From positions 3,168,001 to 3,232,000 of the forward strand of contig OZ220732.1 in assembly GCA_965116905.1 (NCBI GenBank): a stretch of 64,000 nt of DNA. The letters are read 5' to 3'. The notes beneath the pieces were generated by a model. It was not told the origin of the DNA and ran no database searches. It saw nothing but the letters and a program-made list of their open reading frames with translations. Origin of the DNA: Longimicrobiales bacterium (GTDB lineage: Bacteria; Gemmatimonadota; Gemmatimonadetes; Longimicrobiales; Gaopeijiaceae). A program made the position numbers and the translations under genes. Positions 1 to 64,000 of this stretch are shown one piece after another. Numbering within the stretch: position 1 is the first letter of the stretch; the number at the start of each line of letters is the position of its first letter.

Positions 1-3000
1 CCCTGGCGAGGCCAGCCGGGAGAAGCCGCGCGCGATCGAGGCGAGCCGATCGATCTCCCCGAGGATCGCGCCCACGTTTCTGTCCAGTATTCTGCCAAAA
101 TCGCCTCTCCTGTCTTCCCACGCGCGACGCAGGTGCTGCACCGAGAGCTTGATCGGCGTCAGCGGATTCTTCACCTCGTGGGCAACCTGCTTCGCCATTT
201 CGCCCCAGGCCAGAATCCTCTCGCTGCGAAGTTCGTCGGTGACGTCCTCGATATTGACCACGACACCGCCCCAGCGGCCCTCCTGCACGATGCGCCGGGC
301 CCGCACCCGGATTCGCTTGCCGCCCCACTTGAAATCCCCGTCCGCTTCGACCGAGCCGCTCCCCATGTGCCCATCCAGCCAGGCCGCCAGCTCGGCCGCG
401 TACGCACCCGATCTCGGAATCGCCTGGCCGGTCACCAGGGATGTGGCGAGCAGGGATTCGGCGCGCGGGTTGGCCACGGTAACACTTCCCGCGGGATCCA
501 CTGCGATCACCCCCGTGGCCGCTTCCTCCACGATGGCTTCGGTACGCCGCGTCGTCCGCAGCAGCTCCTGCCGAGCGTCGTCCAGTCTCAACACCATGCG
601 GTTGAATGCCGCGAAGACGGACCCGAACTCGTCCACGCGGTCCTCCGGCAGGTGCACGGCCAGGTTGCCGCTCCCGACCCGCTCCGACGCCACCCGAAGC
701 GTCTGGATCGGCCGCGCCAGCGCCCTGCCCACGAAAAGGGCGAGTCCCAGCGAGAGAATGGGGCCGAGCACGATGGCGAATCCGAGCAGATCGGCCACGT
801 CACGGCGGCGCAGCGCGGCGGCGCCCGCCCGCAGCGGCACCGGCGATGCCACGATGTCGCCGTCCGGCAGCCGTCTGTGAGCCACCACGTAGCGCCAGTC
901 CCCGAGGTTCTCGACCTGGGACGCCCTCAAGCGCTGCCGCGTCTCCAGCGCATCGTAGATTCCGGGGTCCACCCAGCCTTCGTAGAGCCCGAGCTGGATC
1001 AACTCGTCGACCGAGCCGCCAACCAGTTCGCCACCGCGGTATTCAAGCAGGTCCGCGCCCACCCGGCGTGCCAGCGACTCCATCGACCCACCCTCCTCCA
1101 GGTACGCCTCGGCGATCTGCGTGACCACCCGCTCGGCCAGCGCGGTGGCCGTGCGCTCGGAGGCCCCGGCCAGCGTGCGATAGGCGAGGGTCCCGAAGAG
1201 CACATTGGACAGGATGAAGAATCCGAAAAGAGTGAGGGTGACCCGCGCACGGAACGACGTGAGCAATCCACGCCAGTCGACGCGTGCGGGCAGCCGGAAC
1301 CCGAGGATCGCGACGCTGATCAGCCACAGGGCCGAGAACACGGCCAGACCGAGAGCCATCAGCAGTGTCGCTCGCGCGAGCATGACCGAGAGGTTGGGAA
1401 TGCTGATGGTATAGAAGACGGAGTACGGGCCGTCGGGGTACTGAGCCAGGCCTTCGGCCCTCCACCCCTCCTGGTTGCGGCTCCATTCGACCGGGCGCGT
1501 TCCCTCCACGTCCCCGCCCGGCGGTGTCTGGACCAGCGTCAGGAATTCCTGGTCACCTTCCTCCTCCACCGAGGCGAACAGCGGACCGAGGGGTGAAGGG
1601 GCGTCGATGGTGCGCCTGGGAGGAACGGTGCCCGTCACGAGCCGGCCGTCGGCCAGCACTACGGCGACAAGGTGGTGGACATCGATGTCGTTCGGGTCGT
1701 GGTACTCGCCCGTGCCCGCCGCCCGGAGTTGGGGGAGAAGATCGACCACCGATTCCGGGCGGTCGCCCTTTACACCCAGCCGGAGTTCCTGCACGGGGAC
1801 GTCGTCCGCCGACCAAAGCGTCAGGAACATGGCCCTCCCCCTGCCGGCAAGGTCACTGCCGACCCAGGCCTGGTACATCATCTCCACGTCGCCCGCACCG
1901 GCTTGATCCAGCGAGTCTATCTGCGCCGCAAAGCGATCCAGAAGGGGTTCGAGATTCGGCTCCGACGCGATGCCCAGTCGTCCCATCTGCTCTTCGGCGA
2001 TCATCATGCGCGCCTCCGTGCGCATCGACCAGGTGAACGGCAGGACCGCGGTCGTGGACAGCCAGAAGGAGCAGAACCAGTGGGAATACGACCGGGGACG
2101 GAATACCCCGAGGCCCCGAGCCACCGCCGCGGTGGGCACGCCCCACAGCACCGCCAGCACCGGAGCGACCGCGGGTCCGGTACGCACGCCGATCGCCACC
2201 AGGATCCCCAGCAGGCCGGCGGCGGCGAGGCCAAGCGCGACCAGGCCCGGTCCACCCCGTTCGCCGGCACCCGGACGCCAGGCGAGTGCAACCGCCGTAA
2301 CGACGGCCAGGATCATGGACACGGTGGCCTGAAAGACGATCCAGCGACCGTCCGTCGTCCCCATGAGTTCCGCGGAGGCGCTGCCCTCCATCCAGACGAG
2401 GACGAGCGGAAACGCCGCAGCCACCACCAGCGGTGCCGCCCACGCTCCAAGGCTCGGGCGCCATCGCGGCAGGATCAGGACGGCCGCCGGCATGATCGCG
2501 GCGCACAACAGAACGATGCGGCCCAGCGTGAGGGGCACGGGACCGAGCAGCCCGAAAGCGGCCGGATCCACAAGTTCCGGTCTCCTGAAGAGTCCGACCA
2601 GAGGCAGCAGAGCCGCGGCGATTCCCAACACCGCCACCGAGTACACGAGATTGGCTCTCGATATGCCGAAGGAGAGGGCGAGCCACACCAGCGCAGCGAG
2701 GGCGGCGACGATTCTCGCCCAGCGGACGTGTTCCTCGGCGCGCCGCACTTCCTGCGCGGGCTCGTCGATCGTGATGCTCAGCAGGGTCTCGTCGGGCCAT
2801 CCGAAGTCGAACACGCCCGGTCCCGCCGCCCGGTCGGAACGGGAGATCCCGATGCGCTCCCCCGTCTCTTCACGGAACCGCGAGGCGAAATCACCCAGGC
2901 CCGAGGCGAAGAACTCCGGCAGGTCGGAACGGATCAGCGCCGCCACCACCGCGGCCCCCCCGCCTTCGGGGAGCACCCTCGTAAAATACAGGTACGAGAA

Positions 3001-3582
3001 AAGGGGCGTGCCCGCGTACGCGTACCGTCCCATCTCCGCGAGCGTATCCTTCGGGAGGCGGCCCTGGTGTCGGCCCTCCCACGCCACCAGTCCGCCGTCC
3101 GCACCGATGACCGCCGCCGCCGACAACCCCGTGTCCTCCAGCAGCGTCCGCAACGAGTCCTGCAGAACCCCGCGTCCACCTTCCACCGAGGCGGTGCGGA
3201 CCAGCCTTTCTACCGCGGCATCTCCCTCCAACACCAGCGCGTCGAATTCGGCACCAAGGCGTTCCGCAACCCCTTCCCGCCGTTCTTCCCAGTATTGGTC
3301 CCAGCCTTCGGCAAAGCGGCGGTCGGCGGCATCCCCAAAAAAACCGGCGACTACGCCCGCGGCGAGCAGGACGACCGAAATGCCATGGCGCCAGCCCTCC
3401 TGCCTCTGGACGGCCGCCCAGGATACGAGGAGAGCCGCGGCCGCAAGGAGCCACGTCGTGTCGACGCGCGTCCACACGACCAGGCAGAAGAGCCCCGCCC
3501 AGAGAAGATGGCCCGCGGATTCGGACCGACGCTCGGAGGTGTCCCGGCCCGTCACTGGCTGCGGGCCCCCCACGAGTCCCAC
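1..3582 (-). CDS. Large multi-TM sensor histidine kinase (NtrY-like, HAMP/PAS/HisKA), 3' end outside window
   Basis: Absent from the ORF track because there is no stop in the window. Manual translation of ~150-210 (minus) gives the H-box AWGEMAKQVAHEVKNPLTPIKL. In-frame stop upstream at 3595-3597; candidate GTG starts at 3582, 3573 and 3555. Many hydrophobic segments. Confidence 0.85.
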   Translation of the reverse strand, partial: MGLVGGPQPVTGRDTSERRSESAGHLLWAGLFCLVVWTRVDTTWLLAAAALLVSWAAVQRQEGWRHGISVVLLAAGVVAGFFGDAADRRFAEGWDQYWEERREGVAERLGAEFDALVLEGDAAVERLVRTASVEGGRGVLQDSLRTLLEDTGLSAAAVIGADGGLVAWEGRHQGRLPKDTLAEMGRYAYAGTPLFSYLYFTRVLPEGGGAAVVAALIRSDLPEFFASGLGDFASRFREETGERIGISRSDRAAGPGVFDFGWPDETLLSITIDEPAQEVRRAEEHVRWARIVAALAALVWLALSFGISRANLVYSVAVLGIAAALLPLVGLFRRPELVDPAAFGLLGPVPLTLGRIVLLCAAIMPAAVLILPRWRPSLGAWAAPLVVAAAFPLVLVWMEGSASAELMGTTDGRWIVFQATVSMILAVVTAVALAWRPGAGERGGPGLVALGLAAAGLLGILVAIGVRTGPAVAPVLAVLWGVPTAAVARGLGVFRPRSYSHWFCSFWLSTTAVLPFTWSMRTEARMMIAEEQMGRLGIASEPNLEPLLDRFAAQIDSLDQAGAGDVEMMYQAWVGSDLAGRGRAMFLTLWSADDVPVQELRLGVKGDRPESVVDLLPQLRAAGTGEYHDPNDIDVHHLVAVVLADGRLVTGTVPPRRTIDAPSPLGPLFASVEEEGDQEFLTLVQTPPGGDVEGTRPVEWSRNQEGWRAEGLAQYPDGPYSVFYTISIPNLSVMLARATLLMALGLAVFSALWLISVAILGFRLPARVDWRGLLTSFRARVTLTLFGFFILSNVLFGTLAYRTLAGASERTATALAERVVTQIAEAYLEEGGSMESLARRVGADLLEYRGGELVGGSVDELIQLGLYEGWVDPGIYDALETRQRLRASQVENLGDWRYVVAHRRLPDGDIVASPVPLRAGAAALRRRDVADLLGFAIVLGPILSLGLALFVGRALARPIQTLRVASERVGSGNLAVHLPEDRVDEFGSVFAAFNRMVLRLDDARQELLRTTRRTEAIVEEAATGVIAVDPAGSVTVANPRAESLLATSLVTGQAIPRSGAYAAELAAWLDGHMGSGSVEADGDFKWGGKRIRVRARRIVQEGRWGGVVVNIEDVTDELRSERILAWGEMAKQVAHEVKNPLTPIKLSVQHLRRAWEDRRGDFGRILDRNVGAILGEIDRLASIARGFSRLASPG

Positions 3583-3628
3583 ACAGACATTGGCCTAGCC
3601 CCCTTCTTTTGCCGTTATTGTTAATCTA

Positions 3629-4360
3629 ATGGATCGCCACATTTCCTCGCGCCGGCCGCTCGGGTCTGCCGGCAGCCTCCTGACCGTTGCCGCGGTATCC
3701 GTCCTCGCGTCCTCTTTTCCGAGCGCGCACCTCCTGGGACAGCAGCTCGACCGGGGACGCTTTCGCCTTTTCCTGGACGGCCTGGAGATCGGAACGGAGG
3801 ACTTCACGATCCAGCGGATCGGTGCGGGCGACGCCCAGGAGACGCTAGCCCGCGCCGCTGTCAGAATGAATGACGGACGCGTCGTTACCACGATCCTCAG
3901 GACGGTCGGTCCGTCCATGGCATTCTCGGACTATCAGGCCTTCGTCAGGGGCGCCGACACGCTCGAAGTTCGAGTCCTGCACGCGGGCAATCGACTGCGG
4001 CGGGTGACGCGCGCGCCCTGGGGCGAGGAGGAACAGGAATTCAGGGCCAGTCCGGGGACGATGATCTTCGATCCCGGCATCGCCCACCACTACTTCGTCC
4101 TGGGCGGCTTCCTCGCGCGCGAGACCGGCGACATGACGCTGCACGCGTTCGAGCCACGGTCCGAGAGAGAGGACTGGGCCGCGGATCTGCAGATCGGATC
4201 GGAGACCATCACGCTGCAGGGCGAACAGGTGGCGGCGACCCGGGTGCGGATCGTGTCCGGTGACCAGGTCCGGACCGTATGGTTCGACGGGAGTGGCAGG
4301 CTCGTGCGGGTGGAGGTGCCAACGGACGGCTTCGTTGCGCAAAGGGAATACGGGGGTTGA
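3629..4360 (+). CDS. Secreted hypothetical protein, predicted beta-rich
   Basis: 243 aa ORF with signal-peptide-like N-terminus (LLTVAAVSVLASS) and normal composition; divergent from the kinase. Confidence 0.7.
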   Translation: MDRHISSRRPLGSAGSLLTVAAVSVLASSFPSAHLLGQQLDRGRFRLFLDGLEIGTEDFTIQRIGAGDAQETLARAAVRMNDGRVVTTILRTVGPSMAFSDYQAFVRGADTLEVRVLHAGNRLRRVTRAPWGEEEQEFRASPGTMIFDPGIAHHYFVLGGFLARETGDMTLHAFEPRSEREDWAADLQIGSETITLQGEQVAATRVRIVSGDQVRTVWFDGSGRLVRVEVPTDGFVAQREYGG

Positions 4361-4413
4361 ACCAAATCGGCCTCGCGGCCGTAGACCGAAACTGGAGACG
4401 CGACGACCGCGTA
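4358..4413 (+). promoter_or_regulatory. Two tandem ECF-sigma-like promoter motifs
   Basis: TGAACC-N16-CGTA (4358-4383) and CGAAAC-N17-CGTA (4387-4413), resembling the SigW-type consensus TGAAAC-N16-CGTA, upstream of the TolC gene. Confidence 0.35.
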
Positions 4414-4471
4414 ATGGGTTCGGCGCGTACTGGGCCCCATCCGGGGTCCCGAAGAGACGAGGAGGGAGATC

Positions 4472-6001
4472 GTGGTGGATAAGCGGATAATGTTCCAGGC
4501 CCGATGGCCGGTGTGGATTCTCGTTGCTTTCGTGGCGGCTACCGCCCTTGCGCCGCCGTTGCGCGCGCAGGACCGGCTCTCCGCCTCGTTGACGCTGGAG
4601 GAGGCGCTCCGCGTGGCGCTGCGCAACAACCCGGGCGTGCAGGCGGTCCGGAACGACCTGCAGGTCGCAAACTGGAACCTGAACTCGGCCTATGGGTCCT
4701 GGCTCCCCTCGGCGTCCCTGAACTCTTCGGTCTCCTGGCAGGGAGCGGGCGAACAGCGGTTCGGGAGTATCACCGCGGACCAGCTCGGCTTTCAGGATCA
4801 ACCCTCGTTCCTGTTCAGTTCGTACAACGCCGGCTTGAACTTCTCGATGGACGGGCGCAAGCTGATGGCCCCGGGCCAGGCCCGCAGGTCCCGCGATGCC
4901 ACGCAGGCGCAGATCCGGAGTACCGAAGCGGCCCTCCGCCTGGCCGTGACCAAGGCCTACCTCGAGGTGCTCCGCCAGGGTGAGGGCCTGACGCTTGCCG
5001 AACAGGAACTCGAGCGGGCCCGGATCAACCTGCGGCTGGCCCAGGGACGCCAGGAGGTGGGGTCCGGCAACGCCATCGATGTGAGGCAGGCGGAAGTGAA
5101 CGTGGGCCGGGCGGAAGTGACCCTGATTCAGTCGCGCACCGGCGTCCAGACTTCCCGGATACGGCTGCTTCAGCAGATCGGCCTGGACCTGAACGCCGAC
5201 CCGACGCTCGCGACGACGTTTTCGGTGACTCAGCCCGAATGGACGCCCGAGGATCTCTATCAGGCGGCGATGGGAAACAACCCGGATCTCCAGGCGATGC
5301 GGGCCCAGGAGGAAGCCTCCCGCTACGACGTGAGCATCGCCCGCTCCTCCTACTTCCCCAGCGTGTCCATGTCCGCCGGCTGGAGCGGCTTCACGCGGCA
5401 GGCCAGCAGCACCGCCGGCCAGGAGGCCCAGGCGATCGCCGCCGGGGCGGCCAGGGTGCAGCAGTGCCTGACGCTGAACGACCTCGTCTCACGCCTCCCG
5501 AACCCTCCGCCGCTCCAGAATTGCAGCGTCCTGGCGACTCCCGAGTCCGCGATCGAATCCATCCGGGCCGAAAACCAGGCGTTTCCATTCAATTTCACCA
5601 GCCAGCCGCCCTCCGTCGGTCTGCAGATCTCGATCCCGATATTCCAGGGGCTTGGCCGGCAGAGGGAGCTGGAGAGCGCTCGTGCCCAGTTGAACGACAA
5701 CCGGTTCCGCATCCGCGAACAGGAGTTGGCTCTGCGGGCGGATATCGAGGCGAGCGTCGCACTGGTTCGCACCGCGTACGAAAGCGCCCTGATCGAGGAG
5801 CGCAACCAGGCGCTGGCCGACGAGCAATTGCGCCTGGCACAGGAACGATACCGCCTGGGGTTCTCCAACTTCATCGATCTGGTGGAGGCGGAGACCGTGA
5901 AAGCACGAGCCGACCGCGAGCGTATCGTGGCGATATTCATCTATCATGACGCAGTCGCCGACCTCGAGGCGGTCGTCGGCATGCCTCTAAGGAATCCATA
6001 A
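4472..6001 (+). CDS. TolC family outer-membrane efflux protein
   Basis: Signal peptide, LTLEEALRVALRNNP, second repeat AMGNNPDL, C-terminal AQERYRLG; RBS GAGGAGGGAG. Confidence 0.9.
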   Translation: MVDKRIMFQARWPVWILVAFVAATALAPPLRAQDRLSASLTLEEALRVALRNNPGVQAVRNDLQVANWNLNSAYGSWLPSASLNSSVSWQGAGEQRFGSITADQLGFQDQPSFLFSSYNAGLNFSMDGRKLMAPGQARRSRDATQAQIRSTEAALRLAVTKAYLEVLRQGEGLTLAEQELERARINLRLAQGRQEVGSGNAIDVRQAEVNVGRAEVTLIQSRTGVQTSRIRLLQQIGLDLNADPTLATTFSVTQPEWTPEDLYQAAMGNNPDLQAMRAQEEASRYDVSIARSSYFPSVSMSAGWSGFTRQASSTAGQEAQAIAAGAARVQQCLTLNDLVSRLPNPPPLQNCSVLATPESAIESIRAENQAFPFNFTSQPPSVGLQISIPIFQGLGRQRELESARAQLNDNRFRIREQELALRADIEASVALVRTAYESALIEERNQALADEQLRLAQERYRLGFSNFIDLVEAETVKARADRERIVAIFIYHDAVADLEAVVGMPLRNP

Positions 6002-6009
6002 AGAACACC

Positions 6010-7278
6010 ATGAGAACCAGAACCAAGGTGATGATCGGGACGGGGATCGCGATCCTGCTCGTCTCGGCCGCCGGGCTGAGCATGAACGGCCGGCGCCAAC
6101 AGGGAATCGAAGTCCGGATCGAAACCGTCGACAGGCGCGACCTGGTCGCGACCGTTACGGCCAGCGGCAACGTCCGCGCGCGCCGGAAGGTGGACATCAG
6201 TTCGGACATTTCCGCCCGGGTGGCGGAGCTGCTGGTGGATGAGGGCGAGGACGTGGAAGAAGGACAGGTCCTGCTGCGACTCGACCCCACGCGCTACCAG
6301 GCGGCGGTCAACCGGAGCCGGGCGAACCTCAGCCAATCCCAGGCCCAGGTGGCGCAGGCACGGGCCAACTTTGTGCGTGCGCAGAGGGAGGCGGAACGCC
6401 TGGACTCGCTGCACGCCCGCGAGCCTCTCCTGGTGAGCCGCCAGGAGGTCGATAACGCGCAGACCGACCTGGAGGTCCAGCGGTCCCTGCTCGAATCTTC
6501 GGAATTCGGGGTCAACCAGGCGCGCGCCGCGCTCGAAGAGGCAAGCGACCAGCTCGCCAAGACCATTATCACCGCGCCGATGGCGGGCCGGGTTACCCGT
6601 CTCAACGTCGAAGAGGGCGAGACGGTGATCGTGGGCACCATGAACAACCCGGGAAGCCTGGTGCTGACCGTGTCGGATCTGTCGGTGATGGAGGTCGTCC
6701 TCGAAGTGGACGAAACCGATGTGCCCGAGATCACACTGGGCGACAGCGCGACCGTCGAACTGGACGCGTTCCCGGATCTGGATTTCCCGGGGGTCGTCAC
6801 CGAGATCGGCAACAGCGCCATTCGTCCACCGTCGCAGGCTGCCAGCACGGGCCAGACGCCGACCATCGACTTCGAGGTGGTCGTGACCCTCGACAGTCCG
6901 GAGGTCGAGCTCCGCCCCGATCTGTCCGCCACCGCCGAACTGATCACCGAGACACGCGTCGACCAGCTGAGCATTCCGATCATCGCGCTTACCTTACGCG
7001 AACCGGACGACGAGGACGACGACGAGGCCGAAGGCGACGACGGCGCGGTGCCCGATCCGATTGAAGGGGTCTTTGTCGTAATGGATGGCGAGGTCGTCTT
7101 CACGCCGGTCGCGGTCGGAATCGCCGGCCAGGAGTACTTCGAGGTGATTTCCGGGTTGTCGCTCGGGGACACGGTCGTCAGCGGACCGTATCAGGTCGTC
7201 CGAACCCTGGAGGACGGAGACCAGGTGCGGGCGGACGAGAGCGACGCCGACGACGACGCGCGGGACGGACAGGGCTGA
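6010..7278 (+). CDS. Periplasmic adaptor / membrane fusion protein (MacA/HlyD-like)
   Basis: VTASGNV, VDEGEDVEEGQVLLRLD lipoyl half-motif, coiled coil, ITAPMAGRVT, VDETDV. Confidence 0.9.
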   Translation: MRTRTKVMIGTGIAILLVSAAGLSMNGRRQQGIEVRIETVDRRDLVATVTASGNVRARRKVDISSDISARVAELLVDEGEDVEEGQVLLRLDPTRYQAAVNRSRANLSQSQAQVAQARANFVRAQREAERLDSLHAREPLLVSRQEVDNAQTDLEVQRSLLESSEFGVNQARAALEEASDQLAKTIITAPMAGRVTRLNVEEGETVIVGTMNNPGSLVLTVSDLSVMEVVLEVDETDVPEITLGDSATVELDAFPDLDFPGVVTEIGNSAIRPPSQAASTGQTPTIDFEVVVTLDSPEVELRPDLSATAELITETRVDQLSIPIIALTLREPDDEDDDEAEGDDGAVPDPIEGVFVVMDGEVVFTPVAVGIAGQEYFEVISGLSLGDTVVSGPYQVVRTLEDGDQVRADESDADDDARDGQG

Positions 7279-7310
7279 CCGTGGCACCTCGCATCGGCCG
7301 AGTCGTCTGA

Positions 7311-8552
7311 ATGCATTTCCTCGAAGGCGTGCGTCTGGCGTGGGAGCAGATCCGCACCCAGAAGCTCAAGAGTTTCTTCACGCTGCTGGGTGTGATCGTG
7401 GGCGTGATGTTCCTCATCCTCGTGGTGAGCATCGTGGAGGGAACGGACCGCTACATCCGCGGCACGCTCACCGAGCGGGTCATGGGCGTGAACACGGTCC
7501 GTGTGGGCAGGATGCCCAGAGAGGCGGTCGATCCCTCGCCCGAGCAGTGGAGGGCGTGGGCCCGTGCGCCGAGATTGACCTTCGACGACCTGGAGTACCT
7601 TCGCGACAGGATTACCTTGTCGGCGACCATCGGGGCACAATCGGATGCCGGCGGGGAACTCGAGTCGGACACCGGGCTGAAGGTCGAGAACGTAAACATC
7701 GTCGGTGCGTCGGCGGAGATCTTCGAAATCCGCAACTGGAATGTGGAACGCGGCCGGGCGTACACCAGGCAGGAGGCCGATCAGGGAGCGCCCGTAGTCG
7801 TTCTGGGCAAGTCCACGGCCGAGGTCCTCTTCGAGGGTCTCGATCCGATCGGCAGGACGGTGCGGCTTCGCGGTTTCCCGTTCCGGGTCGTGGGCGTCCT
7901 GGAGGAACAGGGCTCGTTCCTGATCGTTTCCCTGGACAATCTGGCCATCGCACCCGCGCGCTCGCCGGTCCAGAGGTTCGTCAATCCGCAAGGCATCGTG
8001 GACGAGATCATCATCAAGGCCGAGGCCCCCGAACTGGTCCTGCCCATCCATCAGGAGACCGTCGAGGCCATGCGCCTGAGACGCCGGCTCAGACCCGCGG
8101 ACCTGGACAATTTCGCCGCCGAGACGACCGAGTCGTCCCTGGCCTTCTGGGACAATATCAGCCAGGTCCTGTTCCTGGCCCTGCCCGGGCTGGTCGGCAT
8201 CTCGCTTGTCGTGGGCGGGATCGTGATCATGAACATCATGCTGGTATCGGTCATGGAGAGAACGCGGGAAATCGGCATCCGCAAGGCCATTGGCGCCCGT
8301 CGCGGCGACGTGCTGGTTCAGGTCCTGATTGAAAGCGCCACCCTCTCTGCCGTCGGTGCCGCGATCGGGGTCGGTATCGGAATCGCTCTGACCGTCCTGC
8401 TGGGCGCGATGACGCCCCTACCGGCCGCCGTGGCCCCCAAGTGGATGGCCCTCGGCGTCGCCCTCGGCGTCGGCGTGGGTGTGGCTTCGGGCGTCTATCC
8501 GGCCTCTCGCGCGGCCAGGCTCGACCCCGTCGACGCGCTGAGGTACGAATGA
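7311..8552 (+). CDS. ABC transporter permease, MacB/FtsX family
   Basis: KSFFTLLGVIVGV; VGGIVIMNIMLVSVMERTREIGIRKAIGA; C-terminal LDPVDALRYE. Confidence 0.92.
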   Translation: MHFLEGVRLAWEQIRTQKLKSFFTLLGVIVGVMFLILVVSIVEGTDRYIRGTLTERVMGVNTVRVGRMPREAVDPSPEQWRAWARAPRLTFDDLEYLRDRITLSATIGAQSDAGGELESDTGLKVENVNIVGASAEIFEIRNWNVERGRAYTRQEADQGAPVVVLGKSTAEVLFEGLDPIGRTVRLRGFPFRVVGVLEEQGSFLIVSLDNLAIAPARSPVQRFVNPQGIVDEIIIKAEAPELVLPIHQETVEAMRLRRRLRPADLDNFAAETTESSLAFWDNISQVLFLALPGLVGISLVVGGIVIMNIMLVSVMERTREIGIRKAIGARRGDVLVQVLIESATLSAVGAAIGVGIGIALTVLLGAMTPLPAAVAPKWMALGVALGVGVGVASGVYPASRAARLDPVDALRYE

Positions 8553-9865
8553 CGCGGCAGGGTGGGGGCGGAGCGGGTACGCCAAGGGGAAAGCCGGCAG
8601 CGCCCGGTCACGTCCTGAGCGAGAGCGTTCGCGTAGCCTTCGACGCCCTGCGGGCCAACTGGATGCGTACGCTGCTGGCGGTGTTGGGCGTGGGGATCGG
8701 AGTCGGGGTCGTCGTCACGGTGGCTGCGATGGTGAGTGGGATCCGCAGCGAAGTCATGGAGGTTTTCGAGGCGTCCGAGCCGGGGAGTTTCACGATCATG
8801 CCCTTCGACTTCACCGACGTCCGGATTTCCGCCGACGGCTCCGGCAGACCGCCGTGGTGGGACCGGCCCGAGATCAGCAACCGTGAGATACGGAGGGTCC
8901 AGACCCTGCCCGGTGTCGCGGAAGCGACCGCCAGGTATGAATTCAGCGCCACGATGCGGTATGAGTCGGACTGGATCAGGGGCATCCAGTGGGTCGGCAA
9001 TTCGAGCGGATGGGCGACGTTCACCGGAGGGGATTTCATCGCGGGCCGGGACTTCACGCCGGCCGAGGTCGCACAGGCAAGAGGCGTAGTCGTGGTGTCG
9101 GAAGATCTGGCGGAGACGGTCTTCGGCGAGCTGGATCCGATCGGGAAGCGAGTGCGCGTAAACGCGGGCCGCAGGGCCGCGAACGAGCAATTCACCGTCG
9201 TCGGCGTTTTCAGGCCCATCGATAACCTCTTCGGGGACGTCTCGGATCACTTCGCGGTCGTGCCCTTCACTGCGGCGGACAAGCGGCTCAAGGCCCGTAC
9301 GCGGTGGAACTTCATGATGGTCCAGGTCGCCCCCAGGGGCGGCGTCGAATCGAGCGACGTCGAAGATCAGGTCGTGTCGGCGCTCCGCTCGATGCGTAGC
9401 CTCGGACCCGCCGACGAGAACAACTTCGCCATCATCCGCAGCGAACAGATCATCGACCTGTTCAACCAGTTCACGGCCATGTTCTTTATTGTGATGGTGG
9501 CGCTTTCCTCGATCGGCATGCTGGTGGGAGGGATCGGTGTGGTCGGGATCATGCTCATTTCGGTCACGGAGCGCACGCGGGAGATCGGCATCCGCAAGGC
9601 GATCGGGGCGACCGGCCGCGAGATCAAGTCGCAATTCCTGATCGAAGCGTCGCTGCTCACCGCTGCCGGCGGAGCGGCCGGGCTCCTGGTCGGATGGGGA
9701 GCCTCCGAACTGCTCGCCGCGCTGACACCGCTACCGGCGCGGATCCCGATCTGGTCGGTGTTCGCCGCGCTTTCCGTAGCTGCCCTCACCGGTATTCTCT
9801 TCGGACTGCTTCCGGCTTTGCGAGCCTCCAGGCTCGACCCCGTCGACGCCCTCAGGTACGAGTGA
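8549..9865 (+). CDS. ABC transporter permease, MacB/FtsX family (second paralog)
   Basis: ATG overlaps the previous stop (ATGA); VGGIGVVGIMLISVTERTREIGIRKAIGA; LDPVDALRYE. Confidence 0.92.
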   Translation: MTRQGGGGAGTPRGKPAAPGHVLSESVRVAFDALRANWMRTLLAVLGVGIGVGVVVTVAAMVSGIRSEVMEVFEASEPGSFTIMPFDFTDVRISADGSGRPPWWDRPEISNREIRRVQTLPGVAEATARYEFSATMRYESDWIRGIQWVGNSSGWATFTGGDFIAGRDFTPAEVAQARGVVVVSEDLAETVFGELDPIGKRVRVNAGRRAANEQFTVVGVFRPIDNLFGDVSDHFAVVPFTAADKRLKARTRWNFMMVQVAPRGGVESSDVEDQVVSALRSMRSLGPADENNFAIIRSEQIIDLFNQFTAMFFIVMVALSSIGMLVGGIGVVGIMLISVTERTREIGIRKAIGATGREIKSQFLIEASLLTAAGGAAGLLVGWGASELLAALTPLPARIPIWSVFAALSVAALTGILFGLLPALRASRLDPVDALRYE

Positions 9866-10587
9866 GCGCGCCGCTCGATGTTCTCGCCGTCATGGCGCAT
9901 CCGGATGACGCCGAGATCTTCTGTGGGGGATCGCTGATCAAGTCCGCGGACGCCGGACAACGAACCGGCGTGCTCGACCTTTCCGCCGGCGAAATGGGGT
10001 CGAGCGGGACCCGGGAGTCCCGCGCGGCCGAAGCGGCCAGGGCCGCCGAGGTCATGGGCCTTGCGGTGCGCCGCTGTGCCGGTCTCCCCGACGCCGCGCT
10101 GTGCAACGACCTGGACTCCAGGCACACGGTCGCAGGACTGATCCGCGCACTGCGGCCCCGAGTCATCGTGACGCACTGGACGCGGGGACGTCACCCGGAT
10201 CATCGTGCTGCAGCCCATCTTGCCCGGGATGCCGCCTTCCTGTCGGGGTTGCGCAACCTTCCCGTCGAGGGCGAGCCACACAGGCCGGAGAAGATCGTCC
10301 ATGCCCTTTCGTTCCGCGAGGACCCGGTCAAGCCGACCTTCGCCGTGGACATTACGGAGCAGATGGACCGCAAGATCGAGGCGTTGTCGGCCTACGGCAC
10401 ACAGTTCCGGGGCAAGAGCGGGATCGGCGAGGTGTTCCCGGCCGGTGACCGTCCTCTCTTCGAGCAGATCCGAAGCGTGCACGCCACCTACGGGTCATTG
10501 ATCCGTCGCGCCTACGCCGAAATCTACTGGACCGAAGAGACCGTCGAGACGGAAACGCTGGGAGACCTCGGAGTCAGCACCTTCTAG
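9862..10587 (+). CDS. bshB1: PIG-L family deacetylase, bacillithiol biosynthesis BshB1-like
   Basis: GTGA overlap start; AHPDDAE, DLSAGEMGSSGT, RHPDH motifs. Confidence 0.8.
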   Translation: MSAPLDVLAVMAHPDDAEIFCGGSLIKSADAGQRTGVLDLSAGEMGSSGTRESRAAEAARAAEVMGLAVRRCAGLPDAALCNDLDSRHTVAGLIRALRPRVIVTHWTRGRHPDHRAAAHLARDAAFLSGLRNLPVEGEPHRPEKIVHALSFREDPVKPTFAVDITEQMDRKIEALSAYGTQFRGKSGIGEVFPAGDRPLFEQIRSVHATYGSLIRRAYAEIYWTEETVETETLGDLGVSTF

Positions 10588-10592
10588 TGACA

Positions 10593-10625
10593 CCGGCGGG
10601 CCCCTCACGGTGAGGAGCCCGCCGG
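10593..10625. terminator. Strong GC hairpin between convergent transcription units
   Basis: CCGGCGGGC-c-CCTCA-cgg-TGAGG-a-GCCCGCCGG, 5 nt after the bshB1 stop; no U-tract. Confidence 0.6.
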
Positions 10626-10636
10626 ATACGTCGCCG

Positions 10637-10671
10637 CCACCCTGGACCGGCGTTTTCTTCCGGCCCGGTGG
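10637..10671. terminator. Imperfect hairpin right after the last peptide gene
   Basis: CCACC-ctggaCCGG...CCGGccc-GGTGG inverted repeat abutting the stop at 10673. Confidence 0.4.
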
Positions 10672-10672
10672 A

Positions 10673-10921
10673 TCACATGATCGGACCCGGTGGCGAGAAC
10701 CCGTTACAGCACCAGGGCATCCCGGGCATACACGGGATCGGCACACAGATGACCCAGGTGCCCATTCGCACCTCCCACCACTGGCCGGCGGCCGGTGCCG
10801 CGGCAGCCGAATCATATGCTCCCGTCCCGGGAGCGGAAACCAACAGCGCCGCCGTAACGCCCGCGATCTTCGCGGCTCTGGCCGCGGTGGTCGCCAGGCG
10901 CTCCATTACTTTGACTTGCAT
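10673..10921 (-). CDS. Putative secreted Cys-rich peptide precursor 3 (82 aa)
   Basis: MQVKVMERLATTAARAAKIAGVTAALLVSAPGTGAYDSAAAAPAAGQWWEVRMGTWVICVPIPCMPGMPWCCNGFSPPGPIM; GGAAGGG upstream; alternative start 10906; shares motif with its two neighbours. Confidence 0.8.
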   Translation of the reverse strand: MQVKVMERLATTAARAAKIAGVTAALLVSAPGTGAYDSAAAAPAAGQWWEVRMGTWVICVPIPCMPGMPWCCNGFSPPGPIM

Positions 10922-10968
10922 GACAATCACCCTTCCGCGGGAACAATCCCGCCGTTTATCCTCCGTGC

Positions 10969-11217
10969 TCAGAACAGGACGGGACCGCAACAGGTCGGGG
11001 CACCGCCACACGCGTAGTGGGTGCATATCTTCAGCACCCCAAACCAGACGACGAGCTTGTGGGGCCCCGACTGGGCGCTCGCTACGGTTTCAACCGGCAC
11101 GCCGCCGTCCGGTAGCGCCGGCACGACTGCTGTCAGCGCCGCGACCATACCCAACACCTTCACGCCCGCGCGTACCCCCCGCGTGCGGCCTGCAACTCTT
11201 CCGAATGTCTTTGGCAT
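10969..11217 (-). CDS. Putative secreted Cys-rich peptide precursor 2 (82 aa)
   Basis: MPKTFGRVAGRTRGVRAGVKVLGMVAALTAVVPALPDGGVPVETVASAQSGPHKLVVWFGVLKICTHYACGGAPTCCGPVLF; purine-rich AAGGGAAGAGGAA directly before the ATG. Confidence 0.8.
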   Translation of the reverse strand: MPKTFGRVAGRTRGVRAGVKVLGMVAALTAVVPALPDGGVPVETVASAQSGPHKLVVWFGVLKICTHYACGGAPTCCGPVLF

Positions 11218-11234
11218 TTCCTCTTCCCTTTTTG

Positions 11235-11471
11235 TTAGAAGTGAGGGTTCTCGTAGCAACACCAGCCACCCCAGCAAACCCCCCAACAGATGCGTAGCTT
11301 CCCCATCCCGATTACGTGTTCCCATATCTGCTCGCCAGCCGCTTCTGCCCCGGCCGCCACGGCCGGAACCTTCGCCGCCGGTGCGCCCGCGGAGAACGCG
11401 ACCGCTGCTCCCATGATCGCCGCGCGCACCAACCAAGCACGGCGCACAACACGTCTCTTGCTTCCCTTCAT
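11235..11471 (-). CDS. Putative secreted Cys-rich peptide precursor 1 (78 aa)
   Basis: MKGSKRRVVRRAWLVRAAIMGAAVAFSAGAPAAKVPAVAAGAEAAGEQIWEHVIGMGKLRICWGVCWGGWCCYENPHF; RBS AAGGAG 7 nt upstream. Confidence 0.82.
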   Translation of the reverse strand: MKGSKRRVVRRAWLVRAAIMGAAVAFSAGAPAAKVPAVAAGAEAAGEQIWEHVIGMGKLRICWGVCWGGWCCYENPHF

Positions 11472-11498
11472 CGTCGAACTCCTTCTCTTTCGAGTGTC

Positions 11499-11523
11499 AA
11501 AAGACCGAACTCAAGGATCGGTC
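11499..11523 (-). terminator. Terminator-like hairpin with U-tract between the thioredoxin-like gene and the peptide array
   Basis: Minus strand GACCGA-tccttgagt-TCGGTC-TTTT. Confidence 0.45.
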
Positions 11524-11535
11524 CGCGTCGTCAAC

Positions 11536-12099
11536 TCACCGAATTGCACCCATCACGCGTCTCTTGAGAAACCCCTCCAGCCCAAGCGAGTCCGTGGCCG
11601 AACGCCAATCCTCGGCTTCGCTCGTGGGGAGCACCGCCTCGACAATGCCAAATCTGTTCGTGACGTAGAACAGGCCCGTCTCCGCCCGTCCGAACGCTCG
11701 GACATAGTCGGATCGACTACGCACTTCGGTCCTCGCTGAAACCCGCTGGGAGCGGAGAAAGCCCGCGACCAGGTCGCGATCCGCATCCCCGCGCTCCCCC
11801 ACCGCCACCGCAACCACCTCGAGGCGGTCGCCCAGGCGATGCTGGAGCGCACGCACCGCTCTCGCGGGGTCCGTGAGCGTGCATCCCAGGCACTCCCTGG
11901 CGTCGAAAACCCACACCAGCACCGGACCGCGTCCAGAGAACCCCAGCCCAGGCAGAGCGTCACCAATGCCGGGGGCACCTCCGTCCCGCGACGAACATGC
12001 CGCGACCATGCTGGCAAAAAGGAGCATGGCGGCAGCCCGATGCGTGGCGAGGCCAGCCGCGCAGGTGCGGCCTCCGCGTACAACGACGGACCGCGTCAT
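11536..12099 (-). CDS. Thioredoxin-fold (TlpA/ResA-like) CxxC putative lipoprotein
   Basis: ATGA overlap with the upstream stop; lipobox-like MLLFASMVAAC; PVLVWVFDARECLGC followed by a helix and LEVVAVAV strand. Confidence 0.7.
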   Translation of the reverse strand: MTRSVVVRGGRTCAAGLATHRAAAMLLFASMVAACSSRDGGAPGIGDALPGLGFSGRGPVLVWVFDARECLGCTLTDPARAVRALQHRLGDRLEVVAVAVGERGDADRDLVAGFLRSQRVSARTEVRSRSDYVRAFGRAETGLFYVTNRFGIVEAVLPTSEAEDWRSATDSLGLEGFLKRRVMGAIR

Positions 12100-13247
12100 G
12101 GCTGCACACCACCCTTCCAACGCGCCACCAGCCACCGATTCGGCAGTACCGAGGCGGGATCATCGAAGTAGAACAGATCCTGCTCCACGGCCAACAGTTG
12201 CGGCATGTTGGCCGCACCCAGCAGTTGCCGCCCCTCCCGGTCGATGATCAGCACATCCCACACGGCATCCATGCCTCGCGACTGCATGGACGTCACCACC
12301 AGACTGCCGTCATCAAGAACGGACACCCCGAACACCTGAGTGAACCGGTCAAGGGCGTCCCCGCCGGCGTCGGCATCCGGGATGCTCTCCCCGACCCTGG
12401 GCAGGGTGCCCATGGGCCTCACCACCGGAAGCGGGATCTCCTCCAGTCGATCCCCTTGGCGGTTGAACTTGTAGAGGGTGTCCGACAGCGCCCACCCGGC
12501 CCAGATCGTATCCGCTTCCAGCGCAGCGAAGGCGCCCTGAAACGTGAGAGCGTAGCCGAGGGATTCCTCCGGCACCCCCATGGGAAGAAAACTGCGTTCG
12601 ATGTCCCCCGTACGGCGGTTCCAGATGTGAAGAAGACTCGGTGCCCCTTCAGCCTGCAGCGTGCCGGTCAGCAGATACCGATCTTCGCCGAGATCGTGTG
12701 CTCCCTGCACCGCGGTGATCGGCGACACGACGATATCGGGGTCCCCACCGGAAGCCGGGAAGAATGTCAGCCGGGCAAGCTGGAGGTCCGCGACCACGAT
12801 GCCGCCATCGAGGGTTCGGTGGGCCGTCAGCGGGAACAGAAACTCTCCCGGCCCCTCGCCCCTGCTACCCACAACGCGCCGCAGACGCCCATCGGTGCCG
12901 TAGACGTTGACCTGGCCCTCCATCGGCTCCGCCAACAGGAATGTGCCGTCTCCACCGAGGTTGACCATCGGCTGCACCATCATGGCCTCGTCGGTCTCTT
13001 CCAGCTCGAGTTCGGAGACCACTTCGAATGCCTCGTGGAACGCGGCCATGTCGACCAGCTCCGGAGGCGCGGCAGGATCGGGCGGTGGCGGAGGAGGATC
13101 GGTATCGGCCGTGTCGCAGGCCAACGCCGCCAGCAACAGGAGGAAACCGGGGACCTGGCCAGGGATTGTATAGGGCTCGCCCATGTATCGGGCGGCGCAA
13201 CCGGATCGGGTCTTCTGGCGGTTCCGGCGGTTCTCCGGCATCGGCAT
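12096..13247 (-). CDS. 6-bladed beta-propeller (NHL/TolB-like) putative lipoprotein
   Basis: RBS GGAGGGAG before ATG 13247 (alternative 13184); lipobox LLLLAALAC; Pro linker; VYGTDGRLRRVVGSRGEGPGEF and repeated blade ends (YKFNRQGD, IIDREGR). Confidence 0.78.
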   Translation of the reverse strand: MPMPENRRNRQKTRSGCAARYMGEPYTIPGQVPGFLLLLAALACDTADTDPPPPPPDPAAPPELVDMAAFHEAFEVVSELELEETDEAMMVQPMVNLGGDGTFLLAEPMEGQVNVYGTDGRLRRVVGSRGEGPGEFLFPLTAHRTLDGGIVVADLQLARLTFFPASGGDPDIVVSPITAVQGAHDLGEDRYLLTGTLQAEGAPSLLHIWNRRTGDIERSFLPMGVPEESLGYALTFQGAFAALEADTIWAGWALSDTLYKFNRQGDRLEEIPLPVVRPMGTLPRVGESIPDADAGGDALDRFTQVFGVSVLDDGSLVVTSMQSRGMDAVWDVLIIDREGRQLLGAANMPQLLAVEQDLFYFDDPASVLPNRWLVARWKGGVQP

Positions 13248-13395
13248 CGTGCCACTCCCTCCGTTGGTGGTGGCGGGGCGGGTTCGTTTCGGCTTGACCC
13301 CAAGATCGACCGACCAACGGGACACAGGGATAGCTGGATGGGACAATCGGACACCTGGCCCGATTCGGGAGGCGGCGATGGGGGGAAAAGGCCCC

Positions 13396-14772
13396 CTACT
13401 CCGGGATGTGTACCCCCTCCTGGCGCAGCCAGCCCTCCATGGTCGCCCGGATATCCCGCAGGCGCTCCGCGTTCGCGGCTTCGAAGCGCGCCACAATCAC
13501 GGGCTGCGTGTTCGAAGCGCGGATCAGCCCCCATCCGTCACCGAACTGCACGCGCACACCATCCACGGCAACCGTGTCGTAGCGGGCGCTGAAGTGCCGG
13601 ACGGCACGTTCCACGAGCGGGAACTTGTCTTCCTCCGCGACCTCGATCCTCAGTTCCGGCGTCACGACGTAGGCTGGCAACCCCTCGACGATCTGCGACA
13701 GCGGCCGGCCGTCGTCAGCGAGCATGACCGCGAGCCGGCACGCGGCATAGAGGGCGTCGTCGAAGCCGTAGTAGTCGTCGGCAAGGCAGATGTGTCCGGA
13801 AAGCTCCCCCGCCACCAGCGCCCCCGTCTCCTTCATCCTCTCCTTGATCAGCGAGTGCCCGGTCTTCCACATCAGGGGCTCGCCTCCGGCACGCGCGAAC
13901 TCCTCGGGAAGGACCTGCGAGCACTTCACGTCGAAGACCAGACGCTGACCGATGCCGTTGCGCAGCAGCACGTCGAGGCCGAACAGCAGAAGGAGGATGT
14001 CGCCCCGTACGATGTTCCCCCGGTCGTCCACAACCCCGATGCGGTCGGCGTCGCCGTCGAAGCCGATGCCCACGTCGGCCCGATGTTTGCGCACCTCGGT
14101 GACCAGGTCCTGGACGTACTCGTCCACGGTCGGATCCGGGTGATGATTGGGGAAGGTCCCGTCCGATTCGCAGTAGAGCGGAATCACCTCCAGGCCGATG
14201 GCTTCCAGCAGCTGTTGCGCGACCACTGAACCGGTCCCGTTCCCACAGTCGACGACAGCCCTCAGCGGACGTGAGAGCCGGAAGCGGCCGGACACATCGG
14301 CCACGTAGGCGCGGAGCGGGTTCACACGCTCGCACGACCCGGTCCCCTCGGTCAGATCCGACTCCAGAATGCGACGCCGCAGGCGCTGGATGCCGTCGCC
14401 GTGGATGGACGCCTTGCCCATGGTCATCTTGATGCCGTTGTACTCGGCCGGATTGTGGGAACCGGTGATTTGTACGGCCCCGATCGTCGCGAACTCGTAT
14501 TCGCTGAAGTAGGTGACGGGCGTCGGCACCGTGCCGAGCTGGAGGACTTCGCATCCCGCCGATCGCAGGCCCCGGACCAGAGCGGCCCGCAACCCGGGTG
14601 ACGAAGGTCGGTTGTCCTCACCCACGGCGACACGCGGCGCGGTACCCGGGAACTTCGCGCGCACCTCCGACCCGTAGGCCCTTCCCACAGCCTCCGCGAG
14701 CTCAGGGGTCAGATCGGTCCCCACGATGCCCCGAATGTCGTACTGCCGGAAGACGTGGTCCGCCAGGTGCAT
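13396..14772 (-). CDS. Phosphomannomutase/phosphoglucomutase
   Basis: FRQYDIRG, ITGSHNP, DGDADR, GELSGH, RASNT motifs. Confidence 0.95.
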   Translation of the reverse strand: MHLADHVFRQYDIRGIVGTDLTPELAEAVGRAYGSEVRAKFPGTAPRVAVGEDNRPSSPGLRAALVRGLRSAGCEVLQLGTVPTPVTYFSEYEFATIGAVQITGSHNPAEYNGIKMTMGKASIHGDGIQRLRRRILESDLTEGTGSCERVNPLRAYVADVSGRFRLSRPLRAVVDCGNGTGSVVAQQLLEAIGLEVIPLYCESDGTFPNHHPDPTVDEYVQDLVTEVRKHRADVGIGFDGDADRIGVVDDRGNIVRGDILLLLFGLDVLLRNGIGQRLVFDVKCSQVLPEEFARAGGEPLMWKTGHSLIKERMKETGALVAGELSGHICLADDYYGFDDALYAACRLAVMLADDGRPLSQIVEGLPAYVVTPELRIEVAEEDKFPLVERAVRHFSARYDTVAVDGVRVQFGDGWGLIRASNTQPVIVARFEAANAERLRDIRATMEGWLRQEGVHIPE

Positions 14773-14803
14773 CGGGGCGCGGCGTCCGCTTTCGGAACTC
14801 AGC

Positions 14804-16315
14804 TCAGGGACCCGCCGCGGCGGCCGTCCCGCCCACGGCATCCCTGAGGCCGTCGACGGAACCCGCTGCCAGATCCAGGGCCGCGCCGGGGAACAGTCCG
14901 CCCAGAATGATCAGTGCCACACCGATGACAAGGACGATGTGGGTTGCCAGGGGAGTGACGGCCGCCGCACCCGGCCCGTCCGCCGCACCCGGCTCCTTCA
15001 TCCACATGTACCAGGCGACGCGCAGGTAGTACCAGTAGGAGACGACCGTGGTGAGGACGAGGATCACCGCCAACACCCACAGCCCTGCCTCGGCGGCGCC
15101 CAGCAGCAGGTAGTACTTGGCGATGAAGCCGGCAGTCCCGGGGAAGCCGGCCAGGGACAGCAGGAAGACGGTCATCAGGAGCCCGAGCAGGGGCCGCTGC
15201 CATCCGAATCCCGTGTAGTCCTCGATCCTGGAGTTGCTCTCGCCCTGATTGCCGACGGTGACCACGATCGCGAAAGCGCCGATGGTCATGATCGTGTAGA
15301 CCAGGAGGTAGAAGAGGAGTCCCGCCGCAGCCGCGTCGTTCGCGGCAACCAGCGCCACCATCAGATAGCCGCCGTGGGCGATCGACGAGTAGGCCAGCAT
15401 GCGCTTGACGTTGGACTGCACGACGGCGATGACGTTCCCCAGGACCATCGTGACCGCGGCGATCCACCAGAGGATGGTCCACCACTGGTCGTACAGGCCG
15501 TCCAGGCCAACCAGGAATACGCGGAGAAACGCCATGAACGCGGCCGCCTTGACGGATGCAGCCATGAACGCGGTGACCGGGGTCGGCGCGCCCTCGTAGA
15601 CATCGGGCGTCCACATGTGGAATGGCACGGCGGACACCTTGAAGGCGAATCCGATCGCCAGCAGCGCCACTCCCGGGCCCATGAGGGTGCCCACGGCCGT
15701 GCCGTTGCGAACGACATCGGCGACCACTGCGATGTTGGCGCTCCCCGTCGCGCCGTACACGAGGGCAATCCCGAACAGCAGGAACCCGCTGGCGAAAGCG
15801 CCGAGCAGGAAGTACTTCAGCCCCGCCTCGGCCGACCGCCGGTCGCGGCGATTGAAGCCCGCCAGCGCATAGACGCCGATCGACATGAGCTCCAGCCCGA
15901 GGAAGATCACCATCAGGTCCCGGGCCGAAGCCATGAACATCATTCCCACGGCGGCAAACAGGATCAGGGAATAGTACTCCCCGGCCTGGAGCTTCTGCCG
16001 CGCGACGTACGGCAGGGAGACGACGATCGCGAGGCCGGCTCCGAGGAGAAAGATCCAGTTGGCGAAGAGACGGAAGCGGTCGACGGCGATCATTGCCGTG
16101 GCGCCCTCTTCGGCAACCCCGAAGTACAGCCACCCGTTTGCCAGCGCGGCAAAGGCCAGACCGGCGATCGCGAGCCAGCCGAGTTCCAGGCCCGATCCGG
16201 CCAGCTGTTTCCGGGACACCCCCGCGATCAGTATCCCCATCCCCCAGACCGAGAGCACCACCTCGGGCAGCAGTGCAAGGAGGTAGTGGGCTCCGGACGA
16301 GTAGTCGAGCAGCAC
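14804..16315 (-). CDS. nuoN: NADH-quinone oxidoreductase subunit N
   Basis: EAGLKYFLLG, FKVSAVPFHMWTPDVYEGAPTP, KRMLAYSSIAH. Confidence 0.95.
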   Translation of the reverse strand: MLLDYSSGAHYLLALLPEVVLSVWGMGILIAGVSRKQLAGSGLELGWLAIAGLAFAALANGWLYFGVAEEGATAMIAVDRFRLFANWIFLLGAGLAIVVSLPYVARQKLQAGEYYSLILFAAVGMMFMASARDLMVIFLGLELMSIGVYALAGFNRRDRRSAEAGLKYFLLGAFASGFLLFGIALVYGATGSANIAVVADVVRNGTAVGTLMGPGVALLAIGFAFKVSAVPFHMWTPDVYEGAPTPVTAFMAASVKAAAFMAFLRVFLVGLDGLYDQWWTILWWIAAVTMVLGNVIAVVQSNVKRMLAYSSIAHGGYLMVALVAANDAAAAGLLFYLLVYTIMTIGAFAIVVTVGNQGESNSRIEDYTGFGWQRPLLGLLMTVFLLSLAGFPGTAGFIAKYYLLLGAAEAGLWVLAVILVLTTVVSYWYYLRVAWYMWMKEPGAADGPGAAAVTPLATHIVLVIGVALIILGGLFPGAALDLAAGSVDGLRDAVGGTAAAAGP

Positions 16316-16318
16316 GCG

Positions 16319-17998
16319 TCAGTCCTCCCGCGCCGGAGTGGGGGAGGAAACCGGGTCCGGCGCCCCGAGCCCGGCGGGCGGAGTGTCGGCCCGGCGAAGC
16401 GGGGCGGAGGCTCCGGCTGGCGGAAGGGCGTCCGTGCCCGGCAGCACCTCGGCCCCGGGCCCGTCATCCTGTGAATTCGCGGAAGCCGTACCCACCGCCG
16501 CGCCCGCGCCCTCGACCCGCTCGAGGACCCGTTGCACGCTCGGCTCCATGCGCTCGAGGATGGGTGTGGGGTGGACGCCGATCCCGATCATGAGCGCAAC
16601 CATGGGCGCCAGGATCATGACCTCCCTCCTGGACAGATCCGGGAACTTCCGGTTCTCGGGCTTGTCCAGCTTGTTGAAGAGGATGCGCTGCACCATGGGC
16701 AGCATGTAGTACGCAGCGAATACGACGCCCGTGGCAGCCAGGATCGCTGCCAGCGCATGGGTCTCGAAGGTTCCCAGCAGGGCCAGGAATTCGCCCACGA
16801 AACCGCTGGTCCCCGGCAGACCGATCGACGCGAGCGCCGTGATTACGAAGGCCGTCGCGAAAAGCGGAGCCGCCCGCCCCACGCCGCCGAAGTCCGCGAT
16901 CAGCCGCGTGTGGCGCCGCTCGTACATCATTCCCAGCAGCAGGAACAGGGCGCCCGTCGAAATGCCGTGGCTGATCATCACCACCATGCCGCCCTGCAGG
17001 CCGTTCAGCGTCAGGGCGAAGATCCCGATCACCACGAACCCCATGTGCGCCACCGACGTGTAGGCGACCAGCTTCTTGGCGTCCGGCTGGACGGCCGCAA
17101 CCCACGCCGCGTAGATGATGCCGACCACTCCGAGCACCAGCATCACCGCCACGACCGTCGGATGTTGGGCCGCCGCGGGGAAGAGCGGCAGGAGGAATCT
17201 CATGAAGCCGTACGTGCCCATCTTCAGCAGTACCGCCGCCAGGATGACCGACCCGGGCGTCGGCGCCTCCACGTGGGCATCGGGCAGCCAGGTGTGCAGG
17301 GGGAACACGGGCACCTTGATGCCGAAGGCGAGCGCAAAGGCCGCGAAGAGCCATAGCTGCTCGCGCAGGCCGAGGTCCGCGTTGAGGAACGCTTCGTACC
17401 CGAAGGATCCTGCATTGCCCCCGAAGTAGATGTAGAGGATCGCGACCAGCATGAGGAGCGAGCCGACCGCGGTGTAGAGGAAGAACTTCACGGCGGCGTA
17501 GATCCGTCGTTCCCCGCCCCAGATGCCCACGATGAAGTACATGGGCACCAGGGTGAGCTCGAAGAAGACGTAGAAGAGGAAGATGTCGGTGGCGAGAAAC
17601 ACCCCCAGCACCCCCGTCTCCAGGAGCAGCATGAGGGCGTAGAACGCCTTGCGGCGCGTCTTGACGTACTCGAACGACCCGAGGATCGCGATCGCGCTGG
17701 TGAACGTCGTCAGCATCACCATGAAGACCGAGATGCCGTCGATGCCGAGCGCGTAGCTTACGCCCCACGACTCGATCCAGGGCGTGGAGGACTCGAGCAT
17801 GAACCCGCCGCCGCCCGGCTCGTAACCCCACCAGAGCCCGAGGCTGAGCAGGAAGACCAGCGCCGACCAGGCGAACGCACGGTGCCTGGCCCGTTCGGAT
17901 GACGAGACGGCCACATGCGCCATTCCGACCAGCGGCAGCCAGATCAGCGCGTGGAGGATCCAGTCCTCGTACCGTAGCGATGCAAGCAGATCCGTCAT
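16319..17998 (-). CDS. nuoM: NADH-quinone oxidoreductase subunit M
   Basis: GIDGIS, FYVFFE, IKVPVFPLHTWLPDAHVEAPT, LLKMGTYG. Confidence 0.95.
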   Translation of the reverse strand: MTDLLASLRYEDWILHALIWLPLVGMAHVAVSSSERARHRAFAWSALVFLLSLGLWWGYEPGGGGFMLESSTPWIESWGVSYALGIDGISVFMVMLTTFTSAIAILGSFEYVKTRRKAFYALMLLLETGVLGVFLATDIFLFYVFFELTLVPMYFIVGIWGGERRIYAAVKFFLYTAVGSLLMLVAILYIYFGGNAGSFGYEAFLNADLGLREQLWLFAAFALAFGIKVPVFPLHTWLPDAHVEAPTPGSVILAAVLLKMGTYGFMRFLLPLFPAAAQHPTVVAVMLVLGVVGIIYAAWVAAVQPDAKKLVAYTSVAHMGFVVIGIFALTLNGLQGGMVVMISHGISTGALFLLLGMMYERRHTRLIADFGGVGRAAPLFATAFVITALASIGLPGTSGFVGEFLALLGTFETHALAAILAATGVVFAAYYMLPMVQRILFNKLDKPENRKFPDLSRREVMILAPMVALMIGIGVHPTPILERMEPSVQRVLERVEGAGAAVGTASANSQDDGPGAEVLPGTDALPPAGASAPLRRADTPPAGLGAPDPVSSPTPARED

Positions 17999-18003
17999 TG
18001 GCG

Positions 18004-20205
18004 TTACCGCAGGAAGACCGTGGTGCCCAGAACCAGCAGAACCCCGACGGTCAGCACGAAGGCGTACATGTTCACCTGGCCGGTCTGGAAGAGGCTCATG
18101 ATCCAGCCGGCCAGACGCGTAACCTGTGCGGTGGCGTTGACGAAGCCATCGATGATCACGGCATCGATGAACCTCCAGCACCACCTGGAAAGTCTGAGAA
18201 GCGGCTGCACGATCACGGCCTCGTACGCCTCGTCGAAGTACCACTTGTCGTGGAGGACCTTCGGCAGCCCGGCACGGGGACCGGGGTCGGCGGCCGCGGC
18301 GACGTATTTTCGCGAGCCAAGCAGGCGGGCGCTGACGGCGACCGTGAGAGCGGCCGCGACCGTAGACGCAAGCGCCCACAAGACCTCGCCGCCGCCAAGC
18401 GGGGCACTATGGGCGGCCTCCCCGAAGCCCGCGACCTGGATCTCGGCTGCCGCATGCGTCACCGGCTCCAGCCAGTGATGGAGCCATTCGCTCATCGGGA
18501 GAGCGCCGAACAGCCCCGCGAAGGACTCCTGCAGCGCTTCGGGAACGTTGATCCAGCCACCGAATACCGAAAGCGCGGCGAGGGCGATCAGCGGCAGGGT
18601 CATCACCCGCGGCGCCTCGTGAAGATGAGCCGCGCCCGCCGCGCCGGTGCGATTGGTCCCGTGGAACGTCATCACCATCAGGCGGGTCATGTAAAAGGCG
18701 GTCATCAGCGCGGTGAGCAGCGCGATTCCCCAGTACACCGCGTAAAGGCCGCCGAACGGATTCGACGCGGCACCCGCCCAGGCCGCCGTGTACCAGATGA
18801 TCTCGTCCTTGGAAAAGAAGCCCGCGAACGGCCAGATGCCGGCGATGGCAAGGGTCGCGATCCACATGAGCGCGCAGGTGAGGGGCATGTATTTGCGCAG
18901 CCCCCCCATGTTGCGCATGTCCTGCTCGTCGAGGTGCCCCTCCGCGTGATGCACGGCGTGGTGCATGGAGTGGATGACCGCACCGGCCCCCAGGAAGAGG
19001 AGCGCCTTGAAGAAGGCGTGCGTGACCAGGTGGAAGATCGCCGCGGTGAAGGCGCCGATCCCCGCGGCGAGAAACATGAAGCCCAGCTGCGATACGGTCG
19101 AGTAGGCCAGCACCTTCTTGATGTCGTACTGCTGCATGGCGATGGTCGCCGCGATGAGCGCGGTGAGCACGCCGACGCCCGCGACGACCGCCTGGCTGAC
19201 CGGCGCGAGCGCGTACAGAACCGAGGACCGCGCGACCATGTACACGCCCGCGGTGACCATGGTCGCCGCGTGGATGAGGGCGGACACCGGCGTGGGGCCC
19301 GCCATGGCGTCGGGCAGCCATACGTGCAGCGGCACCTGGGCGCTCTTCCCCGCGGCCCCCACCATGAGCAACAGCGTAATGGCGGTCACCGTGGCGCCGC
19401 CCGCGGCCAGCTGGCCCTCGGCTCCGGCGAAGACCCCGCCGAAGTCGAAGGTTCCGAAGGCCTGGTAGATGAGGAACATGGCCAGCAGGAAGCCGACATC
19501 CCCGATCCGGTTTACGATGAACGCCTTCTTGCCCGCATCGGATTTCTCGCGATCGCTGAACCAGTACCCGATCAGGAGATAGCTGCAGAGTCCGACGCCC
19601 TCCCACCCTACGAACATGGTGGCGTATCCGGAACCCATGACCAGCACCAGCATGAAGAAGACGAAGAGGTTCAGGTAGGAGAAGTACCTCGGATACCCGA
19701 CGTCGTCCTTCATGTAGCCGACGCTGAAGACGTGGATCAGGAAGCCGACTCCGGTGACCACGAGCATCATCACGGCGGAGAGCTGGTCCAGCTGGAGGGC
19801 AGCGTCGATCCGCAGGTCCCCGGTCGCGATCCAGCTCCAGTAGGAGCGAACGACGGGCTCGTGCAGATCGTCCGGCATCCCGATGAAGTTCAGCAGCGCC
19901 AGGACGAATGCGATCAGCATCACCCCCGGGCCCACCAGCGTGGGGAGCCGGTGCGTCGCCGGGGTCGCCCCGCCCGCGAAGGGGTCCCACTCCCTCCCGC
20001 TCCGGACCGCCGCGGAGGAGATGGCTGCCGCCCGCAGGGCGAGGAATCCGTTGATCGCAAAGCCCAGCAGCGGGAGCAGCACGATCAGCCCCGGCAGCAC
20101 AGGCTCCCAGGGTGCAGCCTCCTGCACGGTGAGCGCCGGGACCGGCAAGGGCAGCGTGCCCGCCACGGAGGTGATGGCCAACTCGACGGTCGTCACGCCG
20201 GTCAC
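18004..20205 (-). CDS. nuoL: NADH-quinone oxidoreductase subunit L
   Basis: GTGA overlap with nuo[47 protein letters not shown]. Confidence 0.95.
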
Positions 20206-20495
20206 CACTTCAACACGTTGAACTTGTTCACGTTGACGGTCTCGTAGTGCCGGAAGATCGAGATGATGATCGCCAGCCCCACGGCCGCCTCGGCCGCCGC
20301 CACCGTCATCACGAAGAACACGTAGAGCTGGCCCTCGATCCCGGTGTAGCGGGACAGCGCCACGAAGGCGAGGTTGACCGCATTGAGCTGCAGTTCGATG
20401 CACAGGAAGATGATGATGGCGTTCCTGCGCACGATGACGCCCAGGGTGCCGATCACGAACAGCGCCGCGCTAAGCAGGAGGGCCGAAGTCAGCAT
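20202..20495 (-). CDS. nuoK: NADH-quinone oxidoreductase subunit K
   Basis: [27 protein letters not shown]. Confidence 0.95.
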
Positions 20496-20496
20496 T

Positions 20497-21036
20497 TCAG
20501 TCCTTTCCCGCTTCGCGTGGCTTGGCGAGCACCACCGCGGCCACGATGGCCACCAGCAGCAGCAGACCCATGAGCTCGAAGGCGACCACGTAGTCGGTGA
20601 AGAGCGGATCCGCGATCACGCCCACGGCCCCCTTCTCGACGACCGCCGCGTCGATCGCCGCCGCCGCGGCCGCGCCGTTCTCCAGCAGGCCCGCCTCGAG
20701 GTCGCCGCTAAACCCCTGCATGAGGACGCCCGCCGTAAGACCCACAACTACAAGGGAAAGCAGCGACCAGGAACCGTAACGGAGGTCGGCGCGGTAGTCG
20801 TGCCCCAGGTTCAGGAGCATGATCACGAACAGGAAGAGCACCATGATCGCGCCGGCGTAGACGAGCACCTGGATCGCCGCAAGGAAATGGGCTTCGAAGA
20901 GGACGTAGATCCCCGCGACGCTCGCCAGCGTGGCCACCATGAACAGCAGGCTGGCGACCGGACTGCGCCCGATCACCACGCCGATGGCGCCGCCGACGGC
21001 AACGACCGCAAACAGGATGAAGAGGATATCGGTCAT
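20497..21036 (-). CDS. nuoJ: NADH-quinone oxidoreductase subunit J
   Basis: [28 protein letters not shown]. Confidence 0.95.
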
Positions 21037-21533
21037 TCGGAGCGTGGATCCGACGGGTCCCACAGCAGCGTCGTGGGATGGTCCTGTTCCATCAGCCGGT
21101 CCAGATCGTAGACGAACCGGTCCCGGCCGTATTCCGCGTTCTCGAAGTGCTGCCCGACGTGGATCGCCTCGACCGGGCAGACTTCCTGACACATGCCGCA
21201 GAAAATGCAGCGGAATTCGTCGATCTCATACACGATCGGGTAACGATTGCCCTGGTCGTCCTCGCCGCCCACCAGCCTGATGCAGTTCGCCGGGCATACC
21301 GTCGGGCAGAGCCCGCAGGCCACGCACTTGGGACGGCCGTCGGCGTGCACCTCCATGCGGTGCGTGCCGCGCCACCGGGGACTCAGCTCCGGCTGCTCTT
21401 CGGGGTACTCCAGCGTCACCTTCGTGGGCCGTACCATGTGTTTGAACGTCAGGCTCATGCCCTTGAGCGTCGCGCGCATGTACGACGTGCGGCCCGCCTC
21501 GGGGCGTCTCATCACCTTGACCGAAATCGCCAT
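21033..21533 (-). CDS. nuoI: NADH-quinone oxidoreductase subunit I
   Basis: CVACGLCPTVCP and CIFCGMCQEVCP 4Fe-4S motifs. Confidence 0.95.
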   Translation of the reverse strand: MAISVKVMRRPEAGRTSYMRATLKGMSLTFKHMVRPTKVTLEYPEEQPELSPRWRGTHRMEVHADGRPKCVACGLCPTVCPANCIRLVGGEDDQGNRYPIVYEIDEFRCIFCGMCQEVCPVEAIHVGQHFENAEYGRDRFVYDLDRLMEQDHPTTLLWDPSDPRSE

Positions 21534-21546
21534 TGGTCGCTCCCGT

Positions 21547-22857
21547 TCAGCTTGGTGTGGTACGGCCGGTGGTGCCCCCGGCGGCGCCGGCTGCGGGTCG
21601 TGGCGGTCCGGCGCGCCCGACTTGCTTCCTGTGGGCGCCGGAGATCACGCGGTCGCGGTCGACGAAGAAGAGAAACGCGAGGGTGGTGATGCCGCTGACC
21701 GCGGTCAGGACCAGCCCGTAGAGCATGCCGTACGCCACGCCCAGCTGGTCGAGCACGAGCATGGTCCCCGCAATCAGCATGATGTACCCGAGCGCCGCCG
21801 GCAGAAGCACCTTCCAGCCGAGGTGCATGACCTGGTCGTATCGGAACCTCGGCAGCGTCCACCGGATCCAGATGTAGAGCAGGAGGAAGAAGCCCGTCTT
21901 CGCCGAGAACGCGGCCAGGGTGAGCAGCGTGATGAGCACGCTGGGGCTCGTGGGAATCGGCGCACCCGACTCGTCGAAGCCCCGGATCCACGCGCCCTCG
22001 TGGCGGTACATGTCGTCCCCGGGCCAGAACGGGATGTCCCACCCGCCGAAGAAGAGCGTGGCCATGAGGGCCGACGCGGTGACCACGTGCGCGTACTCGG
22101 CGATGAAGAACATCGAGAACTTCATCGCGGAGTACTCGGTGTGGTACCCCGTGATCAGCTCCGACTCGGCTTCGGGCATGTCGAAGGGGAGCCGGTTGGT
22201 CTCGGCAAGCGCGGAAATCAGGAAGAAGATGAACGCCAGCGACAGCGGGAAGACGAACCACAGTCCCAGCTGTTGCTGCTTCCACACCATCTCCGTCAGG
22301 GTGACGTTGCCCGCGAGCAGCAGCACCGCGATCACGCTGAGGCCCAGCGCAACCTCGTAGGAGATCATCTGAGCCGAGGCGCGCAGCCCGCCGAGGAACG
22401 CGTACTTGTTGTTCGACGCCCATCCGGAAAGCACGATGCCGTACACGGCGAGCGACGAGAGCGCCAGGATGTAGAGGATGCCGATGGGGACGTCCGCGAC
22501 GATCATGTCCACCGTTCCGACCGGGGTGGGCAGAGGCGCGGCGAACGGGATCACGGCGAAGGTGATCACGGCCGGCATGATTGCGAGCGCCGGGCCCAGG
22601 ACGAAGTAGAACTTCGCCGCCGTGCCGGGCATCGTCTCTTCCTTGATGATGTTCTTGACGCCGTCGGCGATGGGCTGAAGCAGCCCGAAGGGGCCGACGC
22701 GGTTGGGCCCGAGCCGGTCCTGGATGAAGGCCGACACCCTGCGTTCGGCAAGGGTCATGTACGCAACCACCGCCATCACGACCGTGAAGACGGCAACGAC
22801 CTTGATGGCGCCGAAGGTTACGAACCAGAAGGTTGAGAGTTCCTGCATCTCACCCAT
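21547..22857 (-). CDS. nuoH: NADH-quinone oxidoreductase subunit H
   Basis: QDRLGPNRVGPFGLLQPIADGVK, AQMISYE, ETNRLPFDMPEAESEL, PRFRYDQ. Confidence 0.95.
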   Translation of the reverse strand: MGEMQELSTFWFVTFGAIKVVAVFTVVMAVVAYMTLAERRVSAFIQDRLGPNRVGPFGLLQPIADGVKNIIKEETMPGTAAKFYFVLGPALAIMPAVITFAVIPFAAPLPTPVGTVDMIVADVPIGILYILALSSLAVYGIVLSGWASNNKYAFLGGLRASAQMISYEVALGLSVIAVLLLAGNVTLTEMVWKQQQLGLWFVFPLSLAFIFFLISALAETNRLPFDMPEAESELITGYHTEYSAMKFSMFFIAEYAHVVTASALMATLFFGGWDIPFWPGDDMYRHEGAWIRGFDESGAPIPTSPSVLITLLTLAAFSAKTGFFLLLYIWIRWTLPRFRYDQVMHLGWKVLLPAALGYIMLIAGTMLVLDQLGVAYGMLYGLVLTAVSGITTLAFLFFVDRDRVISGAHRKQVGRAGPPRPAAGAAGGTTGRTTPS

Positions 22858-24460
22858 GGGCCGCCTCCTCCACGAGGGCCGCGCCCCCGTCTCCGACCGC
22901 TTCCCAGGTCAGACCCTCGAACGCGGGGTGGGCGGCCGCCAGCCGCGCGAATGCTTCCGGCGCGCCCCCCGGAGTTTCCTCGCCGCGCAGCGCGGCCACG
23001 AGGGCGCCCAGCACCAGCCACGCGGGACGCGCCGATTCCGGTGGCCGCAGGCCCTGCTGGAAGCGCTGGACCCGCCCCTGCGCGTTCACGAACGTCCCTT
23101 CCTCCTCGGCGAAGGTCGTGATCGGCAGCACGAAGTCGGCGTTGGCGGCCGCGGCCGAGCCGAAGGTGCCGAGATAGACGAACAGGCCGGCCTTCGCGCC
23201 GAAGTCCTCTCCCTGGTCCGCGAGTTCGTCGCCGAGCACGATGACGACCCCGCCGTGTTCCGCCACTTCTTCGAGGCCCCCCTCCCCGCCATCGTCGCCG
23301 GAGCGCCGGAAACCGAACAGGCCGGCACCGTGCGGGTTGGGAACGAGGTCCCGGCGGCGCACCAGCAGCGGGAAGCCCGGCAGGGGAACCTCGTCGGAGT
23401 CACGAGGCGAACGGAACACGCGCGCCGCGCTTCCGCCGCGCAGCTCGTCCCCCAGCGAGGCCAGGCCCGCCAGCGCCTCGTTCGAGCATCGCGCCGATCC
23501 CACCAGTGCTACATCGCCCTCGGCGGCCGCAAGACGCCCGAAGAGGAGTTCCAGCGCTTCCCGCCAGTCCACCACCCGCCTGTCCGATCCGCGGCCGACC
23601 GCCGGCGACTCCAGGCGGCCGGGCTGGTTCAGCCACTCGTAGTTCGCGCGTCCGTAGTCGCACATCCAGTGGCCGTTGACCTCCTGGTTTTCACGCGGCT
23701 TGAGACGCTGCACCAGGTTGTCGCGGGTGTGAAGCTCGATATTGCAACCGTGACTGCAGTTGGGGCAGATGGAGGAAGTATGGTCGAGGTCCCAGGCGCG
23801 GGCCTTGTGCAGAAAGTCCTTCGAGACCAGCGCGCCGACCGGGCAGATGTCCACCACGTTGCCCGCGAAGGACGCGCCCTCCAGCCCCCGGTCGAAGAAG
23901 GTGTCGATCACCGCGCGGCTGCCCCGCTCCACCACCGTCAGCCGCGAGTCGCGCGCGACCTCGTCCATGAAGCGCACACAGCGCGTGCACATCACGCAGC
24001 GGTCGCCGTAGTAGAGCACGTCGCCGCCGAAGTCGTCGCGCCCGAAGACGCGCTTGGGCTCGCGGCCCCGCCCGCGCTCCCTGCCCTCGTCGAAGACGTA
24101 GTCCTGGAGCTTGCACTCCCCCGACATGTCGCAGATGGGGCAGTCGAGCGGGTGGTTGACCAGGTAGAACTCCAGCACGCCCTGCCGCATCCGCTTCGCG
24201 GCGGGGCTGTCGGTGTGCACGACCTGTCCGTCGTCGGCTATCGTCACGCACGACGGCTGCAGCTTCGGCGCCCCCTCCACCTCGACCAGGCAGATTCGGC
24301 ACTGCGCGGGCGCGGACAGACCGGGGTGGTAGCAGTAGTGAGGCACCTCGGTGCCCACCGACTCGGCGGCGTGCAGCAGCGATGTCCCCCTGGGGACGGT
24401 GACCTCCTGCCCGTCGATGGTCAGGGTGACCGTCTCGGCTTTGCGACCGTTATCCGGCAT
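22850..24460 (-). CDS. nuoG: NADH-quinone oxidoreductase subunit G (short form, 536 aa)
   Basis: PHYCYHP..CRICLVE, NHPLDCPICD..GECKLQ, CVMCTRCVRF, DICPVGAL, CPNCSHGC..C. Confidence 0.92.
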   Translation of the reverse strand: MPDNGRKAETVTLTIDGQEVTVPRGTSLLHAAESVGTEVPHYCYHPGLSAPAQCRICLVEVEGAPKLQPSCVTIADDGQVVHTDSPAAKRMRQGVLEFYLVNHPLDCPICDMSGECKLQDYVFDEGRERGRGREPKRVFGRDDFGGDVLYYGDRCVMCTRCVRFMDEVARDSRLTVVERGSRAVIDTFFDRGLEGASFAGNVVDICPVGALVSKDFLHKARAWDLDHTSSICPNCSHGCNIELHTRDNLVQRLKPRENQEVNGHWMCDYGRANYEWLNQPGRLESPAVGRGSDRRVVDWREALELLFGRLAAAEGDVALVGSARCSNEALAGLASLGDELRGGSAARVFRSPRDSDEVPLPGFPLLVRRRDLVPNPHGAGLFGFRRSGDDGGEGGLEEVAEHGGVVIVLGDELADQGEDFGAKAGLFVYLGTFGSAAAANADFVLPITTFAEEEGTFVNAQGRVQRFQQGLRPPESARPAWLVLGALVAALRGEETPGGAPEAFARLAAAHPAFEGLTWEAVGDGGAALVEEAAHG

Positions 24461-24478
24461 GGGGCTCCCCCGGGTGCA

Positions 24479-25771
24479 TCAGGCTGCTCCGACCCGTTCG
24501 CCGCGGCGGATGAGGGCCAGGTAGTCCTCGCGGAACTTCTCGATCGACGAAATCACGGGCATCGCCAGCGAGTCCGACAGCACGCAGATGGTGGTCCCCG
24601 TCATCTGTTCGGAAATCTCCACCAGCGTATCCAGGTCATCCTCCGTCCCCCGGCCGTCCTCGATCCGCTGGAGAATCCGGGTGGCCCATGTCGTGCCCTC
24701 GCGGCAGGGCGTGCACTGGCCGCAGCTTTCGTGCGCGTAGAAGTAGGCCATCCGCCGCACCTGCTTGACGATGTCGGCGGTTTCGTCCATGACGATCACC
24801 GAGGCGCATCCGAGCATCGAGCCCGCGGCCTCGACGCCCTCGTAGCACAGGGTGCACGCGCGGCAATCGTCGGCGTCCATGATCGGCACCGAGCTTCCCC
24901 CGGGGATCACCGCCTTGAGAGCCCTGCCGCCGGGGATGCCCCCGCACACGTCCTCGATGAGTTCCATCAGCGGAAAGCCCAGCGGGAATTCGTAGTTGCC
25001 GGGCTTGTTCACGTGTCCCGAAACGCAGAACAGCTTGGTGCCGGGGCTCTTCTCCGTGCCCCACTGGCGGTACCACTCGCCACCGTGCCGCGCGATGTGG
25101 GCCGCGGCTGCCAGCGTCTCGACGTTGTTGATCGTCGACGGCATCCCGAATGCGCCGACCGCGGCCGGGAAGGGCGGCTTGATTCGAGGCTCTCCCCGCC
25201 GCCCCTCGAGCGAGTTCATCAGGCCGGTCTCCTCTCCGCAGATGTACGCGCCCGCGCCGACGTGAAGTGTGACGTCGATGTCCACGCCCGAACCCAGGAT
25301 GTCCCTGCCGACGAGCCCCTCCGCGTAGGCTTCCTCCAGCGCGCGCGCCAGCACCTGCGTGGACTCGAAGAACTCGCCGCGCAGGTAGATGTAGCAGTGC
25401 GACGCACCGATGGCGTACGAGCCGACCAGGCAACCCTCGATCAGCTGGTGCGGGGTCCAGCGGATGATCTCGCGGTCCTTGAACGTCCCGGGCTCCGACT
25501 CGTCGGCGTTGCACAGCATGTAGTGCGGACGTCCGGTGTCCTTCGGCATGAATGACCACTTGAGCCCCGTGGGAAAGCCCGCCCCGCCACGGCCGCGGAG
25601 CCCCGACGCCTTGACGTCCTCGATGGTCGCCTCGCGTCCGATCTCCAGCGCACGGGCGATGCCCTCGTAGCCTCCGACGGCCTTCCAGCCGGCTACGGTG
25701 CGCGCCGCGGGGTCCCCGAAGCACTCGCTCAGGACGCGGGTTTCCTTTTCGTGTCGGTACGGGTAGGCCAA
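24479..25771 (-). CDS. nuoF: NADH-quinone oxidoreductase subunit F
   Basis: TTG start; GLRGRGGAGFPTGLKWSF, NADESEPGTFKDR, GAGAYICGEETG, ESCGQCTPCREG. Confidence 0.95.
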   Translation of the reverse strand: MAYPYRHEKETRVLSECFGDPAARTVAGWKAVGGYEGIARALEIGREATIEDVKASGLRGRGGAGFPTGLKWSFMPKDTGRPHYMLCNADESEPGTFKDREIIRWTPHQLIEGCLVGSYAIGASHCYIYLRGEFFESTQVLARALEEAYAEGLVGRDILGSGVDIDVTLHVGAGAYICGEETGLMNSLEGRRGEPRIKPPFPAAVGAFGMPSTINNVETLAAAAHIARHGGEWYRQWGTEKSPGTKLFCVSGHVNKPGNYEFPLGFPLMELIEDVCGGIPGGRALKAVIPGGSSVPIMDADDCRACTLCYEGVEAAGSMLGCASVIVMDETADIVKQVRRMAYFYAHESCGQCTPCREGTTWATRILQRIEDGRGTEDDLDTLVEISEQMTGTTICVLSDSLAMPVISSIEKFREDYLALIRRGERVGAA

Positions 25772-25795
25772 GGCCGTTTCCTCGGGGGGCCGCCT

Positions 25796-26458
25796 CTAGA
25801 AGCCCCGGTTGACCTCGCGCTTCAACCGGTCGAGAACGGCCGGCACATCTTCCGCCGACACGTCCTCGAAGTAGCGCGAGTTGATTTGTACGCAGGTCGG
25901 GAAGCCACACGCCGCCAGGCACTCGGCCTCGACGACCGTGAAGTTTCCGTCGCTCGATGTCTGCCCCAACTCCGTGCCCGTGTGCTCCAGAAACGCCGCG
26001 ACAACCTCGTCAGCGCCGCACAGGTTGCAGGAGATGTTGGTGCATACCTGTATCAGAAAGCGTCCCACGGGGCGCTTGTTGTACATCGTGTAGAACGTCG
26101 CGACCCCACGGACGTAGGCGTCGCTGAGGCCCAGCAGTCCGGCGACCTCGTCCATGGTCCCGGGCGAGATGTGGCCCCGCAGCTCCTGGGCGAGGTTGAG
26201 GGCGGGAAGCAGCGCCGCCCGCGCGGTCGGATAGCGGCTTCGGATCTTGTCGAAGCGCTCCCGGTAGGCTCCCTCGAAGAGCGGCGCGTCCGGATTCTTC
26301 TTCACGAACATGAACGGGAGGCTCGGGGAAACCGACGGGTGACCGCCGTCCAGCGGACGCTCGCCCGCGTACTCGGTCCCGCGCACGTCCGCCTCACTCA
26401 GTTCGAACTCACCCGTGTTCCCCGCCCAGCCCGGGTTGCGAAAGCGGACCTCGCTCAC
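25796..26458 (-). CDS. nuoE: NADH-quinone oxidoreductase subunit E
   Basis: GTGA overlap with nuoD; VATFYTMY, VCTNISCNLCG, ECLAAC. Confidence 0.92.
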   Translation of the reverse strand: MSEVRFRNPGWAGNTGEFELSEADVRGTEYAGERPLDGGHPSVSPSLPFMFVKKNPDAPLFEGAYRERFDKIRSRYPTARAALLPALNLAQELRGHISPGTMDEVAGLLGLSDAYVRGVATFYTMYNKRPVGRFLIQVCTNISCNLCGADEVVAAFLEHTGTELGQTSSDGNFTVVEAECLAACGFPTCVQINSRYFEDVSAEDVPAVLDRLKREVNRGF

Positions 26459-27729
26459 CGGTCGATCTCTCCGAGGACGATGTCGAGGCTCGCGTTGATC
26501 ACGATCAGGTCGGCCATGAGGTGCCCCTCGGCCAGCTTCGGAATCGCGGACAGGTTCACGAACGACGGGGGCCGGATCCGCCAGCGCACCGGCTTGGGCC
26601 CTCCGTCGCCCACGACGTACATCCCGAGTTCGCCCTTCGAGCCCTCCACCGAGAACCAGCAGTCCTCGGCGGGAGCGGGGATCCCCTCGGTGATCAGCTT
26701 GAAGTGATGGATCATCGACTCCATGTCCGACATGCAGTCGGTCTTGGAGGGCAAGCTGATGCGCGGATCCTCCAGGTCCATGGGACCGTCCGGCAGACGG
26801 TCCAGCGCCTGGTGGAGAATGTGGATGCTCTGGCGCATCTCCTCCATGCGCACCAGGTAGCGGTCGTAGCAGTCGCCGTGGCACCCGATCGGGACCTCGA
26901 AGTCGTAGCTCTCGTACTCGTAGTAGGGGCGGTCCTTGCGGACGTCGTACGGCACCCCGCTGGCCCTGAGATTGGCCCCCGTAAGGCCGTAGTTGACCGC
27001 GTCCTCGGCTGAAATCGCCCCGATGCCCTGGGTGCGCCCCACGTGGATCGCGTTGCAGGTCAGCAGCGCGTCGATCTCGTCGAGCGTCGCCGGGAGGTTG
27101 TCCGCGAACTCCCGCACCCCGCCCGCCCAACCCTCGGGCAGGTCCGCCATCATGCCGCCGATTCGAGTGGCGGACGTGGTGATCCTTGCGCCCGTCAGTG
27201 CCTCGTGCAGCTTGTAGACCTTTTCGCGCTGCTGGAACGCGTAGAGGAAGGGCGTGAAGGCGCCCACGTCGATCGACCACGTGCCCAGCCAGAGGAGGTG
27301 GGAGAATATGCGATCCAGCTCCATGCAGATGACGCGGGTGACCCGGCAGCGATCGGTCACCTCGATCCCCATCAGCTTCTCCGCAGCCATGACGTACGCG
27401 CAGTTGTAGATCAGCGGCGCCAGGTAGTCCATGCGGTCGGTGAGCGGGACGATCTGGTTCCAGGTGCGGTACTCGCCGAGCTTCTCGAAGGACGAGTGCA
27501 GGTAGCCCAGCCGAGGCACCACGCTGACCACCGTCTCGCCGTCCAGCTCCACCACCAGGCGCAGCACGCCATGCGTGGCCGGGTGCTGGGGTCCGACGTT
27601 CACCAGCATCGTGCTCGAACCGAGTTCCGGCTCGGGGGCGTCGAAGGGCTCGATCGGGCTGGGAACCGGCGTGCCGTCCGGACCCATTTCCGGATTGCGG
27701 CGCACTGCGTAGTCGACCGCGCTAGACAT
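26455..27729 (-). CDS. nuoD: NADH-quinone oxidoreductase subunit D
   Basis: NVGPQHPATHGVLRL, DRMDYL, EGSKGELG, DIVLGEIDR. Confidence 0.95.
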   Translation of the reverse strand: MSSAVDYAVRRNPEMGPDGTPVPSPIEPFDAPEPELGSSTMLVNVGPQHPATHGVLRLVVELDGETVVSVVPRLGYLHSSFEKLGEYRTWNQIVPLTDRMDYLAPLIYNCAYVMAAEKLMGIEVTDRCRVTRVICMELDRIFSHLLWLGTWSIDVGAFTPFLYAFQQREKVYKLHEALTGARITTSATRIGGMMADLPEGWAGGVREFADNLPATLDEIDALLTCNAIHVGRTQGIGAISAEDAVNYGLTGANLRASGVPYDVRKDRPYYEYESYDFEVPIGCHGDCYDRYLVRMEEMRQSIHILHQALDRLPDGPMDLEDPRISLPSKTDCMSDMESMIHHFKLITEGIPAPAEDCWFSVEGSKGELGMYVVGDGGPKPVRWRIRPPSFVNLSAIPKLAEGHLMADLIVINASLDIVLGEIDR

Positions 27730-28432
27730 CGTCGCCTCCCGCCTCCTCCCCGGCGCCGGCGCCCTCGACAACCTGCGGCACGCGCTCGGCGATCTCGCCG
27801 GGCACGTAGTAGTCCTCCGGATCCTGCGTGAGCGCCCGGCGGGTCTGCTCCGCACGGGAGAATCGACCGCGCAGCGGGAAGTCCTTGCGCAGGGGATGAC
27901 CCTCGGCGTAGTTGTCGGGCATGAGGATGCGGCGGAGGTCGGGATGCCCGTTGAAGTGGACGCCGAAGAGGTCGTACACCTCGCGTTCCAGCCAGTCGGC
28001 GCCGGCCCAGATGCCCGTCGCGCTGTCGATCGCCAGCCCGTCGAGGGGCAGTTCGCACTTGACGCGGAGCGCGGCCCGATGCGGAATCGACCACAGCTGG
28101 TACACGACCTCGATCGGTTTCCCGCCGCCGTAGTCGACCGCCGTGACATCGGCGAGATGGTCGTAGTGCTGGTCCGGCTCGTCGTGAAGCCAGCCGAGAA
28201 TGTCGGTGATCCGCTCCGGGTCGACGTAGACGACATCCTCGTCGCCGGCGCAGATCCGGTTCCGGAACACCGCGTCGGCAAAGTGCTCTCGCAGGGCCGT
28301 CACGGACGGGTTGCCGGGCTGCACACTCTCGTCGGCCGTCGCCGCCCCGCCCGCGTCGCGCCCATGCCCGGGCCCGGCGGCGACGAGGTCGAAACCGGAA
28401 AGGGGCGAGCCCTGCGCCGATTCGCGCGTCAT
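27722..28432 (-). CDS. nuoC: NADH-quinone oxidoreductase subunit C
   Basis: WLEREVYDLFGVHFNGHPDLRRIL..GHPLRKDFP. Confidence 0.95.
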   Translation of the reverse strand: MTRESAQGSPLSGFDLVAAGPGHGRDAGGAATADESVQPGNPSVTALREHFADAVFRNRICAGDEDVVYVDPERITDILGWLHDEPDQHYDHLADVTAVDYGGGKPIEVVYQLWSIPHRAALRVKCELPLDGLAIDSATGIWAGADWLEREVYDLFGVHFNGHPDLRRILMPDNYAEGHPLRKDFPLRGRFSRAEQTRRALTQDPEDYYVPGEIAERVPQVVEGAGAGEEAGGDDV

Positions 28433-28478
28433 CGCGTGCCGTCGCGGCGGGGGTGACCGGGGTTCGACGAGAGCATCT

Positions 28479-29132
28479 TCAGGGAAGTCGATCCTCGGCG
28501 CGACCGATGGCGTCGGTCTCCACGAGTCCGCTCACCCGGTTCTGGTCGGTCGAATTGCCGAACGGCCCGGTGAGGTCGGTGACCTCTTCGTCGCCGGCCC
28601 GCGGCCGCCCGGCGGCCAGGGGATCCTCGGCCCGCAGCTCCGCGTGATTCGCGAGGCTCTCGCCCCGGATCTTCTCCTGCACCATCATCAGGCCGTAGAT
28701 CAGGCCCTCGGGGCGCGGAGGACACCCGGGGATGTAGACGTCGACCGGCACGATCGTGTCGATCCCCTGGACCATCGAGTAGACATCGAAGACACCACCC
28801 GACGAGGCACAGGCCCCCATCGATATGCACCACTTGGGCTGCATCATCTGGTCCCAGATGCGCCGTAGCACCGGCGCGAGCTTGTACGGCACGCGTCCGG
28901 CGCAGATCAGCACGTCGGCCTGGCGCGGGCTGAACGACATGCGCTCCATGCCGAAGCGCGCCAGATCGTAGTTGCTCGCCGCCGAGGCCATCATTTCGAT
29001 GGCGCAGCAAGCAGTTCCGAAAGGCATGGGCCACAACGAATTGCGGCGTGCCCAGTTAACCACGAAGTCAAGTCGCGTGGTCAGGAAGGTGGGAGTTCCC
29101 GAGCCCAGCACGCCAGGCTTTTCTAGTCCCAT
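28479..29132 (-). CDS. nuoB: NADH-quinone oxidoreductase subunit B
   Basis: [30 protein letters not shown]; start 29132 or 29153. Confidence 0.95.
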
Positions 29133-29479
29133 TCCAAACCGCCTTTCTTCCATTCGTAGACCAGTCCGACCGCCAAGACGATCACGAAGAGGAACACAGC
29201 CACAAACGGCCCCCAGCCCAGTTCACGCACCCTGACGGCCCAGGGCACCAGGAAGATCGTTTCGAGGTCGAAGACGATGAAACTGATCGCCACCATGTAG
29301 AACTTGATCGAGAAACGGGTCCGCGTATCGCCGAGCGGGATCATTCCCGACTCGTACGGCATCGCCTTCTGGGGGGTTGGGCGACGCGGGTTGAGGATGT
29401 GGGAGGCGGCAGCCATCCCGACGGCGTTCAGAACCGTAACGCCCAGGATGATCAGGAGCGGAATGTAGGACTTCGCCAT
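29123..29479 (-). CDS. nuoA: NADH-quinone oxidoreductase subunit A
   Basis: [29 protein letters not shown]. Confidence 0.95.
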
Positions 29480-29571
29480 GCTGACTGAAGGCCCCCCGGT
29501 CGTGGTTGCCCGCCTTCGCGGTGTCCGGCCCGGTGGAGCCGTCCGCCGCAGGTGCCCTGCGACCCGCGAGC

Positions 29572-29589
29572 TTGTGAAACTTTTCACGA
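29572..29589. promoter_or_regulatory. Rex-type operator upstream of nuoA
   Basis: TTGTGAA-ACTT-TTCACGA matches the Rex consensus TTGTGAA-N4-TTCACAA at 13 of 14 positions; ~93 nt upstream of nuoA. Confidence 0.75.
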
Positions 29590-29799
29590 ACTCGTGGATC
29601 AAGGCTGAAAGATACGGGGGAAGCCCCGGGGATTCAAGCGGGCGCCGCCCGGAGAAGATCCGGTGAGACCCGGTCCGCCCGGCTTGGCGCCCCGCGCCCC
29701 TCTCTCTATCTTCCCGTCATCCACAACTCCGTCCTGTTCCCGCGACTCCGGCTTCAGCCCCGCGCGGGCCCCGGCACACCACCCGTCAGCAGAAGAGCC

Positions 29800-30354
29800 A
29801 TGCCCGTCAAGAGCGACCGCTGGATACGCAGAATGGCCCTCGAACACCGCATGATCGAGCCCTTCGAGTCCGAACAGGTCAGGAACGGCAGCATTTCCTA
29901 CGGACTCTCGTCCTTCGGCTACGACATCCGCGTCGCCCCCGAATTCAAGGTCTTTACCAACGTCCACAACCTGGTCGTGGACCCGAAGGAATTCGACGAG
30001 CGCTCGTTCGTCGACGTGAAGGGCGAGGACTGCATCATCCCTCCCAACTCCTTCGCGCTGGCGCGCACCGTGGAGCACTTCCGGATCCCGCGCGACGTGC
30101 TCGTGCTGTGCGTGGGCAAGAGCACCTACGCGCGCTGCGGGATCATCGTCAACGTGACGCCGCTGGAGCCCACCTGGGAGGGGTTTCTGACGCTGGAGAT
30201 ATCGAACACGACTCCGCTTCCGGCCCGGATCTACGGTGGCGAGGGGATCGCCCAGCTCGTGTTCTTTCAGGGCGACGAGCCGCCCGAGGTCGCCTACGCG
30301 GACCGCAGCGGCAAGTACCAGGGTCAGGAGGGCGTCACGCTGCCGAAGCTGTAG
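29800..30354 (+). CDS. dcd: dCTP deaminase
   Basis: [38 protein letters not shown]. Confidence 0.95.
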
Positions 30355-30426
30355 CGGTTCGGCCGGGTGGAATCGCGGGCGAATGCAGGGGCGGCGAATG
30401 CGGGGCCGGTTTTTGTTCGCGGGCTG

Positions 30427-30984
30427 CTACGGCTCCACCGCCAGCAAGTCGAATTCGTAGACCAGCACCGCGTTGCCCGGCACGCGTCCGTCCGGCGATC
30501 CGACGGCCCCGTAGGTCAGACGGGGCGGGGCCACGAGCTGGCGCGTGCCCCCCACCCGCATCCCGTCGAGGCCCAGATCCCAGGCGGCGATCGTCTGGCC
30601 GCTGCCGACCAGGTAGTACACTTCGCCGTCGAAGGGATGCTCGAATGCGCCGGGCGAGAATTCGTTCGCCGGGTAGATGCCTCGGTCGACCGGCGTCCCG
30701 TCATGCAGCCATCCGCGGTAGTTGAAGCGGACGCCCACCTGCTGGCCGGCCCGTTCGCCGCCGCCGGTGACCAGGTCACGGATGTACAGCCCGGACCCGA
30801 GCAGCGTCATCTGCGCCAGATCGACGCCCAGCTCGGGCGCGAAGACCAGCGACGCGATGTCGGGCGGTTCGGGTTCCACCGGTGCCTCGCCACCGCAGCC
30901 GAAGACGCCGGCGGCCGCGGCCAGGGCGACCGTCCAGCCCCTCAAGGTCCCGGCCGGGAGGCGCGCGAGGGCGTGCGATTGCAT
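30427..30984 (-). CDS. FKBP-type peptidyl-prolyl isomerase, putative lipoprotein
   Basis: Lipobox VFGC; YRGWLHDG, IAAWDLGLDGMRVGGTRQLVAPPRLTYG. Confidence 0.88.
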   Translation of the reverse strand: MQSHALARLPAGTLRGWTVALAAAAGVFGCGGEAPVEPEPPDIASLVFAPELGVDLAQMTLLGSGLYIRDLVTGGGERAGQQVGVRFNYRGWLHDGTPVDRGIYPANEFSPGAFEHPFDGEVYYLVGSGQTIAAWDLGLDGMRVGGTRQLVAPPRLTYGAVGSPDGRVPGNAVLVYEFDLLAVEP

Positions 30985-31123
30985 ATCATATTCACGGAAG
31001 TCGAAGGGACCCTGCACTCCGCCACGGCGGGGCTTGCACCGACGTACACTGCCCAGGCCCCGCGGTCCGGGCAAGTCCCCCTCGGACATGCTGCGGCACT
31101 CCGGGGAAGGAGGTAGCTCGACG

Positions 31124-31933
31124 ATGCCGAAACTGCAACGGACACTGGCGCTCGCGGCGACCGTACTGGTCGCGGTGGCGTGGGCGGCACCGGCGTCGCC
31201 GCCGGACGCCGGGACGGCTCACGCACCCCCCCGGACGGCGAGCGACGAGACCGCCGAGGCGCTGGTCGACGCCTGGATCGACGCGCTCGGGGGCATGGAG
31301 ACGTACTGGAAGCTGCGGAGCGCCTCCTATACCCTCACCACCGAGATCCGGGATCCCGCGAGTGGACGGCTGCAGCGCGCCCGGCCGCGCTATGTGACGA
31401 TTGCGCGCCTCGAGACCGGCCAGGCCGCGCGGATCGAGCGCTGGGAGGGCAACGACTTCATCCAGCACGGCTTCGACGGCGTGCAGCAGTGGGCGGTGAT
31501 GAACGGCGAGACCCTGGGGCCCGGCGACAAGGACTACGACGAGGCGCGCTACGTGTCCGGCGATGTCTTCTACTGGATCGGCCTGCCGTTCAAGCTCAAG
31601 GACCCCGGCGTGTTCCTGCACTACGACGGCACGGACGAGGACGGGCGGCATCTGGTGCGCGTGACGTTCGGGGAGGGCGTGGGCGACCACACCGACACCT
31701 GGTACTACGTCTTCGAGGACGGCCGCGCGATGCCGGTCTCGATCGGCTACCGGGAAGAGGGCCGCCGGAACATCAGCCGCACGTACTGGGAGGACGTCCA
31801 GGAAGTGGACGGCTACGTCTTCACCGGCCGGCGCGTGCACGTCAACGCGGACGGCCGGATTTGGAAGGTGCTGGTGACGTCCGACTTTGTGCTCAATCCG
31901 GAGGTGGATCCGGCCATCTTCAGCCGGCCCTGA
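31124..31933 (+). CDS. Secreted hypothetical protein (DUF6503/LolA-like appearance)
   Basis: RBS AAGGAGGT; signal peptide; YWIGLPFKLKDPGV, VRVTFGEGVG. Confidence 0.65.
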   Translation: MPKLQRTLALAATVLVAVAWAAPASPPDAGTAHAPPRTASDETAEALVDAWIDALGGMETYWKLRSASYTLTTEIRDPASGRLQRARPRYVTIARLETGQAARIERWEGNDFIQHGFDGVQQWAVMNGETLGPGDKDYDEARYVSGDVFYWIGLPFKLKDPGVFLHYDGTDEDGRHLVRVTFGEGVGDHTDTWYYVFEDGRAMPVSIGYREEGRRNISRTYWEDVQEVDGYVFTGRRVHVNADGRIWKVLVTSDFVLNPEVDPAIFSRP

Positions 31934-31988
31934 CCCCGGCTGCCCCGACCGCCCCCGGCTGGGAGGTTGCGGCGCATCCAGTTGCTTC

Positions 31989-32912
31989 CTACAGGTGCGC
32001 CATCGTCCCCCGCACATGGTCCGCGCTCTTCGCGAGCGCGGCGGCCTCGGCATCGCTCAGCGGCACCTCGATCACCTCCTGCAGCCCGCCCTCGCCCAGC
32101 TTGCACGGGACCCCCAGGTAGATCCCGTCGTGCCCGTACTCGCCCTCCAGGTACGCTGCCGCGGGCAGGATCCGGCGCTTGTTCCTGACGACGGCCTCCG
32201 CCATCTGAACCGCCGCCGCCGACGGCGCATAGTAGGCGCTGCCGGTCTTCAGGTAGCCCACGATTTCGGCGCCCCCGTTGCGCGTCCGCTCGATCAGGGC
32301 CTCGAGGCGGTCCCGGGGAATGAGATGCGAAACAGGAATGCCGCTCACGCTCGTGTAGGACACCAGCGGCACCATCGTGTCGCCGTGACCGCCGAGTACC
32401 ATGGCCTGCACGTCCTCGACGCTCACGTCGAGTTCGAGCGCGATGAACGAGCGGAAGCGGGCCGTGTCCAGCACCCCCGCCATGCCCACCACGCGCTCGC
32501 GCGGAAACCCCGTCGCCTCCTTGGCCACATAGGCCATCACGTCGAGCGGATTGGACACGACGATCACAACCGCGTCGGGCGCGACCCGGGCGATCTGCTC
32601 GCCGACCGAGCGCACGATCCCCGCGTTGGTGCGCAGCAGGTCGTCACGGCTCATTCCCGGCTTGCGCGCGATCCCGGCGGTGACGATGAACAGGTCGGAC
32701 CCTTCGGCGGGGCCGTAGTCGTTCGCACCGGTCACGCGCGTGTCGAACCCCTCGACGGGCGCGCTCTCCCACTGGTCGAGCCCCTTGCCCTGCGGGATCC
32801 CTTCGATGATGTCGATCAGGACGACTTCCCGGCACAGTTCCTTCTCGGCGAGACGCTGGGCGCAGACTTCGCCTACGTGACCCGCGCCTACGACGGTGAT
32901 CTTTCCGGCCAT
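31989..32912 (-). CDS. mdh: Malate dehydrogenase (LDH-like)
   Basis: [45 protein letters not shown]. Confidence 0.95.
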
Positions 32913-33035
32913 GCTATGGCTTCTCCATGGTTGTTGAGTGTGAAACGGCGTACATCCCGGAGGCGTCCGGGCGTGGGTGGGGGGCGATTCGAACACCCCC
33001 GGCGTCATCGGTGCTGCAACGAGGTCGGATCCGCT

Positions 33036-34070
33036 TCATCCGCCCGTCTGCGAAAGGGCGATGAGCCCTCCGGAACCTTCGGACGACCCCTGCACCAGCA
33101 GGTGCTTCTCGGGCTTGATCCGGAGCGTCTCATCGATCAGGGGCTCCAGCGCCTCGCCCCGCCTCAGCGCGTCGCGCAGCGGGGTCTGGATCGTGCCGAA
33201 CAGGCAGGGACGAAGCTGGCCGTCCGCTGTCAGGCGCATCCGGTTGCACCGGTCACAGAAGTTGTGGCTCATGGGCGTAATGACGCCGATGGTCCCCTGC
33301 GCCCCGGGGAAGCTGAAATACGTGGCGGGGCCGTTGCCCGGCGGACCCTGGACCGGCTCCAGGGCGTCCACCTCGCGCACGCGGGCCAGCGCTTCGTCAC
33401 AAGACAGGAAACCGGCGGCACTCAGCTCCAGGTTGGACTCGGTCGGCATGACTTCGATGAATCGGACGTGAAGCGGGCGAGTGCGCGACAACTCGGCGAA
33501 GTCGGCCACCTCGTCGTCGTTCTCGCCGCGCATGAGCACGACGTTGATCTTGATCGGGTCGAACCCCACGGCGTGCGCCGCGTCGAGTCCCTCCAGCACG
33601 CGGGCGAGGGTTCCGGGGCGGCGCGCGATGGCGTCCGCCCGCTCCGGGCGGAGGGAGTCCAGCGAGATGTTCACGCGGCTCACCCCCGCGTCCCGGAGAC
33701 GCCTGGCGACGGGAGCGAGAAGCACGGCGTTGGTCGAAAGGGCGATGTCCTCGATCCCGGGAACCGCGGCGAGAAGGTCGACGAGGCGCGGCAGGTCCTT
33801 CCGGACCAGCGGCTCGCCACCGGTCAGGCGGAGTCTCCTGAGACCCATGCGCGCCATCACCCGAACCACCTGGGTGATCTCCTCGTACGTCAGGATCTCG
33901 GCGCGGCGAAGCCAGGGAAGACCCTCCTCCGGCATGCAATAGACGCACCGCAGGTTGCATTTGTCCGTGACGGAAATGCGCAGGTATTCGACACGGCGTC
34001 CGAAGCCGTCCACCATGGCCCGGGCCTCCTGGCCCGAGGCAGCCCTGTGCGACCGCACGCTGTAGTTCAC
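33036..34070 (-). CDS. moaA: GTP 3',8-cyclase (radical SAM)
   Basis: YLRISVTDKCNLRCVYCMP, TGGEP, FCDRCNRMR..PCL, C-terminal GG; start 34070 or 34016. Confidence 0.95.
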   Translation of the reverse strand: MNYSVRSHRAASGQEARAMVDGFGRRVEYLRISVTDKCNLRCVYCMPEEGLPWLRRAEILTYEEITQVVRVMARMGLRRLRLTGGEPLVRKDLPRLVDLLAAVPGIEDIALSTNAVLLAPVARRLRDAGVSRVNISLDSLRPERADAIARRPGTLARVLEGLDAAHAVGFDPIKINVVLMRGENDDEVADFAELSRTRPLHVRFIEVMPTESNLELSAAGFLSCDEALARVREVDALEPVQGPPGNGPATYFSFPGAQGTIGVITPMSHNFCDRCNRMRLTADGQLRPCLFGTIQTPLRDALRRGEALEPLIDETLRIKPEKHLLVQGSSEGSGGLIALSQTGG

Positions 34071-34513
34071 GGTGTGCCCTCGATCCCTGTCACCGGAAGA
34101 TGCCCCTCCAGCCACGCTTCCTCCCCATCTAGATAGCGTTCCCGCTTCCATATGGGAAGACGCTTCTTGATTTCCTCGATCACATAGCGCGCCGCGCGGA
34201 ACGCCTCCGCCCGGTGGGGAGAGGAAACCGCGATGGCCACGCTGACCTCCCCGATCGCCAGCTCTCCCAAACGGTGCACCACCGCCACGCGGTCGCTGCC
34301 CGCCTGTTCCGCGGCCTCCGCCGCGATGGCCGCCAACTGGTCCCGGGCCATGTCCCGGTAGCCCTCGTACTCCATGCCGCCGACCGGGCGACCGTCGTTC
34401 GCATTGCGCACCGTGCCCACGAAGAGCGCCGCCGCGCCATCCTGGGGACTGCCCACCCGTTTCAGTACCTCGGCGGGATCGATTGCGGCGGTCGTCACGT
34501 CGCTCCAGATCAC
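34067..34513 (-). CDS. moaE: Molybdopterin synthase large subunit
   Basis: FVGTVRN, HRLGEL, SPHR, PIWKRE. Confidence 0.93.
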   Translation of the reverse strand: MIWSDVTTAAIDPAEVLKRVGSPQDGAAALFVGTVRNANDGRPVGGMEYEGYRDMARDQLAAIAAEAAEQAGSDRVAVVHRLGELAIGEVSVAIAVSSPHRAEAFRAARYVIEEIKKRLPIWKRERYLDGEEAWLEGHLPVTGIEGTP

Positions 34514-34529
34514 CGCTCTGCTCCCCGGG

Positions 34530-34775
34530 CTAGCCGCCGGCGACCGGAGGAATCAGCGCCACCTCGTCCCCGTCCGCAAGCATCGTGTCGCCACCGGCGT
34601 ACTTTCGGTTCACCGCCACCGCGGGCCGCGAGGGCAGACGCGCCCAGCCGCCTCCACGCGCCTTCAACTCCGACAGCAGCGCCGCGACGGTCGCGCCTTC
34701 CGGCAAGACCGCGACCGTGTCCGCCCGACCGACCAGCTCGCGGTGAGCCGCGAACAACAGAACCGTCACCTTCAT
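34530..34775 (-). CDS. moaD: Molybdopterin synthase sulfur carrier
   Basis: MKVTVLLFA..AVN..DGDEVALIPPVAGG. Confidence 0.93.
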   Translation of the reverse strand: MKVTVLLFAAHRELVGRADTVAVLPEGATVAALLSELKARGGGWARLPSRPAVAVNRKYAGGDTMLADGDEVALIPPVAGG

Positions 34776-34839
34776 CGCAATGCGCCGGCGGGTGGCGCTT
34801 CCCGGCGTCCGGTCCGACAGCCGGGAGGGCGCTCGCTGG

Positions 34840-35145
34840 CTATCCGGACCCATCTCCCGCGTCCAACCGGGCGACCTGAGCACGGAAGTGCTTGGAGGGC
34901 TTGAAGACCGGCGATGTCCGTGCCGGCACCCTGACGGGTTCGCCCGTCCTCGGGTTGCGGGCCATGCGGGCCTTGCGCTTGCGCACCTTGAACGTGCCGA
35001 AACCACGGATTTCGATACCGTTGCCCTGGGCGAGCGCCTGTTTCACGGCGTTGAGGAATCCGTCAACCACCAGCGCGCAGTCCTTCCTGGTAATGCCCGG
35101 ACCTATCGCATCCGCCACCTGCTCTACGAGATCGGCTTTGGTCAT
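34840..35145 (-). CDS. HU/IHF family DNA-binding protein
   Basis: MTKADLV, IEIRGFGTF, ARNPRTGE, FKPS. Confidence 0.93.
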   Translation of the reverse strand: MTKADLVEQVADAIGPGITRKDCALVVDGFLNAVKQALAQGNGIEIRGFGTFKVRKRKARMARNPRTGEPVRVPARTSPVFKPSKHFRAQVARLDAGDGSG

Positions 35146-35241
35146 TGGATTCTCCTCTGGAGCCGCTCGACGAGACGTCCGGAGCCGCTTCGTGTCTACC
35201 ACATGAAACGGTTGGTAAGTAACCGACCGGAGGCCGAAACG

Positions 35242-36423
35242 TCAAGAGTTCTGTTCTGGTTTCGGGGATCTGGCGCCCCGGCTTCGGCGCGCGTACATCA
35301 TGGATACGAAGTCGTCGAAGAGGTAGCTGCTGTCATGCGGACCCGGTGCGGCCTCCGGATGGTACTGGACCGCGATCACCGGGAGGGTCGAATGCGCGAT
35401 ACCCGCCACCGTGTTGTCGTAGAGGTTCCAGTGCGTGACCCGGAGGGACGGGGCGCCGGGCACCGCGTCCCCTTCCCCACCTGTCACCGCGAAACCGTGG
35501 TTCTGCGACGTGATCTCGACGGTGCCCCGGTCACGGTTCATGACAGGGTGGTTCGCGCCGTGGTGCCCGAAGGGCAGCTTGAACGTGTCTCCCCCGAAAG
35601 CGCGGGCGATGAGCTGGTGCCCGAGACAGATCCCGAAGACCGGTATGTCCCGCCGGGCGACTTGGACGATGGTTTCGGCCGCGCGCTGCACGGCGGCCGG
35701 ATCGCCCGGTCCGTTGGAGACAAAGAGGCCGTCCGGTTCGAGCGCGAGGACGTCGCGGGTCCCCGAACCGGCGGGCAGCACCGTGACCCGGCACCCCCGC
35801 TCGGCGAGCAGGCGCGGGGAACTCGCCTTTACCCCGAAGTCGAATGCGGCTACGTGGCAGGTTTCGCGCCCGGCCGCCGGCACGACGTACGACCGTTCCG
35901 TCGAGACGCCGCACGCCAGATCGAGTCCCTCCATCCTGGGGTGGGCGAGGATTCGTTCCAGGAAGCCCTCGTCAGGGACCTCGCCGGAAGCAATCCCGCC
36001 GCGCATGGCTCCCTCGCTGCGGATATGGCGTGTCAGCGCCCGCGTGTCGATATCGCGGATTCCCACGATGCCGTGGCTGCGCAGGTAGTGCTCGAGGGTG
36101 TTGCGGCTGCGCCAGGAGCTGGGCGCCCGTGCCGCTTCCCGGACGATGAAGCCGGCTACCTGCGGACGGGTGGACTCCACGTCCTGGTCGTTGGTCCCGT
36201 AGTTGCCGATGAGCGGGTAGGTCATGGTGACCAGCTGACCCGCGTAGGACGGGTCGGTGAGGACTTCCTGATAGCCGGTCATGGAGGTATTGAAGACCAC
36301 CTCGCCGATCGCGCTGCCCCGGGCACCGAGTGAAAGGCCGCCGAATCGGCGTCCGTCCTCGAGCAGGAGGCAGGCGGGCCGCAGCGGGCCGTGGTCGCGT
36401 GAGGACGTGGTTGGCGCAGACAT
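35242..36423 (-). CDS. carA: Carbamoyl-phosphate synthase small subunit
   Basis: GEVVFNTSMTGYQE, SNGPGDP, GICLGHQ, QYHPEA. Confidence 0.95.
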   Translation of the reverse strand: MSAPTTSSRDHGPLRPACLLLEDGRRFGGLSLGARGSAIGEVVFNTSMTGYQEVLTDPSYAGQLVTMTYPLIGNYGTNDQDVESTRPQVAGFIVREAARAPSSWRSRNTLEHYLRSHGIVGIRDIDTRALTRHIRSEGAMRGGIASGEVPDEGFLERILAHPRMEGLDLACGVSTERSYVVPAAGRETCHVAAFDFGVKASSPRLLAERGCRVTVLPAGSGTRDVLALEPDGLFVSNGPGDPAAVQRAAETIVQVARRDIPVFGICLGHQLIARAFGGDTFKLPFGHHGANHPVMNRDRGTVEITSQNHGFAVTGGEGDAVPGAPSLRVTHWNLYDNTVAGIAHSTLPVIAVQYHPEAAPGPHDSSYLFDDFVSMMYARRSRGARSPKPEQNS

Positions 36424-36519
36424 TGCGTGAATCTAGCAGTCCGCGCGACGAGAGGGGAACAGCAGCGCCCTTCGCGCGGCGAGCGACGCCGAACGAAGCG
36501 GGCTGGTATCTTCCATGAC

Positions 36520-37089
36520 ATGGAGCAAGTGTTCATCCACGCCGACGAGTCCTGCCTCGGCAACCAGTTCAGGGACCGGGAGCGCCCGGGTGGCGCCGCC
36601 GCGCTCCTGGAGCACTGGAACGGAAGGGAGTGGCGGCGGCGCGACCTGTGGACCTCCGACCCGTCCACGACCAACAACCGCATGGCGGTCGTGAGCGCCA
36701 TCCTTGCGCTGGGGGCGCTGAAGGGACGCTGCGTGGTCAGCTTCGCATCGGACTCGCAGTACCTGGTCAAGGGCGCTTCCGAGTGGATGCCGGGTTGGAA
36801 GAAGCGGGGTTGGAAGCGAAAAGGGGGGCCGATCGAGAACCTGGACCTGTGGCGCCGGCTGGACGGTCTCACCACGAGGCACGACATCCGCTGGGAGTGG
36901 GTCAGGGGACACGCCGGGGATCCGCGGAACGAGTACGTCGACGATTTGGCCCGGCGCGCGGCCCGGGAGCTGTCCACGGCCCCGGAGCCCGTGCCGTCCG
37001 GGTTCGAGGACTGGCTGCAGCGGGAGCGGGAGGACAAGGACCGGTATCTGGACTACTTCGAGTTCGCACCCCCGGCGGGGGGCTCCTAG
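36520..37089 (+). CDS. rnhA: Ribonuclease HI (atypical active site)
   Basis: ADESCLGN, TTNNRM, DSQYL, WKKRGW, NLDLW, WVRGHAG..NE..D. Confidence 0.88.
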   Translation: MEQVFIHADESCLGNQFRDRERPGGAAALLEHWNGREWRRRDLWTSDPSTTNNRMAVVSAILALGALKGRCVVSFASDSQYLVKGASEWMPGWKKRGWKRKGGPIENLDLWRRLDGLTTRHDIRWEWVRGHAGDPRNEYVDDLARRAARELSTAPEPVPSGFEDWLQREREDKDRYLDYFEFAPPAGGS

Positions 37090-37853
37090 CGTTTCGCGCC
37101 CCCGGCCCGGAGATCCTGGCGCACGCCCGGGTCCTCCACGGCGCCGTATCCGAATTCGCGCGCCATCGCAGCCACGACCGCCGGGGCGCATTCTTCGGCG
37201 CTGACGGGGCGGCCCAGCAACCGGCTGATGCTCGTGACCTCCCGACCATGCAGGCCGCACGGGACGATGGCATCGAAGTAGGAGAGGTCCGGGTCCGCAT
37301 TGAGGGCGAACCCGTGCGAGGTGATCCACCCCGAGGAGACGCGGATTCCGATCGCCGCGACCTTTGCTCCGCCCACCCAGACACCGGTCCCCGCCGGGTC
37401 CCGCTGTCCCTCGAGTCCCAGCGTTCGCAGCGCCGCGACGAGCGCGCCCTCGAGGCTCCTGAGATACGCGTGGAGGTCCTGTCGGTCGGGTTTGAGGTCC
37501 AGGATCGGGTATCCCACAAGCTGCCCGGGTCCGTGGTAGGTGACGTCCCCGCCCCGTCCCGCCTCGTACACGCCGATCCGCCTGGCTCGGAGTTCGTCGG
37601 AAGAAAGGAGCAGGTGCTCCGTGCTGCTTCCGGACCCGAACGTGACCACGTGCGGGTGCTCCAGGAGGAGGAGCGTGTCGGGGATGTCCCCCGCCCTGCG
37701 CCCCCGAACGAGTTCGGCCTGGAGTGCGAGCGCTTCGGGGTATCCGATGCAGCCGGGATACCGCACCGAAAGTGTGCGGTCCTGCCACCCGGCCCTTTCG
37801 GCCGGCCTGTCGGCTGCCGCCGGCCTGTCGGCTGCCGGACCGTTCGCCATCAT
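37086..37853 (-). CDS. lipB: Octanoyltransferase
   Basis: LLEHPHVVT, RGGDVTYHGPGQLVGYP, KVAAIG, HGFALN, PCG; start uncertain. Confidence 0.93.
   Translation of the reverse strand: MMANGPAADRPAAADRPAERAGWQDRTLSVRYPGCIGYPEALALQAELVRGRRAGDIPDTLLLLEHPHVVTFGSGSSTEHLLLSSDELRARRIGVYEAGRGGDVTYHGPGQLVGYPILDLKPDRQDLHAYLRSLEGALVAALRTLGLEGQRDPAGTGVWVGGAKVAAIGIRVSSGWITSHGFALNADPDLSYFDAIVPCGLHGREVTSISRLLGRPVSAEECAPAVVAAMAREFGYGAVEDPGVRQDLRAGGAKR
37801..37836. repeat. 18-bp perfect tandem duplication in the lipB N-terminus
   Basis: GCCGGCCTGTCGGCTGCC x2, in frame. Confidence 0.85.
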
Positions 37854-37897
37854 CGATTCCCGCCGGCGGGCCACCCGGCAACCCGCTCGCGGGCCGC

Positions 37898-39394
37898 TCA
37901 GGCGTCCTCGGGGAAGTCCTCCAGCAGATCCTTGAGGCGCGAGAGGAACCGCGCCGTGTCGGCTCCGTCAACCAGCCTGTGATCGTAGCCCAGGGAGAAG
38001 AACGACCGCTTGCGGATCGCCATGTAGTCATCTCCGGTGTCCGGGTCCGACACCACCACGACCCGCTTGTCGATCGACCCGGTACCCAGGATCGCCGACG
38101 TGCCCTTGGGTATGATCGGCATGCCGACCATCGTTCCGAGCACCCCCGGGTTGGTGATCGTGAAGGTGGCCCCCTGGATCTCGCCCGGCGACAGTTGTCG
38201 TGACTTGGCCCGCGTGGCCAGGTCGATGATCTTCCTGGCGGTGCCGACAAGGCTGAGGTCGTCCGCGTTGTGGATCACGGGCACGATCAATCCGGGATTC
38301 AGGTCCACGGCCATCCCCAGGTTCACGGACCCGCGGTAGATGACGTTGTTGCCCGAGATGACGCCATTGACCGAAGGGAAGTCGCGGAGAATCCGGGAGC
38401 ACGCCCAGGCTACGAATGCGGTATAGGAAACGCGGGCGCCGCGCTCCGCCCACCGGGCCTTGTTCTGCCTTCGCATCCGGTCCACGGCCGTAAAGTCGAT
38501 CTCGACGATGGAGTGGACGTGCGTGTGGATCCGCTTCGAGAGGACCATGTGCTCCGCGGTCAGGCGGCGGACCTTGTCCATGGTTTCGACGCGGTCGCCG
38601 TCACGCACGGGGAACGCGGGGTGCTCGACCTCGCGCGTGTACCGGTCCCAGAGGTCGTCGGAGACGGGCGCCGCGGGAACGCTCGGCGGGCGAGGCTCCG
38701 GATCGGGTGGGCGCACCGGGGCGGCGGCCGGCTCGGCGGCCGGTGCGGCTGCCGCAACGCCGGGCTCGGCACCGACTTCTTCCGCCGGCGCCTCTTCGGC
38801 CCCGCGGGTCTCGATGAACGTCAGAATGTCCTGCTTGGTGACGCGTCCCTGGTGACCCGTTCCCGGAACACGGGAAATGTCCACACCGGCTTCCGCCGCG
38901 ATCCGACGCACGACCGGGGTCGAACGGGTGCGAAGACGCTCGGCGCTGGTGGCGGTACAGGCCGCCTCCTCTTCTTCGGCAGGCGGTGGAGCGGGAGCCG
39001 CCGGGGGGGCGGGAGCCGCCGGGGCAGCGGGCTGGGAGGGCGTCGCGACCGGTTCCGTCTCCGGGGCAGCGGTCGCCGGGGGCGCGGCAGTCGCAGGGGC
39101 GGCGGCGGGCGCGGCAGTCGCGGCGGGGGCGGCAGTCGCGGCGGGGGCACCGCCATCCGGATCGATATAGGCGACGATGGTTCCCACTTCCACGGTCTCG
39201 CCCTCGCCGACCACGATCTCGACCAGAGACCCCGCCGAGGGTGCCGGGATTTCGGCATCCACCTTGTCGGTCGAGATCTCCAGGATCGGCTCGTCGCGCT
39301 CCACCGGCTCGCCGACCGCCTTCAACCACCTGGAAACGGTGCCCTCGGCGATGGATTCGCCCATTTGGGGCATGGGGACTTCAATTCGGGACAC
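37898..39394 (-). CDS. 2-oxoacid dehydrogenase E2 (dihydrolipoamide acyltransferase)
   Basis: Lipoyl domain MPQMGESI..STDKV, Ala/Pro linker, E3-binding GTGHQGRVTKQD, catalytic DHRLVDG; GGAG before GTG. Confidence 0.93.
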   Translation of the reverse strand: MSRIEVPMPQMGESIAEGTVSRWLKAVGEPVERDEPILEISTDKVDAEIPAPSAGSLVEIVVGEGETVEVGTIVAYIDPDGGAPAATAAPAATAAPAAAPATAAPPATAAPETEPVATPSQPAAPAAPAPPAAPAPPPAEEEEAACTATSAERLRTRSTPVVRRIAAEAGVDISRVPGTGHQGRVTKQDILTFIETRGAEEAPAEEVGAEPGVAAAAPAAEPAAAPVRPPDPEPRPPSVPAAPVSDDLWDRYTREVEHPAFPVRDGDRVETMDKVRRLTAEHMVLSKRIHTHVHSIVEIDFTAVDRMRRQNKARWAERGARVSYTAFVAWACSRILRDFPSVNGVISGNNVIYRGSVNLGMAVDLNPGLIVPVIHNADDLSLVGTARKIIDLATRAKSRQLSPGEIQGATFTITNPGVLGTMVGMPIIPKGTSAILGTGSIDKRVVVVSDPDTGDDYMAIRKRSFFSLGYDHRLVDGADTARFLSRLKDLLEDFPEDA

Positions 39395-39488
39395 GGGCGC
39401 TACTCCATGGGCTTGTTCGGAAAGCCGGCTCCCGGCGGCCTTGCGCAACGGGCCGACCGGCTCCCGGCGTTCAAGTCTTGTCGCGAGG

Positions 39489-40517
39489 TCAGTAATTCAC
39501 AAGATAACGTGCCGCGGTCCCGATATCCTCAACCGAAGGAAGAAAGTAGTCCTCCAACTCGCCGCTGAACGGCACGGGAGAGTCGATCGCGGTGACGCGC
39601 AGGATCGGCCCGTCCAGCCATTCGAACGCACGTTCGTTCATGCGAATCGCGATCTCGCCCGCGATTCCGCCGGTGCGGGTGTCCTCGTGTACGATCAGCA
39701 GCTTCCCGGTCTTTTGCACGCTGGCCGCCATTGCCTCCTCGTCCAGTGGAAGGAGCGTCCTCAGGTCGATGACCTCGATGCGGATCCCGTCCTTCGCAAG
39801 CTCGGCCGCGGCTTCAAGACTGCGATGCACCATGAGGCCGTAGGTGACCACGGTGAGGTCGTCGCCCTCCAGCGCGGTGCGGGCGCTGCCCAGCGGAACC
39901 ACGTAGTCTTCCGGCGCGAGTACCTGGCGGCAATGGGGCGCGCGGTAGAGTCCCTTGTGCTCCTCGAAGATGACCGGATTGTCGTCCCTGATGGCAGCTT
40001 TGAGGAGCCCCTTGGCGTCGCGCGGGTTGGATGGGTACACGATCTTCAGGCCGGGCGTGTGGAAGAAGGCCATTTCCACGTTTTGCGAGTGGAACGGGCC
40101 ACCCCGGTTGCCGCCGCCCACCGGCCCGCGGACCACCAGCGGCATGGGCCCCGCTCCCCTGTACAGCGACGTGGCGATGTAGTTGGTGAGGACGTCGTAG
40201 GCCGGCGAGATGAAGTCCATAAACTGCATCTCCACGACCGGGCGCAGTCCCATGTGGGCGGCGCCGGCCGCCGCACCCGTAAAGCCGCCTTCCGAGATCG
40301 GCGTGTCGATCACCCTGTCCGGTCCGAAGTGTTCCAGGAACCCCCGGGTCACCTTGAATGCTCCCCCGTAGGCGCCGATGTCCTCCCCCATGAGGAAGAC
40401 CCGTTCGTCGCGCTCCATCTCCTCCCATAGCGCTTCGCCGATCGCCTCCAGGAGCGTGACGGGTTCACCGGCACGGGTCCGGGAGACGTGCGCCGGGACC
40501 TCAGTGGACATGGCCAT
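39489..40517 (-). CDS. 2-oxoacid dehydrogenase E1 beta subunit
   Basis: GEDIG, DTPISE, EMQFMDF, GPFHSQ, IDLRTL. Confidence 0.93.
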   Translation of the reverse strand: MAMSTEVPAHVSRTRAGEPVTLLEAIGEALWEEMERDERVFLMGEDIGAYGGAFKVTRGFLEHFGPDRVIDTPISEGGFTGAAAGAAHMGLRPVVEMQFMDFISPAYDVLTNYIATSLYRGAGPMPLVVRGPVGGGNRGGPFHSQNVEMAFFHTPGLKIVYPSNPRDAKGLLKAAIRDDNPVIFEEHKGLYRAPHCRQVLAPEDYVVPLGSARTALEGDDLTVVTYGLMVHRSLEAAAELAKDGIRIEVIDLRTLLPLDEEAMAASVQKTGKLLIVHEDTRTGGIAGEIAIRMNERAFEWLDGPILRVTAIDSPVPFSGELEDYFLPSVEDIGTAARYLVNY

Positions 40518-41451
40518 TCCCGGCTCGAGACTCCACGGGACCCGGCAGCGGCGGGTCGCGTCGTGTCCATGGCGTGGATGGCTCGTGGTCGGTGCGCACA
40601 GGCGCCAGAACATCGCGCGGATCCGCCGAGGGCTCCTTGTCCACCCGGTCCACGGCATGATCCACGCCGGCGTGGGCCGCCCGCTCGATCGCATCGAGTT
40701 CAGTCCCCGCAAGCTCCCATTGATCGGTTGCGGTCTCCAGAAACCGTTGATGAAGCGCCCACGGTTCGGAATCGGAACGCGGTCCGAGTTCCAGCAGCGT
40801 CGGACCCGCGCCGTCGACAGCGCGGCGCCTTGCGGCCGTCACCTTGCGTACGATGGTCTCAAACGAATCCTGGTCGAGCCGCTCGAAGGCGAAGCCGTAT
40901 CCGTCGGCCACTGCCCGGGTGCTCTGAACGCGCCCGGTCCCGGGGTCGTCCCGGGTGTCAAGGACGACGATCAGGGGCGCCCGCCACGCACCCGCGAGGT
41001 TCATGCCCTCGTGCCATCCGCCGGCATCCGGCGCACGGCTTCCCTCGAAGACCAGGGCCGCCCGGTTCTCGTTGCGCCGTCTGAACGCGAGCGCGGCGCC
41101 GGCAACGACCTGGGTCATGTGGCCAGCCGGCCCCCCCCAGCCGATCAGGCCGCGCGGCATGTCGGCCCAGCTCAACCCGCCTTCCCGCGCTCCGCCCGCG
41201 CTCGTACTCCTGCACGCCAGATGACGCAGGAACTCCAGCGGCGTCGCGCCGAACGCGAGCGAGGGACCCGGGGCGTGCCCACCCGGGTAGCAAAGGTCGC
41301 CCGTTGCGTCGGCGGCGCGGTACATCGCCCGCGCGATGACCGTCGAGCGCACGTCGATCGTGAACGATGCGCGGCTCCGGTCGATCTCTCCCGCGCGAGC
41401 CAATGCGCGTACCCGGTTCTCCAGAAACCGTGCCTGAAACCCGTAAAACAC
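40501..41451 (-). CDS. Degenerate 2-oxoacid dehydrogenase E1 alpha-like protein
   Basis: Lies before E1 beta with overlap; AGAALAF, WHEGMNLA..AP, ADGYG, ARRRA..G.GPTLLE remain, but the GDG..NN motif is lost; start uncertain (41451 GTG or 41622 ATG). Confidence 0.75.
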   Translation of the reverse strand: MFYGFQARFLENRVRALARAGEIDRSRASFTIDVRSTVIARAMYRAADATGDLCYPGGHAPGPSLAFGATPLEFLRHLACRSTSAGGAREGGLSWADMPRGLIGWGGPAGHMTQVVAGAALAFRRRNENRAALVFEGSRAPDAGGWHEGMNLAGAWRAPLIVVLDTRDDPGTGRVQSTRAVADGYGFAFERLDQDSFETIVRKVTAARRRAVDGAGPTLLELGPRSDSEPWALHQRFLETATDQWELAGTELDAIERAAHAGVDHAVDRVDKEPSADPRDVLAPVRTDHEPSTPWTRRDPPLPGPVESRAGNGHVH

Positions 41452-41485
41452 CAGGTCTTCGGCGACCTCCCTGCCGAAACCGGCG

Positions 41486-41923
41486 CTACGTGCCAGCGCC
41501 AGCGGGCTGCTCGCTCTCGCCCGGCGGTACCTCCGTGTCTCCCGATTCGCCTTCTGCCGGCGGTACCTGCTCTTCCCCGGCGCCTTCGTCGGGCGGCACA
41601 AGAATCGGTGTCGTACTGGCATCGGGCAGCAGCGGCTGCGGAGCCGTCGCGGGCGGTGTGGCGATCCCTTCCAGGACGGAAGTCGGTGCCGCGGACCGCG
41701 AAGAGAGGATGGCCAGAACGAGTGCGAGGACCATGAAAGCCGATCCCGCAATCCAGGTGGCGCGGGTGAGCAGCGTCGTCGCCTGGCGGCCGCCGAGGAC
41801 GTCGGTCGCCGCAGCTCCGCCTCCCATGGCCGCCAGACCGCCGCCCTTCCCGGACTGGATGAGGATCACCACTCCCAGAAAAACGCCGTCAAGAACCAGA
41901 AGGGTCAACAAGAATGTGTACAT
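41486..41923 (-). CDS. secG: Preprotein translocase subunit SecG
   Basis: ILIQSGKGGGLA, LTRAT; two TMs; follows tpiA. Confidence 0.92.
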   Translation of the reverse strand: MYTFLLTLLVLDGVFLGVVILIQSGKGGGLAAMGGGAAATDVLGGRQATTLLTRATWIAGSAFMVLALVLAILSSRSAAPTSVLEGIATPPATAPQPLLPDASTTPILVPPDEGAGEEQVPPAEGESGDTEVPPGESEQPAGAGT

Positions 41924-42070
41924 GTCACGTCCATCCGCGTTTCCACAAAAGCGCACGGCGGGCTGCGCACAGCCCACGGCGCACCGGAAGCTGCCCTTGG
42001 GGGAGGCCGGTGTCAACCCGCCGACCGGGGACCGGGGCGGTGCCGCGGCGCACTGCGGCGCAACGCGGGC

Positions 42071-42823
42071 TCAGGTCCCTTGAACGGGCTCTGCGGCAGC
42101 GGCTCCGGCCTCGGCGATCCGGGCGAAGATGTCCGGGTCAAGGCTTGCGCCGCCGACCAGCACACCGTCCACATCAGGGGCGGACATCAGCGAGAGCGCG
42201 TTCACGGGCTTGACGCTGCCCCCGTACAGAATCGGCGCCGCACCCAGCTCGCCGAGCGCCGACCGCACGATGGCATGCGCCTCGGCCGCGTCGCGCGGCG
42301 TCGCCGTTTCTCCGGTGCCGATCGCCCAAACCGGCTCGTATGCCACCATGAACCTGGGCGCAGCCGCTACGGCGGCGAGGACCGCGCCGACCTGACGGCG
42401 CAGGACCTGCTCCAGCCGCCCGGCGCGCCGTTCCCCGAGCAGTTCTCCCACGCATATCACCGGAACGAGTCCGGCCCGAACGGCGGCACCCACCTTGGCG
42501 CTCACCTCCGTGTCGCTCTCGCCGAAGATGTGACGGCGCTCCGAGTGTCCGATCAGGGCAAACCGGGCTCCCGCTTCTCGGGCCATCTCGGCCGACGTCT
42601 CGCCGGTGAAGGCCCCCGCCTTTTCCGCATGGATGTTCTGGACCCCGAATCCGGCCGGGACCCCGACTGCGTCGATCGATGCGGCGAGCGACAGATCGGG
42701 AGGAAAGAACAGAAGCTCCACTGCCCCGGAAGAGACTCGCGGCCGGAATTGCGAAAAGAACGCCGTAGCCGCAGCCGGGCCGTGATGCATCTTCCAGTTG
42801 CCCGCGATCACTTTGCCCATCAT
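42071..42823 (-). CDS. tpiA: Triosephosphate isomerase
   Basis: AGNWKM, GHSERR, AYEPVWAIGTG, YGGSV, LVGGASL. Confidence 0.96.
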   Translation of the reverse strand: MMGKVIAGNWKMHHGPAAATAFFSQFRPRVSSGAVELLFFPPDLSLAASIDAVGVPAGFGVQNIHAEKAGAFTGETSAEMAREAGARFALIGHSERRHIFGESDTEVSAKVGAAVRAGLVPVICVGELLGERRAGRLEQVLRRQVGAVLAAVAAAPRFMVAYEPVWAIGTGETATPRDAAEAHAIVRSALGELGAAPILYGGSVKPVNALSLMSAPDVDGVLVGGASLDPDIFARIAEAGAAAAEPVQGT

Positions 42824-42853
42824 GCCTCCGTTGCCTCCGTGTTCAGGTTCGTC

Positions 42854-44080
42854 TCAGGTACGTCCGATGCGTTCCGGCCGCCTTGCAAGAGCCTCGATGC
42901 CCGGCAGCGCCTTGCCGGCCAGAAGCTCCATGCAGGCGCCACCGCCCGTCGAAATGTGAGTCAGGCGCGCGGCCACGCCCGCGGCCCGCGCCGCCGCGGC
43001 CGAGTCGCCGCCTCCGACGACGACGGTGGCGCCCGCGTCGGCTGCCTCCGCGGCGACCCGCGCCACACCGAACGTCCCCGCCTCGAAACCGGCGACCTCG
43101 AAGAGCCCCATGGGGCCGTTCCACACGACGGTCGACGCCTGTGACAGCTGGTCCTCAAACATCTGGACCGTCTTCGGTCCTATGTCCACGACGATGTCGC
43201 CCGGGAGGATGCGGCCGCGGTCGGCGATGCGGGTTTGCGCCTCCGGTTCCGCCGACCGGGCCACCACACAATCGACCGGAACCAGGAGGCGGGGTCCGGC
43301 CTCGTCCAGAAGCCGCGCAGCGACGCCGGTTGCCTCCGCCTCGACCAGCGAAGCGCCCGTTTCCAGCCCCATCGCCCGGAAGAAGGTATTGGCCATCGCG
43401 CCGCCCACAAGCAGGATGTCCACCCTGGGCAACAGCGCTTCGATGACATGGATCTTGCCCGATATCTTGGCGCCGCCGAGGATCGCCACGTGGGGACGCC
43501 GAGGGTTCTCGACCACCTGGGCCAGCACCGCCAGCTCCCGTTCCACCAGCCCCCCCGCCACGGCCTGGCCACCCTTCGCCATGACGGCCCGCGGCAGTCC
43601 GTCGGTCGACGCGTGGGCCCTGTGCGCGGTCCCGAAGGCGTCCAGCACAAAATGGTCGGCCCAGCTTGCCCAATCGGAAGCCAGGGCGGGATCGTTGCTT
43701 GTCTCGCCGGGCAGGAAGCGTGTGTTTTCGACCAGGGACACCGTGCCCGGCGGCATCGACGCCACGGCGTCCTGCAGCGCCTGGCCGGCCGTGTGCCGTA
43801 CGAACCGAATGGGAGCCTCCAGGCAACCGGCCAGGCACCCCGCCACGGGTTCCAGCGAGAGTTCGGGCACGATCCTGCCCCCGGGACGCCCCAGATGGGA
43901 CAGGAGAACCACCCTGGCGCGAGCATCCACGAGTTGCGCGATGCTCGGGACGGTCCGCTCGATGCGGGCAGCATCGGCAATCCTGCCGGACGCGAGGGGA
44001 ACGTTGAAATCGGCTCTGAAAGCGACGGTGGCGCCAGCCAACGACCCACTCTGCTGCAGGTCGCGGAGCGACTTCGTCAT
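42854..44080 (-). CDS. pgk: Phosphoglycerate kinase
   Basis: DFNVP, SHLGRP, DAFGTAHRAHAS, WNGPMG, ISTGGGA. Confidence 0.96.
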   Translation of the reverse strand: MTKSLRDLQQSGSLAGATVAFRADFNVPLASGRIADAARIERTVPSIAQLVDARARVVLLSHLGRPGGRIVPELSLEPVAGCLAGCLEAPIRFVRHTAGQALQDAVASMPPGTVSLVENTRFLPGETSNDPALASDWASWADHFVLDAFGTAHRAHASTDGLPRAVMAKGGQAVAGGLVERELAVLAQVVENPRRPHVAILGGAKISGKIHVIEALLPRVDILLVGGAMANTFFRAMGLETGASLVEAEATGVAARLLDEAGPRLLVPVDCVVARSAEPEAQTRIADRGRILPGDIVVDIGPKTVQMFEDQLSQASTVVWNGPMGLFEVAGFEAGTFGVARVAAEAADAGATVVVGGGDSAAAARAAGVAARLTHISTGGGACMELLAGKALPGIEALARRPERIGRT

Positions 44081-44113
44081 CGGGGTGATCCGCTCGCCAT
44101 CGGCGGACCCGGT

Positions 44114-44905
44114 TCAGCTGGTCGGCGGCACAGGAGACTCCTGCTGCCCGGACCCGGACCCCGGCTCTTCCGCTTCAGGTCGGAAGATGATCGAGAACTC
44201 CACCCATACTCCGACCGGCTGGCCTCCCCGCGTGGCCGGTGCGAAACGGAGCCCACGGGTCGCGCTGAGCGCCGCCGCATCCAACTGCCCCACGTCGGAA
44301 GAGACCACCACCTGTGGGGACTCGGGCGAGCCCTCGGAGTCCACCCAGACAAGGACGCCGACGGTCCCACCGATGCCTGCCCGCTGCAGGAGCGGCGGGT
44401 ATTGACCCGCCACCGTGCGCCGGGCTTCGTCGGGGTCCGCGAGGCGGGGAGGTGTCGCGGGCAGCGGCAGTGCCATCTCCGGCGACTCGCCGAGTCCCCG
44501 CGTGGGCCGCGGAGGGGTCACGTTGGCGGTTCCCTCCCAACGCCCCGCCTCCACGCCGGATGACGTCGGAATCGCGCTCTCGGGACCGATCTGGGCAGGC
44601 TGCGGCCCCTCCGCGAGGGGCAAGCCCAGCAGCCGGGCCAGCGAGGCACGGACAGGGGGTACACCCAGCGACACCGTCAACAGCGCGACGACCGCCGCGG
44701 CGGGAATCAGCTGGCGCCGGCGAGGGAAGGCACGCCCGGGAAAACGTCCCTTCCGATACCGCCGCCGATGCTCGTCGACAAGCCGGACGCGAAGCTCCTC
44801 GCCGAACGAAGCCCTTTCCTCGACCTGGATCCCACGGAGTTCACGGTCCAGTCGCACAAGGTCGTCCGGCAACGAGCCGATTCCGGTTCGATGTTCGCTT
44901 GTCAT
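44114..44905 (-). CDS. Single-TM protein with TonB C-terminal domain; putative anti-sigma factor
   Basis: Starts 1 nt after the ECF stop; helical N-terminus, one TM, Pro-rich linker, YPPLLQRAGIGGTV..LDAAAL..FAPA..G.PV. Confidence 0.75.
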   Translation of the reverse strand: MTSEHRTGIGSLPDDLVRLDRELRGIQVEERASFGEELRVRLVDEHRRRYRKGRFPGRAFPRRRQLIPAAAVVALLTVSLGVPPVRASLARLLGLPLAEGPQPAQIGPESAIPTSSGVEAGRWEGTANVTPPRPTRGLGESPEMALPLPATPPRLADPDEARRTVAGQYPPLLQRAGIGGTVGVLVWVDSEGSPESPQVVVSSDVGQLDAAALSATRGLRFAPATRGGQPVGVWVEFSIIFRPEAEEPGSGSGQQESPVPPTS

Positions 44906-44906
44906 C

Positions 44907-45560
44907 CTAGCTGCCCTCGTTCGACTGTTCGGCAACGGCGGTTCTGAGTCTGTCCAGCGCCCTGTGGATGCGCACGGCGACGGCGTTAGCCGTGATCCCG
45001 AGCGACTCGGCAATCTCGCGGTTCCCCAGATCCGCGGCGTAGCGGAGCGACAGAATCTCCTGGTCCGGCTGTCTCAGCGTAGCGATCGACGTCATCAGGA
45101 GTTGCTTCCTTTCATCTTCCAGCATCCGTTCTTCCGGCGACGGAGCCCGCGACGCCAGATTGGGGACCCTGTCGATCGAGACCTGGCGGGAGCCACGTCG
45201 GCCGAGGGCCCGAAGGTGGTCTGTCACGGCGTTGCGAGCGATGCGAAAGAGCCAGGTGCGAGGCGCCGAGCGCCGGCTGTCGTAGCTGGGTAGCGACCGC
45301 AGCGCCTTGAGAAACACCTCCGACGTGATGTCCTCTGCGATCTCGCGCGTCGCGACCCGGAACCGCACGAATCTGTACACGGCTTGCCGATGGTCCCTGA
45401 ACCATGCCTCGAAATCGGGCGGCAAAGCCGGACCCGAGCCTCTCGCCTTCGTGCGGCGATACAGGGTAACGCCCGGGAGCGGCCGCGCCATGGGGGGAAC
45501 ATCCACGGAATCGGAACCCATCATGTCTCCCCATACGCTCGCGGGCCCGGGTTGTGACAT
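44907..45560 (-). CDS. ECF-type RNA polymerase sigma factor
   Basis: AEDITSEVFLKA, WLFRIARN, EIAESLGI..V.VRIHRALDRLR; start uncertain. Confidence 0.9.
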   Translation of the reverse strand: MSQPGPASVWGDMMGSDSVDVPPMARPLPGVTLYRRTKARGSGPALPPDFEAWFRDHRQAVYRFVRFRVATREIAEDITSEVFLKALRSLPSYDSRRSAPRTWLFRIARNAVTDHLRALGRRGSRQVSIDRVPNLASRAPSPEERMLEDERKQLLMTSIATLRQPDQEILSLRYAADLGNREIAESLGITANAVAVRIHRALDRLRTAVAEQSNEGS

Positions 45561-45591
45561 CCGGACCAGCAGAGCGTTGCGCCGCGCGGAC

Positions 45592-46617
45592 TCATGCGGC
45601 CACAGCGGGGAGGCGGTCGCCCACGAACCGAACGAGGTCGACCACGCGTGACGAATAGCCCCATTCGTTGTCGTACCAGACCAGAACCTTGACCATGCGA
45701 TCGCCCATCACGGCGGTGCTGGGGGCATCCACCACGGAACTCGCCGCCTCGCCGACGAAGTCCACGGACACCAGCGGCTCGTCCTCCACCCGCAGGATCC
45801 CCGCCAGCTCGCTTTCGGCCGCCGCGCGCAACGCACCGTTCACTGCGTCGGGGGACGCATCCGTCTTCAGCTCGGCAACGAGATCGACCAGCGATACATC
45901 GGGAGTGGGCACCCGAATCGCCATTCCGTCCAGCTTCCCCTCCAGTTCCGGCAGCACCAGGGAGATCGCGCGCGCCGCGCCGGTGGTGGTGGGTATCATG
46001 CTCACCGCCGCCGCGCGAGCCCGCCGCAGGTCCTTATGGGGACCGTCCAGGACGGCCTGACCGCTCGTATATGCATGAATCGTGGTCATGAGCCCGCGGA
46101 CAAAACCGAAGCGCTCCGAGAGTACCTTCGCCACGGGCGCCAGGCAGTTGGTCGTGCAGCTGGCGTTGGAGATGAGGTGGTGCGTCGCCGGATCGTAGCG
46201 ATCGTGGTTGACTCCGAGGACGATGGTGATGTCCTCGTCATTGGCCGGAGCCGATATGATGACCTTGCGGGCACCGGCCTCCAGGTGCCGGGAGGCCAAT
46301 TCACGCGTGCGGAAGATGCCCGTGGATTCGACAACCACGTCGATCCCGAGTTCGCGCCAGGGCAGCCTCGCCGGATCCCGCTCCGACAGCACCCGGATGT
46401 CGTCGCCGTCGACCACGATCCCCTCGTCGGAGAGCTCTACCGAGCCCCGATACGTTCCATGAACGGAGTCGTGCCTGAACAGGTGGGCGAGCGTCGAACT
46501 CTCTGTCAGGTCGTTGACGGCCACAAAGTCGAGATCGTTCGCTCCCGACTGCTTCGCGGCCCTGAGAACGTTCCTGCCGATACGGCCGAAGCCGTTGATG
46601 GCGACTCGGATGGACAT
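45592..46617 (-). CDS. gap: Glyceraldehyde-3-phosphate dehydrogenase, type I
   Basis: [30 protein letters not shown]. Confidence 0.97.
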
Positions 46618-46654
46618 GGGTTGGTCAGCTCCCGCGACGGATTCGTGCGCCGGT

Positions 46655-47416
46655 TCAGGTTGCTTGTTGGGAGATCGGGACGGTTCTTGCAAACGCGTAC
46701 GCGACGATGGACCTGGGGTTGCCGAGCGCGAGAACGCCTGTGGCAGCCAGGACTGTGGCCCCCGTGGTGATGACATCGTCCACCAGGAGGAGCCGTCGGC
46801 CCTCCAACCTCCCCGCCAAACGCTCCACCATCACGAACGCGCCACTGACGTTAGCCCGGCGCTGCATCGGATTCAAGGCGGTCTGCGTACCCGCCTGGCG
46901 CTGTCGGCGGAGGCAATCCAGCAGAGGAATGTCCAGCGCCGCCGACAGGGCGGAGGCGATGACCGCAGACTGATTGTACCCGCGCCGCCGGATGTTGCGG
47001 GCCGATGTCGGCACGGGCACGATCATATCCGCTCGTCTCGCGGCCTCGCCGGCCCTTCCCGCCATCTCGGTTCCCATGAATCGGCCCACGTCACGCCAAC
47101 CCTGATACTTCAGGGCGTGGACCAGTTCACGCGCCGGAGACTCCAGCAGACACGCGGCGTCGGCCAACTGCAGCCGGTCGGGCCACTCGTTGCAATCCAT
47201 ACAGGATGGCGCCTCGCCCGTACCCAGTGGTGCGCCGCAACGGGAGCAGGCCGGAAGCGGCACCTGCGGCAGACCCAGGCGACAGTTCCCGCAAACGGGC
47301 CCCAGACCGGCCCGGACTTCGGCCGCTGCCGACCCTCCGCATCCAGCGCACGCCGGGGGCAGCAGGTAGTCGGCCACTCCCGTCAGAATCGTCGTCGCCC
47401 GCCTCATTCCCCTCAT
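46655..47416 (-). CDS. ComF family protein (zinc ribbon + phosphoribosyltransferase)
   Basis: Four CxxC pairs, [18 protein letters not shown]. Confidence 0.9.
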
Positions 47417-48261
47417 TGCGGCCCCCGGCCCCGGCACGCGGCTTCCAACGCACGCGCCATGACGCCCCTGGGCGGCGCTTCGCCGAACCACCGCGCATGG
47501 GATGCTTCCGCCTGCAGCACCAGCATGCCGCGCCCGTCCACGGCCGCGATTCCCAGGGTGTCCGCCTGACGGCAGAGCGGTGTCGGGTTCGTGCCGTATA
47601 CCAGGTCCATGACCACGTGCGGCGGCGTGGCCAGGGCTTCCAGATCGATCGGCCGGTGCCGTCCGCGAATCCCCACGGACGTCGTGTTGACCACCACTGC
47701 GGGGGCCGTGGCGCGCCAGTCGGACACCGGGCGCAACCTCTCGTCCCCCAACTCGCGCACAAGCCTCCGCGCCCGGCCTGCCGTGCGGTTCCAGACGAGA
47801 ATGAGCGAGGTCGTCGAGGCATGCAGCAGGCCATGTAGGACCGCGCGGGCGGCCCCGCCCGCACCCATCACGAGCACGGGTGACGCGTCGGCCGGAGACG
47901 AAACCGCGGCCCGCCACATCCCCGTGAACCCTTCCACGTCCGTGTTGTCCCCCCACACCTCGCCGTCCCGCGCCCAGAACGTATTGCACGCACCGGTCGC
48001 GGCGACGGCGCGGGTGCAGCGGTCCAGAAAGGGGATCACGCGCTCCTTGTGGGGCACCGTCACGTTGCCGCCCCCACCGCCCATGGCCAGGGCCCGCATG
48101 ACCTCTCCACATTCGTCCGGCGACACCCGGCGGGCCACGTATCGCGCGCGCCGACCCGCCGCGCGGAACGCCGCGTTGTGGATTGCCGGGGAAAGGCTGT
48201 GCGCGACGGGATCCCCAAGGATCGCGTAGAGCGCGTGACGCTCCCGGGCCCCGCCCGTCAC
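47413..48261 (-). CDS. aroE: Shikimate dehydrogenase
   Basis: HSLSPAIHN, NVTVPHK, NTD, GAGGAAR, MLVLQA. Confidence 0.93.
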   Translation of the reverse strand: MTGGARERHALYAILGDPVAHSLSPAIHNAAFRAAGRRARYVARRVSPDECGEVMRALAMGGGGGNVTVPHKERVIPFLDRCTRAVAATGACNTFWARDGEVWGDNTDVEGFTGMWRAAVSSPADASPVLVMGAGGAARAVLHGLLHASTTSLILVWNRTAGRARRLVRELGDERLRPVSDWRATAPAVVVNTTSVGIRGRHRPIDLEALATPPHVVMDLVYGTNPTPLCRQADTLGIAAVDGRGMLVLQAEASHARWFGEAPPRGVMARALEAACRGRGPQ

Positions 48262-49340
48262 TCTCCGCGCTCCGCTCCCGGCGTCAATGCCGCCAGCGCC
48301 GCCTCCACCAGGTATTCCAGTTCGGCAAAGGTCGCCCGGTAGTGGTCATCGGTTCCGCCGAACGGATCCTGCACGGCCCCCTCCCGGCCGGCCATCTCGG
48401 AGAGAAGGCGACATTCGTCGGCACCGCCGAACTCCCGGGCACGCAGCAGGTGGTGCGTGTCCATGCACAGCACCGCGTCAGACCGCGCCACCACCTCCGG
48501 GGTCAGGACCGCGCTACGGTGCCGATCCAGATCCAGACCCGCATCCTTCACTACCGTGCGGGCACCCTCGCTGGCTGGCCCGCCCGGCAATGCCGCCGTG
48601 CCCGCGGATTCCACGGTCACCCGCGACAACCCCCGTCCGGCAATCCATCTGCGCGCGATGACTTCCGCCATCGGTGAGCGGCAGGTGTTTCCCGTGCACA
48701 CGAAGGTCACATGGAGCCCGCGAGGCGCAACGGCGCGTCCTGGCGACCGGGCCATCCGCACGGCCTCACCCAGCCGCGCGGGGTCCACCGAACCCTGTCG
48801 GATCACCACGGGCCGGTCCCCGGCCAGGCGCAGGAGGGTGGAGGGCGCACCGCCCGGGAGAGGTCCTGCCTCCACCGCGAACAGCTCCACCCCCATCGCG
48901 AGGCCCGCATCGCGCGCGGCGGCCACGGTCCGCGCCGGGGCACCGCCGGGCGGGTTTGCCGAGGTGGAGGTGATCGGCCGCCCGGCCGCCATGAGGAGTT
49001 CCAGCGTGACCGGGTGCCCCGGGACGCGCACGGCCACGGAGCCATCAGCCGCTTTCACGGCCGGCGGAAAACGGTCTTCCGGGTCCTCCAGCACGAGAGT
49101 GAGGGGGCCGGGCCAGAACGCCCGCGCAAGCAGCCGGCCGGTTGTGCCCAGCAGCTCGCGCACGAATCCCGCTGACGGGATCAACACGACGAAGCCTCCG
49201 CCCGCACGACACTTGATCCGCCCGAGGCGCCCCAGGGGAGCATCGTCCAGGAACCCACCGATGCCGTAGACCGACTCGGTCGGGTGAATCACGAGTTCGC
49301 CCCGTGTCAGGTGAACGAGCGCTTCCTCAAGCGTATTCAC
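48258..49340 (-). CDS. Fusion of threonylcarbamoyl-AMP synthase (TsaC/Sua5) and low-molecular-weight phosphatase
   Basis: PTESVYG, FWPGPLT, TSAN, then VCTGNTCRSPMAE and DPFG in one open frame. Confidence 0.85.
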   Translation of the reverse strand: MNTLEEALVHLTRGELVIHPTESVYGIGGFLDDAPLGRLGRIKCRAGGGFVVLIPSAGFVRELLGTTGRLLARAFWPGPLTLVLEDPEDRFPPAVKAADGSVAVRVPGHPVTLELLMAAGRPITSTSANPPGGAPARTVAAARDAGLAMGVELFAVEAGPLPGGAPSTLLRLAGDRPVVIRQGSVDPARLGEAVRMARSPGRAVAPRGLHVTFVCTGNTCRSPMAEVIARRWIAGRGLSRVTVESAGTAALPGGPASEGARTVVKDAGLDLDRHRSAVLTPEVVARSDAVLCMDTHHLLRAREFGGADECRLLSEMAGREGAVQDPFGGTDDHYRATFAELEYLVEAALAALTPGAERGE

Positions 49341-50020
49341 AGGTGAGATAGGACAAGTCCTTTTGCAATAAACGCTTCTGCGACAATCAAATCCTCCGGG
49401 GCAGTGATCTTGAGGTTCATCACCGACGAGGGCACCATCCGCACCGGCGAGCCCGTCTGCTCCACCATCGAAGCGTCGTCAGTGGGGGACAGCCCCGATT
49501 CGCGGCAGCGCGCCACAGCTTGCTCGAACACTCCCCGGGGAAACGCCTGCGGCGTCTGTGCGTACCAGAGGACATCGCGCCGGGGCGTGCCGACAACCCG
49601 TTCCCCGTCGGTCCTCTTGATCGTGTCCACCGCCGGCACTCCGGCCACTGCGCCGCAACCCGTGACCGCCAGCCGTATGCACGCGTCGATGACCTCGGGC
49701 GAGGGGAACGGGCGGGCCCCATCGTGAACCGCCACGACATCCGCCGCCGATTCGAGACCGTCGAAAGCGTTCGCCACGGACTCGAAACGGCTCTTTCCGC
49801 CGCTCACGACGCGAATCCTCGGGTCGGCCCGAACAAGTCGGCCGCGCGCCGCTCCGCCACCCACCGCGACCACCAGCTCGACGATGTCGTCCCGGACCAG
49901 ATACGGGGCCAGCGCCCAGTCGAGGACCGTACGCCCCCCCAATTCCATGAACGGCTTGCGCACGCCACCCATGCGCGCCCCGGCTCCCGCCGCGGGCACG
50001 ATCACCGCCACCCCGCTCAC
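49337..50020 (-). CDS. ispD: 2-C-methyl-D-erythritol 4-phosphate cytidylyltransferase
   Basis: PAAGAGARMG, VHDGARP, QTPQAF, TDDAS, NLKIT. Confidence 0.93.
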   Translation of the reverse strand: MSGVAVIVPAAGAGARMGGVRKPFMELGGRTVLDWALAPYLVRDDIVELVVAVGGGAARGRLVRADPRIRVVSGGKSRFESVANAFDGLESAADVVAVHDGARPFPSPEVIDACIRLAVTGCGAVAGVPAVDTIKRTDGERVVGTPRRDVLWYAQTPQAFPRGVFEQAVARCRESGLSPTDDASMVEQTGSPVRMVPSSVMNLKITAPEDLIVAEAFIAKGLVLSHL

Positions 50021-51423
50021 GTCATGTCTTCGGACGGCTCCGCGTCACGGGACACCGAGTCGAAGCGGGTGTAGGACTTGTGGAAGTAGAGCTCCACGGT
50101 ACCGGTCGGCCCGTTGCGCTGCTTGGATACGATCAGCTCCGCCTTCCCCTCCACCGAGTTGCCGTCCTTGTCGGTGGGTCCGATGTAGTATTCCGGCCGG
50201 TACAGGAACATCACCAGGTCCGCGTCCTGCTCGATCGAACCACTGTCCCTGAGGTCCGAAAGCTGTGGACGGCGGTCGGTGCGCTGCTCCGGTGCCCGGC
50301 TCAACTGACTCAGCGCGATCACGGGCACCTCCAGTTCGCGGGCGAGCGCCTTCAGCCCCCGGGAGATTTCCGAGACTTCCTGGACCCGGCTTTCGGCTCT
50401 GCCGGCCGAGGTCATCAACTGGATGTAGTCGACGACGATCAGACCCAGATTCGCCTCCGCCATCAACCGCCTGGACTTTGCCTTCATCTCGAGCACGTTC
50501 GAAGTGGCGGAGTCGTCGATCCAGATGGGAGCCGCGTTCAGGTGGCCGGCCGCCCGGCCCAGCCGCTGGTACTCGTCGGCATCGAGCCTTCCCCGCCGCA
50601 CCTTCTGCGCATCCACCCTACCCTCTGCGCACATCAACCGCAGGACCAACTGCTCCTTCGACATCTCCAGGCTGAAGACGGCAACCGGGATCCCGTGTTC
50701 GATCGCCGCCGTCTGGGCCACATTGAGGACCCACGACGTCTTGCCCATGGAAGGCCGGCCCGCCACGATCACCAGGTCGCCGGACTGAAGTCCCGTCGTC
50801 ATGCGGTCGAGGTCGGCAAAGCCCGTGCGGAGACCGGAGACATCCCCGGGGCTCTCCTGCAGCCTCTCAATCTGCTCGAAGGCCGAGTAGAGGACTTCCT
50901 TGATCCAGACGAAGCCATCGCGGTCACGCGATTCCGAGACACGGAAGACCCGTTGCTCGGCCTGGTCCAGGATCTCGTCGACCATCCTGTCGCCCGGGTC
51001 GTGCACGTCGCGCACGATCGTCTGGGCTGCGTCGATGAGGCGGCGCAACAGCGCCTTGTCGTGCACGATGCGGCCGTGGTACTCGATGTTGGCGGCCGTG
51101 GGCACCGCATCCGTGAGCGAAGCCAGGTACTCCATGCCCCCGGCGTTCTCCAGCTCGCCGGTCCGGTTCAACTCCTCGGCAACGGTGATGACGTCCACCA
51201 CACTGCCGCGTTCGAACAGACGGGTCATCGCGCGGTAGAGCCGCCGGTGCGCCTCGCGATAGAACATGGAGTCGTCCACGAACTCCACGACCCGCGGCAC
51301 GGCGTCGCCGTCGATCAGCATGCCACCGAGAACCGATGCCTCCGCCTCCGGGGAAAACGGCGGCTGACGATCATACCCGGATGCCTGATCCGCCACGGTC
51401 TGGATCGGGATGGGCTCACTCAC
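50017..51423 (-). CDS. dnaB: Replicative DNA helicase
   Basis: GRPSMGKT, FSLEM, DYIQLM, LSQLSR, DLRDSGSIEQDAD, KQRNGPTG; no intein. Confidence 0.97.
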   Translation of the reverse strand: MSEPIPIQTVADQASGYDRQPPFSPEAEASVLGGMLIDGDAVPRVVEFVDDSMFYREAHRRLYRAMTRLFERGSVVDVITVAEELNRTGELENAGGMEYLASLTDAVPTAANIEYHGRIVHDKALLRRLIDAAQTIVRDVHDPGDRMVDEILDQAEQRVFRVSESRDRDGFVWIKEVLYSAFEQIERLQESPGDVSGLRTGFADLDRMTTGLQSGDLVIVAGRPSMGKTSWVLNVAQTAAIEHGIPVAVFSLEMSKEQLVLRLMCAEGRVDAQKVRRGRLDADEYQRLGRAAGHLNAAPIWIDDSATSNVLEMKAKSRRLMAEANLGLIVVDYIQLMTSAGRAESRVQEVSEISRGLKALARELEVPVIALSQLSRAPEQRTDRRPQLSDLRDSGSIEQDADLVMFLYRPEYYIGPTDKDGNSVEGKAELIVSKQRNGPTGTVELYFHKSYTRFDSVSRDAEPSEDMT

Positions 51424-51498
51424 TGCGATCTTCCTTCCCCGGAACCTTCGCGTCCCCCTCGCCTGCGCTCCACGTGCTTCGAGTCCGAATCATGCGTC

Positions 51499-52233
51499 TC
51501 ACCTTCCGTCCATCACCTGGCGCAGCAACTGGAGATCATCCCATGCCAACCGGCTCCAGCCAGGATTGCGCAGCAGCGCTGCGGGATGGTAGGTGACGAC
51601 GAGGGGAACACCCTGGTAACTGTACACCCTGCCCCTGAGCTTGCCCAGAGCCTGCCTAGTTGCCGTCAGCCACTGCGCCGCGAAGGAACCCACGGCCAGG
51701 AGCACTTCGGGGGCCACCAGTTCGATCTGCCGCTTCAACAGGGGGGCGCAGGACTCGATCTCATCGGGTTGGGGATTCCGGTTCCCCGGGGGCCGGCACT
51801 TGAGCACGTTGCATATGTAGACCGAATCGCGCCGCGAAAGCGCCACCGACGCGAGCATCAGGTCCAGAAGGCGGCCGGCCTGCCCGACGAAGGGGAGTCC
51901 CGTGGCGTCCTCGCGCGCTCCGGGGGCCTCACCCACCACCATGAGGCGGGCCGCGGGGTTTCCGTCGGCAAAGACGACGGTCTTTCGGCCGTCGGCCAAT
52001 CGGCAGCGGGTGCAGGCCATGGCGGCGGCGCGCAGGGCAGCGTAGTCGTCGCCGGGCCCGTCGCCCACCGCCGGGCGTCCGGCCGTCGCGACCTCTGCCG
52101 GCCCGCCGACGGCACCCGTCTTCAGCAACTGCAGTATCTCGCCCGCTTCCAGTCCCGCCGGCACGATGCCGGGCTCACCCAGCCGCCGGCGCTGGTCCAG
52201 ATAAGCGGCAAGCCGCGTCGAGACCTCCGTCAA
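51499..52233 (-). CDS. Uracil-DNA glycosylase, family 4
   Basis: CTRC, GEAPG, PFVGQAG, KCRPPGNRNP, TYHPA. Confidence 0.93.
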   Translation of the reverse strand: MTEVSTRLAAYLDQRRRLGEPGIVPAGLEAGEILQLLKTGAVGGPAEVATAGRPAVGDGPGDDYAALRAAAMACTRCRLADGRKTVVFADGNPAARLMVVGEAPGAREDATGLPFVGQAGRLLDLMLASVALSRRDSVYICNVLKCRPPGNRNPQPDEIESCAPLLKRQIELVAPEVLLAVGSFAAQWLTATRQALGKLRGRVYSYQGVPLVVTYHPAALLRNPGWSRLAWDDLQLLRQVMDGR

Positions 52234-53531
52234 CCGCGCACCCCTCCCTTCAACCGCTCCTCGACGGCGTCGAAGATCTCCCGGGCCACAGCGGACTTGC
52301 TCATCAGCGGCAGCGTCCTGCGCCCGCCTTCGCGATCGAGGATGGTCGCCCGGTTGGTGTCCGCCTCGAATCCGGCGTCCGGCTTCCCCGCCGGGTTCGC
52401 CACGATGATGTCGAGTCCCTTTGCGGCGAGCTTCCCTGCGGCACGCTGGACAAGGCCCGACGTCTCCAGGGCGAAGCCCACCGAGACCGCACCCGGCTTC
52501 ATCCTCGCGGCGGACTCGGCGGCGATGTCCGGATTCGCCACCATGCTGACCGCGACCTCGTCACCCGCCGACGCCCGCTTCAGCTTGTCGGCACGCGGGG
52601 AGGCGGGACGATAGTCGGCGACGGCAGCCGCGTGCACGGCAACATCCACGGCGCCGACGGCGTCGAGCACGGCGTCGCGCATCTCCAGCGCGGTCTCCAC
52701 CCGCACCACATCGACCCCGTACGGCGCCGGGCCGCCGACGGGACCCGTGACGAGCGTGACGTCTGCACCGCGCAGACGGGCCGCGCGAGCGAGCGCATGC
52801 CCCATCTTGCCGGACGAACGGTTGCCGACGAAGCGTACCGCGTCCAGCGGTTCACGCGTGGGCCCCGAGGTGACGAGCACCCTGGCGCCCGAGAGAGGGC
52901 CTCCGGGGTGCAGCGCCCGGCCCACCGCATCGACGATCGCGGACGGATCGGCCATTCGTCCCGGTCCGCTTCCCTCACCCGCTGCCAGACGACCCGTGGC
53001 CGGGCCCACGCGGTGGTGTCCGGGCGCCGCGTCGAGCAGCGTGAGGTTGGCACGGGTTCTCGGGTGCGCGAACATCCTGTCGTTCATCGCCGGCGCGAAG
53101 ACGACCGGAGATTCGCAGGCCGACATGACCGTGCCGAGGAGGTCGCTGGCGCGTCCCGAGGCGGCCCGGGCCAGAAAGTCGGCCGTCGCGGGCGCCACGC
53201 ATACGCAGTCCGCGTCGCGTCCAAGAGCGACGTGGAGGGCCGCACCCCCGACCGCGAAGAGATCGATCAGGGGTCCGCGACCGGTCACCCCCTCGAACGC
53301 AAGGGGAGCGACGAACCGCCGGGCGGCGGCCGTGAGTACCACGTCCACGGTGGCGCCGTGCAGCGTAAGGTCACGCGCGACCTGCACCGACTTGTACGCC
53401 GCGATCCCACCGCACACGCCGAGAACGACGCGCTTGCCCAGCCAGGGGGGTGCCGGTTCCAGCGCGCCCGGGGCCCGGTCTCCGGCCGCGCATGGCTCCG
53501 GGGCCTCATGGACCGGGCCGCCGGGAGACAC
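52230..53531 (-). CDS. coaBC: Phosphopantothenoylcysteine decarboxylase/ligase
   Basis: GGIAAYK, PAMN, GPTRE..VRF..NRSSGKMG, AAVADY, GFALET. Confidence 0.95.
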   Translation of the reverse strand: MSPGGPVHEAPEPCAAGDRAPGALEPAPPWLGKRVVLGVCGGIAAYKSVQVARDLTLHGATVDVVLTAAARRFVAPLAFEGVTGRGPLIDLFAVGGAALHVALGRDADCVCVAPATADFLARAASGRASDLLGTVMSACESPVVFAPAMNDRMFAHPRTRANLTLLDAAPGHHRVGPATGRLAAGEGSGPGRMADPSAIVDAVGRALHPGGPLSGARVLVTSGPTREPLDAVRFVGNRSSGKMGHALARAARLRGADVTLVTGPVGGPAPYGVDVVRVETALEMRDAVLDAVGAVDVAVHAAAVADYRPASPRADKLKRASAGDEVAVSMVANPDIAAESAARMKPGAVSVGFALETSGLVQRAAGKLAAKGLDIIVANPAGKPDAGFEADTNRATILDREGGRRTLPLMSKSAVAREIFDAVEERLKGGVRG

Positions 53532-53537
53532 GGGCCG

Positions 53538-53756
53538 CTATTCCGTCTCGAGACGACGGCGCCTGACCAGCCGGTACTCAACCTGCCCCGATGTGACCGC
53601 CTCCAGGGCACGGGTCGAGAGTTTCTTTTCCTCTCCCAGGGGGAGGTTGTCGCGCGGCAGCATGTTCAGTTCGCGCGCATACTTCGCGGCCACAAAGACG
53701 CCGAGGTATTTGCTCTGGTTGTGCTCCGCGATTTCGATTGGGGTAAAGACTCTCAT
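53538..53756 (-). CDS. rpoZ: RNA polymerase omega subunit
   Basis: SKYLGVFVAAKYAREL..ALE; located between gmk and coaBC. Confidence 0.85.
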   Translation of the reverse strand: MRVFTPIEIAEHNQSKYLGVFVAAKYARELNMLPRDNLPLGEEKKLSTRALEAVTSGQVEYRLVRRRRLETE

Positions 53757-54436
53757 GTTCCCTCCTTCCGGATCCCGGCGGCCGTCCCACGTCCACCGAT
53801 CCGTGCAATCTCGACGGCGGCTCCGGCCTCGAGCTCCCGGCACAACTCCTCCATCCGGGAATCGTGCGCCCTCGTTCCGACTCCGCCATCAGCGATGTCC
53901 AGCACCTGCCGGACGGCCTCTTCCAGGTCCTGATTCACTACGAATTCGTCAAATGTCGACACGCTCCGAAGCTCGTCGCGCGCTGTCCGGAGGCGGCGCA
54001 CGATTCCTTCCGGCGACTCCGTGCCGCGGCCGGTCAGGCGCGCCATCCACTGCGCCGCACCGGGCGGGAGGATGAAGATAACCAAGGCGTCGATGCCGCG
54101 CTTCATCACCTGTCGGGCACCCTGCACGTCGATGTCCAGGACGGGAACGGGCCCCGCACCCGTCAGCCCGCTCAGATTCTCGACGGGAGTTCCGTAGTAC
54201 TCGCCGTGCACCCAGGCCCACTCCGCCAGCTCTCCGCCCGCGATCATCTCCTCGAACTTCTTCCGGGAAACGAACGAGTACTCGCGTCCGGAGCGCTCCT
54301 GAGCACGCGGGGGCCGGCTGGTCGCCGAAACCGAGAAGCGGAAGCGTCCGGGGTATTCCCGCACCAGGCATTCCGCGATCGTGGTCTTGCCCGCACCCGA
54401 CGGACCGACCAGCACCAGCGGCCTCGGCGGGCTCAT
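53753..54436 (-). CDS. gmk: Guanylate kinase
   Basis: GPSGAGKTT, SATSRPPR, YYGT, LDIDVQGA. Confidence 0.95.
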   Translation of the reverse strand: MSPPRPLVLVGPSGAGKTTIAECLVREYPGRFRFSVSATSRPPRAQERSGREYSFVSRKKFEEMIAGGELAEWAWVHGEYYGTPVENLSGLTGAGPVPVLDIDVQGARQVMKRGIDALVIFILPPGAAQWMARLTGRGTESPEGIVRRLRTARDELRSVSTFDEFVVNQDLEEAVRQVLDIADGGVGTRAHDSRMEELCRELEAGAAVEIARIGGRGTAAGIRKEGT

Positions 54437-55380
54437 TCGATGTTCTCCAGCTGCTCGCGAATCCGCTCCAGCTCCTCCTTGATGGCCACCGCCGCCGCCG
54501 AAATGCCCGCATCGTTGGCCTTGGCTCCGAGGGTGTTGGCCTCCCGGTTCATCTCCTGCACCACGAACCCGAGGCGCTTGCCGACGGGACCGTTCGTCTC
54601 CGCCGGCCCCGCGGACGCGGCTTCCGCGACGGCCGCCCTTCCAGCCGACAGCCCCTCGGCGCTCCGCAGGTGCTCTGCGAAGAACGCCGCGTGCGACCGC
54701 AACCGAACGACCTCTTCCGAGATGTCCCACTTCTCGGCGAGGTACGCGATCTCGCGCGCCAGGCGGTCCTCGTCCACCTCCACCGCATCCGACAGCGCAA
54801 GAACCCGCTCGCGCAGCCGGTCGCGCTCCCGTACCAGACGCGCCGGGGCAAGGGCCTCCACGGATTCCAGTCGGGCGGCAATCGCGTCGAGAGCCGTGCG
54901 GAGTTCTTCCTCGAGGCGCGCCCCCTCGGCCTCCCGCATGGCGACCAGCTCGTCCAGCGCGACCGTCACACACTCCAGGAGTCCGTCCTCGTCGGGCGGG
55001 TCGTCGTGCGATTTCCCGCTCCGCCACACACCCGGCAGGGCCGCAATCGCTCCAAGGTCCAGGGATCCCTCCACCGCGAGTTCCTCCGCCGCTTTCCGCA
55101 GCGCCGTCACATGCCGCCGGACCCGCTCCACGTCCAGATCGGGGACCCGGGGGTCTTCCCGGTCGACGGTCTCGCAAGCGACCGCGAGCGCGACGCGTCC
55201 GCGGGCCAGCCTTTCACGCACTCTCGAAGTCGTCGCCGACTCGAGGTGCTCCCAGCCGCGGGGAAGCCGTACGCTGACGCTCAGGTGCCGATGATTGACC
55301 GTGCGCACCTCGACTCGCAGTATCCGGCCGTCCGACAATTCGGTCTCGGCAGTCCCGTATCCCGTCATGCTGCGGATCAT
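54433..55380 (-). CDS. YicC/YloC family endoribonuclease
   Basis: IRSMTGYG, VNHR, DISEE..RL, QEMNREANT, IREQLENIE. Confidence 0.93.
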   Translation of the reverse strand: MIRSMTGYGTAETELSDGRILRVEVRTVNHRHLSVSVRLPRGWEHLESATTSRVRERLARGRVALAVACETVDREDPRVPDLDVERVRRHVTALRKAAEELAVEGSLDLGAIAALPGVWRSGKSHDDPPDEDGLLECVTVALDELVAMREAEGARLEEELRTALDAIAARLESVEALAPARLVRERDRLRERVLALSDAVEVDEDRLAREIAYLAEKWDISEEVVRLRSHAAFFAEHLRSAEGLSAGRAAVAEAASAGPAETNGPVGKRLGFVVQEMNREANTLGAKANDAGISAAAVAIKEELERIREQLENIE

Positions 55381-55399
55381 TGGGGTCCCCGGCTTCCCG

Positions 55400-57370
55400 T
55401 CAGTTCCAGAATGTCCACCTGACCCCGTAAAGGCTGCGGGTCCCCGGCAGGAGTATCCCGGGCACGTCCTGGTTGTTTCGCCTCAGCGTCAGGTTGTCTA
55501 TCGTCGCAAAGATATTCAGCGTCAGGAAGCGCATCTGCAGCCTGAAATACCAGCTCTGGTAGAAGGGTACCACCGACGGCACGAGCGTGCCCGGCTCGAT
55601 TGTCTCGTCCTCCTCCGACGGTTCCGCCTCGGTCGGCAACGGCACGTACATGCTGGAGCGCCCCTGCGCCCCCAGATCGACCCACAGCTCGAAGTTGCCG
55701 CTCGCGCGAAAGGTCCGATGAAACGAGAGGCTGCCCCGGTAGATGTGGTCCGGAAAGTAGAGCGACAGGGAGTCCTGCGGCTCCCATAACTGCACCTCGG
55801 CCACGAAGAACAGACCGGTCGGACGAAGCGGAATGCGGCCCGTGAGCTCCCAGCCCTGCCGCCGGGGCTGGGGAAGCACGAATCCATCCCGGTCGAAGAG
55901 CAGCTGGGTGGGCCACACCGAATCCGCTTCCGCCGACAAGCGGGCCCCGGCAACCTCGACCGCGCGCCAGCTCAGCCTTGCGCCCACGCGGGTGCCGGTG
56001 CGGTGGGTGAAGCGGCTCTCGGGGAGCGGGTCGGCTTCAAGCGTGTCCGGCTCGGGGACGGGGTCGGCGACGCTGTCCACCGGCTCATCCGGAACCGGCG
56101 GGTTCAGGAACGGGACTGACCGGCTGCCGGCGCCCCGTTCGACAAAGAGTGAAAGGTACGGCACGGGTGTCAGCCAGGCCGTCACGTCGTACCCGGTCCC
56201 CGTCCGAGCGTCCCACGACTCGCGCCAGACGCGACCGGTTGCCCCGCCCCACTGCGCCGAGGTGGCCGACGCCTCAACCGCAAGCTCGCGATCCGCAACC
56301 CCGTCGCCACTGTTGAACCGCGCCGTCGTGCGCGCCCACAGGCGATCCCGGCCCAGCGACAGCCGCGCCCCGTACTGACCGCGAGACTCCGGTGCGAATG
56401 GGAAGACCTCCGTGCTGTCGCCCACCGCGATGGAGGCGCCCATCGCCCACGCCTCCGCCACCGCCGCCTCGCCGAGCGACCAGTTTCCCTGCAGCGTCCA
56501 GTCCGACCGGTTGACCTCTGTAGGAGACGGCGTCAGGACCGTTCGCTGGCCCGTCATGCGACGTGTTTCGAAGCGTATCCCACCGCGGTCGCCCCGGTGC
56601 AGGCTGTATCGCAGCCAGCCGCCCATCGTGGCGCCCGGCGCGTCCTGACTCTGCGTGTCCAGCCGCTCGACCGCGAGCGCCGCCTTGCCGCCGAATGCTC
56701 GCGGCAGGGAAAACGTTGCGCGCATCAGGTTGGTGTCCAGATCGCCTGTTCCGGCTTCGATGAGCGACATCGCCCGTGGGTCGCTGTGCTCGAGGCGGAA
56801 TAGATGCACATCGACACCGCTCGCGCGTCGTACGACTCGGACCCGTTCGATCCCGGCCAGGGAAACCCGGGCCAGATCCGGGATCGACCCCTCGAGCGGC
56901 AGATGCTCGACCCCGTCGTAGTAAAGGCGCAATGCTCCCCCGGCGTAGCCCACCGGAACGACCGCGACGGCGGACCCGAAGTCGCCGCCGCGCACTCCGA
57001 GGAGGCCCGGGATTTCCGAGAGCAGTTCCCACAGGGTCTGGCCGCGCGCCGCCAGCAGCTGTTCGCGGTCCCATTCCCAGATGCCCGCGGCCAGACCGGC
57101 CGGAACCGGGTCGGGGAGGGTCGGCATGACCGGGGGCGGCGGCAGGCTGTCGACCTCGAGGCTGTCGGCGGCGAGCGAGTCCGCGACCAGGGTATCCGCC
57201 GTCAGCGTGTCCAGGGCCAGCGAGTCGGCGGTCAGGCTGTCCGCGACCAGGACCGAGTCCACCCCCAGCGAGTCCGGGACCTGCAGGGTGTCCGGGGGTT
57301 CCTGACCGGCGGTCGCCGACGCCGAAAGCACGATAAACACCACAAACATGACCGGGGCGATCGTCGCCAT
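55400..57370 (-). CDS. Outer-membrane beta-barrel protein with TonB-dependent-receptor-like plug
   Basis: Signal peptide, plug-like ELLSEIPGL and IERVRVVR, amphipathic strands, C-terminal YGVRWTFWN. Confidence 0.75.
   Translation of the reverse strand: MATIAPVMFVVFIVLSASATAGQEPPDTLQVPDSLGVDSVLVADSLTADSLALDTLTADTLVADSLAADSLEVDSLPPPPVMPTLPDPVPAGLAAGIWEWDREQLLAARGQTLWELLSEIPGLLGVRGGDFGSAVAVVPVGYAGGALRLYYDGVEHLPLEGSIPDLARVSLAGIERVRVVRRASGVDVHLFRLEHSDPRAMSLIEAGTGDLDTNLMRATFSLPRAFGGKAALAVERLDTQSQDAPGATMGGWLRYSLHRGDRGGIRFETRRMTGQRTVLTPSPTEVNRSDWTLQGNWSLGEAAVAEAWAMGASIAVGDSTEVFPFAPESRGQYGARLSLGRDRLWARTTARFNSGDGVADRELAVEASATSAQWGGATGRVWRESWDARTGTGYDVTAWLTPVPYLSLFVERGAGSRSVPFLNPPVPDEPVDSVADPVPEPDTLEADPLPESRFTHRTGTRVGARLSWRAVEVAGARLSAEADSVWPTQLLFDRDGFVLPQPRRQGWELTGRIPLRPTGLFFVAEVQLWEPQDSLSLYFPDHIYRGSLSFHRTFRASGNFELWVDLGAQGRSSMYVPLPTEAEPSEEDETIEPGTLVPSVVPFYQSWYFRLQMRFLTLNIFATIDNLTLRRNNQDVPGILLPGTRSLYGVRWTFWN
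57143..57292 (-). repeat. Degenerate 15-18 bp coding repeat encoding ten D-[ST]-[LV] units
   Basis: DTLQVPDSLGVDSVLVADSLTADSLALDTLTADTLVADSLAADSLEVDSL. Confidence 0.85.
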
Positions 57371-57420
57371 CGACGTGGCGCCCGCCCGCCCAGGCGAAGA
57401 CAGCCCCGACACCCCGTCCC

Positions 57421-58935
57421 TCAGACGCCCGCGCGTGCCCTTACCCACTCCAGGAGGAGGCGGCAGGGGCGCCCTGCGGGTCCATCCCTCAGGTAGGGCT
57501 TCTTCGTTTTGCCGTACGCCGTGCCGGCGATGTCCAGGTGGGCCCAAGGTGTGTGTCCGACGAATTCCGAGAGGAAACAGGCGGCCGTGATCGTTCCGGC
57601 CGCGCGGCCACCGACGTTCTTGAGATCGGCAACCTGGCTGCGCAGTTGCTTCCGGTATTCCTCGTCGAGGGGAAGCGGCCAGCAGGGCTCGGACGCGAGG
57701 TCGCCCGCCTCGCGCAACTCGCCGAGCAGGTCTTCGTCATTGCCGAGAAGCGCCGCGCGGTGGTGTCCGAGCGCGACCACGCAGGCCCCCGTCAGCGTGG
57801 CACAGTCCACGATCGCCGCCGGCTCCCAGCTCAGGGCATAGTCAAGGGCGTCGGCGAGGATCAGGCGGCCCTCGGCGTCCGTGTTGATCACCTCGATCGT
57901 CTTCCCCCGCCGGCTGCGCACCACATCGCCCGGCTTCGTCGCCGACCCGTTCAGCAGGTTTTCCGAACTGGGCACGACCGCCTTGACGTTCACGGGAAGA
58001 TCCAGCTCACCGATCGCTTTCATCGCACCCAGAACGGCCGCGCCGCCGGACATGTCGTACTTCATCTTCTCCATTCCCCTCGCGGGTTTGATGGAGATGC
58101 CGCCGGCGTCGAACGTCAGCCCCTTCCCGACCAGTACGAGCGGTGCGGCACCCGCGTCGCCCCCCTGGTGCTCGAGCACGATGAGGCGCGGTTCCTCGTC
58201 GGACCCTCTCGCCACCGAGAGCAGTGCGCCCATCCCCTCTCGCTCCATCTCCGCGGGGCCGAGAACGTCGCACTTCAACCCCGACTCATCCGCGATTTGC
58301 ACGGCTTCGTCCGCCAGGTGCGACGGGGTGGCCAGATTGCCGGGGGTGGCCTGCAGGGTGCGGGCCAGGTTCTCCGCGTTCGCGAATGCCCGCCCGAACC
58401 GGACCGCCTCGTCCCACGCGTGCCGCGACGCGCCCGCGACCACGGCCGAGCGAACCGGGCGGCTCCCGTCGCCGTCCGTCGCTTCCGCACCCGTGTCCTC
58501 CCCGCCACGCGACTTCAGTTCGTCGAATCGCCAGGCGGCCAGCACCATCCCTTCCGCCGCGGCCTGAACATGTCGTGCCTCGATGTCCGGGCCGAGCTCC
58601 GCGAGGCTCAGCGCGAGCGATGGCAGCTCCAGCCGTTCGGCGAAGCGCACGGCCTCCCCGGCGGCGCAGCGAACCGTCTCGGGGGTCAGTGACCCCGATT
58701 CGCCAACACCGAGATAGAGGACCCTGAGCGGACCATCCGTACCGCGGCAGCGGCCCGTGACGCGATCGCCTCTGCGCCCGCGAAAATCCCCAATGGCAGC
58801 GGCCGCCCCTAGTACGCCGCCGAAGCGTTCATCGAACGCGTCCAAGTGCTCGAGGGATCGATCAGAGGCAGCCAGGACCGCAATCAGCGGCGTGGCGACC
58901 GCCTCGGGGGCCGTGGACGACAGGGTCAGTTCCAT
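57421..58935 (-). CDS. pepA: Leucyl aminopeptidase (M17)
   Basis: GKGLTFDAGG, MKYDMSG, NTDAEGRL, ATLTGA, WAHLDIAG. Confidence 0.95.
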   Translation of the reverse strand: MELTLSSTAPEAVATPLIAVLAASDRSLEHLDAFDERFGGVLGAAAAIGDFRGRRGDRVTGRCRGTDGPLRVLYLGVGESGSLTPETVRCAAGEAVRFAERLELPSLALSLAELGPDIEARHVQAAAEGMVLAAWRFDELKSRGGEDTGAEATDGDGSRPVRSAVVAGASRHAWDEAVRFGRAFANAENLARTLQATPGNLATPSHLADEAVQIADESGLKCDVLGPAEMEREGMGALLSVARGSDEEPRLIVLEHQGGDAGAAPLVLVGKGLTFDAGGISIKPARGMEKMKYDMSGGAAVLGAMKAIGELDLPVNVKAVVPSSENLLNGSATKPGDVVRSRRGKTIEVINTDAEGRLILADALDYALSWEPAAIVDCATLTGACVVALGHHRAALLGNDEDLLGELREAGDLASEPCWPLPLDEEYRKQLRSQVADLKNVGGRAAGTITAACFLSEFVGHTPWAHLDIAGTAYGKTKKPYLRDGPAGRPCRLLLEWVRARAGV

Positions 58936-58960
58936 CTCGCGGGACTCCCGGCGGGCAGCA

Positions 58961-60196
<1,236 letters not shown>

Positions 60197-60311
60197 GCGT
60201 GGGCTCCAGGTTTTGGGGGATGATGCCGGCTATTGGATAAATGTGACGGCTGGACAGGCGCATTAGAAGGGGCAGCGGGACTGGTGAACCATAGGCCGTG
60301 ACAAAACCGTG

Positions 60312-60335
60312 GACAGATTCTAGCTTGAATCTGTC
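60312..60335. promoter_or_regulatory. Perfect 9-bp inverted repeat in the icd/fic divergent region
   Basis: GACAGATTC-tagctt-GAATCTGTC. Confidence 0.55.
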
Positions 60336-60377
60336 ACTGCCTGCGACGAAGACTCAGTGGAAGGGGCTTTTGGCGCG

Positions 60378-61583
60378 ATGGAACCTCGTCCGTCCCAACC
60401 TCGATACCGCCGACACTGGGGTATTTCTTCCCGTACGCGCTACCAGCTGGGACAGTGCGCCGCCCTGGTCACGGCGATCCGGGCGGTACCGACGCGGCCT
60501 GGAGTCGGCCGCCGCCTCGTCGACCGCGCACTGGCGCGTGGCGCCATGGCCACGACCGGCATCGCGGGAATCTCGGTCGACGAACACGCGGTTGCACGCG
60601 CAATGGCCGATCGGAGCATGCCAGACGCCCGCCTGCCCCTTTTGCGCGACGTGATGAACGTGGTCGACGCCACCGTTGCACTGCTCGACGACATCGCGGC
60701 CGGGGACGCCCGAACCGTCGACGCCCGAACCGTCGACGTCCCGACCGTCGACTCGGACCTGCTCCGGCGGGTGCACCGCATGGTCGGGGAGGGGCTGGGA
60801 GACCGCTTCGCCGCCACCCCGGGCCAATTCCGCAAGGAGAGCGCGGGCGGGCCGTACACCGCTCCGCGGGCGGACGAGGTGGACGGGCTTGTGGACGGCG
60901 TGTTGGCGTGGCTTCAAAGGGAGTTCCCCGATGGCCGCGGCGCCTTTGGCCGAGCGGTCGTGCGGGCCCTGGTCACGCACGTCTACATACTGTGGATCCG
61001 GCCATTCGGAGACGGGAACGGTCGCACGGCACGCCTGCTGGAGACCTATGTCCTCGCCGCCGCCGGCACGCCCGCGGTCGCTTCGCACCTGCTGACCGAG
61101 TTCTATGCCCAGACCCGGGACGAGTATCTTCGCCAGCTCGAACTTGCGTCCCGCGACCGCTCCCTGACCTCCTTCATCGCGTACGCGGTCGAGGGTCTCC
61201 GCGACCATCTGCAGACGTGTTTCGAGGCCGTCACGCAGGCCCACTTCGAGGCCGCGTGGCGCAGTTTCGTGACGGACAGGTTCACAGCGCGGAACTACCG
61301 TAAGAAGACCGTTTTCCGGCGCCGCCGCGACCTGATGCTCGCGATACCTATGGACCGGCCGTTCGCGATGGCCGACCTCTCCCGACTCGACCCGGAGCTC
61401 TCGGATCGCTACGGCGGGCTTTCCGCGCGGACGCGCCGGCGCGATCTGGCGGAACTGGTCGAAGCCGGGCTACTCCTGGAGTCGGACGGCGTGTTCACAG
61501 CGAACACCGACGCGCTGCGCACCCACGCCCGCTCGCCTAACCGGACTCCCGGTCCCCGGGACGCGGGAAGAACTGATCGATAA
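60378..61583 (+). CDS. Fic family protein with degenerate active site and C-terminal winged-HTH-like region
   Basis: [19 protein letters not shown] (His replaced by Arg), [18 protein letters not shown]; start 60378 or 60357. Confidence 0.85.
60705..60749 (+). repeat. 15-bp in-frame tandem repeat (3 copies) in the fic gene
   Basis: GACGCCCGAACCGTC x2 + GACGTCCCGACCGTC = [15 protein letters not shown]. Confidence 0.85.
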
Positions 61584-61932
61584 GAATGGGATTGTCGTCC
61601 GGGTCCACCAGAACGATGCTGGCCGGGCCGGTTCCCTGCGGGTCCGTGTCCGTCGTGATGTCGATCCCGCCCGCAATCAGCGCCGCGCGGATATCCCTCA
61701 CATCCGTGAAATCCTCGACCCGCGAGGTGTCCTGTGCGAGACCCGGATTGAAGGTCAGGATGTTCTTGTCGAACAGGCCATGAAAAAGACCGAGAACCGT
61801 GGTCCCGTTGACCATCATCAAATACCGCTCCCCGTCGCCGCCCGTCACCGAGAATCCGAGTCTCTCGTAGAACGACCGGGAAACGGCGAGGTCCTTGACG
61901 GTGAGGCTCATCGAAAACGCGCCGAGTTGCAT
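61537..61932 (-). CDS. VOC/glyoxalase family protein
   Basis: [40 protein letters not shown]. Confidence 0.9.
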
Positions 61933-61934
61933 GA

Positions 61935-62426
61935 ATGAAGATACAACATCCGCTCACCGCCGATCCGTCGCGGGCCATGGGCATCGACTACGGCACCCGC
62001 CGCATCGGCATTGCCCTGAGCGACCCGACCGGCACGCTCGCGACGCCGCTGACCACGCTCGCGCGGCGCGCCGGAAAGCGGGCGCCCATCGCGAGAATCC
62101 TGGAACTCGCCGCGAAGCACGACGTAGGGCGGTTTGTGGTGGGACTTCCCCTGCATCCGCAGGGGGGTGAGAATACATGGACCGCCGAGACCCGCGAGTT
62201 CGGGAGGCGGCTGCGGCACCGGAGCGGCCTGCCCGTCCATTTCATTGACGAGTCCTATTCATCGGCGGAAGCCGAGGCGAGGATCCGCTTCATCGGATTG
62301 AAGCGGGCGCAGAGGGAAGAAAAAGCGAGGATCGATGCCGGAGCAGCCGCGATCATCCTCCAGGACTGGCTCGACGCCCGTGCCCTGGACACACCAGAGG
62401 ATCTCGGTGGAGGGCCAGCACCGTAA
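61935..62426 (+). CDS. ruvX: YqgF/RuvX family nuclease
   Basis: [37 protein letters not shown]. Confidence 0.92.
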
Positions 62427-63402
62427 CGTTCTCGCCGGCGCGGTCCTGCTCCTGGCAATCCTCGCCGCCACGCTGGCGGCCACCGCGCATCCGCGCGCAG
62501 CGGCCAGGGGCGAGGTGTTGGTCGAAATCCCTTCCGGTACGCCATTCCACGCCGTTGTCGGCATCCTCGAAGACGGGCAAGTGATCACCCGGCCCGGGCT
62601 GTTCGGCATCTACGCGCGCCTCCGTTCGCTGGACCATTCCGTCAGGGCCGGCACCTACCGGCTCCCGCGCGGCGCGAGGTTCTCCGAGGTGCACTCGGCT
62701 CTGTCGAGGGGTCGTGTCGTGACCCATCCGATGACCATCCCGGAGGGGCTCACGATCAGGGGGATGGCCGGCCGTATCGCGATGGCCGCCGGCGCCGATT
62801 CGGCGGAGGTGGCCGAAGAGCTGGCCGGGCAGGAGTTGCACGAGGCCTGGAACGTGCCCGGTCCGGGACTCGAGGGCTACCTCTTCCCGGACACCTACAG
62901 GTTCGCCGAGGGCGTGGCCCTGGAGCGGGTGGTTGCGGCCATGATCGACCGCTACCGGCGCTACTGGACGCAGGAGCGGCGTGAACGTCTCTCAGCCCTT
63001 GGCCTCTCCGAACGGGAAGCGGTCACGCTCGCCTCCATCATCCAGGCGGAGGCGACGCTCGTGTCCGAGATGCGCACGATTTCGAGCGTCTATCACAACC
63101 GGTTGCGGATCGGCATGCTGCTGCAGTCGGACCCGACTGTGCTTTACGCGCTCGGTGGCCACCGGCGCCGCCTTCTGCACGCCGCAATCGACTCGGTGGC
63201 GGACAATCCCTACAGTACCTACGCGCACCCCGGGCTGCCGCCGGGACCCATTTGTGCGCCCGGCGCCGACGCTCTCGACGCGGCGCTGGATCCCGCGGAA
63301 ACGGACTACCTGTACTTCGTCGCCGGGCCGGACAACACCCACGTCTTCACCCGGTCGTTGCGCGAGCACAACGCGGCCCGCCGACGCGTCGGGCGGCCGT
63401 AG
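62407..63402 (+). CDS. mltG: Endolytic transglycosylase MltG
   Basis: TIPEG, EGYLFPDTY, LASIIQAE, LQSDPT, GLPPGPI, YLYFVA. Confidence 0.93.
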   Translation: MEGQHRNVLAGAVLLLAILAATLAATAHPRAAARGEVLVEIPSGTPFHAVVGILEDGQVITRPGLFGIYARLRSLDHSVRAGTYRLPRGARFSEVHSALSRGRVVTHPMTIPEGLTIRGMAGRIAMAAGADSAEVAEELAGQELHEAWNVPGPGLEGYLFPDTYRFAEGVALERVVAAMIDRYRRYWTQERRERLSALGLSEREAVTLASIIQAEATLVSEMRTISSVYHNRLRIGMLLQSDPTVLYALGGHRRRLLHAAIDSVADNPYSTYAHPGLPPGPICAPGADALDAALDPAETDYLYFVAGPDNTHVFTRSLREHNAARRRVGRP

Positions 63403-63440
63403 CACACTCCACTGAACGCAGCGGCGACGGATCGCGACCG

Positions 63441-64000
63441 GTGACGACGGTGCCGAAACAGCCCCGCGCGCTGGGGCGGCGCCTGCGCCTGATCGTGATC
63501 ACGGACCGCGGTCTGGCCGAGGACCGCGGTGTGGCCGACCCCGGAACCGTGGCCGACGTTGTTGCGCGGGCCCTTCATGCCGGCGCGCCGGCCGTGCAGC
63601 TGCGGGAGAAGGCCCTGCCGCCCCGCGAGGTCCTTCCGCTCGCGCGCCGGCTCCGGGCGGACACGACACGGGCCGGGGCGTTGTTCTTCGTGAACGACCG
63701 GCTCGACCTCGCCCTGGCCGTACGAGCGGACGGAGTTCACCTGGGGCCGGACGACCTGCCGGTCGGCGCCGCGCGTGCGATCGCTCCCACCGGTTTCCTG
63801 ATCGGGTATTCGGCGGACCAGGCGGACGCCGCACGTGCCGCAGTCCGGGACGGCGCCGACTATATCGGCTGCGGTACGGTCTACCCGACCGGCACCAAGC
63901 CCGGGGCCGGCGAGACCGTAGGCACCGATGGACTTCGCCGCGTGGTCCGCGCAGTGAGCGTGCCCGTTGTGGGGATCGGCGGCGTCACCCCGGCCCGCGC
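63441..64000 (+). CDS. thiE: Thiamine phosphate synthase (runs off window end)
   Basis: Manual translation: LIVITD, VQLREK, VNDRLDLA..ADGVHLGPDD, DYIGCGTVYPTGTK, VVGIGG. Confidence 0.9.
   Translation, partial: MTTVPKQPRALGRRLRLIVITDRGLAEDRGVADPGTVADVVARALHAGAPAVQLREKALPPREVLPLARRLRADTTRAGALFFVNDRLDLALAVRADGVHLGPDDLPVGAARAIAPTGFLIGYSADQADAARAAVRDGADYIGCGTVYPTGTKPGAGETVGTDGLRRVVRAVSVPVVGIGGVTPAR

Follow-up and report, generated by a model that had tools for sequence, protein, structure and literature searches.

The window analysed here, a 64,000-nucleotide stretch from an uncultured Gemmatimonadota bacterium, contains a cassette of five genes, all on the minus strand, between a gene of the PGM/PMM family (matching Pfam PGM_PMM_I–IV; hereafter, pmm) and a convergent bshB1 (TIGR04001 match above cut-off). 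The first gene (12096..13247) encodes a DUF5128/NHL-like, six-bladed beta-propeller lipoprotein of 383 residues. Its stop is overlapped, as ATGA, by the gene for a 187-residue thioredoxin-fold lipoprotein of the TlpA/ResA-like type (11536..12099; hereafter, redoxin) with a CLGC motif at residues 70–73. Three small genes follow. Each has a purine-rich stretch resembling an RBS and encodes a protein with a hydrophobic leader and exactly four cysteines. Peptide 1 (11235..11471, 78 residues) has a long leader with a predicted cut near AEA, an aromatic hairpin-like stretch and the pattern C-x3-C-x4-CC; peptide 2 (10969..11217, 82 residues) has a predicted cut near ASA-Q and the core C-x4-C-x5-CC, and peptide 3 (10673..10921, 82 residues) a leader and the core C-x4-C-x6-CC. 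Signal peptides and lipoboxes were assigned by eye together with a hydropathy filter. The gene calls bear out the initial annotation as regards the five co-oriented genes, the ATGA coupling and the three leader-bearing four-cysteine peptides, and, together with the Pfam and NCBIfam matches, they agree with its claim that the cassette holds no modifying enzyme of the radical SAM, Lan, YcaO or MNIO type.

Upstream of the cassette lies a conserved box (13330..13344, minus strand) that was absent from the initial annotation. It is evident from nine aligned orthologues and from its recurrence in the genome, and is likely an activator site or an alternative promoter of a competence regulon. A putative -10-like hexamer (13302..13307, minus strand) was assigned by eye 3' of the box, where the orthologues carry a hexamer of the xAxxxT type at about the same spacing. 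A sigma-70 scan gave one site, on the opposite strand, against 0.4 expected, and Rfam gave no matches in 10500–13500. Between peptide 3 and bshB1, RNA folding predicts a long GC-rich hairpin (10589..10625), which is likely a terminator common to the cassette and the convergent gene; the fold of 10575–10672 has an energy of −57.5 kcal/mol (z −4.3), and 0 of 200 shuffles were equally stable. The one RNA-labelled run that contains the stretch, X1, covers 6000–18000 at a flat 12–15x depth with a gap at about 10992–11279, and looks like DNA carry-over; run X4 contains almost nothing.

The AlphaFold2 model of the propeller (pLDDT 91.5) is complete without a peptide. Its closest solved structures, among the matches listed, are the Bacteroides six-bladed propeller lipoproteins BVU_1028 (3S9J, DUF4221; Z 21.5, rmsd 3.6, 301 aligned) and BF0058 (4RAA; Z 20.9), tied with NHL domains; the two Bacteroides proteins share 10–13% identity with the cassette propeller, and their entry titles name no function. 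Neither NHLRC2 nor SOQ1 is among the structural matches listed. The sequence scores 20.5 bits (E 3e-4) against PF17170 (DUF5128), under the gathering cut-off of 22.9, and some homologues do carry the family. It has a GEGPGEF motif at residues 130–136 and a lipobox cysteine, Cys44, that 27 of 30 aligned relatives share; the positions conserved in at least 75% of these 30, considered with a view to a catalytic role that the propeller might have, are mostly glycine, proline, strand or turn. The genome holds about 114 propeller ORFs.

The redoxin is modelled (pLDDT 79) as a TlpA/ResA-like thioredoxin fold with a membrane anchor, the anchoring Cys35 being present in at least 90% of 29 aligned relatives. 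Foldseek matches are to ResA, DsbE, StoA and CcmG, and most of the nearest solved structures belong to proteins with a reducing role; its Atlas neighbours are AhpC-TSA/Redoxin proteins, and no Pfam match was obtained. The second cysteine of the CxxC is the only invariant one in the alignment. A complete CxxC is found in 89 of 150 family representatives and is missing from the other 61. By a rough regular expression, 123 of the 150 show a cis-proline-like pattern; the cassette copy has Thr-Gly at the position where most relatives have the cis-proline. The thioredoxin fold named in the initial annotation is supported; a dedicated oxidoreductase of the classical disulfide-forming kind is uncertain, because 61 of 150 family representatives lack the CxxC and the cassette copy lacks the cis-proline, and the structural matches are of the reducing type.

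All 37 aligned cores (37 of 37) have the four cysteines, and little else is conserved. The cores comprise about 35 residues behind Sec-type leaders of about 44, and one to three divergent paralogous cores occur per locus. Their net charge has a median of 0 and a range of −7 to +4 over the 37 aligned pieces; they are not cationic. The cores diverge faster (identity 0.59–0.77) than housekeeping genes (0.85–0.90). Against six close relatives the peptide genes have a dN/dS of 0.33–0.57, and since this is below 1, no positive selection is seen on the cores; the genes are under purifying selection. The peptides match no Pfam family and gave one chance-level match in NCBIfam, the 37-core profile matched no PDB sequence, and the best score in the Atlas look-up was 0.75. 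A loose parallel with a pairing of NVEALA peptides and propellers in Bacteroidales had been drawn in the initial annotation. The corresponding model (PF14055) has 0 matches in the peptides or the genome, and likewise 0 in 14 control genomes, and nothing on such a parallel was found in the literature searched.

Cysteines that are the only invariant core residues, next to a redoxin whose nearest solved structures mostly reduce, might indicate metal or redox buffers held reduced by a ResA/TlpA-type reductase. We consider this improbable, as the aromatic hairpin-like cores suggest contact with protein or membrane, no metal transport or regulator gene recurs among the neighbours (judged from protein starts), and the box ties the cassette to DNA-uptake genes, as described below. 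The set of propeller, CxxC protein and small disulfide protein also echoes the mau cluster. Methylamine dehydrogenase has a propeller subunit and a small subunit with two conserved tryptophans, and mauE and mauG lie in its cluster. As would be the case in the cassette, a CxxC thioredoxin-fold helper serves a small disulfide-rich exported protein; the roles of MauD and MauE are treated in 10.64898/2026.03.05.709764. The cassette would then encode a similar enzyme, with the propeller as large subunit, a Cys-rich small subunit bearing a Trp-derived cofactor and a MauD-like helper. In contrast to mau, no tryptophan is conserved among the 37 cores, which are much shorter, the cassette has no mauE or mauG, and the only MauE match of the genome is about 500 kb away. 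An enzyme of this type is largely excluded, and we give it hardly any probability.

The collection of homologues and scan for small ORFs suggested with the initial annotation returned a clear association. All 32 loci retrieved for the thioredoxin-like family, which include the cassette's own locus and some repeated genomes and span five Gemmatimonadota families, have a propeller gene and at least one leader-bearing Cys-peptide gene adjoining the redoxin gene. The redoxin and two or three peptides are kept in 11 of 11 orthologous loci of other genomes. Propellers of the trio form one clade, in which 28 of 29 others join the query and outside which 98 paralogues from the same genome fall (FastTree support 0.988). 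Among the matches listed, propeller and redoxin are fused in 3 of 120 propeller homologues, with the propeller first. Because of the 32 loci, the single propeller clade and the natural fusions, the three gene types form one module, stable and conserved. At E up to 0.001, the redoxin profile finds 630 representative proteins; two of six weak matches (E 2e-5 or more) were inspected and turned out to be plain TlpA genes next to one of CcdA type, with no propeller or peptide gene beside them. Inspection of 20 wider regions revealed no fourth recurring gene outside the pmm–bshB1 neighbourhood among the regions listed, and no recurring kinase, response regulator or transporter. Neither Pfam nor NCBIfam gives the trio a name above cut-off, and no description of it was found in a literature search conducted mostly outside subscription journals and supplements; we regard it as a gene set without earlier description.

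Gene order at the locus is conserved across a genus. In two congeners with the box system (G330 and G379), pmm abuts bshB1 and the trio site is empty; in a third (G344) the box is retained and the trio genes are gone.

A share of 0.81 of the window's sequence words is found in a sponge-metagenome run, and this, with the many propeller ORFs of the genome and the NHL-like fold, could suggest that a sponge symbiont directs the peptides and propeller at its host. The same trio in four other Gemmatimonadota families and a competence-type box, which argues for a bacterial context, make this very improbable. The host-directed and metal-binding roles entertained initially are thereby both weakened.

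The box forms the core of a longer element that resembles GTCCC-N5-GCYAT-N6-GCCC. It shows little or no variation in the nine aligned orthologues, and each of the 11 orthologous loci has it with no more than one mismatch. With a matrix derived exclusively from cassette boxes of other genomes (17 boxes; 99th percentile of the null, 6.6 bits), 30 sites in the genome reached 16 bits or more, versus none in the reversed genome. Nine competence-type genes are directly preceded by the box. Scores were 32.6 bits at the short ssb, 26.2 at pilin/pilM-Q, 25.5 at comEA (comEA-pilT-pilC), 22.4 at yraN, 20.8 at recA, 17.9 at pilB, 17.7 at a ComEC-like MBL gene, 17.3 at comM and 13.6 at comEC; a box of 20.8 bits lies two genes upstream of dprA, which is reached via the operon. 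It is absent directly before comF and a second DprA-family gene, and from the other peptide–propeller islands of the genome. An SOS/LexA reading of the box was ruled out, as it precedes none of seven SOS genes (two lexA, recN, dinB, imuB and two uvrA, all at −0.3 or less). With the box before competence genes and not before these seven, the cassette likely belongs to a natural-competence regulon, and judging from the shared element its co-regulation with competence is highly probable. The box common to the cassette and the DNA-uptake genes further suggests that the small proteins are likely made during DNA uptake.

Among the genomes examined, the box is confined to one family. Within it, the short SSB gene is marked in 3 of 3 other genomes versus 0 of 4 long SSBs, and the box precedes 4 of 9 other comEA loci versus 0 of 20 control loci. 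Outside this family it was found before none of the cassettes and before 0 of 9 comEA and 0 of 14 ssb loci, with no replacement motif seen by eye; of 11 cassettes located at different sites or belonging to different families, 10 lack it. The box also precedes a cluster of a C39 peptidase and Cys-peptides (24.8 bits in this genome; L161 elsewhere), and from this position the bacteriocin-like cluster is likely a further member of the competence regulon; an unrelated peptide/propeller cassette type has it as well (L173, L177 and L184). The 40 exact copies include 8 at DUF222-HNH, 6 at Rpn/YhgA and 2 at HigBA genes, and 5 apparently within coding sequence; that many copies precede mobile or unrelated genes speaks, like the absences of the box given above, against the reading preferred below. 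A Gemmatimonadota competence regulon or its box was not found in the literature, searched again mostly outside subscription journals and supplements.

A box common to the cassette and competence genes could also mean that the peptides are competence or density pheromones with the propeller lipoprotein as their binding protein, in a positive feedback as with CSP in streptococci. The cores vary between strains like pherotypes, their net charge is neutral and the peptide-linked propellers sit on their own branch. We nonetheless judge a signal unlikely: no kinase, response regulator or transporter accompanies the trio, and the congeners described above have the box with the trio site empty or its genes gone. 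Just as unlikely, in our estimate, are peptides that act as periplasmic subunits or clients of the propeller–redoxin pair in an envelope or pilus accessory complex for DNA uptake. Sec-type leaders with no exporter, two lipoproteins that are naturally fused, one-Cys redoxins suited to a lasting mixed disulfide, and purifying selection would agree with such a complex; against it, the propeller model is complete by itself, and one to three divergent paralogous cores conserved mostly in their cysteines fit a fixed subunit poorly.

The reading that we tentatively prefer is that of competence-coupled exported peptides, handled by the propeller–thioredoxin pair and likely antagonistic to neighbouring cells. 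The box would switch the cassette on together with the DNA-uptake genes, and the four-cysteine peptides, predicted to be exported via their Sec-type leaders, would be folded and held by the lipoprotein pair. By analogy with the Trx-NHL pair of NHLRC2 and SOQ1, the two lipoproteins are probably one functional unit, in which the invariant second redoxin cysteine would engage peptide thiols and the propeller would bind the core. The peptides would act on cells nearby during DNA uptake by the producer; we give slightly less than an even chance to their being bacteriocin-like, comparable to CibAB of the pneumococcal ComX regulon, with a propeller that also protects the producer. A Sec leader delivers to the periplasm only, and one can only guess at the co-regulated type IV pilus secretin as the route across the outer membrane. 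Antagonism is opposed by the absence from the cassette of a dedicated transporter, a C39 peptidase and a membrane immunity gene, by cores that are not cationic, by the dN/dS below 1, and by a genus-wide synteny that is unusual for toxin islands. Rather doubtful is a wider proposal, that the box defines a Gemmatimonadota natural-competence regulon switching on several unrelated secreted-peptide arsenals, with the peptides of the cassette as a novel type of Sec-exported hairpin toxin, knotted by disulfides, that a split Trx-NHL machine would both mature and neutralise.

The trio would represent a sizeable source of small disulfide-type peptides without the modifying enzymes on which cluster-mining tools rely. 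With the shared box there is, for the first time, a concrete indication of the conditions under which the module works. From the box one would further expect an entire competence regulon (comEA, comEC, comM, pilB, pilM-Q, the short ssb and recA) in a phylum that is mostly uncultured, which might be useful for making Gemmatimonadota transformable.

Among known systems, bacteroidetocin clusters likewise place a four-cysteine peptide beside a thiol oxidoreductase gene, which is required for full activity, with no obvious immunity gene (PMC6671954 and PMC8546649, as available in part). Bacteroidetocins have 15-residue double-glycine leaders, a C39/ABC exporter and a five-TM protein, none of which is found in the cassette, and the available part of PMC6671954 has no occurrence of a propeller; the cassette instead has Sec-type leaders of about 44 residues, C-C-CC spacing and a propeller, and no exporter. 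The coupling to competence resembles the ComX regulon, which in the portion seen of PMC6560143 unites cibABC, comEA, comEC, ssbB and recA; there, as here, genes for secreted peptides have a cis-element in common with comEA, comEC, ssb, recA and genes of the pilus. In Vibrio cholerae, the T6SS is co-induced with competence (PMC6237807, in part). The cassette, for which killing is putative, differs from both in its phylum, its box and its disulfide-type peptides with lipoprotein partners. NHLRC2 (PMC6107167) and SOQ1 (10.1101/2021.03.16.435614), according to the available parts of these reports, combine a Trx-like domain with a six-bladed NHL propeller as the cassette does, the Trx domain being N-terminal to NHL in one chain with CC(I/V)NC, whereas the cassette has separate lipoproteins, or propeller-first fusions, and CLGC. 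Should the pair process the peptide, Trx-NHL proteins such as NHLRC2, which has no known substrate, would gain a simple model in bacteria, and if the toxin and split Trx-NHL reading is true, the peptides would be the first natural peptide client for an NHLRC2/SOQ1-type pair. The part of the NHLRC2 report available describes no conserved neighbours in seven bacterial genomes (PMC6107167); in the cassette family, a peptide gene is always adjacent.

The five co-oriented genes, the ATGA coupling and the setting between pmm and bshB1 described in the initial annotation were all borne out on the minus strand of the window. The gene for the propeller lipoprotein (12096–13247, minus strand, 383 aa) overlaps through ATGA that of the thioredoxin-like CLGC lipoprotein (hereafter, redoxin; 11536–12099, minus strand, 187 aa), and three peptide genes (78, 82 and 82 aa) follow downstream on the same strand. 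A PGM/PMM gene flanks the cassette on one side and a convergent bshB1 on the other, and the operon ends in a long hairpin (RNA fold, z −4.3). None of the five genes reached a Pfam or NCBIfam cut-off. The closest relatives are labelled Longimicrobiales/Gemmatimonadota; most of the stretch is present in a sponge-metagenome run, and the sole RNA-labelled run that contains it behaves like DNA. Contigs of sequencing run X1 have a gap at window 10992–11279, over peptide 2 and the last stretch of peptide 1; a contig of run X2 also stops at 10995, possibly owing to strain variation in the peptide genes.

Comparative sequence data show that the peptide ORFs are genuine genes. Among 23 genome-collection loci, each of the 11 strong propeller orthologues is followed by the redoxin and by two or three peptide genes. 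Alignment of 37 cores leaves the four Cys as the sole invariant positions; by eye, an aromatic, hairpin-like stretch usually lies N-terminal to them. Compared with six close relatives, leaders and cores have a dN/dS of 0.33–0.57; the corresponding figures are 0.23 (propeller), 0.30 (redoxin) and 0.13–0.19 (bshB1 and pmm). The peptide values point to purifying selection with faster change, and this comparison revealed no positive selection on leaders or cores. Across the genome, small signal-bearing ORFs with the C-C-CC pattern number eight, and seven of these have a propeller within about 1 kb; with a looser filter 10 of 28 small ORFs are close to one versus 5.9% expected, both tallies including the three window peptides.

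The distribution of the genes argues that propeller, redoxin and peptides form one unit. The redoxin alignment matched 35 of 401 Gemmatimonadota genomes (30 at E < 1e-5; five families). Small Cys ORFs, which the initial annotation had proposed to seek beside homologues of both lipoproteins, were found at every redoxin locus fetched: 32/32 have a neighbouring propeller plus one or more signal-bearing Cys peptides (30 from the redoxin search, this genome included, and two metagenomic; some genomes overlap the 23-locus set). Gene order is variable, and no fourth recurrent gene was seen outside the pmm–bshB1 neighbourhood among the listed parts of 20 wider regions. Of the six weak redoxin matches, the two inspected turned out to be ordinary TlpA genes with neither a propeller nor a peptide. 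This genome encodes about 114 propeller ORFs. A FastTree phylogeny (128 sequences) places 28 of the 29 propellers from other trios with the query alone (support 0.988). The sister group comprises eight of this genome's own paralogues, seven at or near Cys-peptide genes; none was found near the paralogue at 400 kb. Propeller–redoxin fusions account for three of 120 propeller homologues among the matches listed, and at least P0067 among them has lost the leader that belongs to the redoxin.

The predicted propeller (pLDDT 91.5) is similar to NHL domains and to two lipoproteins of Bacteroides, BVU_1028 and BF0058 (Z about 21, 10–18% identity), while the redoxin model (pLDDT 79) shows likeness to ResA, StoA, DsbE and CcmG. 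Of the dedicated oxidoreductase initially proposed, the thioredoxin fold is supported by the ResA/DsbE-like model and the CLGC motif is present; disulfide-forming chemistry is uncertain. Cys73 is invariant in 29/29 aligned members, but among the best 150 of 630 family representatives 61 are without CxxC, and most of these 61 retain the second Cys only (by eye). At the position of the cis-Pro found in most relatives, the window copy reads Thr-Gly. Judging by these residues the chemistry is non-canonical, a thiol-holding or isomerising role being as plausible as oxidation.

Alignment of nine upstream regions contains a nearly invariant stretch, the box, whose core GTCCCATCCAGCTAT lies at 13330–13344, upstream of the propeller gene. 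It is present with at most one mismatch in 11/11 orthologous loci, in 4/4 loci of a second genus, and at a score of at least 15.8 in 6/6 wider loci of this genus, two of them in the training set. When a single mismatch is tolerated, 2–25 copies are present in 20 of 25 congeneric genomes, against 0–1 for the reversed pattern. At cassette-less pmm–bshB1 sites the genes abut without a box in two congeners (G330, G379); in G344 (locus L283) the box is intact at 38.7 bits, an orphan (a likely promoter) whose cassette genes are gone. G271 and G363 have other DNA at the site.

As circularity was to be avoided, a matrix was trained exclusively on 17 cassette boxes, none of them from this genome. At 16 bits or more it found 30 sites in this genome versus 0 in the reversed genome. 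Upstream of individual genes and operons it scored ssb (32.6), the minor-pilin/pilM–Q operon (26.2), comEA-pilT-pilC (25.5), a C39 peptidase/Cys-peptide cluster (24.8), yraN (22.4), recA (20.8), pilB (17.9), a ComEC-like MBL gene (17.7), comM (17.3) and comEC (13.6), and another (20.8) lies two genes upstream of dprA. The scan found no site within 500 bp of comF or a second DprA-family gene, and seven SOS genes all scored −0.3 or lower, the null 99th percentile being 6.6. In other genomes of f1, this genome's family, the box precedes 4/9 comEA loci versus 0/20 control loci and, with a refined matrix, 3/3 short versus 0/4 long SSBs. These sites tie the cassette, at the level of sequence, to DNA uptake. 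The link is shown for this family only, because the box was not found upstream of 10/11 cassettes that occupy a different site or come from a different family and, outside f1, precedes 0/9 comEA and 0/14 ssb loci.

Forty exact copies from eight genomes were sorted by downstream gene: nine precede ssb, pilins, pilB or comEA, four peptide clusters, eight DUF222-HNH elements, six Rpn/YhgA genes, three small coiled-coil proteins, two HigBA, one an IS and two nothing; five are apparently inside coding sequence. Box-bearing DUF222-HNH elements and Rpn/YhgA-like transposase genes occur in many copies (loci L148–L155, L157, L165, L167, L168, L170 and L175; source contig G000:C1 at 605,505 and 2,037,995), and look as if their expression were timed to competence. 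A further box-like site (17 bits) at window 39607 (+) has no clear gene downstream on that strand.

Other peptide loci were observed. At G000:C1 3,897,600–3,902,720 (L203) the genes after a competence box encode a C39 peptidase that stands alone, four peptides that contain Cys and have leaders ending in Gly, what may be a fragment of TlpA, and an ABC transporter; L161 is similar, and this type is bacteriocin-like and apparently undescribed. L173, L177 and L184 carry another cassette type under the same box, whose peptides have hairpin-like cores of the pattern C..C..C-(F/W-rich)-C and are accompanied by a distant propeller and by a small protein with a single Cys (no relationship by hhalign). 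A second, non-orthologous island at G000:C1 364,700–371,800 (L045:7754–14646) contains four propellers and an HTH ORF, a thioredoxin-like protein with CPQC (only 9% by hhalign against the redoxin family) and two signal-bearing peptides with six Cys each, with no competence box; similar peptides lie upstream of propellers at 729 kb and 922 kb. A lanthipeptide-like cluster, named by eye (L047:4073–7054, about 722–725 kb; kinase and LanC-like pieces, 47-aa precursor, ABC transporter), directly adjoins a propeller and two Cys-rich peptides. Signal-bearing ORFs of 65–73 aa with about eight Cys (CC...YCC..CC..C...C) occur at G000:C1 714,311, 755,595, 950,825 and 2,797,771, the 755 kb and 950 kb copies adjoining sigma/anti-sigma-like genes.

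Beyond what is shown, namely the module, its selection, predicted folds, fusions and shared box, we infer that competence induction would lead to transcription of the operon. The peptides would be exported through Sec and cut after AxA, and the two lipoproteins would act jointly: Cys73 would engage the thiols of the peptides, whose cores would bind to the propeller. Action of the mature peptides against neighbouring cells is our favoured, if tentative, reading, because published work places cibABC bacteriocins in one competence regulon with comEA, comEC, ssbB and recA (PMC6560143), reports killing systems in competence regulons (PMC6237807), and describes four-Cys bacteroidetocins that depend on a thiol oxidoreductase gene (PMC6671954) and target BamA (PMC8546649), and because the same box stands on two unrelated peptide cluster types. 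Counting against antagonism are the absence of an exporter and of a separate immunity gene, cores neutral in charge, the lack of visible positive selection and a stable locus. Of its main rivals, a pheromone role for the peptides seems rather unlikely, and a part in a periplasmic accessory complex is likewise doubtful; a metal buffer, a host effector or a mau-like enzyme is less likely.

Literature searches, covering few subscription journals, returned no description of the propeller/redoxin/peptide trio, nor of competence or secreted peptides in Gemmatimonadota; the accessible part of PMC10469786 mentions neither propeller, bacteriocin nor competence. The cassette is a real, undescribed module, and its competence-type box is newly found. 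The cassette would work like the bacteroidetocin-type peptide/oxidoreductase pair, yet lacks defining features of that system, as it does of the mau (methylamine dehydrogenase) cluster, and it resembles a split version of the Trx-NHL proteins NHLRC2/SOQ1, yet departs from defining features of these too (PMC6107167; 10.1101/2021.03.16.435614).

Follow-up and report, generated by a model that had tools for sequence, protein, structure and literature searches.

The window analysed here, a stretch of 64,000 nucleotides (positions 3168001-3232000 of the contig labelled G000:C1) on the 4.2 Mb single-contig genome of an uncultured Gemmatimonadota bacterium, carries three small genes for cysteine-rich peptides directly behind genes encoding a beta-propeller and a thioredoxin-like protein. 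Together, these genes make up a real, conserved and apparently undescribed peptide-propeller-thioredoxin module. A sequence-only reading of this DNA had described the peptides as hypervariable paralogues on one cysteine scaffold, and was silent on what proved to be the main point, the two partner genes directly upstream.

Three conserved genes encode peptides with a fixed cysteine frame

Peptides A (11235..11471, 78 aa), B (10969..11217, 82 aa) and C (10673..10921, 82 aa) are all encoded on the minus strand. Their shared layout runs from a basic N-terminus through a hydrophobic stretch and a Pro/Ala spacer to an A-x-A site, with C-x3/4-C-x4-6-CC near the C-terminus. Peptide A combines a predicted signal and its spacer with AEA44, a hairpin pattern and the core C-WGV-C-WGGW-CC; in peptide B, ASA48 is followed by Gln and the core reads C-THYA-C-GGAPT-CC; the core of peptide C is C-VPIP-C-MPGMPW-CC. 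Translation confirmed the three cores, the loop lengths (3/4, 4/5 and 4/6) and the sizes given in the sequence-only reading. The sites it listed (AEA44, ASA48 and APA44, with products of 34, 34 and 38 aa) are present as stated, but APA44 is not conserved among the orthologues of peptide C, whose cleavage position is therefore uncertain. Two of the genes were indeed hidden in longer open reading frames, B within a 155-aa call and C within a 117-aa call. A purine-rich stretch resembling a ribosome-binding site lies 5' of each start (GGAG, GAGG and GGAAGG).

Pairwise identity among A, B and C is 31-33%. Orthologues are 45-77% identical for peptide A (8 genomes), 46-88% for peptide B and 40-68% for peptide C. 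Same-slot orthologues are 40-88% identical, which makes A, B and C old paralogues that have been maintained separately; calling them hypervariable was an overstatement. Stops, frameshifts or lost cysteines in relatives had been named as observations that would speak against the peptides; in all eight close relatives holding the A-B-C trio, the frames are open and the four cysteines invariant. The three genes are real, conserved and coding, and their description as paralogous, likely exported peptides on a fixed cysteine frame is supported.

Neither A, B nor C matched Pfam or NCBIfam. The AlphaFold model of peptide A (mean pLDDT 55) has a helix at 4-28 and strands at 52-56 and 59-63, and is too weak to give disulfide connectivity; a Foldseek search with this low-confidence model found nothing. 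A search of the ESM Atlas gave a single match, at 0.75. Contigs of sponge metatranscriptome X1 covered 29 of 30 bins at flat depth, with genes of both strands and a gap over peptide B; strand and level are not resolvable in these contigs, and DNA carry-over is possible.

The peptide genes lie behind propeller and thioredoxin-like genes

On the minus strand, the gene order is propeller, thioredoxin-like protein, then peptides A, B and C, and the peptide genes likely end an operon headed by the two partner genes. The block sits between a phosphomannomutase-like gene (pgm) and the convergent bshB1, a slot occupied by propeller, thioredoxin-like and peptide genes only. Genes for ABC permeases lie nearby on the opposite strand and are retained at loci that lack the cassette. 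Between bshB1 and peptide C, two G+C-rich hairpins (10588..10672) without a T-run fold at -56 kcal/mol as minus strand, a value without shuffle control. They are a possible transcript end; the terminator scan made no call at 10588..10672, and the promoter/terminator scan performed at chance level.

The thioredoxin-like gene (11536..12099, minus strand) encodes a predicted TlpA/ResA-like lipoprotein of 187 aa with a CLGC motif and a lipobox-like AAC. Its start overlaps the stop of the propeller gene (ATGA), which occupies 12096..13247 on the minus strand (likely start 13247) and encodes a predicted six-bladed NHL-like beta-propeller lipoprotein with a lipobox-like ALAC.

The thioredoxin-like profile matched YkuV, ResA and StoA weakly (E 0.03-0.05), with the CxxC in register. 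Among 42 aligned family members, CxxC is found in 41 and its second Cys in all 42; the cis-Pro position holds Pro in 18/42 and Gly in the window's copy. R43 and R79 are invariant. Of 26 distant loci, 13 have lost the first Cys, normally the nucleophile; 12 of these are among the 24 distant loci that bear peptides, and their peptides still contain four Cys. A role as classical CxxC oxidase can therefore not be universal, and because the second Cys is never lost and the first often is, any catalysis in those lineages would need one thiol. Judged by these residues, the thioredoxin-like protein is atypical, with cis-Pro absent from the window's copy and a first Cys often lost in distant lineages. 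Across loci L137-L150 and L174-L184, one large clade of the family keeps the second Cys only (YLTC, WLTC, YLQC, FRVC, LIRC and others), an unusual monothiol form. Peptides with six cysteines co-occur with an intact CxxC (9/9 vs 3/15, Fisher p 3e-4), an association that was not counted because the tree gives one independent pair.

The propeller matched PF17170 at E 4e-4, below the cut-off. Its AlphaFold model (pLDDT 90) has six blades, and the nearest Foldseek matches were NHL domains and Bacteroides BF0058/BVU_1028 (4raa, 3s9j). With a subfamily profile, the window's propeller scored 524 bits and distant trio members 151-342, whereas the other 96 matched ORFs of the genome scored at most 74; this gap ties the propeller subfamily to the C-x3/4-C-x4-6-CC frame. 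Residues E23, P32, E49, D195, P303, P308 and N309 are conserved in near (39) and distant (24) members, and the secondary structure of the model would place them in top-face loops. One propeller serves 1-3 peptides, which share little beyond the hairpin pattern and the cysteines.

Three other ideas about the propeller did not hold. A hypervariable top face, as expected of one-to-one immunity, was not seen (mean entropy 1.2 in top loops vs 1.44 in bottom loops). Peptide-adjacent propellers of the genome fall in several clades rather than one. The propeller of PAL-type amidating lyases carries, on its top face, several conserved metal ligands (His/Tyr/Arg); by alignment rather than superposition, this ligand set is absent from 63 propellers, which share one invariant His only (H146, in a strand).

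Peptides and partners are inherited and lost jointly

The sequence-only reading had proposed a profile search of related genomes. Across 53 genomes of the genus, the peptide profile matched 37 and the thioredoxin-like profile 38, all 37 being among those 38. At the loci of the 37 peptide-bearing genomes, the thioredoxin gene is adjacent in 37/37 and the propeller whole in 36/37. One to three peptides lie downstream of the propeller and thioredoxin genes at the same chromosomal site; in second loci, the peptide comes first. Ten peptide-negative genomes were inspected: in four, pgm adjoins bshB1; in three, the slot is filled by unrelated propellers; a short propeller remnant is left in one and a thioredoxin gene with a propeller remnant in another, and the last has no recognised marker beside bshB1. 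At L109, L110 and L116, unrelated propellers, some fragmented, fill the cassette slot without thioredoxin-like or peptide genes.

Sister loci whose flanks are 95% identical differ by the clean loss of all three gene types (L117 vs L105, L114 vs L023), and the bshB1 tree of 46 loci requires six state changes in module presence. In both genomes with a truncated propeller (L115 and L028), the peptide is gone or leaderless and the thioredoxin gene retained. In L105 (3615-5351, minus strand), propeller and thioredoxin are fused in frame into a 578-aa protein with two intact peptides downstream, the one such case among four sets of loci scanned.

Outside the genus, 24 of 26 fetched thioredoxin-profile loci, three of which had seeded the profiles, contained a peptide of this frame whose core has four or six Cys; a contig end and a generic TlpA without propeller account for the two misses. 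Newly found propeller-subfamily loci held a same-frame peptide in 10/16 cases, and no intact peptide within 2 kb flanks in the other 6/16. In L186, L189 and L190, peptide and propeller are present and the thioredoxin gene is missing or broken. The trio occurs in five family codes of the phylum, and no regulator or transporter gene travels with it in the loci inspected. Collectively, these data indicate that peptides, propeller and thioredoxin-like protein are one module, inherited and lost jointly.

Some loci have been rearranged. At L107 (3794-4114, plus strand), an in-frame deletion fuses the leader of the first peptide to the third, leaving a chimera in place of the three peptides of its sister L104. 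At L068 (5564-8596), the peptide is separated from the full bshB1 by a partial bshB1 duplicate and one extra propeller ORF.

A hairpin pattern and four cysteines are the conserved element of the peptides

The core set comprised 75 distinct homologues, leaving out the leaderless copy of L028 and one duplicate. All 75 keep C-x3/4-C-x4-6-CC. Before Cys1, 85-93% have a hydrophobic residue at positions -8, -6, -3 and -1, and 56/75 have Gly or Trp at -5. This alternation is suggestive of a two-stranded hairpin, which the low-confidence model of peptide A draws as well. On these alignments, the conserved element of the peptides is the predicted hydrophobic hairpin together with the four cysteines. 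Core charge ranges from -7 to +5 (mean 0.2), and the core Cys count is nearly always even.

Among 74 leaders (one chimera left out), A-x-A is found in 66 and small-x-A-Q in 38. A site was called in 71 peptides, and in 53 of them the A-x-A(-Q) precedes Cys1 by 15-18 residues. Signal peptidase I usually cuts closer to the hydrophobic stretch than the 10-19 residues that separate it from A-x-A here, which leaves a retained membrane anchor as a possibility. Two other export routes were considered and rejected: a lipobox is found in 0/74 leaders, and RR-x-x-hydrophobic, the mark of Tat export, in only 19/74 and in neither B nor C.

No Pfam, NCBIfam or PDB family fits the peptides: the 73 aligned homologues had no meaningful Pfam match (best E 0.013), no NCBIfam match at 0.01 and no match to PDB sequences beyond the signal region. 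A profile search of 1.84 billion cluster representatives returned 62 matches, 61 of them small proteins with the same frame; among ten weaker cluster matches that were looked up, two clusters were named 'hypothetical protein, Candidatus Palauibacter'. An indexed search gave 24 matches, none with a Pfam domain.

No positive selection is detected on the peptides

Pooled NG86 estimates over five genomes gave whole-gene dN/dS of 0.41 for peptide A, 0.68 for B and 0.53 for C, compared with 0.38 for the thioredoxin-like gene, 0.22 for the propeller, which is thus more constrained than the peptides, 0.16 for pgm and 0.15 for bshB1. Site models were fitted to 105 core codons from nine genomes with our own codon-model code and one concatenated tree without recombination, and have limited power. 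Model M2a did not improve on M1a: the LRT was 0 for each of four F3x4 starts and of three starts under equal codon frequencies, a positively selected class gaining nothing. Approximately 43% of core sites are constrained (omega ~0.1); the rest, at ~1, look neutral. Pooled NG86 had given omega above 1 in peptide B only (loops 2.3 and non-Cys core 1.3, from few sites, falling to 1.0 once the most distant genome is dropped), a signal that the likelihood test rejects.

Diversifying selection, which had been suggested by the variable loops, is not supported: M2a was no better than M1a, and the peptides are old paralogues with stable orthologues. The proposed comparison of leader and core went the same way, leaders and cores evolving at similar rates (M0 omega 0.46 vs 0.41). 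One homologue (P0003), 79% identical to peptide A, has a changed core and a nearly unchanged leader, which hints at fast core change between close strains, below the reach of a nine-genome test.

Cysteine-rich exported ORFs adjoin other propellers of the genome

The genome has 114 propeller-profile matches. Of its small ORFs, 29 combine a signal-like leader with an even Cys count of at least four, and 12 of these lie within 1.5 kb of a same-strand propeller (random placement: mean 1.5, maximum 7 of 2000). Counted as clusters, 8/22 are beside propellers vs 1.2 expected (maximum 6 in 1000 random placements). These ORFs include unrelated frames, two with their own CxxC neighbours.

Several loci outside the window deserve mention. 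A second six-Cys exported-type family ending in C-x4-C-x6-CC is found at G000:C1:364753-371777, 729070-729312 and 922180-922425; its four copies each adjoin a propeller of one well-supported clade, and the 364-371 kb cluster has a CPQC protein. At G000:C1:942109-948615, one strand encodes three propellers, two related four-Cys exported-type peptides and a CPAC protein, presumably DsbA-like from its motif; by its predicted products, this locus follows the logic of the trio using unrelated parts. Related eight-Cys exported-type peptides (CC-x8/9-CC-x2-CC) occur at G000:C1:714311-714532, 950744-951025 and 2797771-2798061, one abutting a propeller.

Other features of the contig are listed for completeness. 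Four tandem ORFs of 96-111 aa with signal-like leaders, hydrophobic Gly/Ala-rich cores and C-x2-C and C-x3-C motifs (G000:C1:3900681-3901963) look like a bacteriocin-type precursor array, with no propeller nearby. An array of 17 tRNA genes lies beside a propeller gene group (G000:C1:1296478-1298432), and the genome has a tRNA-Sec. A 108-aa Cys/Trp ORF (G000:C1:938305-938631) resembles, we presume, the small subunit of quinohemoprotein amine dehydrogenase.

Proposed mechanism and alternative explanations

We hypothesize that the module is a dedicated system that folds exported mini-proteins through disulfides and holds or binds them, a reading offered tentatively and at slightly below an even chance. 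A single transcript would run from the propeller through peptide C. The peptides would be exported by Sec and cut by signal peptidase at A-x-A, often leaving an N-terminal Gln. Propeller and thioredoxin-like lipoproteins would pair on the membrane like a split SOQ1/NHLRC2, the conserved top face of the propeller holding either the peptide hairpin or the thioredoxin; by analogy, E23, E49 and D195 of the propeller with R43 and R79 of the thioredoxin may parallel the acidic-basic pairing of SOQ1. The thioredoxin-like protein would likely form or correct the peptide disulfides, and the propeller would likely bind the peptides. As adjacent cysteines (here C3-C4) rarely pair, the two disulfides would be C1-C3/C2-C4 or C1-C4/C2-C3. 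The folded mini-protein would then be released and its free loops would bind a target outside, most likely a protein of competing bacteria. This last step is the weakest and antagonism of other bacteria a first guess; an antibacterial role has no direct support, with a mean charge of 0.2 and no positive selection. In a broader and rather unlikely form, the proposal would cover a phylum-wide class in which each cysteine frame has its own propeller subfamily and a thioredoxin-like protein built on a single invariant Cys, the propeller reading the hairpin and leaving the loops free, and in which the ~100 peptide-less propellers per genome would be receptors or traps for peptides of other strains.

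An alternative is that the peptides are antibacterial and the propeller is a trapping immunity protein, with the thioredoxin-like protein as an optional folding helper and the peptide-less propellers as orphan immunity genes. No intact peptide was seen beside a broken propeller (L115, L028), propellers without peptides occur (6/16 loci; 114 profile matches), the module has been lost repeatedly as a unit, and unrelated Cys-rich exported ORFs adjoin propellers more often than expected (8/22 clusters vs 1.2). We nevertheless consider toxin-immunity improbable: one conserved propeller accompanies up to three peptides only 31-33% alike, charge is near neutral and positive selection is not seen, and in the text available for bacteroidetocins, the flanking genes tested gave no immunity and no propeller appears (PMC6671954). 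We give equally little weight to the view that propeller and thioredoxin form a membrane-bound sensor and that the peptide, never released, serves it as small subunit, redox shuttle or metal-binding cap. The long Pro/Ala spacer after the hydrophobic stretch, the invariant adjacent cysteines, the second Cys as sole invariant residue of the thioredoxin motif and the one stable chromosomal site across the genus would all fit, but the placing of A-x-A(-Q) before Cys1 (53/71) fits cleavage, even core Cys counts fit internal disulfides, copy number varies from 1 to 3 with near-neutral loops, and no regulator or transporter gene accompanies the module in the loci inspected.

Conotoxin-like, host-directed effectors diversifying against an animal target are very improbable. 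The DNA is present in runs labelled sponge metagenome, C-C-CC is conotoxin framework XVI (the portion of PMC4278219 available), and homologues are named in Candidatus Palauibacter; against this stand the lack of positive selection, the occurrence of frame and partners together in five family codes of the phylum, and the lack of sequence similarity to any toxin family or solved structure. That the genes are chance ORFs or decayed sequence, as the automatic calls placing B and C in longer frames might suggest, has practically no probability left and is already refuted by conservation: dN/dS is below 1, frames are intact and cysteines invariant in all orthologues examined, and 61/62 cluster matches are small same-frame proteins.

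Disulfide-rich mini-proteins are a hallmark of venoms and of animal and plant defence, and to our knowledge few bacterial families have been described. The module offers at least 75 natural variants of one scaffold of 30-40 residues with candidate folding machinery next door, from peptides that are annotated as hypothetical or hidden in wrong ORF calls. It also suggests a function that could be tested for six-bladed propeller lipoproteins, which are uncharacterised and abundant, as the 114 profile matches of this genome show. Should the propeller-thioredoxin pair prove to be a split unit of SOQ1/NHLRC2 type whose client is known, it would provide a simple model of substrate handling by that domain pair. 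No description of a peptide-propeller-thioredoxin module was found in the literature searched, mostly open papers; a term search of the main text of a comparison of marine Gemmatimonadota found no mention of propellers or NHL (PMC11316326).

Comparison with known systems

As in TlpA/ResA oxidoreductases, a CxxC stands at the start of helix 2 of the thioredoxin-like protein (CLGC; 41/42 members); their cis-Pro is replaced by Gly in the window's copy and kept in 18/42. In Bacteroidota, NVEALA (PF14055) peptides adjoin DUF5128/TolB-like propellers. The module is similar in placing a small exported Cys-rich protein beside a lipoprotein propeller of six blades; the propeller of the window also has a weak PF17170 match and a fold like that of Bacteroides BF0058. 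Unlike NVEALA proteins, 0/73 peptides match PF14055 at E 0.1; in the genome-level PF14055 search, no control genome matched. The name NVEALA appears in no paper of the literature searched, and it denotes a system without described function.

In conotoxins, the mature region characteristically evolves faster than the signal. The module peptides are unlike them in being bacterial, in lacking sequence similarity, in having a hairpin pattern before Cys1 and in a mature region that evolves no faster than the leader. They share the four-Cys order of framework XVI conotoxins such as qc16a, which is C-C-CC, and the build of signal, spacer and Cys-rich core, as far as the accessible part of the source goes (PMC4278219). 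With matching order but no Pfam, NCBIfam or PDB match, the conotoxin likeness is an analogy only, as the sequence-only reading had said.

Bacteroidetocins (class IIf), as described in the available part of PMC6671954, have double-glycine leaders of 15-16 aa, an ABC transporter/peptidase and a transmembrane protein; the first two described were cationic, and a thiol oxidoreductase is needed for full activity. The module resembles these clusters in having a small four-Cys exported peptide beside a dedicated thiol oxidoreductase (adjacent in 37/37 genomes of the genus; fold E 0.03-0.05). It differs from class IIf and IIa bacteriocins, as far as these accounts reach, in Sec-type leaders of 44-48 aa with A-x-A (66/74) instead of double glycine and in a pgm-bshB1 slot without a peptidase-containing ABC transporter; compared with bacteroidetocins, a propeller lipoprotein is present and the cores are near neutral.

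In SOQ1, the thioredoxin is docked on the NHL top face, basic thioredoxin residues pairing with acidic residues of the propeller top (10.1101/2021.03.16.435614, seen in part). Unlike SOQ1 and NHLRC2, neither of which is among the PDB sequence matches of the partner proteins, the propeller and thioredoxin-like parts of the module are normally two separate predicted lipoproteins, the fusion in L105 has the reversed order, the motif is CLGC instead of CCINC, and dedicated small peptides are present that the portion available of that account does not describe. Similarly to SOQ1/NHLRC2, it combines a TlpA-like thioredoxin fold with a six-bladed NHL propeller, fused in one genome (L105), and as in SOQ1, acidic residues are conserved on the predicted top face of the propeller and Arg on the thioredoxin.
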